A stretch of 64,000 nucleotides of DNA from Flavobacteriaceae bacterium (GCA_046329205.1 JAXLVF010000006.1:91077-155076), one strand, 5' to 3'; positions 1 to 64,000 are shown, numbered from the stretch's first letter. Notes: a model not told the origin generated them from the sequence alone. A program made the numbers and translations.

Positions 1-447
1 ATTAATTGGTTTTTTTGAAATGTAAGAATCGAGGATTTTGTCTTTGATATTTTGGGTAATGTATTTACCATAGAGAACCATACTATTCAATGCATTTTTC
101 ATTTCGTCTTCGCTACAGCCTTTGTTTAAATAGCCAGTAGCTCCAGCGTTTAAATATCGAAGTGCATAAATATCCTCGTCATATGCAGTGAAAATAATTA
201 TTTTTAATTCAGGTTGTATTTTCTTAATTTCTTCCAATATTTTCAGGCTATTGCCATCTGGAAAATTAATGTCTAAAACCAATAAATCAATACTGTTTTG
301 ATGAACTATGTCTAAAGTTTCTTTGAATGTTCCGGCAAGAAAAATTTTTGGTTTAAAAAATAATTCTTTTATAATCATCGCAACTCCTTGTCTAACAATG
401 CTGTGGTCATCAGAAATGAGAAATGATAATGGCTGTGTTGTTTTCAT
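1..447 (-). CDS. NarL/LuxR-type response regulator, receiver domain; C-terminus runs off the window
   Basis: ORF not in the supplied track. ATG at 445-447, open to position 1. Translation MKTTQPLSFLISDDHSIVRQGVAMIIKELF...DLLVLDINFPDGNS...IIIFTAYDEDIYALRYLNAGATGYLNKG shows the receiver acidic pair and the phospho-acceptor context LVLDI. It lies 29 nt downstream of the histidine kinase on the same strand. Confidence 0.8.
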   Translation of the reverse strand, partial: MKTTQPLSFLISDDHSIVRQGVAMIIKELFFKPKIFLAGTFKETLDIVHQNSIDLLVLDINFPDGNSLKILEEIKKIQPELKIIIFTAYDEDIYALRYLNAGATGYLNKGCSEDEMKNALNSMVLYGKYITQNIKDKILDSYISKKPIN

Positions 448-476
448 AGTTTGTTGTTTTGTTTCTTGAAAATTTC

Positions 477-2204
477 TTAAGCCTTAGCAAGGTTTATGTT
501 GAAAGTTATGATGGTGCCATTTTTTGGAGCACTATCAATACTGATTGAGCCATCAAAAAGTTCAACGATGTCTTTGCAAATACTTAATCCAATCCCCATA
601 CTGAAAGGATGGTTTTCTGCAATAGTGCCTATTTGATAGTGAGGATCAAATATCTTTTCGAGGTTATTTTTTGATATTCCAATTCCATTGTCAAAAACAG
701 TAACAGTAAGCTGAGTTTCAAAATCTGATAAAGTCTTGTTTTTTGCCGAAATTTTTATCTTACCATTTTGTGTAAACTTATTTGCATTTCCAACTAGATT
801 ATAGAAAAGTTGATGAATTTTTGCCAAATCTGATAAGACTACAGTGTTTTTTTCTAATTCATTTTCAAAGGAAAACTCATTTCCATTGTTTTCAGTCAAC
901 AATTGAACAACATATACAATATTTTGAATTTCTTGGTTTAAATTAAATGTTTTGTTTGTCAATTGTGGCTTTTGATTGTTAGCTTTTGAATACTCAATGA
1001 TCTGTCCAGAGAGCATTAGTAATGAATTTGTTGTAAATTCAACAGACTTCATTGTTTGTTTAATTTCTGGATTATCTATTTGATTGGCTATGTTTTTACT
1101 GTAAAATGAAACCATGCTCAAAGGAGAACGAATTTCATGACTAAGCATACTTATGATTCGATTTTTAAAATTCAAATTTTGAGTGATTTTCTGGTTAGCT
1201 TCTTGAAGTTGATTTTCATACTCAAACTCGAGTTTTGTTATCCCAAACAGAATAATAGAAATAAACATCATCAAAAGTGTGATTAGAACAATTGATATGT
1301 TTCTAATAGTTTTTTGACCAGATATTGTTTTGTTCAAATCGTTTAAGTTTCTATTCTTCTGTAAATTCAATTTACTATTTATACTAGGAATAGTTTTATT
1401 ACTCAACAATAAAAGTTTTTTATTGAGAACTGCTAGTTGTGCATTTTTTCCATTAAGATTTTCGAGAGAATTTTTTAGTTTTTCATATTCATTTTTATAA
1501 TAATTCTTAGTCTGATCAATTATATGCTGAATTTGTTCTTCAATAGTGCCTTTATTGAGTTTATTCATGTATTTGAGAGTAACTATAACGTCTTTGTGCT
1601 CTCTTTGAACATCCATTTTTCCTGTAATAGCCTGCCCGAGTCTTGTAAATAGACCTTTTTTAGGAACGCTATCAACTTTTACATATGTTTTTGTATTAAA
1701 ATCGTCAAGAAATTTTTCTGAATTAATATCGGCATTAATTTTCTTTATCTCATCAGCGTTTTTACTTTGTAAAAAATTGTTAACAACTGAGTCTATTGAG
1801 CTTTTAAGAGAGAGAATTTCGTCTTCAGCTTTGTTTTTTTTATAAAAAAGTTCTACAATTTCCTTTTCTGTTTCAGAGTTTTTCTGAAAATTATCCAAAT
1901 GATAGGATATTTTTTTCAATGACTCTAGGTATTTATTCAAGTATAAATTGTCCTTTGTAGAGATGTATTTGTTAAAATAATCTTGTGACTCAAGTACTAA
2001 TTCATCAATTTGAAATGTGTTTGAAGAAAATTTGTCTAACTTGTTTATTGTTAGTAGATTATTTTCAATTTTATTGTTTTTGTATGTTTCATTATACCAA
2101 AGAACTATAATGAAAAATTGCAAAAGGAAAATAGAAATTAAGAGAGAATAATGTATTTTCTTTCTGTTTTTTAAGTCTGTGAATATTTTTTTTATGGCTT
2201 TCAA
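477..2204 (-). CDS. Sensor histidine kinase (N-terminal TM, long coiled-coil region, second TM, HisKA + HATPase_c)
   Basis: 575-aa ORF with H-box MLSHEIRSPL, N-box LVGNANKFT and G-boxes DNGIGIS / GIGLSICKD. Forms an operon with the downstream response regulator. Confidence 0.85.
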   Translation of the reverse strand: MKAIKKIFTDLKNRKKIHYSLLISIFLLQFFIIVLWYNETYKNNKIENNLLTINKLDKFSSNTFQIDELVLESQDYFNKYISTKDNLYLNKYLESLKKISYHLDNFQKNSETEKEIVELFYKKNKAEDEILSLKSSIDSVVNNFLQSKNADEIKKINADINSEKFLDDFNTKTYVKVDSVPKKGLFTRLGQAITGKMDVQREHKDVIVTLKYMNKLNKGTIEEQIQHIIDQTKNYYKNEYEKLKNSLENLNGKNAQLAVLNKKLLLLSNKTIPSINSKLNLQKNRNLNDLNKTISGQKTIRNISIVLITLLMMFISIILFGITKLEFEYENQLQEANQKITQNLNFKNRIISMLSHEIRSPLSMVSFYSKNIANQIDNPEIKQTMKSVEFTTNSLLMLSGQIIEYSKANNQKPQLTNKTFNLNQEIQNIVYVVQLLTENNGNEFSFENELEKNTVVLSDLAKIHQLFYNLVGNANKFTQNGKIKISAKNKTLSDFETQLTVTVFDNGIGISKNNLEKIFDPHYQIGTIAENHPFSMGIGLSICKDIVELFDGSISIDSAPKNGTIITFNINLAKA

Positions 2205-2237
2205 AATAATGTAAAATGGTTGTTGTCTAAATTTACC

Positions 2238-2245
2238 AAAAGTAT
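2238..2245 (-). promoter_or_regulatory. Candidate Bacteroidota -7 box (TACTTTTG on minus strand) for the kinase operon
   Basis: CAAAAGTA on the plus strand equals TAnnTTTG on the minus strand, 33 nt upstream of the ATG at 2204. Confidence 0.35.
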
Positions 2246-2573
2246 TTTAAACAATTGCAAGTAAGTCAAAAAAATAAATTGACTAAAAACAACTAATAGA
2301 AGTATGATAAAAATGGGGCTTTTGTATAACAAAATTAATGTAGATTTTTCTAAGACATGTAGTATTAATACAATATTTATGTAGAATAAATTCTACATCA
2401 TTCTATTTCAAATAAGTATTTGTTTTTCATTAAAAATTACTGCGTTGTTTGTTTTTTTTAATGTTTTGATAATTTGTGTTTTATGGTTTTTGCAAAACAA
2501 ATAGTTTCATTTTTTTGGAGGTTCAAATGCTTTTTTTAATGAATTATTAACATTTAAAAGGTGACAATAATTG

Positions 2574-2581
2574 TAATTTTG
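2574..2581 (+). promoter_or_regulatory. Candidate -7 box TAATTTTG
   Basis: Matches the Bacteroidota sigma-A -7 consensus TAnnTTTG, 20 nt upstream of the ATG at 2601. Confidence 0.4.
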
Positions 2582-2600
2582 ATAAACTAAAAAATCAATT

Positions 2601-3455
2601 ATGAGAAAAATTATTTTTGTATTAGCAACATTAATTGCAAATTATGTAATTCATGCGCAAGTAAAAACACCACAACCAAGCCCAAAAGCCGATGTTCATC
2701 AAGTTGTAGGTCTTACAGATGTAGAAATTGAATATTCAAGACCTAGTTCAAAAGGAAGAGTAGTTTTTGGAGATTTAGTGCCATTTGGAAAAATGTGGAG
2801 AACAGGTGCAAATCAAAATACTACAGTTTCATTTAGTGAAGATGTTGTGATTAAAGGTTCTACATTAAAAAAAGGAAAATATGCCATTTTCACTATTCCA
2901 AAAGCCGAAACCTGGGAAGTTATTTTCTACACTGATACAGACAATTGGGGATTGCCAGAAAAGTTTGATGACAGTAAAGTAGCACTCAAAACAACAGCTG
3001 AAGCTATTGTTACACCTATGAAAACGGAGACTTTTACAATATCAATTAACAATTTGACAAACGATAGCGCAACCTTAGATTTTCAATGGGAAAAAACATA
3101 TGTATCACTAAAGTTTGAAGTGCCAACCCAAAAAACTGCAATGGCAAGTATAGATAAAACTTTAGCTGGACCATCTGCAAATGATTATTTTTCATCTGCT
3201 CAGTATTTTTACCAATCAAATGGCGATTTGAATAAAGCTTTGGAATACATTAACAAAGCAGTAAGCCTAACAAAAGCAGGTGCTGATGTTCCTTTCTGGT
3301 ATTTGAGACAAAAATCATTAATTCAGGCTAAACTTGGTGACAAAAAAGGCGCAATTGATACAGCAAAACTTTCATTAGAAAATGCTAAAAAAGCTGGAAA
3401 TGATGATTATGTAAAAATGAATAATGATAGTATTTCTGAGTGGAGTAAGAAATAA
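2601..3455 (+). CDS. Secreted DUF2911-like protein with C-terminal TPR-like tail
   Basis: Signal peptide MRKIIFVLATLIANYVIHAQ. The N-terminal block PSPKADVHQVVGLTDVEIEYSRPSSKGRVVFGDLVPFGKMWRTGANQNT is typical of DUF2911. Confidence 0.7.
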   Translation: MRKIIFVLATLIANYVIHAQVKTPQPSPKADVHQVVGLTDVEIEYSRPSSKGRVVFGDLVPFGKMWRTGANQNTTVSFSEDVVIKGSTLKKGKYAIFTIPKAETWEVIFYTDTDNWGLPEKFDDSKVALKTTAEAIVTPMKTETFTISINNLTNDSATLDFQWEKTYVSLKFEVPTQKTAMASIDKTLAGPSANDYFSSAQYFYQSNGDLNKALEYINKAVSLTKAGADVPFWYLRQKSLIQAKLGDKKGAIDTAKLSLENAKKAGNDDYVKMNNDSISEWSKK

Positions 3456-3477
3456 TATTATTTAAAAAAATACACTT

Positions 3478-3510
3478 AAAGTCCTGAATTTATTTCAGGA
3501 CTTTATTTTT
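3478..3510. terminator. Bidirectional hairpin terminator between convergent genes
   Basis: AAAGTCCTGAA-TTTAT-TTCAGGACTTT followed by a T-run, with an A-run on the other side. It overlaps the last codons of the symporter. Confidence 0.6.
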
Positions 3511-5211
3511 TGTATTAGATGTTACCTGAAAGATTATTGACAAAACAATTGTTAACATAGCTCCAATAAAGTTTAGCCATAAATAGCCAAGCTTTTCTTC
3601 ACCAGAAGGATATATGTGAATGGTGAAGTAATATATAATGAAAATTGCTGATTGACTTATTATAGCACTCCAAAAAGCAGCATTAGCCTTGACGAATTTT
3701 ATATAAAAACCAACCAGAAAAACTCCCAAAACTGTACCATAGAATATTGAACCTACAATATTGACTAACTGTATTAAGTTTTCAAACAAGGTTCCGACGC
3801 AGGCGAAAAGAATAGCAATAATTCCCCAAAGTAATGTGAAATATTTTGTTGCATCTACAAAATGCTTGTCTGATTTATTCGTTTTTAAATTTCTTTTATA
3901 AATGTCAATTGTTGTTGTAGACGCCAAAGCTGTTAATCCAGAGGCAGAAGATGACATGGCTGCTGAAAAAATTACCGCTAACAACAAACCAATTAAGCCA
4001 GTAGGCAAATAATTTAAAATGAAATAGATAAAAACGTAGTCTTTATCGTTTGTTTCAGATTTCGGGTCAACTTTGTGAACAATTTCTTTTGCTTTGTCTC
4101 TCAAATCTTTTTCTTTATTAGAAAGTGAAGTAAGCTGTTTTCGAAGTATTGGATTATCAAAATTTTGATTTAAATGATCAATATACAACAAATTGAATTC
4201 TTTTTTTTCTTCAGAAACTAGTTTTAATTCTCGTTCAATTTTATGGTATTCATCAGCATAAATTGATTTTTCAACAGCTGTTTTATTAATAGGATTGAAA
4301 TGCAATGGAACTGGATTGAATTGAAAAAAAACAAAAACCATAACTCCCGTTAAGAGGATAAAAAATTGCATTGGCACTTTCAAAAAACCATTCATTATCA
4401 AACCCATCTGACTTTCTTTGTCAGATTTACCAGAAAGATATCTTCCTACTTGTGACTGATCTGTTCCAAAATAGGAAAGCATTAGAAAAAAACCACCTGT
4501 AATTCCGCTCCAAAAAGTATATCTGTTTTCAGGATCAAATGAAAAGTCTAGAATATTCATTTTATCATTTGCACCTGCAATATTGAGAGCATTGCTAAAG
4601 GTCATGTCATTTGGCAACAAATGTAAAATCAAGAAAAAAGTAACAAACATTCCAAGCATGATAACAAACATTTGTTGTTTTTGAGTGACGTTTACAGCTT
4701 TTGTTCCTCCTGTAAAGGTGTATATGATTACTAATATTCCGATGATTATATTTAATAATGTCAAATTCCAACCAAGAATTGATGACAGAATAATAGCTGG
4801 AGCATATATTGTAAGTCCAGTTCCTAATCCTCTTTGAACTAAAAATAGAATAGCGGTAAAAGAACGAGTTTTTAAATCAAATCTTTTTTCTAAATATTCA
4901 TAGGCTGTATAAACTTTTAGTCTATGATATATTGGAATAAATGTATAACAAATGACAACCATAGCTATTGGTAATCCAAAATAAAACTGTACAAACCCCA
5001 TTCCATCGTGATAAGCTTGTCCAGGTGTTGAAAGAAAGGTGATTGCACTGGCTTGTGTAGCCATAACAGATAAGCCTACAGTCCACCAAGGTGTTTCTTT
5101 GTTGCCAAGAATATATTCTTGAACATTTGCACTTCCTTTTGTTTTATAAACGCCATATATTACAATGAAAAGCAGCGTAAATGTTAAGACTATCCAATCC
5201 AGTTGTTGCAT
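3490..5211 (-). CDS. Sodium:solute symporter (SSS family)
   Basis: 573-aa polytopic membrane ORF with roughly 13-14 hydrophobic segments and SSS-like N-terminal blocks (GNKETPWWTVGLSVMATQASAITFLSTPGQAY). Confidence 0.85.
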   Translation of the reverse strand: MQQLDWIVLTFTLLFIVIYGVYKTKGSANVQEYILGNKETPWWTVGLSVMATQASAITFLSTPGQAYHDGMGFVQFYFGLPIAMVVICYTFIPIYHRLKVYTAYEYLEKRFDLKTRSFTAILFLVQRGLGTGLTIYAPAIILSSILGWNLTLLNIIIGILVIIYTFTGGTKAVNVTQKQQMFVIMLGMFVTFFLILHLLPNDMTFSNALNIAGANDKMNILDFSFDPENRYTFWSGITGGFFLMLSYFGTDQSQVGRYLSGKSDKESQMGLIMNGFLKVPMQFFILLTGVMVFVFFQFNPVPLHFNPINKTAVEKSIYADEYHKIERELKLVSEEKKEFNLLYIDHLNQNFDNPILRKQLTSLSNKEKDLRDKAKEIVHKVDPKSETNDKDYVFIYFILNYLPTGLIGLLLAVIFSAAMSSSASGLTALASTTTIDIYKRNLKTNKSDKHFVDATKYFTLLWGIIAILFACVGTLFENLIQLVNIVGSIFYGTVLGVFLVGFYIKFVKANAAFWSAIISQSAIFIIYYFTIHIYPSGEEKLGYLWLNFIGAMLTIVLSIIFQVTSNTKNKVLK

Positions 5212-5212
5212 A

Positions 5213-5314
5213 CTAATAGAATAATTGCATTAATACAAAAAAGATTACGATGTAAAGAGCATTTGCTACTAATACCCATGTGTAACTGTTCTTCCAATGT
5301 GATTTTCTTCTCAT
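5213..5314 (-). CDS. 33-aa single-TM micro-protein wedged between the deacetylase and the symporter
   Basis: Not in the track. ATG at 5312-5314, translation MRRKSHWKNSYTWVLVANALYIVIFFVLMQLFY, stop at 5213-5215. Starts 2 nt after the upstream stop and ends 1 nt before the symporter ATG. Confidence 0.45.
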   Translation of the reverse strand: MRRKSHWKNSYTWVLVANALYIVIFFVLMQLFY

Positions 5315-5316
5315 AG

Positions 5317-7809
5317 TTAATTTTTTGCAGCTATTAAATTTGCGAAAAGTCGATATGCTCCAGAAACACCTTCTGGAAGCTCTCTAAAGAAACTTAATCC
5401 AGTGTAAATATAATTTCCTTTTCCATATTTTGCTATAAGCAAAGCACCATCTTTTGGTTTTTCTCCACTATCATTAGAAGATAGGATAGGAGTAAACTGA
5501 TTGTCCCATTCGTTAGGGTAATATAAACCTTGCTCTTGTTTCCAGCCTTTAAAATCTTCAGAAGTAATTTTATTAGGATAGTTTAAAAGCGAATGTTGTG
5601 GATTCAAAAATCTGACATCAGCATCTTCTTCAGTAACTCTATCTCTAGAAATTTTGAGTTTATAAGGAGAAAAGTTAGGAGTAACAATATCATCGGTTGT
5701 ATTGTACTGAACAATCATGTTTTTTCCATTTTTGACAAAATCTAGTAGTAAATGCTGTTTTAGAGCCAGAGCATTGAGGATGTTGTATGCTCTTATTCCA
5801 GTAATAATTACATCAAGATTTTCTAGAGTTTCTTGATTGATTTGTTCAGGTTTATAAACAGTTACTTCATATCCCATTTGTTGCAAACAATTAGGAACTT
5901 CATCGCCAGCGCCCATTATATAACCAATTTTTTCATTTTTTGTTTTTATTTTAAGTCTCAATCCTTTAGCAACAGCAGGTTTTAAAACCATTTGTTTATA
6001 GATATGTGGATAGTTGATATCTGTTTTTGATAAGTTATAGTCTTTATTATCTACTATAATTTCACTTTTGATTTCAACTTCGCTGATTTCTTTGGATGGT
6101 GTAACATTGAAAACTGCCAATACTTCTTCTCCTTTTTTATCCATTTTAAAAGGGATTTCTTCTGGTAAAGATTTCCAATCACTTGGTAAACTAAGTTTAG
6201 CAAAACCTGATATATTGTCTTTTCCTGCTGTTATTTTTACAGTAATTGTTTTGCTTCTGTCATTGTTAAATACATATACTTTATTATCCAAACGCGAGGT
6301 TACTATAGGAACTACATCTACTGGTTGGTAAATTTCACCTTTAGCATCATCATTGTATTTGTAAACAATGCTCTTTTCAAATGGAATAGTTACTCCGTTA
6401 ATTTTTAAATTAAAAACTGCATTTAGATTTCTTGTCACATCTGGAATTCCAATAAGTTCTTGTTTGCTAACAGTGTACATTCCTGTTGTTTCTTTTTCAT
6501 CCAGCCAATACGGATTTGTGTAATCGTAATCAAATGGAATACTTGAACTGATTGTTTTGATAAATGATTTATTATATTGTAAATCAATATTTTTTTCAGA
6601 AATATTTTTATCAAAATTTAATGAAATCTCATTGATTGTAGAAGGAATATTACATCTATTGATAACTTCAAATTTTATATTAAAATTCGAGCCAGGAGTT
6701 AATTCTTGTGTGTCAGAAACTGCTTCTAGGTATAAGCCCATACAACCCAAAATAATATTTTTTAGCTCTTCAGTTTTTATTTTTTTCCAATGTTCATCAC
6801 CAATGTTTTGAATTAATTGATATGTTTTAATTAATTCAGGAACGCTAGTTGATGGATTATTGAAATCAAAGTTTTTTTCAATTTCAGAAAGTAATTTGCC
6901 AATAGGAGCACCATTTTCAACTCTGTTCCAAGTTAAATCAATTCCTTCAAAAATGTTATTAATATCTTTAGATTTTTCACCTTTGATAAATTCGAGATAC
7001 TCTATATCTTCACCTCTTGTTCCCGTTGAACCAAAACCTTGCGACTGATGTTTACTTCTGCTAAGCGCTGCAATTTCTTGATTTGATTTACCCACAGCAG
7101 AGTAATATGTACCTATATCTAATTTTGAATAACTACTCTTGTCAGCTTTTTCAAATTTTTCTTGACTACCAAAAAACCACCATGATGGATTAAAAAAAAC
7201 TTTTTTGGGTTGCCAAGTATTATAAAATTTCAATTGTTCAGGAGCAAATTCATTTTTAGCTGCATTTTCAAAAGCTTCAATACTCAATAAAGCAGAAGCT
7301 GTATGATGACCGTGAGTATTGCCTGATGTTCTATGATCAAATCTATTGATAATTATGTCTGGTTGAAATTTCCTAATAGCCCAAACCACATCTGTTAAAA
7401 CATCATTTTTATTCCAAATTTTTAATGTTTCATCTGGGTTTTTTGAAAAGCCAAAATCATTAGCTCTAGTGAAAAATTGTTGACCACCATCTATTTTGCG
7501 TGCTTCTATTAATTCTTGAGTTCTAATCACGCCAAGTAATTCTCGAAGTTCGGGACCAATAAGATTTTGACCTCCATCACCTCGAGTTAAAGATAGATAA
7601 GCCGTTTCAACTTTTTTGTCATTGGCCAGCCAAGAAATTAAGCGAGTGTTTTCATCATCTGGATGAGCTGCAATATAGAGAACAGAGCCTAGTGTGTTAA
7701 GTTTTTGGATTTGTGAAAATAATTCTACTGCAGAAGGTTTTGTGGGTTTTTGTGCAAATAGAAATAATGGAAAAATAACTATAAATAAATATTTTTTAAT
7801 CAAAGCCAT
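5317..7809 (-). CDS. PIG-L/LmbE-family N-acetylglucosaminyl deacetylase with large C-terminal extension
   Basis: 830 aa, signal peptide, AHPDDEN zinc-binding motif near the N-terminus and HHTASA block. Same operon as the symporter. Confidence 0.8.
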   Translation of the reverse strand: MALIKKYLFIVIFPLFLFAQKPTKPSAVELFSQIQKLNTLGSVLYIAAHPDDENTRLISWLANDKKVETAYLSLTRGDGGQNLIGPELRELLGVIRTQELIEARKIDGGQQFFTRANDFGFSKNPDETLKIWNKNDVLTDVVWAIRKFQPDIIINRFDHRTSGNTHGHHTASALLSIEAFENAAKNEFAPEQLKFYNTWQPKKVFFNPSWWFFGSQEKFEKADKSSYSKLDIGTYYSAVGKSNQEIAALSRSKHQSQGFGSTGTRGEDIEYLEFIKGEKSKDINNIFEGIDLTWNRVENGAPIGKLLSEIEKNFDFNNPSTSVPELIKTYQLIQNIGDEHWKKIKTEELKNIILGCMGLYLEAVSDTQELTPGSNFNIKFEVINRCNIPSTINEISLNFDKNISEKNIDLQYNKSFIKTISSSIPFDYDYTNPYWLDEKETTGMYTVSKQELIGIPDVTRNLNAVFNLKINGVTIPFEKSIVYKYNDDAKGEIYQPVDVVPIVTSRLDNKVYVFNNDRSKTITVKITAGKDNISGFAKLSLPSDWKSLPEEIPFKMDKKGEEVLAVFNVTPSKEISEVEIKSEIIVDNKDYNLSKTDINYPHIYKQMVLKPAVAKGLRLKIKTKNEKIGYIMGAGDEVPNCLQQMGYEVTVYKPEQINQETLENLDVIITGIRAYNILNALALKQHLLLDFVKNGKNMIVQYNTTDDIVTPNFSPYKLKISRDRVTEEDADVRFLNPQHSLLNYPNKITSEDFKGWKQEQGLYYPNEWDNQFTPILSSNDSGEKPKDGALLIAKYGKGNYIYTGLSFFRELPEGVSGAYRLFANLIAAKN

Positions 7810-7877
7810 GCGAATTGAAATTGCTTAGCCTCAAATATAGTTATTATCTATTTTTTGTTAATTGTTTTAACAAATTA

Positions 7878-8252
7878 TTAATTGGACGCAAATGTATATG
7901 TAAATCTCCCATTGGAACAATATGGGTATTCTTTTTTATGGATTGCTATTTGACTTTCAGGATTGTCATCATCAAAGTCTTTTATCAATACTCTTACATG
8001 CTTGTATATAGAATATCCACCGTAGTAACTTGGTAATTCTTCAGATTTTTTCCATTTTTTTTCATCTTGATAGATGAAAACTTTATTTTGATTATCATAA
8101 TACGCTTGTAGGTTTGGATAATAATAATATCTAATGATGCAATTATTATTTAAGTTTCTAGCCATTACACATTTACTACTTTGTGCATTAATTATATTTG
8201 AAGAAAACATAATTAATAATATCAATGTTAATCTAATATTTTTCATAATCAT
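7878..8252 (-). CDS. Small secreted protein of unknown function
   Basis: 124 aa with signal peptide MIMKNIRLTLILLIMFSSNIINAQ. Candidate -7 box (TAACTTTG on the minus strand) at 8288-8295. Confidence 0.55.
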   Translation of the reverse strand: MIMKNIRLTLILLIMFSSNIINAQSSKCVMARNLNNNCIIRYYYYPNLQAYYDNQNKVFIYQDEKKWKKSEELPSYYGGYSIYKHVRVLIKDFDDDNPESQIAIHKKEYPYCSNGRFTYTFASN

Positions 8253-8572
8253 AATTTTAGAAATTAAACATTCGATTTATGATAGAACAAAGTTAATTTA
8301 TTTTAAACTAAAAAAAACGATAAAATTCACAATAAAATCGATAAAATACATAAAAATACTTAAAAAGTAATATTATATTTACAAATACAGCAAATTTAAT
8401 TGTAGGATATTACTAGCAAAGATAGTAAAAATATGATTAAGATAAAGTAATTTGTAATATATTGATAATGAGGATATTTAAAAAAAGATTTTAAAAAGGG
8501 TAATAAAATATGTTTGTGAATAAATTTTACAAGACTATTTAATTATCAATTACATTGATTAAAAGACATTTA

Positions 8573-9106
8573 TTAGTCAGTAAAGTCGTCTTGTTGTTCA
8601 TGTTCATTTTTAATGATTGAAATTCCTTTTTGCAACAATAAGTTATTTGGATAAGTTATTTTTTCATTATTTATTGTTTTTATATCAACATGAAAGGCAT
8701 TTATATCTTCTATTTCACCTTCAATTGGAAAATCTTTATCATGTATTTTGATTGTATCTCCAATTTTAAATGGAAAAAAGAAGAATAAAATAATTCCTGA
8801 TGTAATATTGCTCAAAATTGACCATTGAGCAAACATTGCAACACCGACAATTGTGGCCACAGATGAGATTGTAAATAAAATATCTTTTTTTTCAACTCCC
8901 CAAATAATAGTTAGGGCAATAAAAAATAAAATGTTGAGTAATAAATAAATATACTTAATAACCAGATTTGTTCTTTGCTCAATAATATAACTTGTTCGAG
9001 CATATTTTCTAATCAGTTTTGCAGTAATAATTCTCAGTAATAGATATACAATCAATACGATAATTGATGCTATTACTTCTGCGGTAAATGATGAAAAAAA
9101 ATCCAT
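8573..9106 (-). CDS. Small mechanosensitive-channel (MscS-like) family protein
   Basis: 177 aa with three N-terminal TM helices followed by the beta-domain block FKIGDTIKI...GEIEDINAFHVDIKT. Confidence 0.7.
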   Translation of the reverse strand: MDFFSSFTAEVIASIIVLIVYLLLRIITAKLIRKYARTSYIIEQRTNLVIKYIYLLLNILFFIALTIIWGVEKKDILFTISSVATIVGVAMFAQWSILSNITSGIILFFFFPFKIGDTIKIHDKDFPIEGEIEDINAFHVDIKTINNEKITYPNNLLLQKGISIIKNEHEQQDDFTD

Positions 9107-9687
9107 TATAAATTATCTAAGTATTTAAAAACTAAATCGGTAGGCAATCCAACGACATTTGTATAAGAACCTTCAATTTTTGAAATAGCCGTTAAACCTA
9201 TCCAATCTTGAATTCCGTATGCACCAGCTTTGTCAAAAGGTTTATATTCGTTTAAATAGTGATGAATTTGCTCTTTAGTCAACGAATTAAAAGTAACTTT
9301 TGTTTTGCTGTTTAGAATGTCTTCATTTTTTGTAGTTTTAAAGCAAACGGATGTTATTACTTCATGTGTTTTTCCAGACATTGATAGTAACATTTCAACC
9401 GCATCATCAAAATCTTTTGGTTTTCCTAGAGCTTTACCATCGAGCCAAACAATGGTATCACTAGTGATTAATAAATCATTATCTATTAAGTCATTAGTAA
9501 ATGCTTCAGCTTTCAATTTTGCCAAATAGTTGGTGATTTCTTCTGCCAATAAACCTTCAGGAAAAACCTCTTCGATTTCTTTAATTCTTATTTCAAAATC
9601 AATACCAAGTTCTTTAAAAAACTGCTGTCTTCTAGGCGAACCAGAAGCTAGAATAACATGATATTTTTTGAGCTTATCCTTTAGCAT
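9106..9687 (-). CDS. maf: Maf-like nucleoside-triphosphate pyrophosphatase
   Basis: 193 aa. ILASGSPRRQQ N-terminal motif and AGAYGIQ C-terminal motif. Confidence 0.9.
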   Translation of the reverse strand: MLKDKLKKYHVILASGSPRRQQFFKELGIDFEIRIKEIEEVFPEGLLAEEITNYLAKLKAEAFTNDLIDNDLLITSDTIVWLDGKALGKPKDFDDAVEMLLSMSGKTHEVITSVCFKTTKNEDILNSKTKVTFNSLTKEQIHHYLNEYKPFDKAGAYGIQDWIGLTAISKIEGSYTNVVGLPTDLVFKYLDNL

Positions 9688-10612
9688 TGTAGAAAATATT
9701 GTAATTAATTACCAGAACAAAAAGAATTCCTAAGAAAATTACAAGTTTTAATATTTTACTCATTAGACGAAATTCTTTTTGACTTTTTGCATTCCAAATT
9801 TTTATCGAAAAAAACACTAAAGGAGCAATTAATGCTATCAATCCATAGACGGTTGCAAAATACAACCCATTATCCATCAAATTTTTATTGATGTACCAAA
9901 ATAATATACAAACAATGATTAAACCAACTATTGCCGAAATTTTAGCTGTTCTTTCAGTGCCAATTAATATGGGCAAAGTGTTCATGCCTTGATTGTAATC
10001 GCCATTAATATCTTCAATATCTTTTACAATTTCTCTCAAAAAGTTAACCAAAAAGGCAAACATTGCATAATCAAACAAAATTGATAGAAGAGTTTTCATC
10101 AAAATTTCATTTTCAGAATAAATAGCTGGAATGATATCAAACATTCCAATAATCAAAACACTAAAAGCCGTCAGTAACGCAATGATTAAATTTCCAACAA
10201 CAGCGATTTTTTTCCAACTTGTTGCATATAAATACAAAAGCATTGATGAGATAATAAAAATGCCTAAAAAACTGGTTTTCATTACTTTATTGGATAAATA
10301 AAAACCAATGATTAGTGCAACAATATTCAAACCAATGAAAATATTGAAACCCATTTCCTCAGAAATGATTTTCCCAATCTGATTTTTTCCTGGTTTATTG
10401 ATATGATCGGTTTCTACATCATACACATCGTTAATTACATAACCCGCTGCAGCAATTAATACTGTTGCTAAAACAAGTAGTGCAAACATCCAATCGTTGA
10501 GTGCCAAACCTACATTTTGAAGTTTTAAAAATCCATACCTAATGATGTATTGCATGACTGCAATCATTATCAGGTTTTGTACTCTAAATAGTTTTAAATA
10601 ATTCATTATCAT
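9674..10612 (-). CDS. UbiA-family prenyltransferase
   Basis: 312 aa, about 8-9 TM helices, NDVYDVETD aspartate-rich motif and a second D-rich block DIEDINGD. Confidence 0.8.
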   Translation of the reverse strand: MIMNYLKLFRVQNLIMIAVMQYIIRYGFLKLQNVGLALNDWMFALLVLATVLIAAAGYVINDVYDVETDHINKPGKNQIGKIISEEMGFNIFIGLNIVALIIGFYLSNKVMKTSFLGIFIISSMLLYLYATSWKKIAVVGNLIIALLTAFSVLIIGMFDIIPAIYSENEILMKTLLSILFDYAMFAFLVNFLREIVKDIEDINGDYNQGMNTLPILIGTERTAKISAIVGLIIVCILFWYINKNLMDNGLYFATVYGLIALIAPLVFFSIKIWNAKSQKEFRLMSKILKLVIFLGILFVLVINYNIFYNAKG

Positions 10613-11139
10613 TAGTCGTGTTTTCCGTTATAATACATGTGCCATTTTCCCTGTGCTTTCATCACTTGTTCTATTACTTCACGAACAGCACCTTTTCCGC
10701 CATTTTTGTGGGAAATATATTTTGAAATGGCTTTGATTTCTGGAGAAGCATCTTGTGGACAAGTTGGTAAACCCACAAGTTTCATCACATGATAATCTGG
10801 AATATCATCTCCCATGTAAAGCACATGTTCAGGGTTTATGTTGTATAATTCTATGTATTCTTTAAAAGTTTCTACTTTATCAGGACTTGCAAGATGAATA
10901 TCGGTTATCCCAAGATTTCTCAATCTGATGCGAACACCTTCATTATTTCCTCCAGATATTATGCATACGTTGTAACCGCTTTCTATTGCTGCTTTCATTG
11001 CAAATCCATCGCGAATATTCATTATTCGGAGCATTTCACCAGTTGGTGTTACATGAACGGTGCTATCGGTTAAAACACCATCTACATCAAAAATGAAAGT
11101 AGTGATCTGGTTTAAAATTTCTTTATAGCTTTTAGCCAT
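10612..11139 (-). CDS. kdsC: KDO 8-phosphate phosphatase (HAD-IIIA)
   Basis: 175 aa. FDVDGVLTD HAD motif I and GDDIPD motif. Confidence 0.85.
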   Translation of the reverse strand: MAKSYKEILNQITTFIFDVDGVLTDSTVHVTPTGEMLRIMNIRDGFAMKAAIESGYNVCIISGGNNEGVRIRLRNLGITDIHLASPDKVETFKEYIELYNINPEHVLYMGDDIPDYHVMKLVGLPTCPQDASPEIKAISKYISHKNGGKGAVREVIEQVMKAQGKWHMYYNGKHD

Positions 11140-11884
11140 GATTTATAATTGATTGTGTTAACAGTTTATATATTTCTTTTTGATTTTCGTTAGTCAATGA
11201 ATTCAAATGTTCTTCAATTGTTTTGGTATCATTCCTCTTTGCTGGACCAGTTTGAGCTTGTGATGGCGATAAAAAATTAATTTTATTAGCAGTTTCCTCA
11301 ATTAGAGGTTTCAGTATTTCGAAAGGAACATATTTTTCGACACAAATATCATTTCCAATTTTATACAAATGATTGACAAAATTGCAAACAAAAACTGCTG
11401 CTACATGCAATGATTTTCGTTGTTCTGATGAAATAGTGTAAGTGTTTTTAACGACTTTTGAAGCTAATTCATGAAGCGTTTCTAAATCTTTATCGTTTGT
11501 GGCTTCAATGCAAATAGGCACTTGACTAAATTTAATTTTTGTCTCTTTTGAAAAAGTTTGCAATGGATAGAAAACACCTCGATGATTTTTTTTATCCAAA
11601 ATATCTATTGGCATCGAACCAGATGTATGAACAACAAGTCTGTTTTCAAAAGGTAGTTTTGATGAAATTTCTGCTATTGCATTATCAGAAACAGCAATTA
11701 TGTAAACATCTGCTTGAGCAAGATTAGACAAATCGTGAGTAATTTTTGAAACCGGCAAACAATCAGGAAATAGGGAAGTTTTTCGGGAATAAACCTGAAC
11801 CAAATCTATTGATTTGTTTTCGCAAAATGCCAAAATCAAATGATTAGCAACATTTCCAGAACCAATGACAACTACTGAAATCAT
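11132..11884 (-). CDS. Rossmann-fold / DUF2520-type protein
   Basis: 250 aa with N-terminal VIGSGNVANHL dinucleotide-binding loop. Overlaps kdsC by 8 nt. Confidence 0.7.
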   Translation of the reverse strand: MISVVVIGSGNVANHLILAFCENKSIDLVQVYSRKTSLFPDCLPVSKITHDLSNLAQADVYIIAVSDNAIAEISSKLPFENRLVVHTSGSMPIDILDKKNHRGVFYPLQTFSKETKIKFSQVPICIEATNDKDLETLHELASKVVKNTYTISSEQRKSLHVAAVFVCNFVNHLYKIGNDICVEKYVPFEILKPLIEETANKINFLSPSQAQTGPAKRNDTKTIEEHLNSLTNENQKEIYKLLTQSIINHG

Positions 11885-11920
11885 TTGACAAAATTAGGAA
11901 ATTTAACCCAAATAGAAGAA

Positions 11921-12808
11921 TCAATTTCCAGAACGAGTAACTTCGATAAAATGATTGGTCAAGACTTTTGAACCTTTTAAAGAGACATGATCACCATCAA
12001 AAATATAGCAATCTTCACTGAGTTTCATATCACTGAAATCCAATACTTTTAATTTGTTTTCTTTACAAAAATCGGTGTAGAAATCTATGTATTCTTTTGG
12101 AATTTTTGATTTGTAAATTGGATGCAAAGGTGAATTTATCATCTCAATTTCAACATTGTTTTTTTTACATATTTCAATAATTTTTTTTAGATAATATATA
12201 TTTTTTTTAGAAAAAGAAATGATTTTATTATTGTTATAAAAATGTTGGCAAATTCTTTTGTTAATAGATTTTAAATCAGCTGTACTGTTTTTAAATTTAT
12301 TTTGATACAGCCCAATAAATTCAAGTTTTTCTGTTTTGTGTAAATTGGTGTTTATCAATTCTTTTACTAGGTTTTTCAAAAGAGTATTTCTATTTTCTTC
12401 AACACTTTTAAGCATGTTAAATTGCTCTTTTTTGGGTAACAGAAAAAAATATTTTGAACCAACAAATGCTGTCTTTTCGCCAATAGTAAACTCATCGCTA
12501 TAAGCAGATAAATTGTGATAACTAAAGCCTAAATAGATTTTTTTTAACTGTTGTTTGTTTCTAAGTAGCAATTTTATTTTGTAGTAAGAGTGAAGGTATT
12601 GTTCTGCTGATAAACCATGATTTTTGCTGTTTGGAACCAATTTATCATCTATTGCTTTTTGAATATGTGAGTCGCCAATAAAACAAATAGAAACATTTTT
12701 TTCTGGTTGATATCCATTCACTTTTTTGACAGCAATAACATAACCAACAAGCAATAAAACAAGTGGAAATGCAAAAAACAAAATCAGTTTTATGATAAAT
12801 CGTTTCAT
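11921..12808 (-). CDS. Membrane-anchored SGNH/GDSL-like partner of the MBOAT (AlgJ/DltD-like role?)
   Basis: Start re-set to ATG at 12806-12808 (MKRFIIKLILFFAFPLVLLLVGYVI...), which overlaps the MBOAT stop as ATGA. Has one TM followed by an ICFIGDSH block. Confidence 0.55.
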   Translation of the reverse strand: MKRFIIKLILFFAFPLVLLLVGYVIAVKKVNGYQPEKNVSICFIGDSHIQKAIDDKLVPNSKNHGLSAEQYLHSYYKIKLLLRNKQQLKKIYLGFSYHNLSAYSDEFTIGEKTAFVGSKYFFLLPKKEQFNMLKSVEENRNTLLKNLVKELINTNLHKTEKLEFIGLYQNKFKNSTADLKSINKRICQHFYNNNKIISFSKKNIYYLKKIIEICKKNNVEIEMINSPLHPIYKSKIPKEYIDFYTDFCKENKLKVLDFSDMKLSEDCYIFDGDHVSLKGSKVLTNHFIEVTRSGN

Positions 12809-14256
12809 CAAAATTGAAAATAAATGAATTGTTGTTCTTTTTGTCCATACCAGAATATGCAGAAGATTATTGCGTAATAGAATGCATATCTGATAGGTTT
12901 TTTCCACTTGAAAGTTATTTTTTCAAGCGCATAATTGTTTTCTCTACCTAGCCATTCAATAATCAGCATGAGTAGAATAAAAAGTATTGTCGTTTTGGCT
13001 CTTCCCATTTTTGGAAATTTTGGGATTTCGAAAAGTGAAGATGAAAATATTTTTGAGATATAATCAAAAGCATCTGTTAAGCTTTCTGCTCTAAAAAATA
13101 TCCAAGCAAACACGGTTAGAGCAAAAGTCAACAGGATTGAAAAAGCTTCTTTTGATGAAGGTAAAACGTTTCCTTTTGCAACTATTTCTAGGTTGTGTCT
13201 GTTCTTGTTTGAAAAAAGTAATGGTAAAAAATAAATAGCATTGAGTAATCCCCAAATTATGAATGTCCAATTGGCTCCATGCCAAAAACCACTAACAATA
13301 AAGATTATGAATGTATTACGCACTTTCATCCAAGTATTTCCCTTGCTTCCGCCAAGCGGAATATATAAATAATCTTTGAACCAAGAGGACAATGAAATGT
13401 GCCATCTTCTCCAGAACTCGGCTATATCTCTTGAAAAATATGGAAAGGAAAAGTTTTGCAATAGTTCTATTCCAAATAGTTTTGATGTGCCAAGCGCAAT
13501 ATCAGAATATCCAGAAAAGTCTCCATAAATTTGAAATGCAAAAAAGATTGCTCCGAGAAATAATCCACTTCCAGAGAAATTATCTGGATTTTCAAACATC
13601 ATATTCGCATATTGTGCGCAATTATCGGCGATCACTATTTTCTTGAATAATCCCCAAAGTATCTGTCTTAAACCATCTGTAGCTTGATAGTAATCGAAAT
13701 TTCTTTTTCTTTTAATTTGAGGTAATAAATGTGTAGCTCTTTCAATTGGACCAGCAACAAGCAGTGGAAAGTAGCTAACAAAAACGGCGTAGGTTATGAA
13801 ATTTTTTTCTGGTTCAATTCTGTTTTTATAAATATCAACCACATAGGATAATCCATGAAAAGTGTAAAAGGAAATACCAACTGGAAGAATTACATTTATC
13901 AAAGCTGGATGAACTTCAAAACCCAATCCTAATAAAGCTTCGGCAAATGAACTAGCAAAAAAATTATAATATTTGAATACACCTAAAAATCCTAAATTGA
14001 TAATTATACTTGTCCAAAACCAAAACTTTCTGGATTTCGTAGAATTGGAATTACTCATTTTTAAACCAGTATAATAATCAAGCAAAGTGGAAAAAATAAG
14101 TAAAAACAAAAACCTCCAATCCCAACACGAATAAAAGTAATAGCTAGATAACAGTAATAAGGTATTTTGTGCTTTCAAGTTTTTTGACACAACAAACCAA
14201 TACAGAATAAAAACTATTGGCACAAAGATGGCAAAACTTAAAGAGTTGAAAAGCAT
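12808..14256 (-). CDS. MBOAT-family membrane O-acyltransferase (AlgI/DltB-like)
   Basis: Polytopic protein. Conserved FWRRWHISLSSWFKDYLYIPLGG and FIVSGFWHGA blocks contain the MBOAT catalytic His. Start set at MLFNSLSFAIF (14254-14256). Confidence 0.9.
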   Translation of the reverse strand: MLFNSLSFAIFVPIVFILYWFVVSKNLKAQNTLLLLSSYYFYSCWDWRFLFLLIFSTLLDYYTGLKMSNSNSTKSRKFWFWTSIIINLGFLGVFKYYNFFASSFAEALLGLGFEVHPALINVILPVGISFYTFHGLSYVVDIYKNRIEPEKNFITYAVFVSYFPLLVAGPIERATHLLPQIKRKRNFDYYQATDGLRQILWGLFKKIVIADNCAQYANMMFENPDNFSGSGLFLGAIFFAFQIYGDFSGYSDIALGTSKLFGIELLQNFSFPYFSRDIAEFWRRWHISLSSWFKDYLYIPLGGSKGNTWMKVRNTFIIFIVSGFWHGANWTFIIWGLLNAIYFLPLLFSNKNRHNLEIVAKGNVLPSSKEAFSILLTFALTVFAWIFFRAESLTDAFDYISKIFSSSLFEIPKFPKMGRAKTTILFILLMLIIEWLGRENNYALEKITFKWKKPIRYAFYYAIIFCIFWYGQKEQQFIYFQF

Positions 14257-14331
14257 TTGTTTGTTATTATTTTTCGAAATAAAGACTATTATTTCAAAAA
14301 ACAAAATATTGGTTTCAAATTATGTCACAAA

Positions 14332-15390
14332 TCACAATGACAATAAGAATTCTAATGTGTCAACACCATCAGCATAGTCCCAAAGTTCAGGTTGTTGAGT
14401 TTTTCCAAATGGAATTGAATTTTCAATCAATCCATTAGAAACAACACACTGGATTTTTTCTGCATCCGATAGAAGTTTGTTTTTTACAACATCAATGGTT
14501 TCGTAATACTCATAAAAAACAGATGAAATAGGAGATGAGTAACTTTCATCTTCTTTGATGGTTAGAAAACCATTATCCAATAATTTATATAAACTCATCA
14601 AGAAAACAGCCTTGTTGTAGTCATAATTGTTAGCATATTTTTCATACTCAATAATATCTTTGTGAGTATAAATAGCATTGAAAAACGCATCAAAATTATA
14701 CCCATTTGGAACAAAAAGTTTGGATACGTTTCTGCATCCTAATCCAAAATACCTAAAAATATCTTCGCCTAGTAATTCGAGTTCTTCTTTGGTTTCATTT
14801 CCAGATAAAACCGCAACAGAATTTCTGTTTTTTCTAATGATGCTTGGTTTGTCTTTAAAATAATACTCAAAATATCGGGCAGTGTTGTTACTTCCTGTGG
14901 CAATAACGGTATCAAAGTTTTCGAGTTTTTTATCGGTAAATTCAATAAAATCATTCAACCTTTCATCGATACTAACAAGGTATTTGGCCAAAAAAGGCAA
15001 AAGTTTTTGATCATTTGAAGAAAGTTTGACCAACGCTTTATTTCCAGAAATGATAACCGAAATAAAATCATGAAATCCAACCAAAGGAATATTTCCTGCT
15101 AGAATTAAAGCAATTGTTTTAGGTTTTTTTTCTGTGAAATCATAACGCGACAACCATTCGTCAAGATTTGATTTTGTCAATGCTTTTGCCCAAGATTGAA
15201 CAGCATAGTATACTTGTTCTGCTGTGAACCAACCATTGTAGTGAACTGAATTTTCAATTAAATTTTTGAAATCATCAAAGAACAAATCGTTGTGAGAAAC
15301 GTCATTTTTTTTTGTAGAATTATCCTCAGAAAATTGACTTAAAAACTTCCCGAGTTCAACAAAGCACTTTTTTTTATCGATTTGTAACAT
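14332..15390 (-). CDS. LuxC-like acyl-CoA reductase
   Basis: 352 aa. Layout and blocks (ILAGNIPLVGFHD, TGSNNTARYFEYYF, FGLGCRNVSK) are typical of flavobacterial acyl-CoA reductases. Confidence 0.75.
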   Translation of the reverse strand: MLQIDKKKCFVELGKFLSQFSEDNSTKKNDVSHNDLFFDDFKNLIENSVHYNGWFTAEQVYYAVQSWAKALTKSNLDEWLSRYDFTEKKPKTIALILAGNIPLVGFHDFISVIISGNKALVKLSSNDQKLLPFLAKYLVSIDERLNDFIEFTDKKLENFDTVIATGSNNTARYFEYYFKDKPSIIRKNRNSVAVLSGNETKEELELLGEDIFRYFGLGCRNVSKLFVPNGYNFDAFFNAIYTHKDIIEYEKYANNYDYNKAVFLMSLYKLLDNGFLTIKEDESYSSPISSVFYEYYETIDVVKNKLLSDAEKIQCVVSNGLIENSIPFGKTQQPELWDYADGVDTLEFLLSL

Positions 15391-15420
15391 TTGTAACTTG
15401 CTTATGAATGGTTTTGATTG

Positions 15421-15438
15421 TAATTTTGCACAAAATTA
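15421..15438. promoter_or_regulatory. Back-to-back -7 boxes TAATTTTG-CA-CAAAATTA serving divergent genes
   Basis: Two perfect TAnnTTTG boxes, one per strand, in an 8-2-8 inverted repeat. They lie 25 nt from the ATG at 15454 and 40 nt from the ATG at 15390. Confidence 0.4.
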
Positions 15439-15453
15439 AATAAAATTTACGCT

Positions 15454-15804
15454 ATGGCGATTATTATAACTGATGAATGTATTAACTGTGGAGCTTGTGA
15501 ACCAGAATGTCCAAACACTGCAATCTATGAAGGTGCTGATAATTGGAGATACAAGGATGGAACAAAACTAAGAGGTAAAATAGTTTTACCCGATGGAACA
15601 GAAGTTAACGCTGATGCTGCTCAAACTCCTATTTCAGATGATTTGTATTATATAGTTCCAAGTAAATGTACAGAATGTAAAGGTTTTCACGAAGAACCTC
15701 AATGTGCAGCTGTTTGTCCTGTTGATTGCTGTGTTCCTGATGATAATCATGTTGAAAGCGAAGAAACTCTTTTGAATAGACAAGCATTCTTGCACAACGA
15801 ATAG
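15454..15804 (+). CDS. 4Fe-4S dicluster ferredoxin
   Basis: 116 aa. [12 protein letters not shown] and [18 protein letters not shown] cysteine clusters. Confidence 0.9.
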
Positions 15805-15833
15805 ATATTTCTACACTATAAGTTTATGGTGAA

Positions 15834-15868
15834 AAATCCCTGTCAGAATTTTTGGCAGGGATTTTTTT
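15834..15868 (+). terminator. Rho-independent terminator
   Basis: AAATCCCTG...CAGGGATTT stem followed by TTTTTTT. Confidence 0.6.
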
Positions 15869-15903
15869 GCATTTATACTTCTTAAAAAAATAAAATTTTG
15901 CTA

Positions 15904-15911
15904 TATATTTG
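15904..15911 (+). promoter_or_regulatory. Candidate -7 box TATATTTG
   Basis: TAnnTTTG 19 nt upstream of the ATG at 15930. Confidence 0.4.
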
Positions 15912-15929
15912 TTGGAAACGCTTTTTTGA

Positions 15930-17087
15930 ATGAAAAGAATATTTGTTTTTCTTATATTTCTTATATCCTGTTTAGTTTACTCGCAAACTACAGAAAAGAC
16001 GTTATTGATTAGAGATGCAAATACAAATTTGCCAATAGAAGATGTTGTTGTATTTATTGCAAAAACAAAACAATCCTTTGTGAGCAACAAAGAAGGTGAG
16101 GTGCTATTGTCGCTAAAATCTCCATCAACAATTCAGATTACTCATTTTGCTTATCAATCAGAAACTGTTCGTTCTATTTCGTTAAAAGAAGGTAAAAACA
16201 CCATTCTTCTCAAACCGAATATTAATGACCTTGACGATATAGTCATCACGAAACAACATCCACAAAAAATTCTAAAATCTCTGATTGAAAATTCTATAAA
16301 AAAATTGACAATTCCTGCTCGACTTAAGGTCTATTCAAGAGAGTTTTTCAAATTGAATGGTAGTTACTCTTATTTTAATGATGGATTGATTAATTTTCAA
16401 TTGACTGGACAACCTAAAAAGATTAAAACAGATATTTTAGTCGAGCAAAATAGATTTTATGGTTTGATGGGAGATGAAAATCTAGAAGATGTTTTAGGGT
16501 ATAATCTCAATAATATTATGGGAAATTATTATGAGTTTAAATACCTCAATCCTTTGCTCGAAAAATCAGCTCTGAAAGATTATGATTTCTTAATTAAGTC
16601 CAGCGCAAAAAACAGTCAAAATTATATTATGACAGCAAAACCTGTGGATGATGTAAAAGATGTATTAGATGAATTCACAATTGTTTATGATTACAAACAT
16701 AAAGTAATTATTGAAGCTAGTTCAAACTTATCTCAAGCGACAATTCTACGAAATGATTTTAAAACTTTTAATGGTAAAAAAACATACAAATCCAATTTTA
16801 AAACCATTTATAAATTGCTTGACAATGATTACTATTTAATCAGTTCAAAAGAAGAAATTGGTTTTGAAAAAACAAATAAAGGAAAGGTAAAAGACATTCA
16901 GGTTACAAATTATCTAATCACATCCAACTTCAGTAAAAAAGGTTATACATTCAAAGCTGAAGACATTTATAAAGACAAAACTTTGTACAACAAAAAAAAC
17001 AATATTCTTTCCAATTACTGGGAAGTTTCTGGACTTGTTTCTACTGATGAAGAAGAAAAAATTATATTAAGTCTTCAGGATAAGTAA
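15930..17087 (+). CDS. Secreted protein with carboxypeptidase-regulatory-like N-terminal domain
   Basis: 385 aa with a signal peptide. LLIRDANTNLPIEDVVVFI resembles a CarboxypepD_reg beta-sandwich start. Confidence 0.55.
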   Translation: MKRIFVFLIFLISCLVYSQTTEKTLLIRDANTNLPIEDVVVFIAKTKQSFVSNKEGEVLLSLKSPSTIQITHFAYQSETVRSISLKEGKNTILLKPNINDLDDIVITKQHPQKILKSLIENSIKKLTIPARLKVYSREFFKLNGSYSYFNDGLINFQLTGQPKKIKTDILVEQNRFYGLMGDENLEDVLGYNLNNIMGNYYEFKYLNPLLEKSALKDYDFLIKSSAKNSQNYIMTAKPVDDVKDVLDEFTIVYDYKHKVIIEASSNLSQATILRNDFKTFNGKKTYKSNFKTIYKLLDNDYYLISSKEEIGFEKTNKGKVKDIQVTNYLITSNFSKKGYTFKAEDIYKDKTLYNKKNNILSNYWEVSGLVSTDEEEKIILSLQDK

Positions 17088-17114
17088 AGTGTTTTTAAAC
17101 TTGTTTTTTTGGAC

Positions 17115-17122
17115 TATATTTG
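17115..17122 (+). promoter_or_regulatory. Candidate -7 box TATATTTG
   Basis: TAnnTTTG 24 nt upstream of the ychF ATG. Confidence 0.4.
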
Positions 17123-17145
17123 CACACTTTTAAAATTAAATCTAA

Positions 17146-18240
17146 ATGAAAGCAGGTATAGTAGGATTGCCAAATGTAGGGAAATCAACTCTTTTTAATT
17201 GTTTATCAAATGCTAAAGCGCAAAGTGCTAACTTTCCGTTTTGTACTATCGAACCGAATATTGGTGTTGTAAATGTACCTGATCCACGTATAAATAAACT
17301 CGAAGAATTAGTAAAACCAGAACGTGTTCAAATGGCAACTGTTGATATTGTTGACATAGCAGGTTTGGTAAAAGGGGCAAGCAAAGGTGAAGGTTTAGGA
17401 AACCAATTCTTAGGAAATATTAGAGAATGTAACGCAATTATTCACGTTTTACGTTGTTTTGATAACGACAATATTGTTCACGTTGATGGAAGCGTAAACC
17501 CAATCCGCGATAAAGAAACCATCGATATCGAGTTGCAATTAAAAGATTTAGAAACGGTAGAAAAACGCTTAGAAAAAGTAAATCGTGCTGCAAAAACAGG
17601 TAACAAAGAAGCTCAAGTGGAACAAGCTTTACTTAACAGGATTAAAGATGCTTTATTGCAAGCCAAATCAGCTCGTACTGTAATTCCACAAAATCAAGAC
17701 GAAGAAGTTTTGATGGAAGAATTTCAACTAATTACTACAAAACCAGTTTTATATGTTTGTAACGTAGATGAAGGTTCGGCAGCAACTGGAAACCAATATG
17801 TAGAACAAGTTCGCGAATTGGTAAAAGATGAACAAGCCGAAGTAATCGTTCTCGCTGTTGGTACAGAAGCCGACATCACTGAATTGGAAACTTATGAAGA
17901 ACGTCAAATGTTCTTAGAGGATTTAGGTTTAGACGAACCAGGAGTTTCAAAATTAATCCGTGCTGCTTATAAACTTTTGAAGTTACAAACTTATTTTACA
18001 GCTGGTGTTAAAGAAGTTCGCGCTTGGACAATAAAAGTTGGCGATACTGCACCAAAAGCTGCCGGAGTAATCCATACCGATTTTGAAAAAGGTTTCATCC
18101 GTGCCGAAGTAATTGCTTACGAAGATTATGTGAATTATGGTTCAGAAGCCAAAGTAAAAGAAGCTGGAAAACTGCGTGTAGAAGGAAAAGAATACATTGT
18201 GAAAGATGGCGATGTGATGCATTTTAGATTTAATGTTTAG
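17146..18240 (+). CDS. ychF: Redox-regulated ribosome-binding ATPase YchF
   Basis: 364 aa. GIVGLPNVGKSTLFN P-loop, a full-length OLA1/YchF layout, and the C-terminal KDGDVMHFRFNV. Confidence 0.95.
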   Translation: MKAGIVGLPNVGKSTLFNCLSNAKAQSANFPFCTIEPNIGVVNVPDPRINKLEELVKPERVQMATVDIVDIAGLVKGASKGEGLGNQFLGNIRECNAIIHVLRCFDNDNIVHVDGSVNPIRDKETIDIELQLKDLETVEKRLEKVNRAAKTGNKEAQVEQALLNRIKDALLQAKSARTVIPQNQDEEVLMEEFQLITTKPVLYVCNVDEGSAATGNQYVEQVRELVKDEQAEVIVLAVGTEADITELETYEERQMFLEDLGLDEPGVSKLIRAAYKLLKLQTYFTAGVKEVRAWTIKVGDTAPKAAGVIHTDFEKGFIRAEVIAYEDYVNYGSEAKVKEAGKLRVEGKEYIVKDGDVMHFRFNV

Positions 18241-18244
18241 TGGC

Positions 18245-18898
18245 ATGAAGAAAATAATTGCAATAGTATTTTTCGGCTCTATTAGCTTAAATTCTATGGC
18301 GCAAAGTAATTTTTCATTTGGCATAAATGCTGGAGCAACTTATTCTTCATTTAGAGGAAATCCACAAATTGAAGCATTTAATGCAGGAGTTGACTTTTTG
18401 GTCGGGATTTCATTGGAGTATAAGCTAAAAGAAAGACTTTCTTTGATAGCAAACATAAATTATGATAGAAAGACAGCATCACAATCATTATATACTGAAA
18501 TAATTGAAAATCCTGATGATCCAGGTTTTTATGGAGACATGAAAATAAAATTTAAAAATCAATTTATTTCAATGCCTGTAATGGCAAAATATAAGTTTGG
18601 TTCAGATAATAGTTTTTATTTAAATGGAGGTTTATTGATTAGTTACATGCTTAAATCTCAATTGTGGAACGATTATGATGATGTGAATACAGATTTTACA
18701 GATAATTACAAAAAGCTTGATTTTGGGTTGGTTTTTGGGCTTGGTAAATCATTCGAACTTAAAAACAACAATAAAATATCAGTTGAATTAAGAGAAAACT
18801 TAGGTTTGAACAATATAAGTAATGTTGCAATAGCTGACAATGGCTCAATAAGAACAAACTCACTAAATTTGATTTGTAATTACTCTTTTGATTTTTAA
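18245..18898 (+). CDS. Outer-membrane beta-barrel (OmpW/porin-family-like) protein
   Basis: Signal peptide MKKIIAIVFFGSISLNSMAQ, alternating hydrophobic strands, and a C-terminal aromatic ending ...NYSFDF. Confidence 0.7.
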   Translation: MKKIIAIVFFGSISLNSMAQSNFSFGINAGATYSSFRGNPQIEAFNAGVDFLVGISLEYKLKERLSLIANINYDRKTASQSLYTEIIENPDDPGFYGDMKIKFKNQFISMPVMAKYKFGSDNSFYLNGGLLISYMLKSQLWNDYDDVNTDFTDNYKKLDFGLVFGLGKSFELKNNNKISVELRENLGLNNISNVAIADNGSIRTNSLNLICNYSFDF

Positions 18899-18912
18899 CA
18901 AATAAAAGTATA

Positions 18913-19389
18913 TTAAAATTGAATGGATGTAATTATTTTTTTTATCAAAGAAACTTGTCCCAAATGATAGTAACTATGCTCAATAACACCTTCAATATTT
19001 CGTAAATAATTTCCATATTTTACATCAACAAAAGGTTTATACAAGTCTTCATCAGATAATTTTTCAACTTCATGAATAAATTTCTCTGAATTTGATATGA
19101 ACTCAAAAACCAAATTTTTCCATTCACTTTCTGATTTGATTTCTGGCATATCAAAGCTATATTTATCCCTTATTTCGAGTTCTCCACCATAAAAAACATT
19201 CAAGAGACCTGAGAGATAGTAATTAATATGAAACGTTAACAATGCAATTGTATTAAGATTTTCATATTTCTCATTAGCTTGTTGCCAAGTTACGCTTTCA
19301 ATTTGCTCCTTAAAATTAGTGTTAGCAATCCACTTTCCGTCGAGTAAAACTTCTCTAATCCTATTAGCAATGAATTTACTTTGGTTCAT
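18913..19389 (-). CDS. DinB-superfamily four-helix-bundle protein
   Basis: Start set at MNQSKFIANRI. Contains HINYY and HSYYHLGQV His-containing helices typical of DinB/DUF1572-like proteins. Confidence 0.65.
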   Translation of the reverse strand: MNQSKFIANRIREVLLDGKWIANTNFKEQIESVTWQQANEKYENLNTIALLTFHINYYLSGLLNVFYGGELEIRDKYSFDMPEIKSESEWKNLVFEFISNSEKFIHEVEKLSDEDLYKPFVDVKYGNYLRNIEGVIEHSYYHLGQVSLIKKIITSIQF

Positions 19390-19592
19390 TTTTGATATAA
19401 TTATTCTCAAAAATAATAAATTTTTATCGTCATTTCATTACTCTTTTCTCTTTAATATTCACTCAACTTTGTACTTCGTATCTCAAAAATCCTACTTAAA
19501 AATGTCAATATCATTCTTAATAACTTTGATAAATATCATTTCAAAAAAAGGTGCAATTCCATTATATTAGCGGAATAACATTCGATTTTTAA

Positions 19593-21448
19593 ATGGCAGA
19601 ACTTACTCAATACAACGAAGATAATATTCGTTCACTCGACTGGAAAGAACACATCCGAATGCGTCCCGGAATGTACATCGGGAAACTTGGCGACGGTTCT
19701 TCACCCGATGATGGTATTTACATTCTTCTGAAAGAAGTAATCGACAACTGTATCGATGAATTCGTCATGGGTGCAGGAAAAGTTATCGAGGTAACTATCA
19801 AAGATAAAATGGTTACTGTTCGTGATTATGGTCGTGGAATTCCGCTAGGAAAAGTGGTTGATGTAGTTTCCAAAATGAATACTGGAGGAAAATATGACTC
19901 CAAAGCCTTTAAAAAATCTGTTGGATTAAATGGAGTTGGTACCAAAGCTGTTAACGCTTTGTCAAATTTTTTCAGGGTAGAAAGTGTTCGAGATAACCAA
20001 CAAAAAGCTGCCGAGTTTTCCGCTGGAAATCTTACTCTCGAAGAAGATGTTACTGAAACAACCAAACGAAAAGGAACCAAAGTTTCTTTCGTGGCCGATG
20101 AAACTATTTTCAAAAATTACAAATACCGAAATGAGTATATCATTCGTATGCTCAAAAATTACTGTTACTTAAATCGTGGCTTGACGATTTATTACAACGG
20201 TGAAAAATACGTTTCGGAGTTTGGTTTAAAAGATTTATTGGAAGAAACCATCACCGAAGAAGACATGCAATATCCAATCATTCATCTGGAAGGTGATGAT
20301 ATCGAAATTGCTTTGACACACAGTAAATCCCAATATTCTGAAGAATACCATTCTTTCGTCAACGGACAGAACACGACGCAAGGTGGAACGCATTTGGGTG
20401 CTTTTCGTGAAGCAATTGTAAAAACGATTAAAGAGTTTTACAACAAACCTTTTGAAGCTTCGGATATTCGTAAGTCGATTGTTTCGGCAATTTCGGTAAA
20501 AGTGGAAGAACCGGTTTTTGAAAGTCAAACGAAAACCAAATTAGGTTCAACCGATATTGGTCCGAATGGTCCAACAGTTCGAACATTTGTAAATGATTTT
20601 ATCAAAACCAAACTTGATAATTTTTTACATAAAAATCCAGAAACAGCCGATTTATTACTCCGTAAAATTCTTCAAGCAGAACGCGAACGTAAAGAACTTT
20701 CTGGAATTAGAAAATTAGCTAAAGAAAGAGCAAAAAAGGCAAGTTTCACAACAAAAAATTACGCGATTGCCGTGTGCATCTAACCGATAGTAAAAATCCA
20801 CGAAGTCTTGAAAGCACACTTTTCATTACCGAAGGTGATTCAGCATCGGGTTCAATTACCAAAAGTCGTGATGTAAATACACAAGCTGTTTTCAGTTTAC
20901 GTGGAAAACCACTGAATTCCTATGGAATGACAAAGAAAATTGTGTATGAAAATGAAGAGTTCAACTTGCTTCAAGCAGCATTGGACATCGAAGAAGATAT
21001 GGGCGATTTGCGTTATAACAATATAGTAATTGCAACTGATGCCGATGTCGATGGTATGCACATTCGCTTGTTGTTGATTACGTTTTTCTTGCAGTTTTTC
21101 CCAGAATTAATCAAAGACGGACATTTATACATTTTGCAAACACCATTATTCCGTGTGCGAAATAAAAAAGAAACGATTTATTGCTACAGCGAACAAGAAC
21201 GTGTTGATGCTATCGAAAAATTAAAACCAAAACCCGAAATCACTCGATTTAAAGGTTTAGGAGAAATTTCACCCGATGAGTTCAAGCATTTTATTGGCGA
21301 AAGCATCCGATTGGATCCAGTAATGTTAGACAAAGCTACAAGTATTGAAACCTTACTGGAATTTTATATGGGTAAAAATACACCCGACCGACAAGATTTT
21401 ATTATCAATAATTTGAAAGTGGAATTGGATGTGGTTGAGAAGTCGTAG
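19593..21448 (+). pseudogene. parE: DNA topoisomerase IV subunit B (ParE), interrupted by a 1-nt frameshift as sequenced
   Basis: ORF 19593-20783 carries the GHKL ATPase and transducer domains. The TOPRIM/tail half ([14 protein letters not shown]) lies in another frame, which is open from 20723 to 21448. The two frames overlap across 20723-20780. Confidence 0.85.
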
Positions 21449-21451
21449 CAC

Positions 21452-21464
21452 GAAGTTTCACAAT
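21452..21464. repeat. Left arm of 13-bp perfect inverted repeat (AAGTTTCACAATG) flanking the GxxExxY gene
   Basis: Its reverse complement CATTGTGAAACTT occurs at 21932-21944. Confidence 0.8.
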
Positions 21465-21500
21465 GTTTAGCACAAAGTCACACAAAATAATTTTTTAAAA

Positions 21501-21520
21501 CTTAGTGGAACTTAGTGAAA
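21501..21520. repeat. Tandem 10-mer CTTAGTGGAA/CTTAGTGAAA
   Basis: Two adjacent copies with 9/10 identity. Confidence 0.7.
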
Positions 21521-21524
21521 ATCT

Positions 21525-21542
21525 TTGAGTAACATTGTGCTA
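21525..21542. repeat. Direct repeat copy 1 (TTGAGTAACATTGTGCTA)
   Basis: 17/18 identical to 21955-21972. Each copy lies immediately upstream of an ATG (the GxxExxY gene and parC). Confidence 0.75.
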
Positions 21543-21556
21543 TAAAACAAACAATT

Positions 21557-21931
21557 ATGACAGAAGAGAATGAAATTAGCCGAATAATTTTAGATTGTGC
21601 ATATAAAGTTCATACGAAATTAGGTTCAGGATTGTTGGAAAAAGTATATAGGGAATGTTTGGCTTATGAATTGACAAAATGCGGATTAGATGTTCAACAA
21701 GAAAAAGCCTTTCCAGTTATTTATGAAGACATAAAAATGGATTGCGGTTACAGAGTTGATATTATTGTAAATAATAAAGTAATTATTGAATTAAAAGTAG
21801 TTGAAGATTTTACAGTAGAACATACAGCTCAATGTTTGACCTATATGCGACTTTCAGAATGTAAATTGGGATTACTTTTAAATTTTTATAAAAAATCATT
21901 AAAAGACGGAATAAAAAGATTAATACTATAA
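21557..21931 (+). CDS. GxxExxY protein (PD-(D/E)XK-like small protein family)
   Basis: 124 aa. GSGLLEKVYRECLAYEL contains the eponymous G-x-x-E-x-x-Y. The VDIIVNNKVIIELK core and C-terminal GLLLNF...IKRLI are typical of the family. Confidence 0.85.
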   Translation: MTEENEISRIILDCAYKVHTKLGSGLLEKVYRECLAYELTKCGLDVQQEKAFPVIYEDIKMDCGYRVDIIVNNKVIIELKVVEDFTVEHTAQCLTYMRLSECKLGLLLNFYKKSLKDGIKRLIL

Positions 21932-21944
21932 CATTGTGAAACTT
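21932..21944. repeat. Right arm of 13-bp inverted repeat (CATTGTGAAACTT)
   Basis: Perfect reverse complement of 21452-21464. Starts 1 nt after the GxxExxY stop codon. Confidence 0.8.
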
Positions 21945-21954
21945 TGTTAAAACA

Positions 21955-21972
21955 TTGAGTAACATAGTGCTA
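21955..21972. repeat. Direct repeat copy 2 (TTGAGTAACATAGTGCTA)
   Basis: 17/18 identical to 21525-21542. Confidence 0.75.
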
Positions 21973-21980
21973 CAAAAAAC

Positions 21981-24689
21981 ATGAAAGACGAAGAAGAAGA
22001 TAACATCATTCCAAGCGACGACGAGAATAACGAGCCGTTGGAAAATAATAATGAAAATGATTTTGATGAAGAAGTACGACTTTCTTCAGGAAGTCATTTC
22101 TATGAAAACGACGAAAACCCAGAAGATACCATTACCAAAGTTACAGGAATGTACAAAGATTGGTTTTTGGACTATGCTTCCTATGTAATTCTAGAACGTG
22201 CTGTTCCAGCGATTGAAGATGGTTTTAAACCCGTTCAACGTCGTATTATGCATTCCATGAAAGAGTTGGATGATGGTCGTTATAACAAAGTGGCAAACAT
22301 CGTTGGGCATACTATGCAGTATCATCCGCATGGAGATGCCAGTATTGGTGATGCTATGGTGCAAATTGGCCAAAAAGATTTGCTCATCGATATGCAAGGA
22401 AACTGGGGAAATATCCTCACTGGTGATGGTGCTGCAGCTCCAAGATATATAGAAGCACGAATTTCTAAACTTGGGCATGATATTCTGTACTCGCCAAAAA
22501 TCACAGAATGGCAATTGTCTTATGATGGTCGTAGAAATGAACCGGTTAATCTTCCTGTTAAGTTTCCGTTGTTATTAGCTCAAGGTGCCGAAGGAATTGC
22601 TGTTGGATTATCAACCAAAGTTTTACCACACAATTTCAATGAACTGATAGATTGTTCCATTAAAGTTTTAAAAGGAAAGTCATTCACGTTGTATCCTGAT
22701 TTTCCAACAGCAGGAATTGCTGATATTTCCAATTATAATGATGGAATGCGTGGCGGACGAGTTCGTGTACGTGCCAAAATCAATCAGTTGGACAAACAAA
22801 CGTTGGTAATAACCCAAATTCCTTTTTCAACCAATACTTCAACTCTTATTGATAGTATATTGAAAGCCAATGAAAAAGGAAAAATTAAGATAAAAAAAAT
22901 TGAAGACAATACAGCTGCCGAAGTAGAAATATTAATTCATCTTCCGCCAGGTGTTTCTCCCGATAAAACAATTGATGCGTTGTATGCTTTCACGGCTTGT
23001 GAAACATCAGTTGCGCCATTGGGTTGTGTGATTGAAGACCACAAACCAAGGTTTATTGGTGTTACAGATATGTTGAAAATATCTACACACAGAACTGTAG
23101 ATTTGTTGAAACGTGAACTCGAAATTCAATTAGACGAACTCGAAAATAAATGGCATTTTTCTACCTTGGAAAAAATCTTCATTCGTGAAGAAATGTACAT
23201 CGATTTCAAATTGTATTCTGATAGAGAGTCGCTTTATCAGTATATGTACAAACGATTTGAACCTTTTACAAATTTGTTGGTGAGAGAAATCAATGACGAT
23301 GATTTGCAAAAACTTACTCAAATTCCAATGATACGTATTACTCGTTTCGACTCGGATAAAGCGGATGATGCTATTGCAAAATTGGAAGCCGAAATGGAAC
23401 AAGTAAAATATGATTTAGACCATATTATAGATTTTGCAATTAATTATTTTCAAACCTTAAAAGATAAGTATGGTAAAGGTCGTGAGCGACTAACCGAGTT
23501 GCGAAACTTTGATAATATTGAAGCTACAAAAGTAGTTTTGAGAAACACAAAGCTATACGTAAATAGGGAAGAAGGTTTCTTTGGAACTGGTTTGAAAAAA
23601 GATGAATATGTTGCCGATTGTTCTGATATTGATGATGTTATTGTTTTCTTGCGCGATGGGAAAATGATGGTTTCTAAAGTTGATGACAAAAAATTTGTTG
23701 GAAAAGACATCATTCACATTGCGGTTTTTGATAAAAACGATAAGCGAACGATTTATAACATGATTTATCGTGATGGAAAAAACGGTTCAGCTTTTATCAA
23801 ACGTTTCAATGTTTCGGGTATAACTCGTGATAAATTCTATGATTTAACACAAGAAAAAGCTGGAAGTCAAGTACTTTATTTTTCAGCTAATCCAAATGGA
23901 GAAGCAGAAACAGTTACTGTTTTACTTAGACAAGTTGGAAGCGTCAAAAAACTAAAATGGGATTTAGACTTTTCAGATATTGCTATAAAAGGTAGAGCAA
24001 GTCGCGGAAATACAGTGACAAAATATCCTATCAAGAAAATTGAGTTGAAAGAGAAAGGAATTTCTACTTTACGTCCAAGAAAAGTTTGGTTTGACGATAC
24101 TGTTCAACGATTGAATGTAGATGGAAGAGGTGAACTACTAGGCGAATTTAGACCAAATGACAGGTTGTTGATTATCAATCAGTCAGGTAAGTTGAAAACC
24201 ATTATTCCAGAATTGACTACTCATTTTGATGAAGATATGATAGTGCTCGAAAAATGGAATCCTAAAAAACCTATTTCATGTATCTATTACGATGGTGAAA
24301 AAGAACGCTATTTTGTCAAACGTTTCTTGGTAGAAAACGAAAATAAAGAAGAAATATTTATTTCAGAACATGAAAAATCTCAATTAGAAATTGTTTCTAC
24401 TGATTGGCGACCAATGGCTGAGATTGTTTTTGCAAAGGTAAAAGGTGTTCAAAAAGAAAGTCAAACGATTGATTTGGAACAATTTATCGCTGTGAAAGGG
24501 ATTAAAGCATTGGGTAATCAATTGACAACAGATAAATTAAAACAAGTAAATCTTTTGGAACCATTACCTTTCGACGAACCAGAGGAAGAAGAACCAGAAC
24601 AAACGGAAGCTTCTAATGAAGTTAATGTTTCAGATAATATCCAAACCGAAACCGATGATGATGGACAAATAACTTTATCATTAGAATAG
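21981..24689 (+). CDS. parC: DNA topoisomerase IV subunit A (ParC)
   Basis: 902 aa. Acidic N-terminal tail, then the GyrA/ParC blocks DGFKPVQRRI and HPHGD, followed by a C-terminal beta-pinwheel region. Confidence 0.9.
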   Translation: MKDEEEDNIIPSDDENNEPLENNNENDFDEEVRLSSGSHFYENDENPEDTITKVTGMYKDWFLDYASYVILERAVPAIEDGFKPVQRRIMHSMKELDDGRYNKVANIVGHTMQYHPHGDASIGDAMVQIGQKDLLIDMQGNWGNILTGDGAAAPRYIEARISKLGHDILYSPKITEWQLSYDGRRNEPVNLPVKFPLLLAQGAEGIAVGLSTKVLPHNFNELIDCSIKVLKGKSFTLYPDFPTAGIADISNYNDGMRGGRVRVRAKINQLDKQTLVITQIPFSTNTSTLIDSILKANEKGKIKIKKIEDNTAAEVEILIHLPPGVSPDKTIDALYAFTACETSVAPLGCVIEDHKPRFIGVTDMLKISTHRTVDLLKRELEIQLDELENKWHFSTLEKIFIREEMYIDFKLYSDRESLYQYMYKRFEPFTNLLVREINDDDLQKLTQIPMIRITRFDSDKADDAIAKLEAEMEQVKYDLDHIIDFAINYFQTLKDKYGKGRERLTELRNFDNIEATKVVLRNTKLYVNREEGFFGTGLKKDEYVADCSDIDDVIVFLRDGKMMVSKVDDKKFVGKDIIHIAVFDKNDKRTIYNMIYRDGKNGSAFIKRFNVSGITRDKFYDLTQEKAGSQVLYFSANPNGEAETVTVLLRQVGSVKKLKWDLDFSDIAIKGRASRGNTVTKYPIKKIELKEKGISTLRPRKVWFDDTVQRLNVDGRGELLGEFRPNDRLLIINQSGKLKTIIPELTTHFDEDMIVLEKWNPKKPISCIYYDGEKERYFVKRFLVENENKEEIFISEHEKSQLEIVSTDWRPMAEIVFAKVKGVQKESQTIDLEQFIAVKGIKALGNQLTTDKLKQVNLLEPLPFDEPEEEEPEQTEASNEVNVSDNIQTETDDDGQITLSLE

Positions 24690-24694
24690 AACCA

Positions 24695-24733
24695 AACCTG
24701 CAAGAATTTATAAATATTGCAGGTTTTTCTTTT
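24695..24733 (+). terminator. Rho-independent terminator after parC
   Basis: AACCTGCAA...TTGCAGGTT stem followed by TTTTTCTTTT. Confidence 0.6.
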
Positions 24734-24799
24734 CAATTGATTTATATCATTTTTAATTGCAAACAACACAATTAACTTTACTTCAAATTATTAAAACTA

Positions 24800-26473
24800 A
24801 TGTCAACATTTCCATCTGATATTGAAATTGCACAAAGTGCCAACTTACAACACATCCGAAAAATTGCAGAAAAAATTAATATTACTGATGATGATTTGGA
24901 ATATTACGGGAAATACAAAGCCAAACTACCTTTAGAATTACAATCTGATAATCCGAAAGGAAAATTGATATTGGTTTCAGCCATGTCACCAACAAGATAT
25001 GGCGAAGGAAAAACAACCATGTCTATTGGACTTGCTGATGGATTGAATTACATTGGAAAAAATGCTATTGCTGTTCTTCGTGAACCATCGTTAGGTCCAG
25101 TTTTTGGTCTGAAAGGTGGTGCTGCTGGTGGCGGATTTTCTCAAGTTGTTCCAATGGAAGATATCAATTTACATTTCACAGGCGACTTTTCTGCTATTGA
25201 AAAAGCCAATAATTTGCTTTCGGCTGTTATAGATAATAACCTGCAAAACCCAACTCATTCTCTCAATTTAGATCCAAAATCTATTGCTTGGAAACGAGTG
25301 ATGGATATGAACGATCGTTCACTAAGACAAATAATTATTGGAGTTGGCGCAAAAGCTAATGGTATGATGCGTGAAGATGGTTTCAATATAACTCCAGCTT
25401 CAGAAGTGATGGCAATATTGTGTTTATCAAAAGATTTGGAAGATTTAAAAGTTCGATTAGGTAAGATTTATGTTGGGAAAACCTTGGATGGAAAAGCCAT
25501 TTTTGCTCGCGATTTGAAAGTTGTTGGTGCCATGGCTGTTTTGTTAAAAGATGCTCTGAAACCCAATTTGGTTCAAACGTTGGATGAAAATCCGGCTATT
25601 CTTCATGGCGGACCATTTGCTAGTATTGCACAAGGAACAAATACTGTTATAGCCACAAAAATGGGACTCTCACTGGGAGATTATGTGGTAACCGAAGCTG
25701 GTTTTGGAGCTGATTTAGGTGCTGAAAAATTCTTCCATATCAAATGTGGGCAAAGTGGATTAAAACCCGATGCCGTAGTTCTAGTTGCTACAATTCGTGC
25801 CATAAAACACCACGCTGGTTTAAGTGCCGAAGAATTTAAGAATGAAAATATTACAGCAGTAGAAAAAGGATTTTGTAACCTCGAAAAACATATTGAAAAT
25901 ATTCAGAAATTTGGCATAAATCCTGTGGTTTGTATCAATGCTTTTCCAGATGATACTCCAGCAGAATATGAGACCTTGAAGTCTTTGTGTTCCAATAAAG
26001 GAATTACTGCTATTGTCAGTACAGCTTTTGTTCATGGTGGAAAAGGCTCAGCTGAACTTGCTGAAAAAGTTTTAGAAGAAATCAATTCAGGTAAAGCAAA
26101 CTATAAACCTTTGTATCAAAAAGAAGATACCATAGAACATAAAATTTTAACCATTTCCAAAGAAATTTATGGTGCAAATTCAGTTGAGTTTTCACCAAAA
26201 TCAAAAGCACAACTAAAAATGATTAACGATTTAGGTTTTAATGAATTTTCTGTTTGCATGGCCAAAACACCAGCCAGTTTTTCTGATAATGAAAAACTCA
26301 TTGGTCGACCAACAAATTTTGACATCACTGTTCGTGAATTTGAAATTGCTAGTGGAGCAGGATTTATAGTTCCTTTGCTTGGAGATGTTATGCGTATGCC
26401 AGGATTACCAGCAATTCCCAATGCTGAGCGAATTGATATAGATAAAAACGGAAAAATTAGCGGTTTGTCTTAA
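24800..26473 (+). CDS. fhs: Formate--tetrahydrofolate ligase
   Basis: 557 aa. PTRYGEGKTT P-loop-like block and full-length FTHFS similarity (LHGGPFASIAQGTN, MRMPGLP). Confidence 0.95.
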   Translation: MSTFPSDIEIAQSANLQHIRKIAEKINITDDDLEYYGKYKAKLPLELQSDNPKGKLILVSAMSPTRYGEGKTTMSIGLADGLNYIGKNAIAVLREPSLGPVFGLKGGAAGGGFSQVVPMEDINLHFTGDFSAIEKANNLLSAVIDNNLQNPTHSLNLDPKSIAWKRVMDMNDRSLRQIIIGVGAKANGMMREDGFNITPASEVMAILCLSKDLEDLKVRLGKIYVGKTLDGKAIFARDLKVVGAMAVLLKDALKPNLVQTLDENPAILHGGPFASIAQGTNTVIATKMGLSLGDYVVTEAGFGADLGAEKFFHIKCGQSGLKPDAVVLVATIRAIKHHAGLSAEEFKNENITAVEKGFCNLEKHIENIQKFGINPVVCINAFPDDTPAEYETLKSLCSNKGITAIVSTAFVHGGKGSAELAEKVLEEINSGKANYKPLYQKEDTIEHKILTISKEIYGANSVEFSPKSKAQLKMINDLGFNEFSVCMAKTPASFSDNEKLIGRPTNFDITVREFEIASGAGFIVPLLGDVMRMPGLPAIPNAERIDIDKNGKISGLS

Positions 26474-26478
26474 ATAAA

Positions 26479-26506
26479 AATGCCTTGAAATAATCAAGGC
26501 ATTTTG
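26479..26506. terminator. Bidirectional hairpin terminator
   Basis: AATGCCTTGA-AATAA-TCAAGGCATT flanked by A-run and T-rich sequence, between the convergent fhs and terC-like genes. Confidence 0.65.
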
Positions 26507-26526
26507 GTTTTAGAAAAATACAAGAA

Positions 26527-27384
26527 TTAATTAGTGACATCAGTATCTTTCAGTTTATTGTCTATAATTTTATTGTTATGAAGTTTTACAGTTTTTCTAT
26601 TTTTCTTCATTTTCATATTCAGGAATTCTACAAATAGAGAGAAGAAAATTGAGAAATATAAATATCCTTTTGGAATGCTATTAACTTCTACATCATTACC
26701 AAATCTAAAATGTGCCAAATGTGAGCCTTCAGCAAGTAGCATAACACCTATCAAAATCAAAAATGAAAGCCCAAGAATTTGAATAGTTGGGTGATCATTA
26801 ACAAACTTAGAAACTGGTCCAGCAAAAATCATCATGATTACAATTGAAATAACTACCGATAAAATCATAATTTCCATAGCACCTTCATAACCAAAACCTC
26901 CTTGTGATGGATCTTTCATGCTTATCATACCTATTGCGGTTAGAATACTATCAAATGAAAATACTATATTCAGTAAAGCAATTTGAAGTACAGCTTGTCC
27001 TAAAGAGTTTGATGCTTTGCCTTGAGTGCTTTCTTCTTCGCCTTCCAATTTATGGTGAATTTCGGAAACAGATTTATATAAAAGAAACAATCCACCACCA
27101 AAGATTATTAAACTTTGACCTGTAAAATGAGCTTCAAAAAAACTCAAATTTACATGATAAATAACATCTTGAAGACCAAGTACCCAACTGATACCAAATA
27201 ACAAAACAATTCTAAATACCATGGCTAATAATAATCCTATTCGTCTTGCTTTGGGTTGGTCTTTTTGTTCAAGTTTACCAGAAACAATCGATAGAAAGAC
27301 AATATTATCAATACCAAGTATTATTTCTAAAAAAGTCAATGTTAGTAATGCCATCAAAGCATTTGGGGTAAAAATTATTTCCAT
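26527..27384 (-). CDS. TerC-family integral membrane protein
   Basis: 285 aa, about 7 TM helices, with LEIILGIDNIVFLSI and FSFDSILTAIG signature blocks. Confidence 0.85.
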   Translation of the reverse strand: MEIIFTPNALMALLTLTFLEIILGIDNIVFLSIVSGKLEQKDQPKARRIGLLLAMVFRIVLLFGISWVLGLQDVIYHVNLSFFEAHFTGQSLIIFGGGLFLLYKSVSEIHHKLEGEEESTQGKASNSLGQAVLQIALLNIVFSFDSILTAIGMISMKDPSQGGFGYEGAMEIMILSVVISIVIMMIFAGPVSKFVNDHPTIQILGLSFLILIGVMLLAEGSHLAHFRFGNDVEVNSIPKGYLYFSIFFSLFVEFLNMKMKKNRKTVKLHNNKIIDNKLKDTDVTN

Positions 27385-27416
27385 ATCTATAAATTAAATT
27401 CTTATGTTAAACGTTG

Positions 27417-27788
27417 TTAATTCAATTTTGTTACAGTTCCACGTTGTTTTTTTTCATCGCCTACAAAACCATATTCAAAAGTATATGTGTTATCCTTTGT
27501 GAACAAAATTTTCATAGAAATAGCTTTTTTTTCAGTCATGTTTTTTGGGTGCAATTTTTGTAAAATAAATTCACAGTCATTTACCCATCGAACAGATGCC
27601 GTATCTGTTTTACCATTATAAGTTTCTATTTGCAAATCTGTTGTTCTAGTGAAGACAGAAGTTTGTTTTTTACCATCAATTTCTTGTGTGAACTCAAATT
27701 TACCAGTTTTAAAATCAGTACATTTTCGTTCCTGTTGATAACAAGAAATTACTAAAAAGTAGAATAGGAGTAGAGTGGTTTTTTTCAT
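27417..27788 (-). CDS. Small lipoprotein of unknown function
   Basis: 123 aa. Signal peptide with lipobox-like LVISC. Confidence 0.55.
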   Translation of the reverse strand: MKKTTLLLFYFLVISCYQQERKCTDFKTGKFEFTQEIDGKKQTSVFTRTTDLQIETYNGKTDTASVRWVNDCEFILQKLHPKNMTEKKAISMKILFTKDNTYTFEYGFVGDEKKQRGTVTKLN

Positions 27789-27853
27789 TTTTATTTGAAG
27801 CTATTTCCAGCTTTTCGTTTCAATCTCTTCGAGGATTTCCACTTCAATCTGAG

Positions 27854-28429
27854 CTATTTTAATCTATTCAATTCATCGTCTGTAAAATTCTTAATGCTTT
27901 TATCTTTTGAAAATTTTTCAGCGTTATAACTATTCGATTTATTTTTTGGAATAGAAAGTGAATTCCATTCGGTTTTTTTGAGCATTTTGGCATAAAATAC
28001 AATTTGACCAATATGATACGGATAATGTGCCAACTGACGATTGATGGCTTCCATTACGGTATGACCTTCGTTCCTAATGTAGATAATGGTTGATAAATCT
28101 TTATCTACCAATGGATTTAATGCATTAAATAAACAATCCCATCCTTTTTGCCAATATATGAGCAAATCTTCTTTGGTATTAATTTTTTCATCAAATTCGC
28201 TATCACGATTACGCCATTCTTTTTCTCCATCTGTAGTGAGAAAATCTGTCCAGCGTGATAGCATATTTCCAGCAAGGTGTTGAATGATTATTGCAATAGA
28301 ATTTGTGTCTTCATTTACGGAGACAAAAAGTTGCTCTGGTTCCAGTTGTTCAATAGCTTTTTCGCCTAGTGTTTTATAATATAAAAATTGCTTTTTGCAA
28401 CTTTCGAGATAAGTATTATTTGTTTCCAT
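27854..28429 (-). CDS. DUF1572/DinB-superfamily protein
   Basis: Start set at METNNTYLES. Contains IIQHLAGNMLSRWTDFLTTDGEKEWRNRDSEF and HYPYHIGQIV blocks. Confidence 0.7.
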   Translation of the reverse strand: METNNTYLESCKKQFLYYKTLGEKAIEQLEPEQLFVSVNEDTNSIAIIIQHLAGNMLSRWTDFLTTDGEKEWRNRDSEFDEKINTKEDLLIYWQKGWDCLFNALNPLVDKDLSTIIYIRNEGHTVMEAINRQLAHYPYHIGQIVFYAKMLKKTEWNSLSIPKNKSNSYNAEKFSKDKSIKNFTDDELNRLK

Positions 28430-28643
28430 CAAAAAGTGCATCAGTAATTGTTTTTATTCCTTTAAAAGCAAGATAGACAGATAATAAGCAAAAAATAATT
28501 CCAAAAGCTAGAACCAAATAATGCCAATTGGTTTGTTTATTCATAAAAGCATTATAAATGACGCTTGGTCCAATAAACATAAGAGGCAAAGCACCTGCGA
28601 GATATTTAACACCTTTTTGTAAAAGTTCTCTATTTGTTGGCAT
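28416..28643 (-). CDS. Small two-TM membrane protein
   Basis: 75 aa with two hydrophobic helices. Packed between murQ and the DinB-like gene. Confidence 0.5.
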   Translation of the reverse strand: MPTNRELLQKGVKYLAGALPLMFIGPSVIYNAFMNKQTNWHYLVLAFGIIFCLLSVYLAFKGIKTITDALFDGNK

Positions 28644-28649
28644 AATAAT

Positions 28650-29462
28650 TTATTCTTTATAATTTTCAACCGCTTTTCTAACGCTTCCAAATTCTTTTAA
28701 TAACTCTGAGGCTTTTTCATAATCTACTGGAATTTCACTCATAATCATCCTCACACCACGATCAACCAGTTTGTCGTTGCTCAATTGCATATCAACCATT
28801 TTGTTGCCTTTAACACGACCAAGTTGTATCATCGTTGCAGTTGAAATCATATTCAAAACCAATTTTTGAGCTGTTCCAGCTTTCATTCGTGAGCTTCCAG
28901 TAACGAATTCTGGTCCAACAACTACAACAACAGGAAATTGCGCCGTCAAAGCCAATGGACTTCCTTCATTGCAAGTAATACAACCTGTAACGATATTTTG
29001 CTCATTGCATTTTTCCAAACCACCAATAACATAAGGCGTTGTTCCAGATGCAGCAATTCCAATGACAACATCGTTTTCTCCAATGTTTTCATTTTGTAAA
29101 TCAATCCAAGCTTGTTCACGATTGTCTTCGGCGTTTTCTACAGCGCGACGAATGGCTTTGTCACCGCCAGCGATAATTCCGTTGACTAAATCGAATGGAA
29201 CACCAAATGTTGGCGGACATTCCGAAGCATCAACAATGCCTAATCTTCCTGAAGTTCCAGCACCAATATAGAATAATCTGCCGCCAAGTTTTAGTTTTTC
29301 GACTACTTTAGTAACTAAATTTTCGATTTGTGGTAACGCTTTTTCCACAGCAAGCGGAACCGTTTTATCTTCGTTATTAATATTCGTCAATAAATCGATA
29401 ACCGACATGGTTTCTAAACTGTCGTAATGCGAAGATTGTTCTGTGGTTTTGGTGAAGTTCAT
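28650..29462 (-). CDS. murQ: N-acetylmuramic acid 6-phosphate etherase
   Basis: 270 aa. SIS-domain blocks GRLFYIGAGTSGRLG and GIAASGTTPYV, plus C-terminal GSSRMKAGTAQK. Confidence 0.9.
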   Translation of the reverse strand: MNFTKTTEQSSHYDSLETMSVIDLLTNINNEDKTVPLAVEKALPQIENLVTKVVEKLKLGGRLFYIGAGTSGRLGIVDASECPPTFGVPFDLVNGIIAGGDKAIRRAVENAEDNREQAWIDLQNENIGENDVVIGIAASGTTPYVIGGLEKCNEQNIVTGCITCNEGSPLALTAQFPVVVVVGPEFVTGSSRMKAGTAQKLVLNMISTATMIQLGRVKGNKMVDMQLSNDKLVDRGVRMIMSEIPVDYEKASELLKEFGSVRKAVENYKE

Positions 29463-29487
29463 TATTCAATTACAATTTTCAATAAAA

Positions 29488-30168
29488 TTACACAAAAACA
29501 GCCAACAAAATTCCTAATATAATCATCGAAATTTTAGCAATATTAAATTTGTGTCCTTCGCTACTTTCAAAAATAATCGTGGACGAAATATGAAATAAAA
29601 TCCCAATAACAATGGCTGTAATCTCGGTGTAATATTGCGTAATATATGGAACATTATCTGAAACAAAAGTTCCAAGTGGTGTCATGAAAGCAAAGGCAAC
29701 CATGAAAAAGAATAAAGCAGTTTTGTTGAGTTCTGCATTTAGAAAAAATGTAGTTAGTATGATGGCAATAGGCAAGTGGTGAATGGCAATTCCATAAGCT
29801 AAATCATGATGGTGACCAACAGGAAATCCTTCAAGAAATGCATGAACGCATAAACTTATAAACAACAGCCAAGGCATGCTATTGATTTTGCCATGACCAT
29901 GAACGTGACCATGTTCTGCGCCTTTGGAGAAAAACTCTAAAATAATTTGGAATAATATTCCAATCATGATGAACATTCCAATGTTTAACCTTCCAGCTTT
30001 TTGATGTGAATGATAAATTTCGGGTAGTAAATTCATTACGGTTATTGACAACAAAAACGAGCCGCTAAAAGCTAATAAAAGTTTCAAATTTGCTTTTGAT
30101 TTTGGTTTAATTACTACTGCAATTAAATAGCCAAAAATAACTGATAATAAAGGAAGTATATAGTTCAT
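29488..30168 (-). CDS. ZIP-family divalent-metal transporter
   Basis: 226 aa polytopic protein with a His-rich loop GAEHGHVHGHGK and HAFLEGFPVG / HHLPIA blocks. Confidence 0.8.
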   Translation of the reverse strand: MNYILPLLSVIFGYLIAVVIKPKSKANLKLLLAFSGSFLLSITVMNLLPEIYHSHQKAGRLNIGMFIMIGILFQIILEFFSKGAEHGHVHGHGKINSMPWLLFISLCVHAFLEGFPVGHHHDLAYGIAIHHLPIAIILTTFFLNAELNKTALFFFMVAFAFMTPLGTFVSDNVPYITQYYTEITAIVIGILFHISSTIIFESSEGHKFNIAKISMIILGILLAVFV

Positions 30169-30252
30169 TTTTTGTTAATTTGTGCATTTGGTTATTTGAT
30201 AGTTTGGTTTAAGAATGTTATAACTAACCAAATCAACAAATCACCAAATAAA

Positions 30253-31059
30253 CTACTTAAATATCATTATCAATCGTTCGCTTGTGTTCTTGTAATATTT
30301 TTTCAGCTTATAATCCCCAAAAATATCAAGAAGATATAAACCAACTTGGTCAAACATCCTTTGAAAATCTTCTAAAGTGAATGCTCTAACTTTTTCAACA
30401 TAATGATGTTTTTTTCCATCATCTTCAAAGTCAATTTCTTTGATAATATAACCATCAAGAAAATATTTTTTAATGTAAAAAGTTATTCCTTCAACTTCTT
30501 TGACTTCATTTTCTACTAAATTCTCAATAACGTAATTAGAATTCATAAAATCAATTACTGCAAAACCATATTCTGATAAACTGTTTTTTATAGCAGTTAA
30601 TGTTTTGATATCATCCTCTTCGTTTTCAAAGTAACCAAAACTGGTAAAAAGGTTGAAAATTGCATCAAATTTTTCTTCAAATGGTTCGCGCTTGTCATGA
30701 ACAACGAAATGTAGCGTTTCATTTTCATTTTTCTTGGCTTCCGCAATACTATTTTCTGATAAATCAGCACCAATAACATTGTATCCTAGTTGATTTAAAT
30801 AAATAGAATGGCGACCTTTTCCACAAGCCAAGTCTAGTACTTTTGCCTTTTCGGGAAGATTAAGGTATTGTGTCAAATTATCCATGAAAATTTGTGCTTC
30901 ACGGTAATTTCTCTCTTTGTAAAGTATGTGATAATATTTTGTATCAAACCAAGATTCGTACCAACTCGATTGTTGATTATTGATTTGAGATTGGTGATTT
31001 GTCACTTCGACTGCGCTCAGTGTGACAATTTTTGGTTTCAAATTTTCTGATGCTGACAT
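30253..31059 (-). CDS. Class I SAM-dependent methyltransferase
   Basis: 268 aa. VLDLACGKGRHS motif I. The true start may be internal. Confidence 0.8.
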   Translation of the reverse strand: MSASENLKPKIVTLSAVEVTNHQSQINNQQSSWYESWFDTKYYHILYKERNYREAQIFMDNLTQYLNLPEKAKVLDLACGKGRHSIYLNQLGYNVIGADLSENSIAEAKKNENETLHFVVHDKREPFEEKFDAIFNLFTSFGYFENEEDDIKTLTAIKNSLSEYGFAVIDFMNSNYVIENLVENEVKEVEGITFYIKKYFLDGYIIKEIDFEDDGKKHHYVEKVRAFTLEDFQRMFDQVGLYLLDIFGDYKLKKYYKNTSERLIMIFK

Positions 31060-31099
31060 TAATTCTTTTCAAATGAATTCCGAACATGCAAATTTAGTG

Positions 31100-31107
31100 T
31101 ATTTTTG
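31100..31107 (+). promoter_or_regulatory. Candidate -7 box TATTTTTG
   Basis: TAnnTTTG upstream of the THUMP methyltransferase gene. Confidence 0.35.
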
Positions 31108-31160
31108 CCGAAGTAATATCAAATTAAACTTTGATATTATTATTGATATTGAATTTGTTC

Positions 31161-32315
31161 ATGGAAAATTTTAAGATGATTGCCAAAACATTTTTTGGCT
31201 TTGAAGAAATACTAGCAAAGGAATTGCAACAACTTGGAGCTCAAGATGTCACTATAGGTACAAGAGCTGTGAGTTTTAAAGGTGACAAAGGTTTTATGTA
31301 CAAAGCCAATCTTTCTTTGCGCACAGCTTTAAAAATTTTAAAGCCAATTTATAATTTTAGAGCATTCAATGAACAAAGTTTGTACAAAGGAATTCAAGGT
31401 GTAGATTGGAGCAAGTACTTGAATGCCAATCAGACTTTTGTAATCGATACAACTATTCATTCGGATAATTTCAAGCATTCGCAATTTGTTTCTCAAAAAG
31501 CAAAAGATGCCATCGTTGATCAGTTTAGAGAAAAATTTGGACAACGACCAAGTGTAGAAAAAGATTTTCCAGATTTGAGAATTAATATTCATATCGATAG
31601 AGATCAATGTTCAGTTGCATTAGATACTTCTGGAGCTTCATTGCATCACAGAGGTTACAGAACAGCTACGAATATTGCTCCTGTAAATGAAGTTTTAGCA
31701 GCAGGAATGTTATTGTTATCGGGTTGGGATGGAAGTTCACATTTTCTTGATCCAATGTGTGGTAGTGGAACAATTTTGATTGAAGCTGGAATGATTGCTT
31801 GTAATATTCCAGCAAATATTAATCGTAAAGAGTTTGCATTTGAAAAATGGAATGATTGGGACAATGATTTATTTGACCAAATTATTGATAGCTTGATGAA
31901 ACGTACAAAAGAATTTCATTATTCAATTGTAGGTTTTGATAAGGCGCCAAGTGCTGTAAATAAAGCAAAAGACAATATTATTAATGCTAATTTAGAAGAT
32001 TATGTAAAGGTAAGTCAAGCTAACTTTTTTGAGACCAAAAAGGAAACTGTTGGAACTTTACACATGGTTTTCAATCCGCCATATGGTGAACGATTGGATA
32101 TAAATCTAGAACGATTTTACCGCGAACTTGGTGATACTTTGAAAAATAATTATCCAAATACTAACGCTTGGTTTATCACTGCCAATCTTGAAGCATTAAA
32201 GTTTGTTGGCTTGCGTCCATCCAGAAAAATAAAACTTTTTAATGGTAGTTTAGAAGCTCGATTGGTTAAATATGAAATGTATGAAGGAAGTAAAAGAATG
32301 AAGTTTCAACAATAG
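31161..32315 (+). CDS. THUMP-domain class I SAM-dependent RNA methyltransferase (RlmL/YpsC-like)
   Basis: The track start at 31131 is TTG, so I prefer ATG at 31161 (MENFKMIAKTFFGFEEIL). Contains the DPMCGSGT SAM motif and the NPPYGERL catalytic motif. Confidence 0.85.
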   Translation: MENFKMIAKTFFGFEEILAKELQQLGAQDVTIGTRAVSFKGDKGFMYKANLSLRTALKILKPIYNFRAFNEQSLYKGIQGVDWSKYLNANQTFVIDTTIHSDNFKHSQFVSQKAKDAIVDQFREKFGQRPSVEKDFPDLRINIHIDRDQCSVALDTSGASLHHRGYRTATNIAPVNEVLAAGMLLLSGWDGSSHFLDPMCGSGTILIEAGMIACNIPANINRKEFAFEKWNDWDNDLFDQIIDSLMKRTKEFHYSIVGFDKAPSAVNKAKDNIINANLEDYVKVSQANFFETKKETVGTLHMVFNPPYGERLDINLERFYRELGDTLKNNYPNTNAWFITANLEALKFVGLRPSRKIKLFNGSLEARLVKYEMYEGSKRMKFQQ

Positions 32316-32321
32316 TTTTAA

Positions 32322-33830
32322 CTATTTTTCTTTGTCAAATACTTCGATTAGTTTTTCCAGTTGATCAACGCCAAATCGTTTTGCTTTGATGATTTTGTTT
32401 TTATCCAATAGATAAAAAACAGGAGTAGAATAAACATCATATTTTTCGACCACATTATTGAAGTGAATTCCGTCGTAAGTATTTATCCAATCCAGATTGT
32501 GTTCGGCAATATATTTTAAATATTTATCAGTTTCAAAAAGAGTGTAAACGCTCAATACCTTGATGTCAATACCTTTTTTTAGGAGTTTATGATATTCTTC
32601 GACTAGTTTTGGAATTTCTTTTTGACAATGTCCACAATCAACGTCCCAAAAAGCCAGCAAGGTATATTTTGCATTAACGTCTGATAATTTATAGAACAGC
32701 TTTGTGATGGTTTCTTGATTTTTGTAGTATAAACTCGTCAATTCCTCGCTTGTGTTTGCTTTATCAAAACCCATTTTATTCACTTGATCGATATCTTTGG
32801 CATTGATGAGATACAATTCTGGAGCTTTTGAACCTAAAGCAATTGGTTTTAATTTTTCTGCACGTTTTATTATTTTACTAATGATTGTTTCGTCATTATA
32901 AATACCATTGGCTTTGCCTGTTTTAAAATATTTTTCAGCCATGTGAATAAATATTTTATCGTATCCCATAATTTTGGAAGTTTCATAATTATAGGTAAAA
33001 TAACCAATCAAAATTTTGTTGATAAGACTACCAGGAATAGTTTTATCAAGCATTTTATCGATTTCTACGGTTACAGAGTCTGGGTGAACATAAACAACTT
33101 GATCAAAGTATTTTTTTATTTTGATGTTGAAAAAAGGATTTCTAACTGTAGCATCATCTTTAAAATCTACATTATCCCAAAAGTGTTTTTTGTAATAGTT
33201 GAATTCAGCAATACTGTCTTTTTTTCCATTTGGTAAACGAGGAACATCTTTTAGAATTCTATCCGTTTTCAGGTTTACTACATCGGCAATGTAAAAAGGT
33301 TTGTTAACGTTTATGAATTTTTCTTCAACGTCTAGTAGAATTTTTTCCAACTCTTTTTGTTTGTTCAAAATTAACAAACTGTCTTTTTTTGTTTTTGGAT
33401 TTAATTTGGTTTTAAAATCTTGCAATTCTGCACCTTGCTGACCAATAAATCTTATGTAATCAAAAAAATTGTTTTGAGTTTTTGAGTTAGAAGTCAATTT
33501 TTTTACCAAATTTTCTCCAAATTCAGTTTCTAATTCAAGATTTTGAGTGCTTTCATCAACAAAAAAATCAAAATAAATAGATTTTTGTTGGCTAACCAAT
33601 GTGTAAATTCCTTTTGGCAATTTTGATTTTCCTTCAAAAATTATTTTTCCGTTTTTTATTGATGTACAAGTATCTTTTATTAAGTTTTTATCAAATTGAT
33701 AATAGGTTAAATAGGCTAGAGTATCTGGGCAGTTTTTTAGAGTAATCGAAATTTTATATCCATCTTGCGCATTGCTGGATAAAGCAAATAAAGCAAACAA
33801 CAAACTGTATAGAAAGTATTTCTTCTTCAT
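32322..33830 (-). CDS. Secreted TlpA/thioredoxin-like oxidoreductase with long N-terminal domain
   Basis: 502 aa with a signal peptide and a WDVDCGHCQKE CxxC thioredoxin motif in the C-terminal domain. Confidence 0.8.
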   Translation of the reverse strand: MKKKYFLYSLLFALFALSSNAQDGYKISITLKNCPDTLAYLTYYQFDKNLIKDTCTSIKNGKIIFEGKSKLPKGIYTLVSQQKSIYFDFFVDESTQNLELETEFGENLVKKLTSNSKTQNNFFDYIRFIGQQGAELQDFKTKLNPKTKKDSLLILNKQKELEKILLDVEEKFINVNKPFYIADVVNLKTDRILKDVPRLPNGKKDSIAEFNYYKKHFWDNVDFKDDATVRNPFFNIKIKKYFDQVVYVHPDSVTVEIDKMLDKTIPGSLINKILIGYFTYNYETSKIMGYDKIFIHMAEKYFKTGKANGIYNDETIISKIIKRAEKLKPIALGSKAPELYLINAKDIDQVNKMGFDKANTSEELTSLYYKNQETITKLFYKLSDVNAKYTLLAFWDVDCGHCQKEIPKLVEEYHKLLKKGIDIKVLSVYTLFETDKYLKYIAEHNLDWINTYDGIHFNNVVEKYDVYSTPVFYLLDKNKIIKAKRFGVDQLEKLIEVFDKEK

Positions 33831-33871
33831 CTTGGTGAGTAAAATGCTTTCAAAAATACAATTCTATTCAA

Positions 33872-33901
33872 AATAAAAAAACATTCCAATAGGAATGTTT
33901 T
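33872..33901 (-). terminator. Rho-independent terminator of the 33906-34271 gene
   Basis: AAACATTCC-AATA-GGAATGTTT stem, with a T-run on the minus strand (A-run at 33874-33880 on the plus strand). Confidence 0.6.
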
Positions 33902-33905
33902 ACCA

Positions 33906-34271
33906 TTAAAATCTATCAAAAAGAATTATCCCTTTCCGCTCCAAATTGTCTTTGATAATGGAAGAGTTAATATTGTATTGAATCTCAAGTTCGTTTACGG
34001 TAACGCCTGAAAAATGTAGAGTTACCATTGTGTCTAGTATTCTAGGGTCAATATTTACAACATCATCTTTTACGTCCTCAATATAGTCTTTTTGATTTAT
34101 TTCCAATTTAGCATTTTGGAGCAAACCAATCAAGTAATCAATATCTTCAGTAAATATTTCCATTGACTTTCTCGAACCAACAGGAAGTTGGTTTTGCTTT
34201 ATTTCGAGAACTTTTTCCCCGAAATTATCTCTGAGAAAATTAAGTTCATAGGTATAGTGTTTTCCTTTCAT
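33906..34271 (-). CDS. Hypothetical cytoplasmic protein
   Basis: 121-aa ORF with its own terminator. No motif recognised. Confidence 0.45.
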   Translation of the reverse strand: MKGKHYTYELNFLRDNFGEKVLEIKQNQLPVGSRKSMEIFTEDIDYLIGLLQNAKLEINQKDYIEDVKDDVVNIDPRILDTMVTLHFSGVTVNELEIQYNINSSIIKDNLERKGIILFDRF

Positions 34272-34399
34272 AGCAGTAGTTTTGTAAATTTGGGTTAGAC
34301 AAAGTTACATGTTTTAACGATAAAAAGCATGTTTTTATCGAATAATCGATGAACTACATCATAATTTATGATTATAGACTTTTTTGATAAAAATTTCAA

Positions 34400-34657
34400 A
34401 TGAGTATATTTGAAAAAAAAATTATGTCAAAATCAGTTAAGGCCTTGTTATTGAATTTTATTTGCTTTGCAGTTCTTTTTTTACTTGCTAAATATCTGCT
34501 TGGTCGCTATACTCATTTATCTGGAATATGGAAACCAATTACAGCATTTGTAATATCAACTTTAGTTTCTCCTCAATTCAAAGCAATAAAAACCCATGAA
34601 GGAGAAAAAATATTTTTTAAATGGTTGTTTATGAAAGGTGTAAAAGAAATAAAATAA
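34400..34657 (+). CDS. Small two-TM membrane protein
   Basis: 85 aa with two hydrophobic segments. Confidence 0.45.
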   Translation: MSIFEKKIMSKSVKALLLNFICFAVLFLLAKYLLGRYTHLSGIWKPITAFVISTLVSPQFKAIKTHEGEKIFFKWLFMKGVKEIK

Positions 34658-34658
34658 A

Positions 34659-36752
34659 TTATTGATTTAACTTTTTATTTTTTAATAACCAAGCAGAAGT
34701 TTGGTAGTAAGAAATGGTTTCTTCTACTAGCTTTTCGTCCAATTTTGGCATTAAAACTTCATCGTATTTAATTTGGAAATTGTATTTCAGGCTGTTGTCG
34801 GGTTTCAATTTCAAATTATATTGTTTTACTTTTTTTACGGGAGATATTATCGTTAAGACATTGTCTTTAATTAATCCCAAATCTTGATATGTTGCGATAA
34901 ATGCTCTTGGTTTATAATCTGCATCTAACACATTTTGACCATAGAATTTACTAAAATAATTCATTTTGAGTAGTCCAAAAAGTGTTGGCATTACATCTAT
35001 TTGTGACATTAATGTGTTAAATTCTTGTGGTTTTATAAAATTTGGTGAAAATATCATTCCTGGTATTCTGTATTTATCCAAAGGAAGTTCAGTTTTGCCA
35101 GAACTTGAAGCGCAATGATCAGCAACAATAACAAAAACAGTGTTTGAATACCATGATTGCGTTTTTGCCATCTCAAAAAACTGCTTCAATGCATAATCTG
35201 TATATTTTACGCCACCAATTCTTGATTTTTTATTGCTTGGGATATCAATCTTCCCATCAGGATATGTAAAAGGTCTGTGATTGCTAACAGACATTATATG
35301 ATTGAAAAAAGGCTTTTTATTTTTTGCTTCTTCATTCATAACTTTTATAGCCTTTTTATACATGTCTTCATCACAAACTCCCCAAATATTAGAGAAAGTT
35401 ATTTCATTTGGTTTAAACGATTTTTTATCTACAATTTCATAGCCATTTCCACCGAAGAAATCTTGCATGTTGTCAAAATATGCATCACCACCATAAAGAT
35501 ATTTTACTTGATAACCTTTTTGTTTTAAAACATAACCTGTTGAAAATTTATTTTTATTGTCTTTTCTTTTTACAACACTTTCTGCAGCAGATGGAGGAAG
35601 AGAAAGTGTAACAGCTTCAAGTCCTCTTACAGTTCTGTTACCTGTTGCGTATAGATTTGTAAACTGTAAACTTTTGGTAGCTAGAGAGTCTAAAAATGGG
35701 GTAGCATCTTTTTTACCACCATAAGCTTTCAGAAAATCTGCACTTAAACTTTCGATTGTTATCAGAACTATGTTTTTATGAATTTCTGAACTATCAGATG
35801 CTATTTTCCTTAGTGTAGAATTATTTAAGTTGTAATTATATTGTCTTGATAAAGTGCTAAAGGCTAGCTTAGTGTCAATTGTTTTGTAATATTTGTCATA
35901 ATCAAGCTCATTATTCATAAAAGCTGTATAAAACTTGAAAATTCCGTTAGATTGCAACTCATTAGTATAAACATTAGAAGAACATTCTTTTTTTGCCAAA
36001 AAAGGAATTACTTTCATTGAAATAAAAAACAAACCTACATAAGCTATAGATTTAATTAATTTGACTTGAAAACTATCAAATTTTAATAAAAATGGTTTCG
36101 TTTTTCTAACTATGAAAAATGTAATTAAAACAGCTATAATACCTTCTGTAATGAATAATGGAACGACTGGATAAGACTCCATGATGTTTCCAATAACTGT
36201 ATTGGTATAAACTAAATAATCAACGGCAATAAAATTATATCTAACTCCAAATTCATTCCAAAAAAAGTATTCACTAACTGCGTTTTGGATGATTAATAAT
36301 ACGTATAAAAAAATGGTTAGAAAATATAGTATTGAGCGTATTAAACTTCTTTTATTTGGCAAAAAAAGCATTAAACCAAAGAACAATGTTTTAATTGAAA
36401 TAAATATAATGCCTACCTCAGGAAGTGAACCACCATATTCGTTTAGAATTGTATTTCCAAAAGACACATAGAGAAGTAACAGAACCAAAAAACCAAAAAT
36501 AACATATCCCCAAGGTTTGTTATACTTCGTGTTTGAGAGAAAAACTAAATATAAGTTTAGAAAAACTGCAACAATCACAAAAACAAAAAGGTCTGACAGC
36601 AATCCAAATGAAAAAATCTTCAGAACTTCAATAGCGGAAAAAGTGGATTGTGTTATTGGATGAAAAAGTAAAACAACTCTTAAAACAATACTAACAATTA
36701 GATAAAAGGATAATAAATAGGTTACTGGGGAAGATTTTTTTAACAATTGCAT
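34659..36752 (-). CDS. LTA-synthase/phosphoglycerol-transferase-family sulfatase-fold membrane enzyme
   Basis: 697 aa. Multi-TM N-terminal half and an extracytoplasmic alkaline-phosphatase-superfamily domain (VLITIESLSADF, NRTVRGLEA, VADH). Confidence 0.8.
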   Translation of the reverse strand: MQLLKKSSPVTYLLSFYLIVSIVLRVVLLFHPITQSTFSAIEVLKIFSFGLLSDLFVFVIVAVFLNLYLVFLSNTKYNKPWGYVIFGFLVLLLLYVSFGNTILNEYGGSLPEVGIIFISIKTLFFGLMLFLPNKRSLIRSILYFLTIFLYVLLIIQNAVSEYFFWNEFGVRYNFIAVDYLVYTNTVIGNIMESYPVVPLFITEGIIAVLITFFIVRKTKPFLLKFDSFQVKLIKSIAYVGLFFISMKVIPFLAKKECSSNVYTNELQSNGIFKFYTAFMNNELDYDKYYKTIDTKLAFSTLSRQYNYNLNNSTLRKIASDSSEIHKNIVLITIESLSADFLKAYGGKKDATPFLDSLATKSLQFTNLYATGNRTVRGLEAVTLSLPPSAAESVVKRKDNKNKFSTGYVLKQKGYQVKYLYGGDAYFDNMQDFFGGNGYEIVDKKSFKPNEITFSNIWGVCDEDMYKKAIKVMNEEAKNKKPFFNHIMSVSNHRPFTYPDGKIDIPSNKKSRIGGVKYTDYALKQFFEMAKTQSWYSNTVFVIVADHCASSSGKTELPLDKYRIPGMIFSPNFIKPQEFNTLMSQIDVMPTLFGLLKMNYFSKFYGQNVLDADYKPRAFIATYQDLGLIKDNVLTIISPVKKVKQYNLKLKPDNSLKYNFQIKYDEVLMPKLDEKLVEETISYYQTSAWLLKNKKLNQ

Positions 36753-36878
36753 TTGGTATTTTATTATAAAAACAATCTGGTTGAACTTTTCCCTAAAATT
36801 AATTTTATCTTAAAAATCAAAACAAGAAAAAGAATGTTTTTTATTAATTTTAAATTTACAACACAAAAGTAATCAAAA

Positions 36879-37550
36879 GTGAAAAAAATATTGATAGTCG
36901 AAGACGAAATTGGAATTGTACAATTTTTGAAAGAAGGTCTAGAAGAAGAAGGTTTTGAAGTTGAGTATGCAAATGATGGTGTTGCGGGTTTAAAATTAGC
37001 AACAGAAAAATCTTTTGATTTACTATTATTGGATTGGATGATGCCAAAAATGACTGGATTAGAGCTATGTAAAAAATTCAGAGAGAATAATTCTTCAACG
37101 CCTATAATTTTTTTAACAGCAAAAGATACTATCCAAGAAGCTATTGAAGGACTAAAATCTGGCGCAAATGATTATATAAAAAAGCCATTTAGTTTTGATG
37201 AACTATTGGAACGTATAAAAGTACATTTTCGCAATGAAAAGTCGTCAAATCTATTAAAATTAGGCACCATAACAATTGATGTAGAAAAGTATAAAGTAAA
37301 AGTTTCTGAAAAAGAAGTTTCATTGACCCAAAGAGAGTTTGATTTATTAAAATATTTAATCATTAATAAAGGGAAAGTCTGTACTAGAACACAAATCATT
37401 GAAGATGTTTGGGATATTCATTTTGAATATGATACTGGAGTTATTGATGTGTTTATGAATGCTCTGAGAAAAAAATTAAATCTAAAGGTTGACGAGGATT
37501 ATATAAAAACGGTAAGAGGTGTAGGCTATATAGCTAATGACGAAATATGA
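36879..37550 (+). CDS. OmpR/PhoB-family response regulator
   Basis: 223 aa, GTG start. Receiver domain (ILIVEDE, LLLLDWMMP, KPF) plus a winged-helix output (LTQREFDLLKYL, TVRGVGY). Confidence 0.9.
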   Translation: MKKILIVEDEIGIVQFLKEGLEEEGFEVEYANDGVAGLKLATEKSFDLLLLDWMMPKMTGLELCKKFRENNSSTPIIFLTAKDTIQEAIEGLKSGANDYIKKPFSFDELLERIKVHFRNEKSSNLLKLGTITIDVEKYKVKVSEKEVSLTQREFDLLKYLIINKGKVCTRTQIIEDVWDIHFEYDTGVIDVFMNALRKKLNLKVDEDYIKTVRGVGYIANDEI

Positions 37551-38920
37551 AACAATTTTCTTTTAAAAACAGAATAGCATTCAATTATATCTTAACAACT
37601 GCATTGTTAATTTTTGCTGTTTTTTTTGCTATTTATTCAATGGTAAAATTTACAATAAATTACAGAGTAAATAATGAGATAAGACACGAAGCAAAAAAAC
37701 ACTTAAGAGAAATCGAAGTTATAGAAAATTGTGTTCTTCTTATTAGAGAAAAGCAATGGAAACAGAAGCAAATAAATAGGGTAGATGTCAGTCCAGCTTT
37801 TATTCAATTCGTAGATGATTTAGGAGCTTTAGTAGAAAAATCACCTAACCTAAAAGCCAAGCAATTAAATTTTTATCCTAACCAAAAAAGTAATGAACTT
37901 TTTGATGCAAAACTAGATAATATCTCAGTTAGACAGATTCAAGTTCCTTTATATCAAGGAACAAAAATTATTGGATATATGATAGTTGCAACTTCGTTAG
38001 AAGAATCCGTGATGATATTGGGTAATTTATTCAAAGTAATGCTAGTAGCATACCCGTTAATTCTACTTGTATTATTTTTAATCGCCCGATTTTTTGCTGG
38101 AAATAGTATTAAACCAATACGCTCTATCATTGAAACATCAAATTTTATTACAAAAGATAATTTAAAACTCAGAATTCCTTTGCCTCAAAATAAAGATGAA
38201 TTGCATCTATTGTCTACAACTATTAATAGTCTTTTGGATAGATTAGAAAACGCTGTGGATAGGGAAAAACAATTTACTTCAGATGCATCTCATGAGTTAA
38301 GAACACCATTAGCAGTAATAAAAGGAACACTAGAGGTGTTAGTGAGAAAACCTCGTAAACCCGAAGAATACAAAGAAAAAATTGATTTTTGTATTAGTGA
38401 AGTTGATAGGCTGAATACTTTAGTCGATCAATTGTTGTTATTGGCAAGATTTGAAAATCAAAAACAAACGCTCAATATAACTTCTGTAAATCTAGAAGCA
38501 ATAATACTCGAATGCATTTCAAGAAGTACTAATGAATTAGAAAATAAAAAGATTAGTGTAAAAACTCATTTTGAAACTAATTCAATTGTACAATCAGATG
38601 TTTACCTGTTAAGTATTATTTTCAATAACTTGATTTCTAATGCTATAAAATACTCTTTTGATAAGACAACTATTTTTATTGATTCTGAATTTGATAGCCA
38701 ATCTATTTGCCTTAAAATTAGAAATAAAGGAGAAAAAATCCCATCTGATGAACTGGAAAATATTTTTAAACAATTTTATAGAGTAAACCCAAATAATCCT
38801 GACATTAAGGGAACTGGACTTGGACTATCAATTGTGAAAAAACTTTGCGATTTATTAAATGTTGATATAATTGCAAAAACAGAAAATGATGAAACGGTCT
38901 TTTTACTCATTTTCAAATAA
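37547..38920 (+). CDS. Sensor histidine kinase (2 TM, HAMP, HisKA, HATPase_c)
   Basis: 457 aa. H-box SDASHELRTPL, N-box NLISNAIKY, G-box GTGLGLSIV. Overlaps the regulator by 4 nt. Confidence 0.9.
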   Translation: MKQFSFKNRIAFNYILTTALLIFAVFFAIYSMVKFTINYRVNNEIRHEAKKHLREIEVIENCVLLIREKQWKQKQINRVDVSPAFIQFVDDLGALVEKSPNLKAKQLNFYPNQKSNELFDAKLDNISVRQIQVPLYQGTKIIGYMIVATSLEESVMILGNLFKVMLVAYPLILLVLFLIARFFAGNSIKPIRSIIETSNFITKDNLKLRIPLPQNKDELHLLSTTINSLLDRLENAVDREKQFTSDASHELRTPLAVIKGTLEVLVRKPRKPEEYKEKIDFCISEVDRLNTLVDQLLLLARFENQKQTLNITSVNLEAIILECISRSTNELENKKISVKTHFETNSIVQSDVYLLSIIFNNLISNAIKYSFDKTTIFIDSEFDSQSICLKIRNKGEKIPSDELENIFKQFYRVNPNNPDIKGTGLGLSIVKKLCDLLNVDIIAKTENDETVFLLIFK

Positions 38921-38923
38921 AAG

Positions 38924-39316
38924 TTATACCTCAATTATTTGAATTTGGCTTTTTAGTCTTTCAATAAGCATATTCATCATTCTTTTATTAATGCTTGATG
39001 AATTTTTAATATATTGGTTGTATTCATCAACTGTAAACCAGCCTATCACAATTCCTTTTAATGAGTTTCTGAATTTGATATCTCGTTGAATTACATTCTC
39101 AATGTAAGCCATCTTCTTTTCGGGAGAAAGCGAAAAGAAAACACTTTTTTGCTTAATTGCATAATTTATAAATACAGCTACAAACAAATCATTTTGCATA
39201 GCAAGTATAGGTCTAATGGTTTTGTTTTGAAATATTTCTTCTTGTGAAGAGTTTTCGTTTATAGTTCCAAATATTTCTCCTCGCAATTCTAGAACTGTTA
39301 AATCTCTATTAGCCAT
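38924..39316 (-). CDS. Hypothetical protein
   Basis: 130-aa ORF. No motif recognised. Confidence 0.5.
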   Translation of the reverse strand: MANRDLTVLELRGEIFGTINENSSQEEIFQNKTIRPILAMQNDLFVAVFINYAIKQKSVFFSLSPEKKMAYIENVIQRDIKFRNSLKGIVIGWFTVDEYNQYIKNSSSINKRMMNMLIERLKSQIQIIEV

Positions 39317-39331
39317 TTTTATTTTAAAGTT

Positions 39332-39366
39332 ATAAAAAAAAACCTCTACAATTTTGTAGAGGTTTT
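39332..39366 (-). terminator. Rho-independent terminator of the OmpA-family gene
   Basis: AACCTCTACAA..TTGTAGAGGTT palindrome with an A-run on the plus strand, giving a T-run after the stem on the minus strand. Confidence 0.6.
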
Positions 39367-39393
39367 TTAGTTATTAATAATATGTTGTTAATA

Positions 39394-40734
39394 TTATTTC
39401 ACTTTGAAAACTACTTTTCTAACTAATCTTCTAGCATATTCAGAATTTCTATCAACACTATCATCGATACCATTTCCAACAATATTCAACCTAGAACCAT
39501 CAATACCAGCTTTCATCAAGATAGTTTTAACGTTTTCTGCTCTATCATTAGATAATTTTGTATTGTAATTACTTTTACCAATTGCATCTGCATAACCTAT
39601 AATATCAACAGACTTAGTAGGGTTGCTTCTTAAATAATTTAATATAAATCCAATATTATCAGTTGAAGCAGTTGTAGGAACACGTTTATCTGTATCAAAA
39701 TAAGCAGCGATATAACCATCATTGATAAGTTGTAATAACATACCATTGCTAATTTCAGCTTTATTATTGCTTATGTTGTTTGTAACTGATTTGTCAACAT
39801 ATTTTTCTAATTCATCAGGAACACCATTGTTGTTTAAATCAACCATTCTTCCTTTAGTATCAACAGCTACACCAGCAATTGAGTTGTTTTCTTGATCAAG
39901 ATAATCTGGAACACCATCTTTATCAGTATCATTCATTAGAGTTTCTATGTCTCCAACTCTTGCTTCAAGTTCACGCATTTCTTTTGATTTTTTATCTTCA
40001 ATAATTGCCCAATCTCCATGGATTTTTTCAGCACCAAATGAAATTGATACACCTAAAGAAGTACTATACATACTTCCAGTAAGGTTATTATTTGACTCAG
40101 AGTATGAACCATCCCAGTTGAAATGCTGTCTAACATTTGAATTTATTGTGAAATCAGCAAAAACACTAACATTTTTGAAAACTCTAAACTGAGGTGTAAA
40201 ACCACCAACTAAGCCGACATTAAATTCATGCTTTCCTTCATTTATACCCATTTTTGGAGTCATTTGCGCACCTTGAAAACCTAAATGAACTAAAAGTCCA
40301 AATCTTCCAGCTTTTTCTTCAATGTTAAAAAGTCTTACAGTGTTTACAACTCCTTCAAAACTAGCTTGAATTTGTTCCATTTCGAATGGTAAACTTTCTG
40401 AACCTGATAAATTTGATAAATTATCGTAAGCAATTTTTGCTCTAACACCAAAAGTTGGGCTAATCATATATCTACCGCCAATAGCAAAATGATTAAATTC
40501 AAAAGCGAAATGCTTGTTAGGGTTACTGTAATAATATCCAACTGCATAAGGTTTTGTTCCTTTACTTTGTCCTGCTTCTAACTCGATAGACCATTTGTTG
40601 TAACTGTCATATACAATCTCTTGGTCTGGCTCAATTTCTTTTTGTTCTTTATCCTTCTTTGAACTATCATTCTGTGCATAGGTTAACGTGCTCAAGAAAA
40701 TACCTAATGTAAAGGTAAGTAGGTTTTTTTTCAT
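39394..40734 (-). CDS. OmpA-family outer-membrane protein with thrombospondin type-3 Ca-binding repeats
   Basis: 446 aa. Signal peptide, N-terminal beta-barrel, DTDKDGVPDYLDQE / DLNNNGVPDE repeats, and a C-terminal OmpA domain (LSNDRAENV). Confidence 0.85.
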   Translation of the reverse strand: MKKNLLTFTLGIFLSTLTYAQNDSSKKDKEQKEIEPDQEIVYDSYNKWSIELEAGQSKGTKPYAVGYYYSNPNKHFAFEFNHFAIGGRYMISPTFGVRAKIAYDNLSNLSGSESLPFEMEQIQASFEGVVNTVRLFNIEEKAGRFGLLVHLGFQGAQMTPKMGINEGKHEFNVGLVGGFTPQFRVFKNVSVFADFTINSNVRQHFNWDGSYSESNNNLTGSMYSTSLGVSISFGAEKIHGDWAIIEDKKSKEMRELEARVGDIETLMNDTDKDGVPDYLDQENNSIAGVAVDTKGRMVDLNNNGVPDELEKYVDKSVTNNISNNKAEISNGMLLQLINDGYIAAYFDTDKRVPTTASTDNIGFILNYLRSNPTKSVDIIGYADAIGKSNYNTKLSNDRAENVKTILMKAGIDGSRLNIVGNGIDDSVDRNSEYARRLVRKVVFKVK

Positions 40735-40839
40735 ATTTGTGCTTTCAAAAATTTTACAAATTGTTAAAACTTTACAAATATAATCGTTTGTCGATAAAAA
40801 TCAACTTTTTTCTCTATAAATCAATTAATAAAAATCAAT

Positions 40840-40847
40840 TACATTTG
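40840..40847 (+). promoter_or_regulatory. Candidate -7 box TACATTTG
   Basis: TAnnTTTG 9 nt upstream of the ATG at 40856. That implies a very short leader. Confidence 0.3.
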
Positions 40848-40855
40848 AAGAAAAA

Positions 40856-41278
40856 ATGAGAATTTCAGAAATATTTGTTACTGTTGATGTCGTTTTAATT
40901 AGAGAAAATAACCATCAACTTGAGTTGTTATTGATAAAAAGAAAAAACGAACCTTATAAAAATGACTGGGCTTTGCCTGGTGGCTTTGTTGATAAAAATG
41001 AAGATTTAGAGACTGCAGCAATTCGAGAGTTAAAAGAAGAAACCAGTATCGATGTAAATAAACTAGAACAACTTAAAGCCTTTGGAAAGCCTTTTCGAGA
41101 CCCAAGAAATCATGTTGTTTCTATTGCTTTTTTTGGAATTATCGACAATACTATAGTTGCAAAAGCAGCAGATGATGCTAAAGAAGCGAAATGGTTTTCG
41201 GTTAAAGATTTACCAAAGTTAGCTTTTGACCATGATGAAATAATTAATTTTGCTTTATTAAAACAAAAATTAATATGA
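40856..41278 (+). CDS. NUDIX hydrolase
   Basis: 140 aa. Nudix box GGFVDKNEDLETAAIRELKEETSI. Confidence 0.85.
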   Translation: MRISEIFVTVDVVLIRENNHQLELLLIKRKNEPYKNDWALPGGFVDKNEDLETAAIRELKEETSIDVNKLEQLKAFGKPFRDPRNHVVSIAFFGIIDNTIVAKAADDAKEAKWFSVKDLPKLAFDHDEIINFALLKQKLI

Positions 41279-41664
41279 GGTTTCACACTAGAAAATGGGT
41301 AAAACCAGAGGATTTGAACCCTAACCACACCTTGTTTGGAGGTAGATTATTAGAATGGATTGATGAAGAATTGGCTTTATATTCAATTGTTCAGTTAGAA
41401 AATCCTAGAATAGTAACTAAGCACATGTCCGAAATTAACTTTAGAAGTTCGGCAAAGCAAGGTGATATTATCGAAATAGGAATTGATGTTGTTCGTTTTG
41501 GAACTACATCAATTGTATTAAGCTGTCAAGTTAGAAATATGATGACACGTGATATCATAATCACAATTGATACCATAACTATGGTAAGTTTAGGAGAAAA
41601 TGGTAAACCATTACCTCATGGAAAAACAGAGGTAGAATTTGTAGAAAACAGGTTGAAAAATTAA
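41275..41664 (+). CDS. Hotdog-fold acyl-CoA thioesterase
   Basis: 129 aa. LNPNHTLFGGRLLEWIDE block. Overlaps the NUDIX gene by 4 nt. Confidence 0.75.
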   Translation: MRFHTRKWVKPEDLNPNHTLFGGRLLEWIDEELALYSIVQLENPRIVTKHMSEINFRSSAKQGDIIEIGIDVVRFGTTSIVLSCQVRNMMTRDIIITIDTITMVSLGENGKPLPHGKTEVEFVENRLKN

Positions 41665-41673
41665 CGAACTGTT

Positions 41674-41952
41674 TTAGATACTTTTGAAATATTTTTTTTC
41701 AATGTAGAATGTTCCAAAGGGAATGATTGAGGCAATACATACCTCAAAAAATTTTTTGTTATTCCAGCTTTCTTCTGTTTTAAGCATTGTAGCTATTATC
41801 ATATATCCTATAAACAAAATACCATGTATCATTCCTATTACTCTAACATACTGAGGTAAATCAAAAAAATACTTCAGAGGCATTGCTACAAAAAGTAATA
41901 ATAATAGTGAAATTCCTTCTAGAGTTGCCGTTATTTTAAAAAACTTGCTCAT
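41674..41952 (-). CDS. DUF3817-like small membrane protein
   Basis: Start set at MSKFFKITATLEGISLLLLLFVAMPLKYF. Three TM helices. Confidence 0.6.
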   Translation of the reverse strand: MSKFFKITATLEGISLLLLLFVAMPLKYFFDLPQYVRVIGMIHGILFIGYMIIATMLKTEESWNNKKFFEVCIASIIPFGTFYIEKKYFKSI

Positions 41953-42074
41953 AAATTTTTTATTTGCAAAACTAAGAAACAATATTTTTTTCAAAAACTA
42001 TTTAACTTTTCAAGACACTAAATTATTATAACGTTAATTTTTAATGTTTTTTTTATCAAACACTTTTTTAATAG

Positions 42075-42082
42075 TACTTTTG
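42075..42082 (+). promoter_or_regulatory. Candidate -7 box TACTTTTG
   Basis: TAnnTTTG 18 nt upstream of the GTG at 42100. Confidence 0.4.
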
Positions 42083-42099
42083 CAAATTATTACTTTTTT

Positions 42100-43626
42100 G
42101 TGTCAAAAAACTATTACATACAGGATTTAGAAGATAAAAAAGAGCTTTATCACTATCAAAAAAGAGACATCGATACAATTTTTGATAAGATGGATAATAC
42201 TCCGTCCAACTACCATCTTCTTTATCAATTGCCTACAGGAGGTGGAAAAACTGTAATTTTTTCAGAAATTGTAAGACGCTATTTAGAACACCATAACAAA
42301 AAAGTTGTTGTTTTAACGCACAGAATTGAGTTATGCAGGCAAACATCAAGAATGTTGAATACTTTTGATGTAAAAAACAAAATAATTACCAGTGATATAA
42401 AAGAACTTCCTGATCAAGATGAATATTCATGCTTTGTTGCAATGATTGAAACTCTTAAAAATAGGTTGAATGATAAAAAGTTCTTGATTGACAATGTCGG
42501 ATTAGTAATAATTGATGAAGCACACTACAATTCTTTTAGAAAACTCTTCAGCTCTTTCAAAAAATCATATATCATTGGTGTTACTGCAACACCATTGAGT
42601 TCAAATATTAAACTGCCAATGTATCAAAACTACAACGAATTAATTGTTGGTGATACAATACAATCTTTGATTGACAAAGGTTATTTGGCTAAAGCTACAA
42701 CATATAGTTATGATGTGGGTTTGACATCTTTGAAAGTTGGAATAAATGGAGATTATACAGTAAAATCCTCAGACGATTTGTATATGAATATGGTCATGCA
42801 GGAAAAACTTCTACATGCTTACACCGAAAAATCTCTGGGGAAGAAAACACTGATCTTCAATAATGGTATCAATACTTCTTTGTATGTTTATGACACATTC
42901 AAAGAAGCTGGATATGATATAAAACATCTAGACAATACCACTTCTGCCGAAGAAAGAAAAGATATTTTACATTGGTTTAAAAAAACACCCGATGCAATTT
43001 TGACATCGGTTGGAATTCTTACAACCGGATTTGATGAACCAACTGTAGAAAGCATTATCCTCAACAGAGCAACAAAATCAATTACTTTGTATTTTCAAAT
43101 GATTGGTAGAGGTTCTAGAAAGTTACATAATAAAGATGAATTTACCATTATCGATCTAGGTAACAATGCATTAAGATTTGGTTTGTGGAATGAACCTGTA
43201 GATTGGCAACATATTTTCAAATATCCAGAAAATTATCTAGAAAGCCTTAGAGATGATGCTGAAATTGAAAAGAATTTTAACTATAAAATGCCAGATAATA
43301 TTAGAAAAAAATTTTCTAAAACAAAGGATATCACATTTGATGTTGAAACAGAATTCAAAAAAATTGTATCAACTAATTCAAAATCAAAAGAAGTTATAGA
43401 AAAGTCAATTCTGCAACATGCTGAAATGTGTGTTGACAATTCAGAAACCATCTTAGAAGCAAGAATGTTGTCAAAACTACTCAACGACGACATAGAAAAT
43501 AGGGTGAAAAAATATGTGAATTGTTTGGGGAAAACCAGCAAAAATTACAGAGAATGGCTTATTGAAGATTATAAGCAAAAATTAACACTTTCCATTGGAA
43601 CAATCTTCCGAAAAAAACATTTTTAA
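42100..43626 (+). CDS. Superfamily-2 DEAD/DEAH (ResIII-type) helicase with uncharacterised C-terminal domain
   Basis: 508 aa, GTG start. Motif I PTGGGKT, motif II IIDEAH, motif III TATP, motif VI QMIGRGSR. Confidence 0.85.
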   Translation: MSKNYYIQDLEDKKELYHYQKRDIDTIFDKMDNTPSNYHLLYQLPTGGGKTVIFSEIVRRYLEHHNKKVVVLTHRIELCRQTSRMLNTFDVKNKIITSDIKELPDQDEYSCFVAMIETLKNRLNDKKFLIDNVGLVIIDEAHYNSFRKLFSSFKKSYIIGVTATPLSSNIKLPMYQNYNELIVGDTIQSLIDKGYLAKATTYSYDVGLTSLKVGINGDYTVKSSDDLYMNMVMQEKLLHAYTEKSLGKKTLIFNNGINTSLYVYDTFKEAGYDIKHLDNTTSAEERKDILHWFKKTPDAILTSVGILTTGFDEPTVESIILNRATKSITLYFQMIGRGSRKLHNKDEFTIIDLGNNALRFGLWNEPVDWQHIFKYPENYLESLRDDAEIEKNFNYKMPDNIRKKFSKTKDITFDVETEFKKIVSTNSKSKEVIEKSILQHAEMCVDNSETILEARMLSKLLNDDIENRVKKYVNCLGKTSKNYREWLIEDYKQKLTLSIGTIFRKKHF

Positions 43627-43689
43627 CCTTCATTTTGGCTTCTGTTTTTTCATTCGATGTGCATTACATCGATAGAATTTTCCTCTACA

Positions 43690-43704
43690 TGCATTTCATC
43701 GATG
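43690..43704 (-). promoter_or_regulatory. Copy of recurrent intergenic box (reads CATCGATGAAATGCA on the minus strand)
   Basis: 14/15 identical to the box at 59034-59048. Lies 158 nt upstream of the Pel-like operon ATG. Confidence 0.3.
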
Positions 43705-43762
43705 TTTTCTTTGAATTCAACAGATTTAAAGGGATATTTAGTGTGATACTGAAACTTTAAAT

Positions 43763-43770
43763 TAATTTTG
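43763..43770 (+). promoter_or_regulatory. Candidate -7 box TAATTTTG for the Pel-like operon
   Basis: The only perfect TAnnTTTG in the 235-bp gap upstream of 43862. Implies a leader of about 85 nt. Confidence 0.3.
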
Positions 43771-43861
43771 TCGTGTTAATATTTGTTAAATGGACTACAA
43801 ATCAATTAACAACTAGTAATAAATTATTTGTTAAAATAAATTACAAGAACTAAAAGCATTT

Positions 43862-45403
43862 ATGGAAAAAAAGCACGACATAATGTTAATACTTGAGGGT
43901 ACATATCCATTCAATTCGGGTGGAGTTTCTACTTGGGCTCATATGCTATGTAATGACGTTAAGAATGCTAACTTTTCTTTGTACTCAATCAATGCATCTT
44001 TTGAACAAAAACCTAAATTTGAATTGAGTGACAATGTAAAAGATGTTATCCAAGTGCCATTATGGTCACCACTTGAACCTCAAGAGATGATTAATTATGG
44101 TAAAAAATATCATGATATTGTTTTTGTAAAAGAGAAAAATGACGAAGCTCAGATTAAAGAAAAGTTTATTCCTTTATTCAGAAGATTAGTTACTAGTATA
44201 TATTCTGACACTAGAAAAGTAGAAGACTTTGATGACATCATGTTTAAATTGTGGAAATATTTCCAAAAACATGATTACAAGAAAACGATGTTGAACATTG
44301 AAGTATGGAATACATTTTGTTCTTTAGTTAAAGATATTATTTCTAAAGATAATGAAGATGCATCTTTATACGATTTAACATTAGGTATGCGTTGGATTTA
44401 TCGTTTTCTAATACCAATTTCAATTGATGTACCGAAAGTTGATGCATGTCATTTGACAATTTCAGGATTTCCTGTTATACCAGCATTGATATTGAAATAT
44501 AAATATGATACTCCAATAATCGCAACAGAGCACGGTGTTTTCATCAGAGAAAGATTATTGGCTATCAACTCTTCTGAATATTCATTCTTCTTGAAAAAAC
44601 TTTTAATAAGATTTTCAGAAAGTATAACGGAGTTAGTTTATTATAAAGCAGACTCAATATTATCTGTAAACAAGTTTAATATCAAGTGGGAAGAAATGTA
44701 TGGTGCTGATAGCGATAAAATAGGTATCATATACAATGGAATAGATCACAAGTTATTTGCTCCAAAAGAAAAACCAGAACATTTAAAAGATGTGCCAACT
44801 GTAGTTGCTGCCGCAAGAGTTTTTGATTTGAAAGATATCATTACAATGATTAAGTCTTGTGATGTTGTTAGACAAACAATACCAAATGTTCAATACATGG
44901 TTTATGGAGATAACAATGCTGTTCCAGAATATACAAAGGAGTGTATGGATTTGATTAGCGAGCTTAAACTTGAAAATAACTTTAAGTTTGCAGGTTACCA
45001 TAGCAAACCGCACGAACTTTTCTGTGAAGGCGATGTGTCAATTTTAACTTCAATCTCTGAAGGATTTCCATATACCGTGTTAGAATCAATGAGTTGTGGA
45101 ATACCAGTAGTAGCTACTGATGTTGGAGGTGTTACTGAAGCACTTGATGAAAATTGTGGTTTCATTTGCAAACCAAAAGATCACGTAGAAATAGGAAATA
45201 GAGTTATAGAACTTCTTCAAAATCAAGAATTAAGAGAGAAAATGGGTATCAATGCTCGAAGAAAAGTCTTGAGAAACTTCACCATCGATAAGTTCATAGA
45301 GAAGTATGAGGAAGCTTATGACAGAATCTTAACTAAAGACAGAAAAGAAGTTCGTGAGCCAATCTTTATCCAAATGGGTCGCGAAGCTATGGAAGCATCA
45401 TAA
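43862..45403 (+). CDS. PelF-like GT4 glycosyltransferase (DUF3492-type N-terminal domain + GT1/GT4 C-terminal domain)
   Basis: 513 aa. The N-terminus MLILEGTYPFNSGGVSTWAHML matches the EGTYPY..GGVS.W signature of PelF/DUF3492 proteins. The C-terminal half has the retaining-GT4 block ILTSISEGFPYTVLESMSCGIPVVATDVGG (E-x7-E). Confidence 0.8.
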   Translation: MEKKHDIMLILEGTYPFNSGGVSTWAHMLCNDVKNANFSLYSINASFEQKPKFELSDNVKDVIQVPLWSPLEPQEMINYGKKYHDIVFVKEKNDEAQIKEKFIPLFRRLVTSIYSDTRKVEDFDDIMFKLWKYFQKHDYKKTMLNIEVWNTFCSLVKDIISKDNEDASLYDLTLGMRWIYRFLIPISIDVPKVDACHLTISGFPVIPALILKYKYDTPIIATEHGVFIRERLLAINSSEYSFFLKKLLIRFSESITELVYYKADSILSVNKFNIKWEEMYGADSDKIGIIYNGIDHKLFAPKEKPEHLKDVPTVVAAARVFDLKDIITMIKSCDVVRQTIPNVQYMVYGDNNAVPEYTKECMDLISELKLENNFKFAGYHSKPHELFCEGDVSILTSISEGFPYTVLESMSCGIPVVATDVGGVTEALDENCGFICKPKDHVEIGNRVIELLQNQELREKMGINARRKVLRNFTIDKFIEKYEEAYDRILTKDRKEVREPIFIQMGREAMEAS

Positions 45404-45448
45404 TACTTTCCCGATTTTTTAGTATATTTTACCCCCAAAAAACCTACT

Positions 45449-47065
45449 ATGAAAAATCATGATGAAAATATCAATAGGCTTACTATTGCCATAAAGGAAA
45501 AAATAGGCAAGCCTGTAAGTGTCAGAGTTGTAGTCGCAACTATTGAGTCACTTGGCGTTAGAGATATTGATGTCCCAGAAGATTATGGTTTATCATCCAT
45601 TAGAATTTTGGCGGATTTAATCTATCGTGATTTAACTATTTCACCTGAAAACATAGGATTAAAGAATAAAAAAGAAATTGAAAGTATTGAAAAAGATTTT
45701 TCAACTGTTCAGGTTTCAGATTATTTAATGGTGAAAGCCAAAATTTTCTTTGAATATTATCCCAAAGGAATTTTTCACCTATTTCCGGTTTTACTTCAGA
45801 TACTTGCCATTGTTGTTTTTGGCTATTCACTTTGGACTTATGTTGGGTTTAATCATACACAATCAACGGCAGTAGTTCTCGGGGTAATTGTAGGTTTAGT
45901 AACTTCTGGAGGTTTTGTTCAAGTTATTGGTAGACAAGCTTCATTCTTTTGGAATCATCAGGATTTAAAACAGACCAAAAGCATAGTAGATTATTTCATA
46001 AAACTTGGTGTTAAATCTATTTTCTTTGTACTTACCTCAATTTTTGTTATCAATTCTTTTTTCTATTTATATCCAATTCAATTCTTGTTTGTGGTTTTTG
46101 TGTATGCTTTTTTGATAGGATTGTTATTGCTAATCATTGCTCCTGTACACGTAATAAAGCAACGATGGGTTGTTTCTGTATCCATTTTTGTGGCAACTGC
46201 AGTAGCTATTTTACTTAAAAATTATACTATTCTGCACATTTATGTCACACATTGGATTGGAATTATTGTTGCAATTTTGATATCAAGGATTTACATAAAT
46301 TTTTATTTCAAAAGAAATATTAAAAAGAGAAACCATGATTCAAAAATTGTTTTGAAAACTCCAGTAATGCTTTATCACACCTATAGATATTTTTTCTATG
46401 GAACATTGCTTTACATATTTATATTTATTGATAGAATAATTGCATGGTCTTCTTCAAATTTTGATCAACACATTCCTTTTTTGGTTTATTTTGAAAAAAA
46501 CTATGAGCTTGGAATGGACTTGGCAATTTTGGTTTTCCTACTTCTAGCAGGCGTAATGGAATATGCCATTGCTGCCTTCTCAAAGTTTATCGAACTTGGG
46601 CAGAAACAAACTTCATATAAAAACAAAGAAAAATACGGAAAAAAATTGTTGCGAATGTATTGGCAAAGTATATCAATGCTAGTTGTTACAAGTATTATGA
46701 TTTTTATTTTGATGTATTATATCGTAACAGCTTCCTGGGGTTATAGAGGTCAATTTAACGAAGTATTAGATGACGTAACTATATTTGTTGGCTTTGCTGG
46801 AGGAGTTGGATATTTTTTCTTAGCTTGGGGAATGTTGAACACATTATATTTATTTACGCTAAGTCAGCCATCAATTCCCTTGAAAGCTTTGATTGTTGCT
46901 TGCATTGTTAATCTATTATTTGGTTTTTTCTTAAGTAGATTTATCTCCTATGAATATAGTGTGATAGGAATGATATTAGGAGCAATTACTTTTTGTGTAT
47001 TAACATTAAAACATTGCATCAAATTCTTTAAAAATTTAGACTATTACTATTATGCGGCAAATTAA
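45449..47065 (+). CDS. 12-TM membrane protein, PelG-like candidate exporter, with ~105-aa N-terminal soluble extension
   Basis: 538 aa. About 12 hydrophobic helices from roughly residue 108 onwards. Sits immediately after the PelF-like gene, as in pel loci. The assignment rests on synteny and topology only. Confidence 0.5.
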   Translation: MKNHDENINRLTIAIKEKIGKPVSVRVVVATIESLGVRDIDVPEDYGLSSIRILADLIYRDLTISPENIGLKNKKEIESIEKDFSTVQVSDYLMVKAKIFFEYYPKGIFHLFPVLLQILAIVVFGYSLWTYVGFNHTQSTAVVLGVIVGLVTSGGFVQVIGRQASFFWNHQDLKQTKSIVDYFIKLGVKSIFFVLTSIFVINSFFYLYPIQFLFVVFVYAFLIGLLLLIIAPVHVIKQRWVVSVSIFVATAVAILLKNYTILHIYVTHWIGIIVAILISRIYINFYFKRNIKKRNHDSKIVLKTPVMLYHTYRYFFYGTLLYIFIFIDRIIAWSSSNFDQHIPFLVYFEKNYELGMDLAILVFLLLAGVMEYAIAAFSKFIELGQKQTSYKNKEKYGKKLLRMYWQSISMLVVTSIMIFILMYYIVTASWGYRGQFNEVLDDVTIFVGFAGGVGYFFLAWGMLNTLYLFTLSQPSIPLKALIVACIVNLLFGFFLSRFISYEYSVIGMILGAITFCVLTLKHCIKFFKNLDYYYYAAN

Positions 47066-47861
47066 AATGATATTATTGTTGTTATCATCTGTAATAATGA
47101 GCAATTTTTCTGTTAAGTCTCATGAAAAGGAAGATGTATTGTTTTGTTATGGAAAATTAAAAGCACAGAGTATAGTTGGTTATAAGTATGTTGTGCTGGA
47201 AGCTAAGCATTACACAAAATCTGAAATAGCTACTATCAAAAAAAACAATGTACACGTTCTAGCATATATAAGTTTAGGAGAAATTAATGCGCATTCAGAA
47301 CATTATAAAATGCTAAAAGACAATACATTAGGTAAAAATGAAAACTGGAATAGCCACTATCTTGACTTGAGTTCAAACAAAACAGTCGTTGCCTTGATGT
47401 TGATAATCAAAGATTTGATGAATGATGGGTATGATGGATTGTTTTTAGATAACATAGATAATTTCAGCACCTTTGGTAAACAAAAAGAACATAAAGAATA
47501 TCTTATAAAGTTTTTATCCAAACTAAGAAAGGAATATCCAAAACTGTTTTTCCTTCAAAATGCTGGATTAGATATCGTTGATGATACGAATAAGTTTGTT
47601 GATGCTGTTGCAATTGAATCTGTTGCAACAAATTATACTTTTAATGATAAAAAATATAAACTTAGAGACGAAGAGGACTATAAAAAATACATAACTAAAT
47701 TAAAAAACATTAATAATAAATATAGTTTACCGATTATATTGATTGAATATGCAGATACCAAAAAACTGCATGATGCTATTGTAAAAAGAATTTCATCAAC
47801 AGGCTTTTCATTTTTTATTGGAAAAATTGATTTGCAAACTTTACCAAAGTACACCAAATAA
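47052..47861 (+). CDS. Secreted GH114 / PelA-hydrolase-domain-like endo-alpha-1,4-(N-acetyl)galactosaminidase candidate
   Basis: 269 aa with a signal peptide. VLAYISLGEI and DGYDGLFLDNIDNF match the conserved Y.S.GE and DG.FLD..D blocks of Glyco_hydro_114 TIM barrels. Confidence 0.7.
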   Translation: MRQIKMILLLLSSVIMSNFSVKSHEKEDVLFCYGKLKAQSIVGYKYVVLEAKHYTKSEIATIKKNNVHVLAYISLGEINAHSEHYKMLKDNTLGKNENWNSHYLDLSSNKTVVALMLIIKDLMNDGYDGLFLDNIDNFSTFGKQKEHKEYLIKFLSKLRKEYPKLFFLQNAGLDIVDDTNKFVDAVAIESVATNYTFNDKKYKLRDEEDYKKYITKLKNINNKYSLPIILIEYADTKKLHDAIVKRISSTGFSFFIGKIDLQTLPKYTK

Positions 47862-49831
47862 TGATTGTATCTGCTTCCATAATATTAGGTATTGTTAGAC
47901 TTTGTCTGATAGTTTTGTTATTGTTCTATTTTAACCAACGTATTTTTGGTGCAAAAGATAAAGAGCAAGGACTATTAGATTTTATAGTTCAACATTTGGT
48001 AAAGTATGGAAGCTATATTGTTATAATTGTATTTATTGAAGTCCAACTGAGAATATATGATTTTTTCAACACATTATTCTTTTTGTTATTAGTAGCTTGT
48101 TTTGAGATTTTTGGTCTAAAAAGACTAATATCACCAGCAAAACTTGTTTTAGCAACTAGAAAAAAATCCTACACAATTCTAAGGGATTTGGAAGAAAAAA
48201 AACTAGGATTTAGCTATTTTTTACCAAAATTTTCAAAAGAAAAGAAAATTAACCTCATTTGGGAAATTGTGATTATTACATTGCTGATACTTATTACAAT
48301 TTCTGGTAGATTGTTTTTCTTGAGCCATGATTCATATTCACTTTCAAATATTTGGAATAGTGATATTACTACTGTTATCGATTTTGACTCACAACATTGG
48401 TTTGAAAACTCTATTTCGCCAATAGGTGAACTAGTAATTATAAACTTCTATGGTAAAATAACTGGGTTAACATCAGAAAACGCCTTACAATCAATGGGAT
48501 TGATAGAAGCAATTCTTATTGTTTTAATTATTTATTGGGCAATAAGCAAAGTATCGAAATCAAAGTATATAGCTCCAATCATTGGTTCATTGTGTTTTGC
48601 TCTTTGTTTTGTAATTCTTCCTGTGAACATTGCTTATTTGCAACAACATCGTTCTACATTTTTAGCGTTAGCAATTGCTATTCCATTAATGGTTTACTAT
48701 ATGGATCCTAAATTGCTCAATTTCACAAGAAAAAGATATTTTTTCTTTTATCTTTTTTCATTTGTTTCAATTGGGTTAATAGACTTATTTGTTCAAATAG
48801 CAATTGTTTTACCATTTATGATTATTGGGCTTTTTGTTTCAAAAATTAAATATAAAGTTCATAATTTACTGTTGCTACTTTCATATATTGTATCAACAAT
48901 TATATTATTCTTAATATACAACACGGCATGCATAAACTTTGGTTACGATTTTATGCTTTTTCTACATTCAAGTTTAGTTTCTATAAGTACATATACTTAT
49001 CTGCCATACTTGTATATGCCTTATGAAAGCCTTATTTACTACTATCAAATCGTATCTTTTGTAGGGTTATTTTTGTCGATAATACTTATATTTATTAGAA
49101 AAGAGAATATTAATGGAGCTATTTCATTTTTACTTTTTTTAAACTTTATAATTTTTGTCTCTACAATACAGAATCCATGGATTGACCAAGATTTAATTAG
49201 ACAGACATTGGCTATTTTCCTTTCAATTTCCGTTGGAGTAGTGGTTGGTTTGTTCTTCAAGCCATTTGAGTTCTTGACAAACAAGATAAAGATTATTATG
49301 CCAATGGTTTGTGTTTTATTAGCCGTTGGAATGACATATACTGCTTATTATTATCAAAAGGATAGCTTTAAAAACATGAAGCGTCCTGATGATACTCCTA
49401 GAGAAGTTCTAAATGCTTATGATTTAATTACTAATGAATATTTTCCTTATTCATATGCTGTTGTCAATGACTATTCTGCTCAAGCTTTGAGTAAAAATAA
49501 GCACTTCTTTGTCAATTATGAAGATTTTTTGAATGACTACTTAAAACGAGATGAAGTATTTTTTAAACACATTAAAGATAAAAAATTTTTAAAAAACAAC
49601 CCAGAATATGTGTTGCCAAATTGTGTTTTAGTTTTTGTTTATACCCGACAAAATAAGTTTTCTAACGAATTAACATCAAATAAAAAATATACTAACGAAC
49701 TTATAGATTTGTTGAAAAAATTGAGACACAGAGGAAGAAGAGTAAGGGTTTTTCACGAAGACAAAGTGTTCAAAATATATGAAATTGTAAATATACCAGG
49801 CGAAAGTAGATTAACAGATTTAATTTTTTAA
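47861..49831 (+). CDS. Orphan ~13-TM membrane protein with ~170-aa C-terminal soluble domain (function unknown)
   Basis: 656 aa. TAATG overlap with the upstream gene, and its stop lies 2 nt before the next ATG. No motif recognised. Confidence 0.6.
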   Translation: MIVSASIILGIVRLCLIVLLLFYFNQRIFGAKDKEQGLLDFIVQHLVKYGSYIVIIVFIEVQLRIYDFFNTLFFLLLVACFEIFGLKRLISPAKLVLATRKKSYTILRDLEEKKLGFSYFLPKFSKEKKINLIWEIVIITLLILITISGRLFFLSHDSYSLSNIWNSDITTVIDFDSQHWFENSISPIGELVIINFYGKITGLTSENALQSMGLIEAILIVLIIYWAISKVSKSKYIAPIIGSLCFALCFVILPVNIAYLQQHRSTFLALAIAIPLMVYYMDPKLLNFTRKRYFFFYLFSFVSIGLIDLFVQIAIVLPFMIIGLFVSKIKYKVHNLLLLLSYIVSTIILFLIYNTACINFGYDFMLFLHSSLVSISTYTYLPYLYMPYESLIYYYQIVSFVGLFLSIILIFIRKENINGAISFLLFLNFIIFVSTIQNPWIDQDLIRQTLAIFLSISVGVVVGLFFKPFEFLTNKIKIIMPMVCVLLAVGMTYTAYYYQKDSFKNMKRPDDTPREVLNAYDLITNEYFPYSYAVVNDYSAQALSKNKHFFVNYEDFLNDYLKRDEVFFKHIKDKKFLKNNPEYVLPNCVLVFVYTRQNKFSNELTSNKKYTNELIDLLKKLRHRGRRVRVFHEDKVFKIYEIVNIPGESRLTDLIF

Positions 49832-49833
49832 TC

Positions 49834-52800
49834 ATGAAGAAAGGACTACTCAACCATATAAAATATGTAATTTCTGCAATAGTAATTCTTGCATTAATTA
49901 CTAGTTGTGGACAAATAGAAAAATTATCATCAATAGAAGATATTAATGCGCTCAATAATTCTGATACCATATCTCTTCGAGAATATGATAAAACTAAATT
50001 GGCATTACCACCAGTTATAGAATATTTGGTTGATAACACAACAAGAGAAAGCTTAAAACTAGGCGGACATTTGAAAAAATTATCAGATTATTCTAAACTT
50101 CCTTTGCAAGTCACAAATGTAGCTGACTGGAATGCAAATCCTCAAATTCCAGAGTCCGTTAGAACATTGTGTATTTATGATACAAAAAAGATAAATTCTA
50201 GCAATATTGAAAAGATTGTTGAGTTTGTAGCAAAAGGCGGAAACCTTTTCCTTCCTTCAAATAGTGAAGATGTTCGTTTTGGTTATTTGATAGGATTAAA
50301 ACCTAATCCTAACTATGAAACAGATGTTGTATCAAAAGGCTTCAATTTTACTACTAATTTCATCACTGGAATGAACGGTAAGTATTGTCGTGAATTATTA
50401 GTTTTATATGGTTTTGAAAGAAAATGTTTTAAAGATGATATAAAAATATTGGCAAATTCAGTAAACAATAAAAATTATCCTTCTATAATCGAAAATAATG
50501 TAGGTAAAGGAAGTGTAATCTTTGTTAATTACACAGGCTTCATGGAAAAAATGGATAGAGGATTACTCTTTGCAGGTCTATTGCATGGTTTAGAAGGTAT
50601 TCCTTATCCAGTTGTTAATTCTAGTACAATATTTTTGGATGATTTTCCAGCACCATTATATGATATAAAAAGCGAGCCAATAGCTTCTGAAATGAACCTC
50701 AATGTTCAAGATTTTGTGAAGAAAGCTTGGTGGCCAGATATGGTGAAAATTGCCCAGAAGTTTGACATAAGCTATGCCGCAATGACCACTTTTGACTACT
50801 CTGAAAATACTGAACCACCATTTTTATTCAAACAATGGGAAAATAAAAAAGTAAAGGAAGGCAATAAGAATGTTTTTATTACTGATTGGTTTATGAATGA
50901 AGTAAAAAAACATAATCATGAACTTGCCTTTCACGGATATAATCACGTTTCTCTGCTTGAGCACGACTGGAAAAACAAAGACTTCATGGTTACAGCTCTC
51001 AAGACTGCTGAGAAAAAATGGTTGGTGAACAATTATGGCAATTTACCTGTTACGTATGTTCCGCCATCAAATTTTATTGATAGAACAGGAGTGAAGCAAC
51101 TTACCAAAGGTATGCCATCATTAAAGTTTATGTGTAGTCTCTATCTTGGTGAAACTGCCAATGGAGGTAACCGCGAATTTGATTATGATATGTATAATCC
51201 TAAATTATTTGATTATCCAAGGATTTCTAGTGGGTTTTATTTTGATGATAATTATGAATATGCTATTCAATCCATGTATATATTCACAGGTATTTGGACA
51301 CATTTTGTTCATCCCGATGATGTGTATCAAATTGCAACGCAAGAAAATAATAGTCAAGGAGATTTTGATTTAAGAAATCCCAAAGGATTAGGATGGAGAA
51401 AGACTAATGGTACTAATGAAAGTTTGTCAAATGATTTTGTTAAGTATCTTACCTCTCAACGAAAAAACTTCCCGCTGATGCGTTTCTTAAACGCTCGTGA
51501 AGGTGCTCTTATCACAAACGATTGGCGTGCATCTGTATTTACTCACAAACAAATAAATGGCGACTATATTGTAGAAAAAATTAATCAAGATTTATCGCCT
51601 TTCAAAGAACAATATTGGTTTGTATATGGAACCCAGCAAAATGCATCACAAATTGAAAATGAGTTAAAAGAACAAAATGCTAAGTTTTCTAAAACTAATT
51701 TTCAAAATGGATACCTATACAATGTATATACAAAAGTTCCAAGATTGAGCATAAAAAATTTCAAAGAGAAAAATGAAGAACAAATTGCTGCTATCCAAAA
51801 CGAAGTAATCGTAGCCAAAAAAGAGTACAATTTGTATTTAAAAAAATTGTATCAAAAAGAAGAAGAGGAAGAGAAAGAGATCGATTTTGACGAGCTTCAT
51901 AGAAAAGAAATGATACAGTTGAAAGAGAAAATGCTTTCTCAAGAAAAAATTGATCCATCTGTTTGGAACCAGTATGCTAAATATATGTCTTGGGAAGATA
52001 AAGGTGACGAAGTATGGAAAATGCTTGAAAACCATTGCTTGAAATTTCCTCTAGCAGAAAATATTCTTTATTCAAAAGAATTGAGTAAGATAATTGACTA
52101 TCCAAACGATTTAGTAAAAGAAAAATGGATGAGTGCACAAATTATGGTAACACCAAATGATAAGGATTTACTAAATAGTTATGTGGCAAACTTCTATTCT
52201 GCTGAAAATCAAGAAAAGATTAAAACGGCATTGCTAGCTTTATTAAAGGTAGATACTTCTAAAGAAAGCTATTTGAAATTTTTGCAATATTTATTAGAAT
52301 TTGAACCCAATAATGCAATTGTAGAACTTGAAAAAATTGAGCCATCAGATGAATATTCAAGCCTTGCAACAGCTATTACATGGTTATATGCAGATAATGA
52401 AATGTATGACAAAGCTTTGCAATGGTCAAAATTCACAAATGAAATAGATGATTACACAAGAATGACATGGTTAGTTGAACAAAAAGATTTCAAAAACCTT
52501 GAAATACTCTATAAAAAAGTCATTGCAGAAAATCCTCAAAATTACAAAGCAAAAGCTCTCATGAGTAACGTACTACATGATAATGGAAGATTCAAAGAAT
52601 CATGGATTATTGCCAATTCATTGCCAGATGTAGATGAAAAAAGACCACTTCGTGAAATGCTTAACAAAGATGTTGTTTTTGAAGAGCATGATGTAAAAGA
52701 ATATCTTGTGAACAATGAAAAAGAGTTATTTTACCCTGATGTTCTTGAGAAAATTGTTAAAGTAGAACGAAAACAATATGGGTCATTTTTGAATTTAGAT

Positions 52801-53727
52801 TCAGAGTTACAAACAAACAGAGAAACACCATCTGCTTTTAAAAATGTATTCTCATATAACTTTTTTGATAAAAAACTAAATCTTCATAGCATTGGATTTA
52901 CTTACGGACAGATGTTTGATATAGAAGACTTTAAAGATATCGAAGATAATGTTTTGCATAACCTCTATGGTTTGCAATACCAATTTAATTTAGCTAATCG
53001 TCCAGAGAAAATGAATTATTGGGCAAGGAGTAGAGTAGAGTATAGCGATAGAGGAAAAGTGTTTTTCCACTATGGTATGGGAGCAAACATTTCTACCGAA
53101 GCATCTTTTAACTCGGCTGAGTTCAAAATATATCCAGCAGAAACTGGTCCAGCACACAGCAAAAGTATCTACAGATTCCAATTGAATTTTTATAGAGATA
53201 TGTATTTCTTTGGGTTTTTAAATGCTAGTATATCATTAGAAGGAAATTTTTATAACAAAAGCAAAACAGAAAACACTAATTACACAACAGAAGATTCTTT
53301 CGATGGTTCATTAACTACTAAAATCTCATTGAATAAACCTGACGAGAAAAAATATAAAATTATACCGTTTCTAGAAGCATCTAAATCTCAAGGTTCTTTG
53401 GGTAAATCATTTGTTCCACTATCTACAGGATATCCTTATTGGATGCTAGATGAAAGGTTTTTCTATGGTGGAGGAATAGGTTTTAAACTAGGAAAATCTA
53501 CTGATAATTTCAGATTTAATGTTGAAGGGACTTATTTCATTGATGATTACAGTGATAATTTTGAAAGAATTTTAAGTGGTGTTGAGTATCAAATATTTGA
53601 TTTTACTTCTATAAAAGCAAATCTAGAGATGTATATTCAATCCAAGTATTATTCGAATGTGATACAATTTGGAATAAAACATAACTTGAAAAAGAAATCA
53701 GTAAAAACAAAAAAAGGAATTGATTAA
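49834..53727 (+). CDS. 1297-aa lipoprotein: DUF2194/CE4-like polysaccharide deacetylase module + Glu-rich coil + TPR-like helical repeats + C-terminal outer-membrane beta-barrel (PelA-deacetylase/PelB-like fusion)
   Basis: Lipobox ALITSC (Cys25). FLDD (D269-D270), HGYNH (H367/H371) and THFVHPDD (H490/H493) have CE4-like order and spacing. EEEEEKE coil at about residues 675-700. Helical repeats at about 700-960. Alternating-hydrophobic strand pattern at about 965-1285. Confidence 0.65.
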   Translation: MKKGLLNHIKYVISAIVILALITSCGQIEKLSSIEDINALNNSDTISLREYDKTKLALPPVIEYLVDNTTRESLKLGGHLKKLSDYSKLPLQVTNVADWNANPQIPESVRTLCIYDTKKINSSNIEKIVEFVAKGGNLFLPSNSEDVRFGYLIGLKPNPNYETDVVSKGFNFTTNFITGMNGKYCRELLVLYGFERKCFKDDIKILANSVNNKNYPSIIENNVGKGSVIFVNYTGFMEKMDRGLLFAGLLHGLEGIPYPVVNSSTIFLDDFPAPLYDIKSEPIASEMNLNVQDFVKKAWWPDMVKIAQKFDISYAAMTTFDYSENTEPPFLFKQWENKKVKEGNKNVFITDWFMNEVKKHNHELAFHGYNHVSLLEHDWKNKDFMVTALKTAEKKWLVNNYGNLPVTYVPPSNFIDRTGVKQLTKGMPSLKFMCSLYLGETANGGNREFDYDMYNPKLFDYPRISSGFYFDDNYEYAIQSMYIFTGIWTHFVHPDDVYQIATQENNSQGDFDLRNPKGLGWRKTNGTNESLSNDFVKYLTSQRKNFPLMRFLNAREGALITNDWRASVFTHKQINGDYIVEKINQDLSPFKEQYWFVYGTQQNASQIENELKEQNAKFSKTNFQNGYLYNVYTKVPRLSIKNFKEKNEEQIAAIQNEVIVAKKEYNLYLKKLYQKEEEEEKEIDFDELHRKEMIQLKEKMLSQEKIDPSVWNQYAKYMSWEDKGDEVWKMLENHCLKFPLAENILYSKELSKIIDYPNDLVKEKWMSAQIMVTPNDKDLLNSYVANFYSAENQEKIKTALLALLKVDTSKESYLKFLQYLLEFEPNNAIVELEKIEPSDEYSSLATAITWLYADNEMYDKALQWSKFTNEIDDYTRMTWLVEQKDFKNLEILYKKVIAENPQNYKAKALMSNVLHDNGRFKESWIIANSLPDVDEKRPLREMLNKDVVFEEHDVKEYLVNNEKELFYPDVLEKIVKVERKQYGSFLNLDSELQTNRETPSAFKNVFSYNFFDKKLNLHSIGFTYGQMFDIEDFKDIEDNVLHNLYGLQYQFNLANRPEKMNYWARSRVEYSDRGKVFFHYGMGANISTEASFNSAEFKIYPAETGPAHSKSIYRFQLNFYRDMYFFGFLNASISLEGNFYNKSKTENTNYTTEDSFDGSLTTKISLNKPDEKKYKIIPFLEASKSQGSLGKSFVPLSTGYPYWMLDERFFYGGGIGFKLGKSTDNFRFNVEGTYFIDDYSDNFERILSGVEYQIFDFTSIKANLEMYIQSKYYSNVIQFGIKHNLKKKSVKTKKGID

Positions 53728-53745
53728 GTCAATTCCTTTTTTTTA
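53713..53745 (+). terminator. Rho-independent terminator of the Pel-like operon
   Basis: AGGAATTGA-TTAAG-TCAATTCCT stem followed by TTTTTTTT. The stop codon lies in the loop. Confidence 0.65.
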
Positions 53746-53764
53746 ACTAAAATTAATCAATCAA

Positions 53765-55387
53765 TTAATGTTTTACTATAAATCTTTTTGTTGTTGAAGA
53801 TTGTCCGTTAGATAATCTAATAAAATATACGCCAACAGCTAGACTTTCAGTATTTAGTATCATTCTGTTATTATCTATATTAGATTTAATACCAAATGAT
53901 TGCCCTAATGTATTATAAATTTCAGCTTTGTAATCTGCTATATTTTCCATTTCTACAATCAATTCTCCATTTGCAGGTACAGGATAGATAACTGGTGTCA
54001 AAATGTTATTGTCTATTACAGCAAGTGCAGATGTAACATTTAGTGTAAAATTAAGATTATTATACCCAGTAGATGTTTCCCACATGTTAGTATTTGCTAG
54101 TCTAATTGAATAGTCTGGTTTAGAAGCCAATGAAGAAGATGCGTCTGGTAAATACAAGAACAATTTATAACTACCTGGAGCAATTGTGTTTGGTAGTGTT
54201 AAATTCTCTGAAACAATCATTTCATTGTTAGAGTTTAACCACAATCTTGGATCTGCATTAAGTTGAACACTAAATTCTTGGTCATTTGCTACATTTCTCA
54301 ATACTAAATAGGCTTTTCTTTGGTTGAAAGGTGAAGCAAATCCAACATTTTGTATTCTAAAAGAAATTGGTAAAGTTCCACCAGAATTTGTTGAATTTGG
54401 AAATGTTGCCGAATTCATTTGCAATCTATAACCTAATTTCTTTTTTAATTCTTCTAAACAGCTATCAGTACTGAATTCAGATATTACTTGTGGATAATAG
54501 TCAATATTCATGTATGACCAATGAAATTTTGCCATTTCAAATAAAGCTGTTGCACAATTTGAACGATCATCATTGAAGGCACATGTTTCTCCACCCATTG
54601 GAGTGAATTTAGTTTCTTGTTCTAGATATGGATATTCTGAGGCAACGCTAGTGTATGTTCCCATGTCAGTATTATCAGCAAGGAAACAATCATTGTGATG
54701 ACCAACTCTAGCTAAGTTTGTTCCATTAAATCCTTGAGTATTGTTTAAAGCTGTAGTAGTCAAAAATGTTTTTTGTTTCAATTTTGGAGTTCTAAGCTGT
54801 ATCATTCTGTTGCTAGGAATTGCTAATAATAGTGCATCAATAACTTCTTTTCTATTTGCATAATCAGCAGCAGTTGGGTTCATACCAAAATGATCTGTGT
54901 AGTACCATTCTCCCCATGCACCAATAAATCCAGCTTGAACCACAGTAATAACATCAGCATTTGCTGTTAAAAGCGGTTTTAATTGTTGCAAATGAGCAAT
55001 AATTTGTTCTTTTGAAGCATCGCGTTGTGTAGCACCAGCATCATCTGAGTATGCAAAACGTACAATACATTTAATTCCTGCATTTCTAATTTTATCAAAA
55101 TCAGCTTGCATGTTGCTCAAATAGCTTGCAGAAATTGGAGAATTGATAAAATCTTCTAAATAGAAAATTCTTAGTATCAATGAAATTTTTTCATTGAGGA
55201 TGTAGTTTCTTAATGAAGTTTGATTTAATGCAGAATAACTTGCAGAATGAGTTTCTTTATGATGATAAAAACCTCTTTCTGGATTTGAAAAGTTTTCTGT
55301 AGATGGCGTGTAAGATACACTTGTTGTTTGTGCTTCTAATTTTACAACCAGTAAAACTAAAATTAATAATGCATAAATCTTTCTCAT
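53765..55387 (-). CDS. T9SS-secreted DUF4874/DUF4832 (glycoside-hydrolase-like TIM barrel) protein
   Basis: 540 aa with a signal peptide. NPERGFYHH and AGFIGAWGEWYYT blocks. The C-terminal ~80 aa (IYPVPANGELIV...GVYFIRL...KRFIVKH) is a type-A Por/T9SS sorting domain. Confidence 0.75.
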   Translation of the reverse strand: MRKIYALLILVLLVVKLEAQTTSVSYTPSTENFSNPERGFYHHKETHSASYSALNQTSLRNYILNEKISLILRIFYLEDFINSPISASYLSNMQADFDKIRNAGIKCIVRFAYSDDAGATQRDASKEQIIAHLQQLKPLLTANADVITVVQAGFIGAWGEWYYTDHFGMNPTAADYANRKEVIDALLLAIPSNRMIQLRTPKLKQKTFLTTTALNNTQGFNGTNLARVGHHNDCFLADNTDMGTYTSVASEYPYLEQETKFTPMGGETCAFNDDRSNCATALFEMAKFHWSYMNIDYYPQVISEFSTDSCLEELKKKLGYRLQMNSATFPNSTNSGGTLPISFRIQNVGFASPFNQRKAYLVLRNVANDQEFSVQLNADPRLWLNSNNEMIVSENLTLPNTIAPGSYKLFLYLPDASSSLASKPDYSIRLANTNMWETSTGYNNLNFTLNVTSALAVIDNNILTPVIYPVPANGELIVEMENIADYKAEIYNTLGQSFGIKSNIDNNRMILNTESLAVGVYFIRLSNGQSSTTKRFIVKH

Positions 55388-55529
55388 AATAATGTAGGTT
55401 AAATCATTTTACATCAATTAAGTTTCTAAAAACAAAATTTGAACTTGGGGTTTTTCAAATTTGCTACATCACAAATATATATAGTCAAAAGGTAAAAAAC
55501 ATCGATAAAATGAAAAAAAATGTACAAAA

Positions 55530-55544
55530 AATCGACGAATTGCA
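55530..55544 (+). promoter_or_regulatory. Copy of recurrent intergenic box (AATCGACGAATTGCA)
   Basis: 13/15 identical to 59034-59048. A weaker copy, CATCGATAAAATGAA, lies at 55500-55514. Confidence 0.3.
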
Positions 55545-55802
55545 TTTTTTTAATATTTTATAAAGTTAAAGACTACAAAATGGCTGTTTTTAATCAATTT
55601 TTCTCCCTTTTTTTTACTTAAAGTTATTAACAATCACATTTACAGTTGTTTATAAGTCTATATTTTTTGATTAAATAAATCAATTTTTTTTCATTTTAAG
55701 TGCATCATTATATATAAAGAATAAAGAATACATTTTAACTATAATTTATATTATGTAAAATAGAAAATATCAAAATTACTTCTCTTTAACTATTTGTTTT
55801 CA

Positions 55803-55810
55803 TACTTTTG
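55803..55810 (+). promoter_or_regulatory. Candidate -7 box TACTTTTG
   Basis: TAnnTTTG 26 nt upstream of the ATG at 55836. Confidence 0.4.
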
Positions 55811-55835
55811 CATTAACTAAAAATATCAATTGGAT

Positions 55836-57746
55836 ATGAATTCAATAGCGCAGAATATCGCGAATTTTTTAAAAGATTATGAGCCTTTCAATTATTTAAC
55901 CCATGAAGAATTGATATTGGTTTCATCAAGTATTAAGGTCATCAATCTTGAAAAAAATAAAGCTTTATTTAAAATTGATGATAAACTTCATGATAGTTTT
56001 TATGTTGTTGCCTCAGGTGTTGTTCATCTGTCATTTGTTGCAGATGCTGAAGAAACTTTGCTAAACAAGTGTTATCCTGGTGATATTTTTGGATTACGAC
56101 CATTTTTTGCAAAAAATAATTACATGATGACCGCAAAAGCTCGTGAAGATTGTATTATTTACGCTGTACCAATTAATGTTTTCAAACCTTTTGTTTCTTT
56201 GAATTCATCGGTTTTAGATTTTTTACTTGAAAGTTTCGCTACAAATACTAAAAATTCATTCGACAAAGAAAACAGAAATAATATTATCACCGACTCTATT
56301 TATAACGAACACACTTCTGGTGAAATCCAATATTTTCAATCATTAAGCTATAATAAAACGCCATTAAAAATAGCTGTAAATTCTATTGCAAAGGATGTTG
56401 CTCAATTAATGACCGATAACCTATCTAATAGTGCTATTGTAATTGAGAATGGCTTACCTGTTGGCATTGTTACGGATACGGATTTTAGAAGTAAAATTGC
56501 TAACGCCAGATTTCCTTTAAATTCGACAATAAATAAAATAATGTCTTCTCCAGTCATTACTGTTCCAGAAAATGTTTCTGTTGCCGAAGCACAGCTTTTA
56601 TTGCTAAAATATAATGTTAGTCATTTGTGCGTTACAGTTGATGGTACTGATAAAGCTGAAATTAAAGGTGTGATTTCTGAACATGATTTGGTTGTTGCAC
56701 AATCAAATAATCCTGGCGTTTTGATTAAAGAAACAAAACGAGCAATTACGCCAAAAGAGTTAAAACAGGTCAGAGAAAAACTCACTGAATTAATTCAAAC
56801 TTCTATTGCAAAAAACATTCCTTTACCTCATGTTTATAACATTGCTGGAGAAATTATTTTTGCAATAAATAAAAGAGCTGTAGAGCTTTCAATCTTAGAT
56901 TTAGGTTCACCTCCTGCCCGCTTTTGTTGGTTAAGTATTGGAAGTCAAGGAAGAAAAGAACAATTATTGTTAACAGACCAAGATAGTTTTTTGATTTTTG
57001 AAGATGTTGCTGAAGAAAAATACAAAGAGGTTAAGGACTATTTTCTAAAATTAGCAAAACGTACAACAGCTATCTTAGAAAAAGTTGGTTATTCATATTG
57101 CCCATATAACCACATGGCAAGTAATATGTTTTTGTGTAAATCATTGACAGACTGGATAAAACAATACAATAGTTGGATAAAAACTCCAGGCGAAAAATCA
57201 AATGAAATTAGTAGTATTTTCTTTGATTATGAAATGGTCTTTGGCGAGCAAAAACTTGAAGATACCATTACAGAAGTCATATTTAGTAATTCAAAAAATA
57301 ATTTGTTTTTTGATTATTTAGGAAATGATGCCTTGAGAAAAAGTGCTCCATTAAATTTCTTTAAAAAGTTTACTGTTGAAGAAGAAGGTGAAAATAAGGG
57401 AAAATTTGATATTAAAACAAAAGCTTTGATTCCATTGATTGATGGAGCAAGGTTATTTGCTTTGAGTTTGAAATTGAGAGGTATTAATAACACTTATTTG
57501 CGTTTTAAACAACTAGCAATTTCTGATCCTAAATATTCTGAAATATATCTTAATTGTGCTGAAGCATTTTTAACATTGTCAAAATTCAGAACTCTTGAAG
57601 GTTTGAAAAATGATAGTCCTGGGGATTTTATTAACTTAGAAGAATTATCAAAAGCTGATAAAGAAAAACTAAAAAATGCATTATCTCCTATGCGTGATTT
57701 AGAAGAACTAATTAAGGATAGATTTCAACTAACTCAATTTTCATAA
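55836..57746 (+). CDS. cNMP-binding + tandem CBS + DUF294 nucleotidyltransferase sensor protein
   Basis: The track start at 55830 is TTG, so I prefer ATG at 55836. Contains a cNMP-binding-like N-terminus, CBS pair and the nucleotidyltransferase motif LSIGSQGRKEQLLLTDQDSFLIF. Confidence 0.85.
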   Translation: MNSIAQNIANFLKDYEPFNYLTHEELILVSSSIKVINLEKNKALFKIDDKLHDSFYVVASGVVHLSFVADAEETLLNKCYPGDIFGLRPFFAKNNYMMTAKAREDCIIYAVPINVFKPFVSLNSSVLDFLLESFATNTKNSFDKENRNNIITDSIYNEHTSGEIQYFQSLSYNKTPLKIAVNSIAKDVAQLMTDNLSNSAIVIENGLPVGIVTDTDFRSKIANARFPLNSTINKIMSSPVITVPENVSVAEAQLLLLKYNVSHLCVTVDGTDKAEIKGVISEHDLVVAQSNNPGVLIKETKRAITPKELKQVREKLTELIQTSIAKNIPLPHVYNIAGEIIFAINKRAVELSILDLGSPPARFCWLSIGSQGRKEQLLLTDQDSFLIFEDVAEEKYKEVKDYFLKLAKRTTAILEKVGYSYCPYNHMASNMFLCKSLTDWIKQYNSWIKTPGEKSNEISSIFFDYEMVFGEQKLEDTITEVIFSNSKNNLFFDYLGNDALRKSAPLNFFKKFTVEEEGENKGKFDIKTKALIPLIDGARLFALSLKLRGINNTYLRFKQLAISDPKYSEIYLNCAEAFLTLSKFRTLEGLKNDSPGDFINLEELSKADKEKLKNALSPMRDLEELIKDRFQLTQFS

Positions 57747-58342
57747 TGTTTGACTGGATAAAAAATATAAACAAAGAATATCCCGAATTTTGGAAAGAAT
57801 ATTTATCAAAATTTGAGAAAAAATCCAACAGGTATGTTATTTTATCAACAGAAACAACTGGACTTAACCCCAAAAAGGATGTTATCCTTTCTTTTGGAGC
57901 AATAGCGGTTATCAATGACCAAATTGTTGTTCAAGATACTTTGGAACTTGTCATTCTTCAATATAAGTATTTACATGATAATGGAATGACAAACGAGTTT
58001 TTAGTTGAAACTAAACTCCCAAAATTTGCTGAACCAAATGCTCTTGAGGAATTGGTTAAATACATTGGAAACTCCACGCTTGTTGGACATAGAATTCATT
58101 TTGATATAGAAATGATTAATGAAGCTTTAGAAAAATTGAACTGTGGAAGAATTAAAAATGAGGCATTAGATATTGAGATTATGCATCAAAAATTGTATGA
58201 TATAACAAGTAAATCTTTTTCGTTAGATGAATTAGTTAAATCTTATAAAATTCCACAATCTGAGAGAAATTCAGCTATTGACGATGCTTATCTTATTGCA
58301 TTATTGTTTTTAAAACTGAAATCTAAACTTGGTTTAAAATAA
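57746..58342 (+). CDS. DnaQ/DEDDh-like 3'-5' exonuclease-fold protein with non-canonical active-site residues
   Basis: 198 aa. TAATG overlap with the DUF294 gene. Exo I reads VILSTETTG (Ser where Asp is expected), Exo II is GHRIHFDIEMI, and Exo III reads RNSAIDDA (Asn where His is expected). Confidence 0.75.
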   Translation: MFDWIKNINKEYPEFWKEYLSKFEKKSNRYVILSTETTGLNPKKDVILSFGAIAVINDQIVVQDTLELVILQYKYLHDNGMTNEFLVETKLPKFAEPNALEELVKYIGNSTLVGHRIHFDIEMINEALEKLNCGRIKNEALDIEIMHQKLYDITSKSFSLDELVKSYKIPQSERNSAIDDAYLIALLFLKLKSKLGLK

Positions 58343-58346
58343 AAAA

Positions 58347-58373
58347 AACCCATTCGAGTGAATGGGTTCTTTC
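58347..58373. terminator. Bidirectional hairpin terminator
   Basis: AACCCATTC-GAGT-GAATGGGTT with an upstream A-run and a downstream T-rich tract, between convergent genes. Confidence 0.6.
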
Positions 58374-58406
58374 GATCTGTCAAAATCAAACAAAACAATA
58401 ATCAAA

Positions 58407-58907
58407 CTATTTTTTTTTAATAAATATATTGGTATAATATTTTTTACCAGTTTGTGGATCAGAAGTAACAGATACACCAAAGTGAGTAAAATCGCCTTCC
58501 ATGTTTTCTCTATGTGCTGGAGAGTTTTTCCAAGCCGCAAAAGCACTTTCGGCAGTAATATAATTGTAGGCTACATTTTCAGAAACACGTTCTGCACCTA
58601 ATACTTGGATAAGATTGTTAGCTCTTTCCTGAAAGTAATCATGGCTCACAGCTTGCTTTTCAATCATGTACTCATTGTGTCCTTCAGACTTATATGAAAT
58701 ATGGTTAATTACTTCAAGTCTGGATTTACCTAAGCTAGCTCTGTAATCGTTTATAAGCTGAACAAGTTTTAGTTCGGTATCGTTGTAAGAGTAATTGGTA
58801 ACGATTTGTTTATCAGCTGCGTTATCTTCTGAAGCGTCAGAAGAACAAGAGACCATAGTGAACACGATTGCTAACGGCAATAATGCTCTGAACATTTTTG
58901 CTTTCAT
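58407..58907 (-). CDS. CAP/SCP/PR-1-domain lipoprotein
   Basis: 166 aa. Lipobox TMVSC. HSEGHNEYM-like and AWKNSPAHRENM / FTHFGVS blocks are typical of CAP domains. Confidence 0.8.
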   Translation of the reverse strand: MKAKMFRALLPLAIVFTMVSCSSDASEDNAADKQIVTNYSYNDTELKLVQLINDYRASLGKSRLEVINHISYKSEGHNEYMIEKQAVSHDYFQERANNLIQVLGAERVSENVAYNYITAESAFAAWKNSPAHRENMEGDFTHFGVSVTSDPQTGKKYYTNIFIKKK

Positions 58908-59033
58908 AGTAGTAGGTTAAGTTTTTAATAAAGTAGATGTGGGGCAAACACTTTATTGAGTTAATATTGACAGAACGTATTGTTTGATTTGGTGAGACAA
59001 TATTAACCAAAACAACGATTAAATAACAAATAA

Positions 59034-59048
59034 AATCGATGAAATGCA
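59034..59048 (+). promoter_or_regulatory. Best copy of recurrent intergenic box AATCGATGAAATGCA
   Basis: Related copies occur at 8336-8350, 34344-34358, 43690-43704 (minus strand), 55500-55514 and 55530-55544. Confidence 0.3.
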
Positions 59049-59143
59049 ATATATTTTATTTTTATACTACTTAATTCCTACAAATTACATTTTGTCGATA
59101 GTTTGAAATTTAATTATATATTTAAACGTTTAAATATAAAACC

Positions 59144-59710
59144 ATGTTGGAAATCAATTTTCACCCATTTAAAACTTTATATACTGAGAGGTTAATTTTA
59201 AGAAGATTAACAGAAAATGATTTAGAAACCATTTTCAAGCTTAGAAGTAACCCAGAGTTGATGAAATATATCCCAAGACCATTGGTAAAAACAATGGATG
59301 ATGCAAAAGGACATTTTGAAATGATAGAGAATAAAATTGAAAATAATGAAGGCATCAACTGGGGAATTGCTCTGAAAAAAGAACCGCAGAAAGCTTTTGG
59401 GGTAATTGGCCATTATAGAATATCACCAGAAAATCACCGTTCAGAAATTGGATATATGATTTTAGACGAATATAGTGGTAATGGATATGTTACAGAAGCA
59501 ATAGAATCAGTATTGGATTATGGCTTTAATGATTTAAAGTTACACTCAATAGAAGCTGTAATTGACCCTGATAATATAGGTTCAGAAAGAGTTCTTCAAA
59601 AATGCGGATTTGTAAAAGAAGCACATATTTTGGAAAATGAACTATTTGAAGATAAATTTTGGGATACTGTAATTTATTCAATTTTGAAGAAAAACTATAA
59701 AAAGAAATAG
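59144..59710 (+). CDS. GNAT-family (RimJ/RimL-like) N-acetyltransferase
   Basis: 188 aa. TERLILRRLTENDLE N-terminus and GNGYVTEA...LQKCGF acetyl-CoA-binding blocks. Confidence 0.85.
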   Translation: MLEINFHPFKTLYTERLILRRLTENDLETIFKLRSNPELMKYIPRPLVKTMDDAKGHFEMIENKIENNEGINWGIALKKEPQKAFGVIGHYRISPENHRSEIGYMILDEYSGNGYVTEAIESVLDYGFNDLKLHSIEAVIDPDNIGSERVLQKCGFVKEAHILENELFEDKFWDTVIYSILKKNYKKK

Positions 59711-59738
59711 GTTGACAAATTTGTCAACCTATTCTTTT
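59709..59738. terminator. Bidirectional hairpin terminator
   Basis: Perfect 22-nt palindrome AGGTTGACAAATTTGTCAACCT followed by ATTCTTTT. Confidence 0.6.
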
Positions 59739-59779
59739 CGATGACTAAGCCATCGAAACTAACCAGTAATTATTAAATT

Positions 59780-60424
59780 TTAAAAAACAAACTTAAATCC
59801 GAATGATAAAGGAGTTGTTAATGTAGGATCACTTCCGTGTAAAGCACCATTATAAGTTGACTCAACATTAGCAACATGAGCTAAAGAGAAGTTTGTAACT
59901 GTTGTTTTTTCTCCACCATCAGGTTTTAAAGTAGTTGAAGTGAAGTTTGCTAAATCATATGAAAACTCAACAGAGAAGTTTTTAGTTACAAAGAAATCAA
60001 AACCACCAGACATTGATACACCAAATTGAGAAACTTTCATATCTGTTGTATCTTCTTTACCTGAGATAATTGGAGTTGCTAATTGACCAAAGAAATAAAA
60101 GTTACCGGCTACATTCCAATATTTTCTAACTAATGGTTGGAAAACATATAGTTTTGTGTTTAAGTCCACGGTTGCACCACCAACATCGGCATTGTCAGCT
60201 TTTAGGTTAATATAACCTATACCAGCTCCTACAGCAACAGATGGTGTAACAAATGTACCTACAATCGGAATAACTGTTAAATTAGTTGATTTAACATCTC
60301 CTTGTTTTGTTTGTTGATAACCAAATTGTGATGTAGCAAACCATGCACCTTGTAAACCTTTATTCTCTTGAGCATTTGCAGCAAATCCAGCAAAAATTAA
60401 CGCTACTAATAAAATTTTTTTCAT
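59780..60424 (-). CDS. Small outer-membrane beta-barrel protein
   Basis: Start re-set to MKKILLVALIFAGFAANAQ (ATG at 60422-60424). Alternating strands and a C-terminal ...SFGFKFVF. Confidence 0.75.
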   Translation of the reverse strand: MKKILLVALIFAGFAANAQENKGLQGAWFATSQFGYQQTKQGDVKSTNLTVIPIVGTFVTPSVAVGAGIGYINLKADNADVGGATVDLNTKLYVFQPLVRKYWNVAGNFYFFGQLATPIISGKEDTTDMKVSQFGVSMSGGFDFFVTKNFSVEFSYDLANFTSTTLKPDGGEKTTVTNFSLAHVANVESTYNGALHGSDPTLTTPLSFGFKFVF

Positions 60425-60541
60425 GTTTGAAATTAGTTTTAAATTATACCCCAAAAGTATTCCCAACATTTTGTTAAAAAACTGATATAAATCATAGAAA
60501 TATATTTTTTTACACCATACAATATACTCGTCAAATTGTTT

Positions 60542-60549
60542 TAGATTTG
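60542..60549 (+). promoter_or_regulatory. Candidate -7 box TAGATTTG
   Basis: TAnnTTTG 9 nt upstream of the smpB ATG. Confidence 0.35.
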
Positions 60550-60557
60550 CACCATAT

Positions 60558-61013
60558 ATGGAAAAAACGATTAATATACTTAATAGAAAAGCCAAATTTG
60601 ATTATGAAATAATCGAGACTTATACTGCTGGAATAGTTTTGACTGGAACGGAAATAAAGTCTATTAGATTAGGAAAAGCTAACATAGCTGATAGCTTTTG
60701 TGAATTTCACAACGGAGAACTTTTTGCTATCAATACTCAAATAGATGAATATTTGTTCGGCAATCAATTTAATCATAAAGCAAAGAGCGAACGAAAACTG
60801 TTGCTAAATAGAAGAGAATTGAAAAAATTGGAAAGAGCTTTGGACACAAAAGGTTTAACAATTGTTCCACTAAAGCTTTTTACAAACGAAAAAGGATTGG
60901 CTAAGCTTGATATTGGTCTGTGTAGAGGTAAGAAAACCTATGATAAAAGAGAAAGTTTAAAATCTCAAGATGTTCAAAGAGATTTGGATAGAATTAAAAA
61001 AGCTTATAAATAA
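60558..61013 (+). CDS. smpB: SsrA-binding protein SmpB
   Basis: 151 aa. [18 protein letters not shown] and the basic C-terminal tail. Confidence 0.95.
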
Positions 61014-61041
61014 AAAAACCACCAAATTTGGTGGTTTTTTT
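61014..61041. terminator. Bidirectional hairpin terminator
   Basis: AAAAAAACCACCAAATTTGGTGGTTTTTTT. Confidence 0.7.
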
Positions 61042-61042
61042 A

Positions 61043-64000
61043 TTATTTAAATCCTACAATTTGTTCTTCGGCAGTGATTACTTCATCAACATATTTTTTA
61101 TATTCAGCATATTCTGTTGTAGAAATATTGTCCCAAGGAATGCTCACAGTTCTTTTTATTTTTAGAACGTTAGGCAAGGTATGTTCAAAAACTAATTCGT
61201 AGTTATGTTGCTTAAACGCAAACTTTTTGTTTTCTGGAATTTCAATAAATTTTTTCCCTTCAGGAATTTTAATTTCTAGAGTTGATTGATATTCTTTACA
61301 GTTTTCGTAACGAATGTAATTGATGTCCATTTTTCGAGTTTCTTGAGCTATAATATCTCTAGTGTAAACCTTTTCTAAAAATGGCATATCGGTAATTTTC
61401 AAACTTCCAACTGATTGAGTTTTTTCAGGAATTGTAAAGTTGGTTTCAAAAGTTATAAAATCGTCATAGGTTTTGTTTTCTACCAATTTATCCGATTGCA
61501 AAGTCATGTTCTTTTTCAACCTTTTGCTGAATAAATCTTCCAATTCTTTTTTTCTTACATCATCTGTTGTTGCATTTGAAAACAATTGATTGTAGTACGA
61601 TTTCAATGCTCCAAAAATTTGATGTTGACTAACCATAGTTTTTGAGTTGTCATCAATTGTAAGTGTTGATTTCGTTATCAATTTATCTACAGTAGCATTT
61701 TTGAATGGAATTTGAATTAGAGAAACATTTTCATTTTCATTTTTGTCAAATGAAATTACCAAAGCATTGGCATTATAAAGAGAAATTGGCAATGCTTGGA
61801 AAGGAAGATATTTATCTGTTAATTCAAGGAAAAATTCTTTTCCATCAATAGTAGTTTTTACAATACAATGGTTAAAATCAATAGCAGGAAGTCGCATGTT
61901 TTTGTAACCATTATCATTTGTAGAAACTAAAACAAGATTTGATTTTAAACCAGCTTGTTGAGACAATGCAACAAATAATGTTGATACATCTTTACAATCT
62001 CCTAATTTGGTTGTGATTGTTTTAGATGGTTTTTGAGGAACATAACCACTTTGTCTGAAGTCTAGTGAGCTGTATGTGATGTTGTCTTCAATATAGCTGT
62101 AAATCTTCTTAGCAATTTCAGTTTGTGATAGACTTTGATATCCATTTGGAAATATTTGGTCAAAAGTATTTTTGGTAATTTTATCAATCAACAAATTCTT
62201 TTTCACTAGATCACTGTACCAATTAGCAATTTCCTTCCAAGATTTTATAGTACTCACTTTTATAGAGTTTGTCATATCACCATATGCTGGCGCATAATCT
62301 TCTATCAAAGGAATTGCTGGCGAATTTAATTTCTTCCAGGTTGTACAGGTTTTATTATTTATTTTTTTGGTAACTGGCGTGATATCTCCATTTATAAGCG
62401 ATGAATTATAAGTAACATCATTCGGATGAATCAAAGTAAATAAAACTTCAGCTTCAGGATAGGTACTGTTGAAATAACAACCTAAATTAAAATCTTTAAA
62501 AAATCGACCTGTGTTGTTGTCATAATCTTCATACTGAATGAAGATTACATCACCTACTTTCAAATCAGAAAACACAAGCGTTCCACTTCCCTCTTCTGCC
62601 GGAGCAATAGAGCCATCAGCTTTAACAATTTCTGATTTTAATAGATTTGTATAAGAACCCAAGTTGTATTCTTTTAATTCTTCAATTCCGTTTTCGGCAG
62701 TTATCTCATATACATAAGTAACCTTTGATTTTCTTCCGCCTTCAGGTAAAATATTTACAATATATTCATCTAGAAGCACCACTACTCCATAGTCACTTTT
62801 TAGTTTAGAGTTGCGTTTTTCTTTTATGAATTTGTATAAATCTTTGTGTGCAACTTCTTCAATTTCATCAGGATTCTTTGTTATATCGTATAATTGTTTT
62901 CTTAAAGCATTGTTTTCTGAGTTGTGAATTAATGCTTCTCTGATGTATTTTTCTGCTTCTTTTGTATTGTTCATATAATTATAAACCATACCTTTTTTCT
63001 CAAGCAACACAAACGAGTATGGAAATAATCCAAGCGCATCATCAATAGCTTTTAATGCTTCAGGGTATTTTTTCTCTTCAATTAAGTTTTCAATTACATC
63101 GCCAGCAACTCCGGTAAAATAAGGATATAGTCTTAATCTATCTTCAAATATTTTTTTAACATCATCTTTTCGGTTTGCATCTCTGTAGTACTGAACAAGT
63201 TTTGATAAGGCAGAGAAATTATCTTTTTTAGCATACAAGTCCTCGAGCATTTTCAGTGTCTTGTCTTTGTTTTTTTCCAAATTATCATACAATGGTGCCA
63301 TTGTTGTAATGTAGAACTCAGAGTTGTGTGATTGTTCAATAAGTTGATCAACATTTACAAGCATTTCTTTGATTTTAGAATTCCTAGCATTAATAAGAAA
63401 TTCATATAGTAAACCAATGGTCGGTGACTCTAGCTTTTTAGCTCTTTCCTTATATTTTTCAATTTCAACAATATTAGTTTCTCTAAGCCAATCACTGTCT
63501 TGAGCTTTGGTGGCTAATGTGTAGAAATAATCAGGATCATTAATTTCTATGTTCTTGTTAATTTCATTCACTTTGGCGTTATCTCCTTTTTTTGCATAAT
63601 AGTCAGCCAAACGTGTTTTAATCATTGAACTATTTGGATATTTTGCATCTAACTCTTCGATTACATCAAATGCTTTTTCTAATTTCCTGTTATGCATATA
63701 TCCATCAAAAAGAAGAATTTTATACACAACATCATTTGGATTTTCTTTCGATTTTTTATCAAAATAATCTTCATAGTAAGCATTAAATGTATTAACATCC
63801 AAATCTTGCAATGTAGATTTGTTGTATGGTTTGTATGTATTATGATAAACTAATCCATCAACTTTTTTCCCATTTGCATCTGTCAAGGATGTGAAAAAAT
63901 AACAGTTACCAGAATTAATAGATGACTTAACTAAAATTCTATTTATTCCTTTTGGCATTTTCACACTAAATTTAAAAGCATCTAAATCAGTATATTCAAT
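61043..64000 (-). CDS. DUF3857 / transglutaminase-like domain protein with TPR repeats; N-terminus off the window
   Basis: The frame stays open to position 64000 (IEYTDLDAFKFSVKMPKG...), so the track start is internal. Contains TPR-like helical repeats and the transglutaminase-core block KLGDCKDVSTLF. Confidence 0.7.
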   Translation of the reverse strand: MEYTDLDAFKFSVKMPKGINRILVKSSINSGNCYFFTSLTDANGKKVDGLVYHNTYKPYNKSTLQDLDVNTFNAYYEDYFDKKSKENPNDVVYKILLFDGYMHNRKLEKAFDVIEELDAKYPNSSMIKTRLADYYAKKGDNAKVNEINKNIEINDPDYFYTLATKAQDSDWLRETNIVEIEKYKERAKKLESPTIGLLYEFLINARNSKIKEMLVNVDQLIEQSHNSEFYITTMAPLYDNLEKNKDKTLKMLEDLYAKKDNFSALSKLVQYYRDANRKDDVKKIFEDRLRLYPYFTGVAGDVIENLIEEKKYPEALKAIDDALGLFPYSFVLLEKKGMVYNYMNNTKEAEKYIREALIHNSENNALRKQLYDITKNPDEIEEVAHKDLYKFIKEKRNSKLKSDYGVVVLLDEYIVNILPEGGRKSKVTYVYEITAENGIEELKEYNLGSYTNLLKSEIVKADGSIAPAEEGSGTLVFSDLKVGDVIFIQYEDYDNNTGRFFKDFNLGCYFNSTYPEAEVLFTLIHPNDVTYNSSLINGDITPVTKKINNKTCTTWKKLNSPAIPLIEDYAPAYGDMTNSIKVSTIKSWKEIANWYSDLVKKNLLIDKITKNTFDQIFPNGYQSLSQTEIAKKIYSYIEDNITYSSLDFRQSGYVPQKPSKTITTKLGDCKDVSTLFVALSQQAGLKSNLVLVSTNDNGYKNMRLPAIDFNHCIVKTTIDGKEFFLELTDKYLPFQALPISLYNANALVISFDKNENENVSLIQIPFKNATVDKLITKSTLTIDDNSKTMVSQHQIFGALKSYYNQLFSNATTDDVRKKELEDLFSKRLKKNMTLQSDKLVENKTYDDFITFETNFTIPEKTQSVGSLKITDMPFLEKVYTRDIIAQETRKMDINYIRYENCKEYQSTLEIKIPEGKKFIEIPENKKFAFKQHNYELVFEHTLPNVLKIKRTVSIPWDNISTTEYAEYKKYVDEVITAEEQIVGFK

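Follow-up and report, generated by a model that had tools for sequence, protein, structure and literature searches.

The de-N-acetylase PelA_DA of B. cereus has been proven to act on alpha-1,4-GalNAc and needs D262/D263, the HxxxH motif, R458 and H488 (PMC13254593). PelB has a 16-stranded barrel in which a short helix separates strand 7 from strand 8; the lumen is strongly anionic, and PelB requires PelC in Pseudomonas (PMC12141448). In Pseudomonas, these two steps of biofilm polysaccharide secretion are assigned to separate proteins. A gene in a 64,000-nt stretch of DNA from a Flavobacteriaceae bacterium, hereafter called the window, appears to place both steps on one chain. This gene probably encodes a periplasmic de-N-acetylase joined covalently to its own outer-membrane (OM) exporter. 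In a diderm bacterium, such a protein would be a modification-and-export terminal on one chain, serving a Pel-like exopolysaccharide rich in alpha-1,4-GalNAc.

Layout of the fusion protein

The ORF at 49834..53727 on the plus strand begins with ATG 2 nt past the stop codon of the upstream gene and encodes 1297 aa. Its product is a single predicted lipoprotein chain, in which a Pel-type deacetylase is followed by a helical-repeat arm and a predicted 16-stranded OM pore (Table 1). An earlier sequence-only reading of this DNA had described the same order of elements, and its observations were right in every detail that could be checked. LITSC ends at C25 as it proposed; FLDD lies at 267-270, HGYNH at 367-371 and HFVHPDD at 490-496; and the Glu-rich stretch that it placed at nt ~51850-51930 contains the EEEEE run of aa 676-680 (nt 51859-51873). 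Conservation of Cys25 in 119 of 121 homologues supports the predicted lipoprotein signal at the N-terminus. The limits of the CBM114-like domain are approximate and were carried over from residues 62-253 of B. cereus PelA_DA (PMC13254593). In the beta-rich domain, the DUF2194 match reaches aa 603, which is profile position 563 of 582, and two strands at aa 617-632 precede the helical part in the AlphaFold2 (AF2) model. An inverted repeat that overlaps the stop codon is likely to be a bidirectional terminator between convergent genes.

Table 1. Coordinates of the cassette genes and of the predicted segments of the fusion protein in the window.
Feature	Position (nt)	Strand	Basis
pelF, GT4 with DUF3492 N-terminal domain, first cassette gene	43862..45403	+	NF038011; Pfam DUF3492 and Glycos_transf_1
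pelG-like polytopic membrane protein, 538 aa	45449..47065	+	Pfam PelG PF16933
Secreted GH114-type hydrolase, 269 aa, signal peptide	47052..47861	+	Pfam GH114, E 2.8e-23
Orphan polytopic membrane protein, 656 aa, predicted GT-C glycosyltransferase fold	47861..49831	+	AF2 and Foldseek
Predicted lipoprotein signal peptide, aa 1-25	49834..49908	+	Basic n-region, hydrophobic core, lipobox I-T-S-C25; read from sequence
Tether of ~40 aa, aa 26-64, acidic and variable	49909..50025	+	Outside Pfam DUF2194 match (starts at aa 65)
CBM114-like alpha/beta/alpha domain, ~aa 65-260	50026..50613	+	Pfam DUF2194; 9ZAU alignment spans region
CE26 de-N-acetylase domain, ~aa 261-550	50614..51483	+	phmmer alignment to 9ZAU; residue roles from PMC13254593
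Beta-rich C-terminal domain of DUF2194 module, ~aa 551-640	51484..51753	+	Boundary inferred
Variable linker, two long helices, with E676-E680 run	51775..51939	+	AF2 model
TPR-like helical repeat domain, aa 708-982	51955..52779	+	17 helices, ~8-9 hairpins; AF2
16-stranded beta-barrel, aa 985-1284	52786..53685	+	DSSP on AF2 model
Lys-rich tail KKKSVKTKKGID after last strand, and stop codon	53686..53727	+	Sequence
Inverted repeat, 15-bp stem, flanking A and T runs	53709..53743	.	Consensus scan only

The N-terminal deacetylase module

Pfam DUF2194 (PF09960) matches aa 65-603 with an E-value of 7.5e-67 and 226.4 bits against a cut-off of 30.4, covering profile positions 42-563 of 582. The B. cereus PelA_DA structure (9ZAU) is found by phmmer with the single sequence (E 7.4e-39 over aa 131-499) and by profile search (E 2.9e-59 over chain residues 12-475). 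The catalytic and metal residues D269/D270, H367/H371, P410-P411, R463, H493 and D495/D496 are all present and correspond to D262/D263, H350/H354, P405, R458, H488 and D490/D491 of the B. cereus enzyme. They include the complete motif set, namely the MT1 D-D pair, the MT2 HxxxH, the MT3 Pro, the base-activating Arg and the MT5 His followed by D-D. D269-D270 are encoded at nt 50638-50643, H367-H371 at nt 50932-50946, and H493, D495 and D496 at nt 51310-51321. Across 121 sequences none of these residues varies apart from D496, which is kept in 120. Direct homology confirms the predicted identity of the N-terminal module as a PelA_DA-type deacetylase with intact catalytic residues. The proposal of a DUF2194-type PelA(DA) therefore stood, on the homology to 9ZAU and the catalytic residues. 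The family, in which the proposal saw a CE4-like pattern, is now classed in CAZy as CE26 plus CBM114, not as CE4 proper. The single N-terminal transmembrane helix of the Gram-positive type is missing, and the signal peptide with lipobox Cys25 is present instead.

The gene cassette and the nature of the polymer

The fusion gene is the last of five tightly packed genes, following pelF, a pelG-like gene, a GH114 gene and a GT-C-fold orphan, and neighboring genes overlap or lie 2-46 nt apart. The PelF protein scores 177.7 bits against the NCBIfam equivalog NF038011 (cut-off 100). The pelG-like protein reaches 28.8 bits (E 8e-7) against PF16933, 0.2 bits under the cut-off of 29, over profile positions 34-452 of 452, and has no NCBIfam match. 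Among solved structures, the GH114 protein comes closest to the hydrolase domain of P. aeruginosa PelA (5TCB, E 7.8e-20). The 656-aa orphan has no match in Pfam, NCBIfam or PDB sequences; its AF2 model (pLDDT 77, pTM 0.76) has only GT-C enzymes among its top 25 Foldseek matches, and the gene is kept in 72 of 80 related loci. It occupies the place where pelD/pelE would be expected.

PelC, PelE and the c-di-GMP receptor PelD are essential in Pseudomonas. None of pelC, pelD and pelE is present in the five-gene cassette, and no PelC-like gene was found among the ORFs at 24.8-64 kb of the window. The earlier reading had suggested that lipid anchoring may make PelC dispensable; the result bearing on this is the lack of pelC in the cassette. 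Because these three are missing and a GT-C-like protein is present, the polysaccharide made may not be canonical Pel. One can thus imagine that the architecture is read correctly while the polymer is another amino-sugar polysaccharide, which the CE26 module deacetylates and which the GT-C-like protein decorates or attaches via a lipid-linked sugar. A GT-C-fold protein occurs in no described pel locus, the PelF protein is only ~26-32% identical to annotated PelF proteins, and the PelG match is marginal. However, the PelF equivalog cut-off is passed, and the nearest solved relative of the hydrolase, the PelA hydrolase domain, acts on alpha-1,4-GalNAc, as does the nearest relative of the deacetylase. 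We therefore regard a polymer other than Pel as unlikely and retain a Pel-like polysaccharide as the probable substrate.

The predicted C-terminal TPR-like arm and barrel

AF2 was run on aa 601-1297 from a 55-sequence alignment and gave a model of the C-terminal half with a mean pLDDT of 87.9, in which helices cover aa 648-982. The linker helices (aa 648-678 and 685-702) fall to a pLDDT of 53-63 near the Glu run, and the linker is poorly conserved in alignments A1 and A3. The TPR-like repeats are modelled with a pLDDT of ~85-95. Pfam support for them is weak, consisting of TPR_19 (E 0.003) and TPR_17 at aa 892-936, and among the Foldseek matches are BcsC, TPR included, the TPR domain of OGT and designed CTPR proteins. 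The ~260 aa that had been allotted to the repeats become roughly 275 aa, plus the 55-aa linker.

DSSP assigns exactly 16 beta-strands to aa 985-1284 of the model, mostly with a pLDDT above 90. Strands 7 and 8 are separated by a short helix (aa 1105-1109), and a conserved GYPYW loop connects strands 11 and 12. The C-terminal barrel had been anticipated from the strand pattern over ~330 aa; the model places it in ~300 aa, and the rest is a 13-aa Lys-rich tail. The amphipathic alternation behind that suggestion holds across the 16 strands: the difference in mean hydrophobicity between alternate residues is 2.98, above all of 1000 within-strand shuffles (1.44 +/- 0.27, maximum 2.24). As far as the predicted fold goes, the C-terminal module is confirmed as a TPR plus porin export scaffold, and the barrel rests on structure prediction.

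The top four Foldseek matches among 350,542 PDB chains are BcsC twice (9b8a and 6tzk; E-values 8.6e-12 and 7e-9), PgaA (E 3.5e-8) and PelB (9h80_M, E 4.8e-8). These are the three TPR-porins known to export synthase-dependent polysaccharides, and generic porins rank later in the same set, from E 6e-6 on. The barrel of PgaA (4y25) superposes with a TM-score of 0.73 and an rmsd of 4.3 A. The modelled helix between strands 7 and 8 counts for a PelB-like barrel. At the sequence level, aa 641-1297 have no match to B-barrel_PelB_C (PF24604) in Pfam at E<=10, whereas a canonical PelB from Azonexus scores 191 bits. PelB, BcsC and PgaA are all missing from a profile search of PDB sequences, and hhalign against PelB gives probabilities of 1.5% and 0.35%. 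Because there is no detectable sequence homology to PelB, the predicted scaffold is PelB-like by fold, architecture and locus context only; that much of the earlier description stands, and membership of the PelB barrel family could not be established from sequence.

An alternative is that the TPR arm and barrel are an OM anchor or assembly platform for the deacetylase, with the polymer exiting otherwise or staying periplasmic or cell-associated. By sequence, the barrel shows no homology to any known exporter, and Pseudomonas PelB needs PelC, for which the cassette has no gene. In a count over the strands, the lumen-facing positions hold 12 D/E and 13 K/R and are not net acidic. That a Lys-rich tail and not an aromatic residue closes the chain counts against the preferred modification-and-export reading; homologues likewise have KKRxKK-type tails. 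On the other side, the exporter class tops the structural matches before all generic porins and autotransporter barrels, the conserved cassette encodes no other OM component, and 16 strands are more than a mere anchor requires. An anchor or platform is improbable on this balance, and an exporter remains the preferred reading of the barrel.

Distribution of the fusion and orientation of the chain

Full-length homologues, 1206-1328 aa long and 44-100% identical, number more than 120 and come from isolates and metagenomes, and 190 encoding loci were found in species-representative genomes. Dozens of Flavobacteriaceae species have kept the cassette, and it is also present in Balneolales, where the gene order in a metagenome-assembled genome is identical to that in related Flavobacteriaceae loci. 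The two halves are contiguous and in one frame in 78 of 80 related loci. When 1.84 billion representative proteins were searched exhaustively with a profile of the C-terminal module, only 145 were returned, and in every full-length one the match lies at ~residues 640-1300. DUF2194 precedes the module in all four distant proteins tested, and both short proteins with checked records are fragments. Among full-length proteins, fusion to DUF2194 thus appears obligate for the TPR plus barrel module. Databases annotate these proteins only as "DUF2194 domain-containing protein", and the literature searched held no description of the fusion architecture and no experiment on any family member.

The N-termini of homologues are variable and D/E-rich. 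In most of them acidic residues follow the predicted lipidated Cys (e.g. CGKLDNLDADDFDFF), which we take to recall loosely the surface-export signals of Bacteroidota. The enzyme module might then be a surface-exposed lipoprotein, like many in this phylum, that deacetylates the polymer outside after export. Against this, the TPR arm, which follows the enzyme covalently, enters the barrel from the periplasm in BcsC, PgaA and PelB. In some distant homologues a peptidoglycan-binding SPOR domain follows the barrel, and this periplasmic domain fits periplasmic barrel termini. A surface N-terminus would also demand one more crossing of the OM by the chain. A surface location is accordingly very improbable, and a periplasmic enzyme is preferred. 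That the long ORF is an artefact of two genes fused by sequencing or assembly error found no support and is refuted by the independent full-length homologues, the in-frame halves of related loci and the same fusion in Balneolales, so that its probability is negligible.

Proposed mechanism

In the preferred reading of a modification-and-export terminal, PelF would polymerise the chain in the cytoplasm and the PelG-like protein would move it over the inner membrane. The CBM114-CE26 module (aa ~65-640) would bind the chain in the periplasm and partially de-N-acetylate it by a metal-dependent Asp/His mechanism. The TPR-like arm (aa ~708-982) may then pass the chain on to the barrel (aa 985-1284), whose 16 strands would conduct it through the OM. 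The putative N-terminal lipid anchor and the ~40-aa tether would keep the enzyme at a membrane, and they would take the place both of the transmembrane helix found in Gram-positive PelA_DA and of the non-covalent contact between PelA and PelB in Pseudomonas. Hydrolase activity, which Pseudomonas has fused to PelA, may come here from the separate GH114 protein. We infer the substrate, the periplasmic location of the enzyme, the lipidation and the route of the polymer through the barrel.

Comparison with known systems

In its CBM, esterase and beta-rich domains, the predicted protein is homologous to B. cereus PelA_DA (9ZAU), with identical DD, HxxxH, PP, R and HPDD motifs, and in both systems pelF and pelG (here a pelG-like gene) adjoin and a PelA-hydrolase-like gene is separate. 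However, the Gram-positive protein is ~610 aa long, and its N-terminal transmembrane helix is predicted to dock on PelG, whereas the Flavobacteriaceae fusion carries a lipoprotein signal in its place and ~650 extra residues after the enzyme (linker, TPR-like arm and barrel).

In P. aeruginosa PelB (9H80, 5WFT), too, periplasmic TPRs precede an OM barrel of ~300 aa and 16 strands, and a short helix separates strands 7 and 8. PelB shares its locus with pelF and pelG (pelF and a pelG-like gene in the fusion cassette) and, like the fusion, is expected to receive a deacetylated polymer. The TPR arm of the fusion is much shorter, with ~8-9 hairpins, whereas Azonexus PelB has ~930 residues before the barrel. 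PelA of Pseudomonas belongs to CE21 and is bound non-covalently, whereas the deacetylase of the fusion belongs to CE26 and is covalent. Unlike the P. aeruginosa system, the fusion cassette has no PelC ring, and unlike those of PelB, the lumen-facing strand positions are not net anionic; neither PF24604 nor hhalign (below 2%) detects sequence homology.

By analogy, the fusion looks like PgaB and PgaA of E. coli written as one chain. In the PNAG system, the deacetylase PgaB is an OM lipoprotein and cooperates with the TPR-porin PgaA; PgaA is the best-superposing solved barrel, and BcsC, of the cellulose system, gives the best Foldseek E-values. However, PgaB and PgaA are separate proteins, PgaB combines CE4 with a GH153-like domain, and no sequence similarity to PgaB/PgaA or BcsC was detected. 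The PNAG and cellulose systems make other polymers with the GT2 synthases PgaC and BcsA, whereas the fusion cassette has the GT4 protein PelF. Although it contains a hydrolase rather than a deacetylase and belongs to a cellulose system in a different phylum, the Zymomonas BcsZ-BcsC fusion reported in PMC7112194 also joins a periplasmic polysaccharide-processing enzyme to the OM TPR-porin of the same system.

Deacetylase module of the fusion

The fusion is encoded by an ATG-initiated open reading frame (ORF) of 1297 residues, and its gene starts 2 nt past the stop of the upstream gene. The sequence-only reading had placed the motifs correctly, namely LITSC up to Cys25, FLDD at 267–270 including the nucleotides of its Asp pair, HGYNH at 367–371, HFVHPDD at 490–496 and a Glu run, which consists of five residues at positions 676–680. 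The lipoprotein signal that it proposed is also present as a signal peptide and lipobox at the N-terminus, with Cys25 kept in 119 of 121 sequences. More than 120 full-length homologues of 1206–1328 aa with 44–100% identity were identified on searching 5.8 billion proteins, and a scan of one genome per species has found 190 encoding loci, the best being that of Flavobacterium lutivivi (91% identity), which makes the source of the window a close relative of this species. These full-length homologues and encoding loci rule out a chance ORF or a mis-assembly, and the reading of the ORF as an artefact is thereby refuted. The named homologues are nearly all from Flavobacterium and carry only the names 'DUF2194 domain-containing protein' or 'hypothetical protein'.

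Residues 65–603 match the Pfam family DUF2194 with 226 bits (cut-off 30.4). Among solved structures, 9ZAU alone resembles the N-terminal half in sequence (E 7.4e-39; 2.9e-59 with the family profile), and it is also the sole match of a family profile of full-length homologues against PDB sequences. This structure, published in 2026, is that of Bacillus cereus PelA_DA, a metal-dependent de-N-acetylase of alpha-1,4-GalNAc oligomers; this enzyme founded the CAZy families CE26 and CBM114, and Pel-dependent biofilm requires it (PMC13254593). The catalytic and metal-binding residues named for PelA_DA all align with identical residues in the fusion, and they are unchanged in the fusion and 120 homologues except for one Asn at D496. 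Because these residues are aligned and conserved, the earlier description of this region as CE4-like is right in substance, although the exact family is CE26. Sequence comparison thus establishes homology of the enzyme module to PelA_DA with intact catalytic residues. Gram-positive PelA_DA starts with a transmembrane helix (PMC7890745, PMC13254593), whereas the fusion starts with its signal peptide and lipobox.

Active-site residues of B. cereus PelA_DA and their counterparts in the fusion (roles from PMC13254593)
Role	PelA_DA	Fusion
Base and metal ligand	D262/D263	D269/D270
Metal ligands	H350/H354	H367/H371
MT3 proline	P405	P410-P411
Base-activating arginine	R458	R463
Acid	H488	H493
D-D after the acid	D490/D491	D495/D496

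Predicted fold of the C-terminal module

Sequence methods give weak TPR_19 and TPR_17 matches to residues 641–1297; no PDB sequence match to this region was found, and the profile of full-length homologues identified no exporter among PDB sequences. An AlphaFold2 model of residues 601–1297, built from 55 homologues, is confident (mean pLDDT 87.9, pTM 0.63). It begins with the last strands of the beta-rich domain of DUF2194. Two long helices flank the Glu run, in which a coiled coil had been proposed; because of their low model confidence and poor conservation, they are taken as a variable linker and not as a defined coiled coil. As anticipated from the sequence, TPR-like repeats follow, modelled as seventeen helices paired as hairpins (residues 708–982), and then a barrel of sixteen beta-strands (residues 985–1284), mostly with pLDDT above 90. 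Apart from strand positions taken from the model, a test of hydrophobic alternation within strands uses sequence only; it gives 2.98, a value reached by none of 1000 within-strand shuffles (1.44 +/- 0.27).

In a Foldseek search of 350,542 PDB chains, the model matches BcsC best (9B8A, E 8.6e-12; 6TZK, E 7e-9), followed by the PgaA barrel (4Y25, E 3.5e-8; TM 0.73 on the target, rmsd 4.3 A) and PelB from the PelBC complex (9H80, E 4.8e-8). No generic porin scores better than E 6e-6. To our knowledge, no TPR-porin exporter of synthase-dependent exopolysaccharides other than BcsC, PgaA and PelB has been solved. The modelling therefore establishes the predicted fold of the exporter module, and it is rather improbable that the barrel serves merely as an anchor. 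PelB has 16 strands, and between the seventh and the eighth lies a short stabilising helix (PMC12141448), and a short helix of the fusion model (residues 1105–1109) occupies the same position.

The module had been called PelB-like, which holds for fold, architecture and genomic role but not for sequence family. The Pfam family B-barrel_PelB_C matches a canonical, plasmid-encoded PelB of Azonexus with 191 bits, whereas the Flavobacterium module has no match to this family at E<=10. Comparison of profiles by hhalign gives a probability of 1.5% against the Azonexus PelB and of 0.35% against a five-sequence PelB barrel alignment, the latter a thin profile for which the homologue search gave four sequences. 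The module is therefore classed as PelB-like rather than as an established PelB family member. Its repeat arm is far shorter than that of PelB, and its strand positions predicted to face the lumen show no excess of acidic residues (12 D/E against 13 K/R), whereas the interior of PelB is strongly anionic. Classical outer-membrane barrels end on an aromatic residue. In contrast, the fusion ends in a conserved Lys-rich tail without a terminal aromatic residue; a short KKRxKK stretch follows the last strand (…QFGIKHNL) in all homologues.

Conservation of the fusion

The profile of the C-terminal module alone was compared with 1.84 billion representative proteins without a word filter (E<=0.001), and only 145 proteins matched. 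Full-length matches are all of 1240–1370 aa, or of 1580–1820 aa with extra C-terminal domains, and the match lies at about residues 640–1300 in every one; DUF2194 stands in front in all four distant members tested. No full-length standalone TPR-barrel relative was seen among the 145 matches. None of the short matches is shown to be a standalone TPR-barrel gene: the cluster of P0232 includes a 1303-aa fusion, P0221 is 'partial' in its source record, and several others lack an initiator Met. The fusion of DUF2194 with the TPR-barrel thus appears obligate.

Three long homologues, P0208 (1820 aa), P0215 (1590 aa) and P0219 (1630 aa), have 300–500 extra residues past the barrel. These comprise a SPOR and a CarboxypepD_reg-like domain in P0208 and a NOMO-type transthyretin-like domain in P0215; those of P0219 have no Pfam match. 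SPOR is a peptidoglycan-binding domain, and ordinary even-stranded outer-membrane barrels have both termini in the periplasm. The addition of SPOR after the barrel in some distant members fits a periplasmic location of both barrel termini.

The five-gene cassette and its neighbours

Five co-directional genes, with overlaps or gaps of 2–46 nt between them, make up the cassette, and the fusion gene closes it. Wherever the contig is long enough, their order is maintained in related Flavobacteriaceae loci; among 80 loci, pelF is found in 58, pelG in 62, the GH114 gene in 65, the membrane protein gene in 72 and the N-terminal half of the fusion in 78. The five genes recur in unchanged order in a Balneolales metagenome-assembled genome (MAG), outside Flavobacteriaceae. 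Both the fusion and the cassette are conserved, and F. lutivivi and F. dankookense are among the Flavobacterium species with the cassette. Because the flanking housekeeping genes are also syntenic across related loci, the cassette is resident rather than mobile.

Features of the cassette and its downstream flank (window coordinates)
Feature	Position	Strand	Description
Gene 1, pelF			Over NCBI PelF equivalog cut-off (177.7 bits against 100)
Gene 2, PelG-like membrane protein			Pfam PelG E 8e-7, 0.2 bits below cut-off, near full-length coverage
Gene 3, GH114 hydrolase			Signal peptide; nearest solved relative P. aeruginosa PelA hydrolase domain 5TCB (E 7.8e-20)
Gene 4, membrane protein	47861-49831	+	656 aa, without family; directly upstream of the fusion
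Gene 5, fusion	49834-53727	+	1297 aa
D269-D270 codons	50638-50643	+	Asp pair of FLDD
Lys/Arg-rich tail	53686-53724	+	After last strand
Inverted repeat	53709-53743		15-bp stem, A7 and T7 flanks; overlaps fusion stop codon
DUF4874 + DUF4832 gene	53765-55387	-	Convergent neighbour; type IX secretion C-terminal sorting domain
Nucleotidyltransferase-exonuclease pair	55830-58342	+	cNMP-binding/CBS/DUF294 gene, then DEDDh 3'-5' exonuclease gene; stop/start overlapping

Neither pelC, pelD nor pelE is found in the cassette or among the ORFs scanned in 24.8–64 kb of the window, and the place of pelD/pelE is occupied by the gene for the 656-aa membrane protein. Searches of Pfam, NCBIfam and PDB sequences gave no match to this protein, and its detectable homologues number only 27, each of them 'hypothetical'; the invariant acidic residues are D157, D442 and D444. 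The top 25 Foldseek matches of its AlphaFold2 model (pLDDT 77, pTM 0.76) are all GT-C glycosyltransferases (ALG12, DPY19, STT3/PglB, ArnT, AftA, Emb). We know of no described pel locus with a GT-C-like component.

Of the 80 Flavobacteriaceae loci, 75 have the DUF4874 + DUF4832 gene next to the cassette, whereas the Balneolales locus does not. Its product has no solved relative except for the sorting domain and may be an enzyme that is secreted and acts on the cassette's polymer. The inverted repeat resembles a bidirectional terminator shared by the convergent genes. In most related loci, the nucleotidyltransferase-exonuclease pair is kept intact on the downstream side of the cassette. A sigma-70 promoter scan gave fewer matches than shuffled sequences, this consensus not being informative for Bacteroidota. 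Ahead of the Balneolales cassette (L081, 1-5453), DUF3492 recurs in a shorter paralogue of 392 aa, accompanied by two hybrid genes of the sensor histidine kinase/response-regulator type, possibly regulators in place of c-di-GMP/PelD. The Flavobacterium-type loci L030, L032 and L075, labelled as Sphingobacterium thalpophilum, Variovorax paradoxus and Bifidobacterium breve MAGs, and a protein labelled Burkholderiales (P0111), most likely reflect binning errors.

A probable single-chain modification-and-export terminal

The best-supported reading is that the fusion is probably a single-chain terminal for both modification and export. A chain polymerised by PelF would be translocated by the PelG-like protein, and the lipid-tethered CBM114-CE26 module would bind the polymer and partially de-N-acetylate it in the periplasm. 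The TPR-like arm and barrel would then carry it over the outer membrane, and the GH114 protein would supply the hydrolase activity that Pseudomonas has within PelA. Here we infer substrate, cellular location, lipidation and passage of polymer through the barrel.

Because the cassette contains a GT-C-like enzyme and PelD and PelE are missing, the product may not be Pel. This alternative, which concerns the substrate and not the architecture, seems unlikely. A bolder scheme, to which we give a similarly small chance, tethers the chain at both ends of the periplasm: the lipidated N-terminus would lie at or near the inner-membrane synthase, replacing the docking of the Gram-positive helix on PelG, and the barrel would lie in the outer membrane. 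This would create one continuous modifying and exporting conduit independent of PelC, PelD, PelE and c-di-GMP; addition of a lipid-linked sugar, or attachment of the polymer, would fall to the GT-C-like neighbour, so that the product would be a new polysaccharide rather than Pel. A surface-exposed enzyme module, instead of the periplasmic one of the single-chain terminal, is very improbable.

Comparison with known systems

The pel surveys and structural papers searched do not mention Bacteroidota, Flavobacterium or such a fusion, an absence that does not amount to absence from the literature. No description of a Flavobacterium pel locus or of this fusion was found in the literature searched, including operon-survey and epsSMASH papers, and one survey describes all exopolysaccharide clusters it found in Flavobacterium as uncharacterised. 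The present analysis places a pel-type pathway in Flavobacteriaceae and Balneolales, neither of which is mentioned in those pel surveys, and suggests a function for several hundred proteins whose present names are no more than 'DUF2194 domain-containing' or 'hypothetical'.

In Pseudomonas, the coupling of PelA deacetylation to PelB-PelC export, and of both to the inner-membrane synthase, has been described as unclear (PMC13254593, PMC12141448). The cassette unites enzyme and exporter in a single polypeptide and lacks three components that are essential elsewhere. It is a minimal five-gene system in which severing the polypeptide can test modification-export coupling. As a natural experiment on this coupling it is well supported and useful, and it introduces no new principle.

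Each module of the fusion is of a known kind. One enzyme-exporter fusion has been reported, BcsZ-BcsC of Zymomonas (PMC7112194), and the closest two-protein analogue is the lipoprotein deacetylase PgaB with the TPR-porin PgaA. What is new is a Gram-positive-type CE26 deacetylase in a diderm, which extends this CE26/CBM114 enzyme type to diderm bacteria, its covalent linkage to a predicted TPR-porin of an otherwise unrecognised sequence family, the lipoprotein signal on the fused deacetylase, and a five-gene pel-type cassette that has a GT-C-fold protein and lacks PelC, PelD and PelE.
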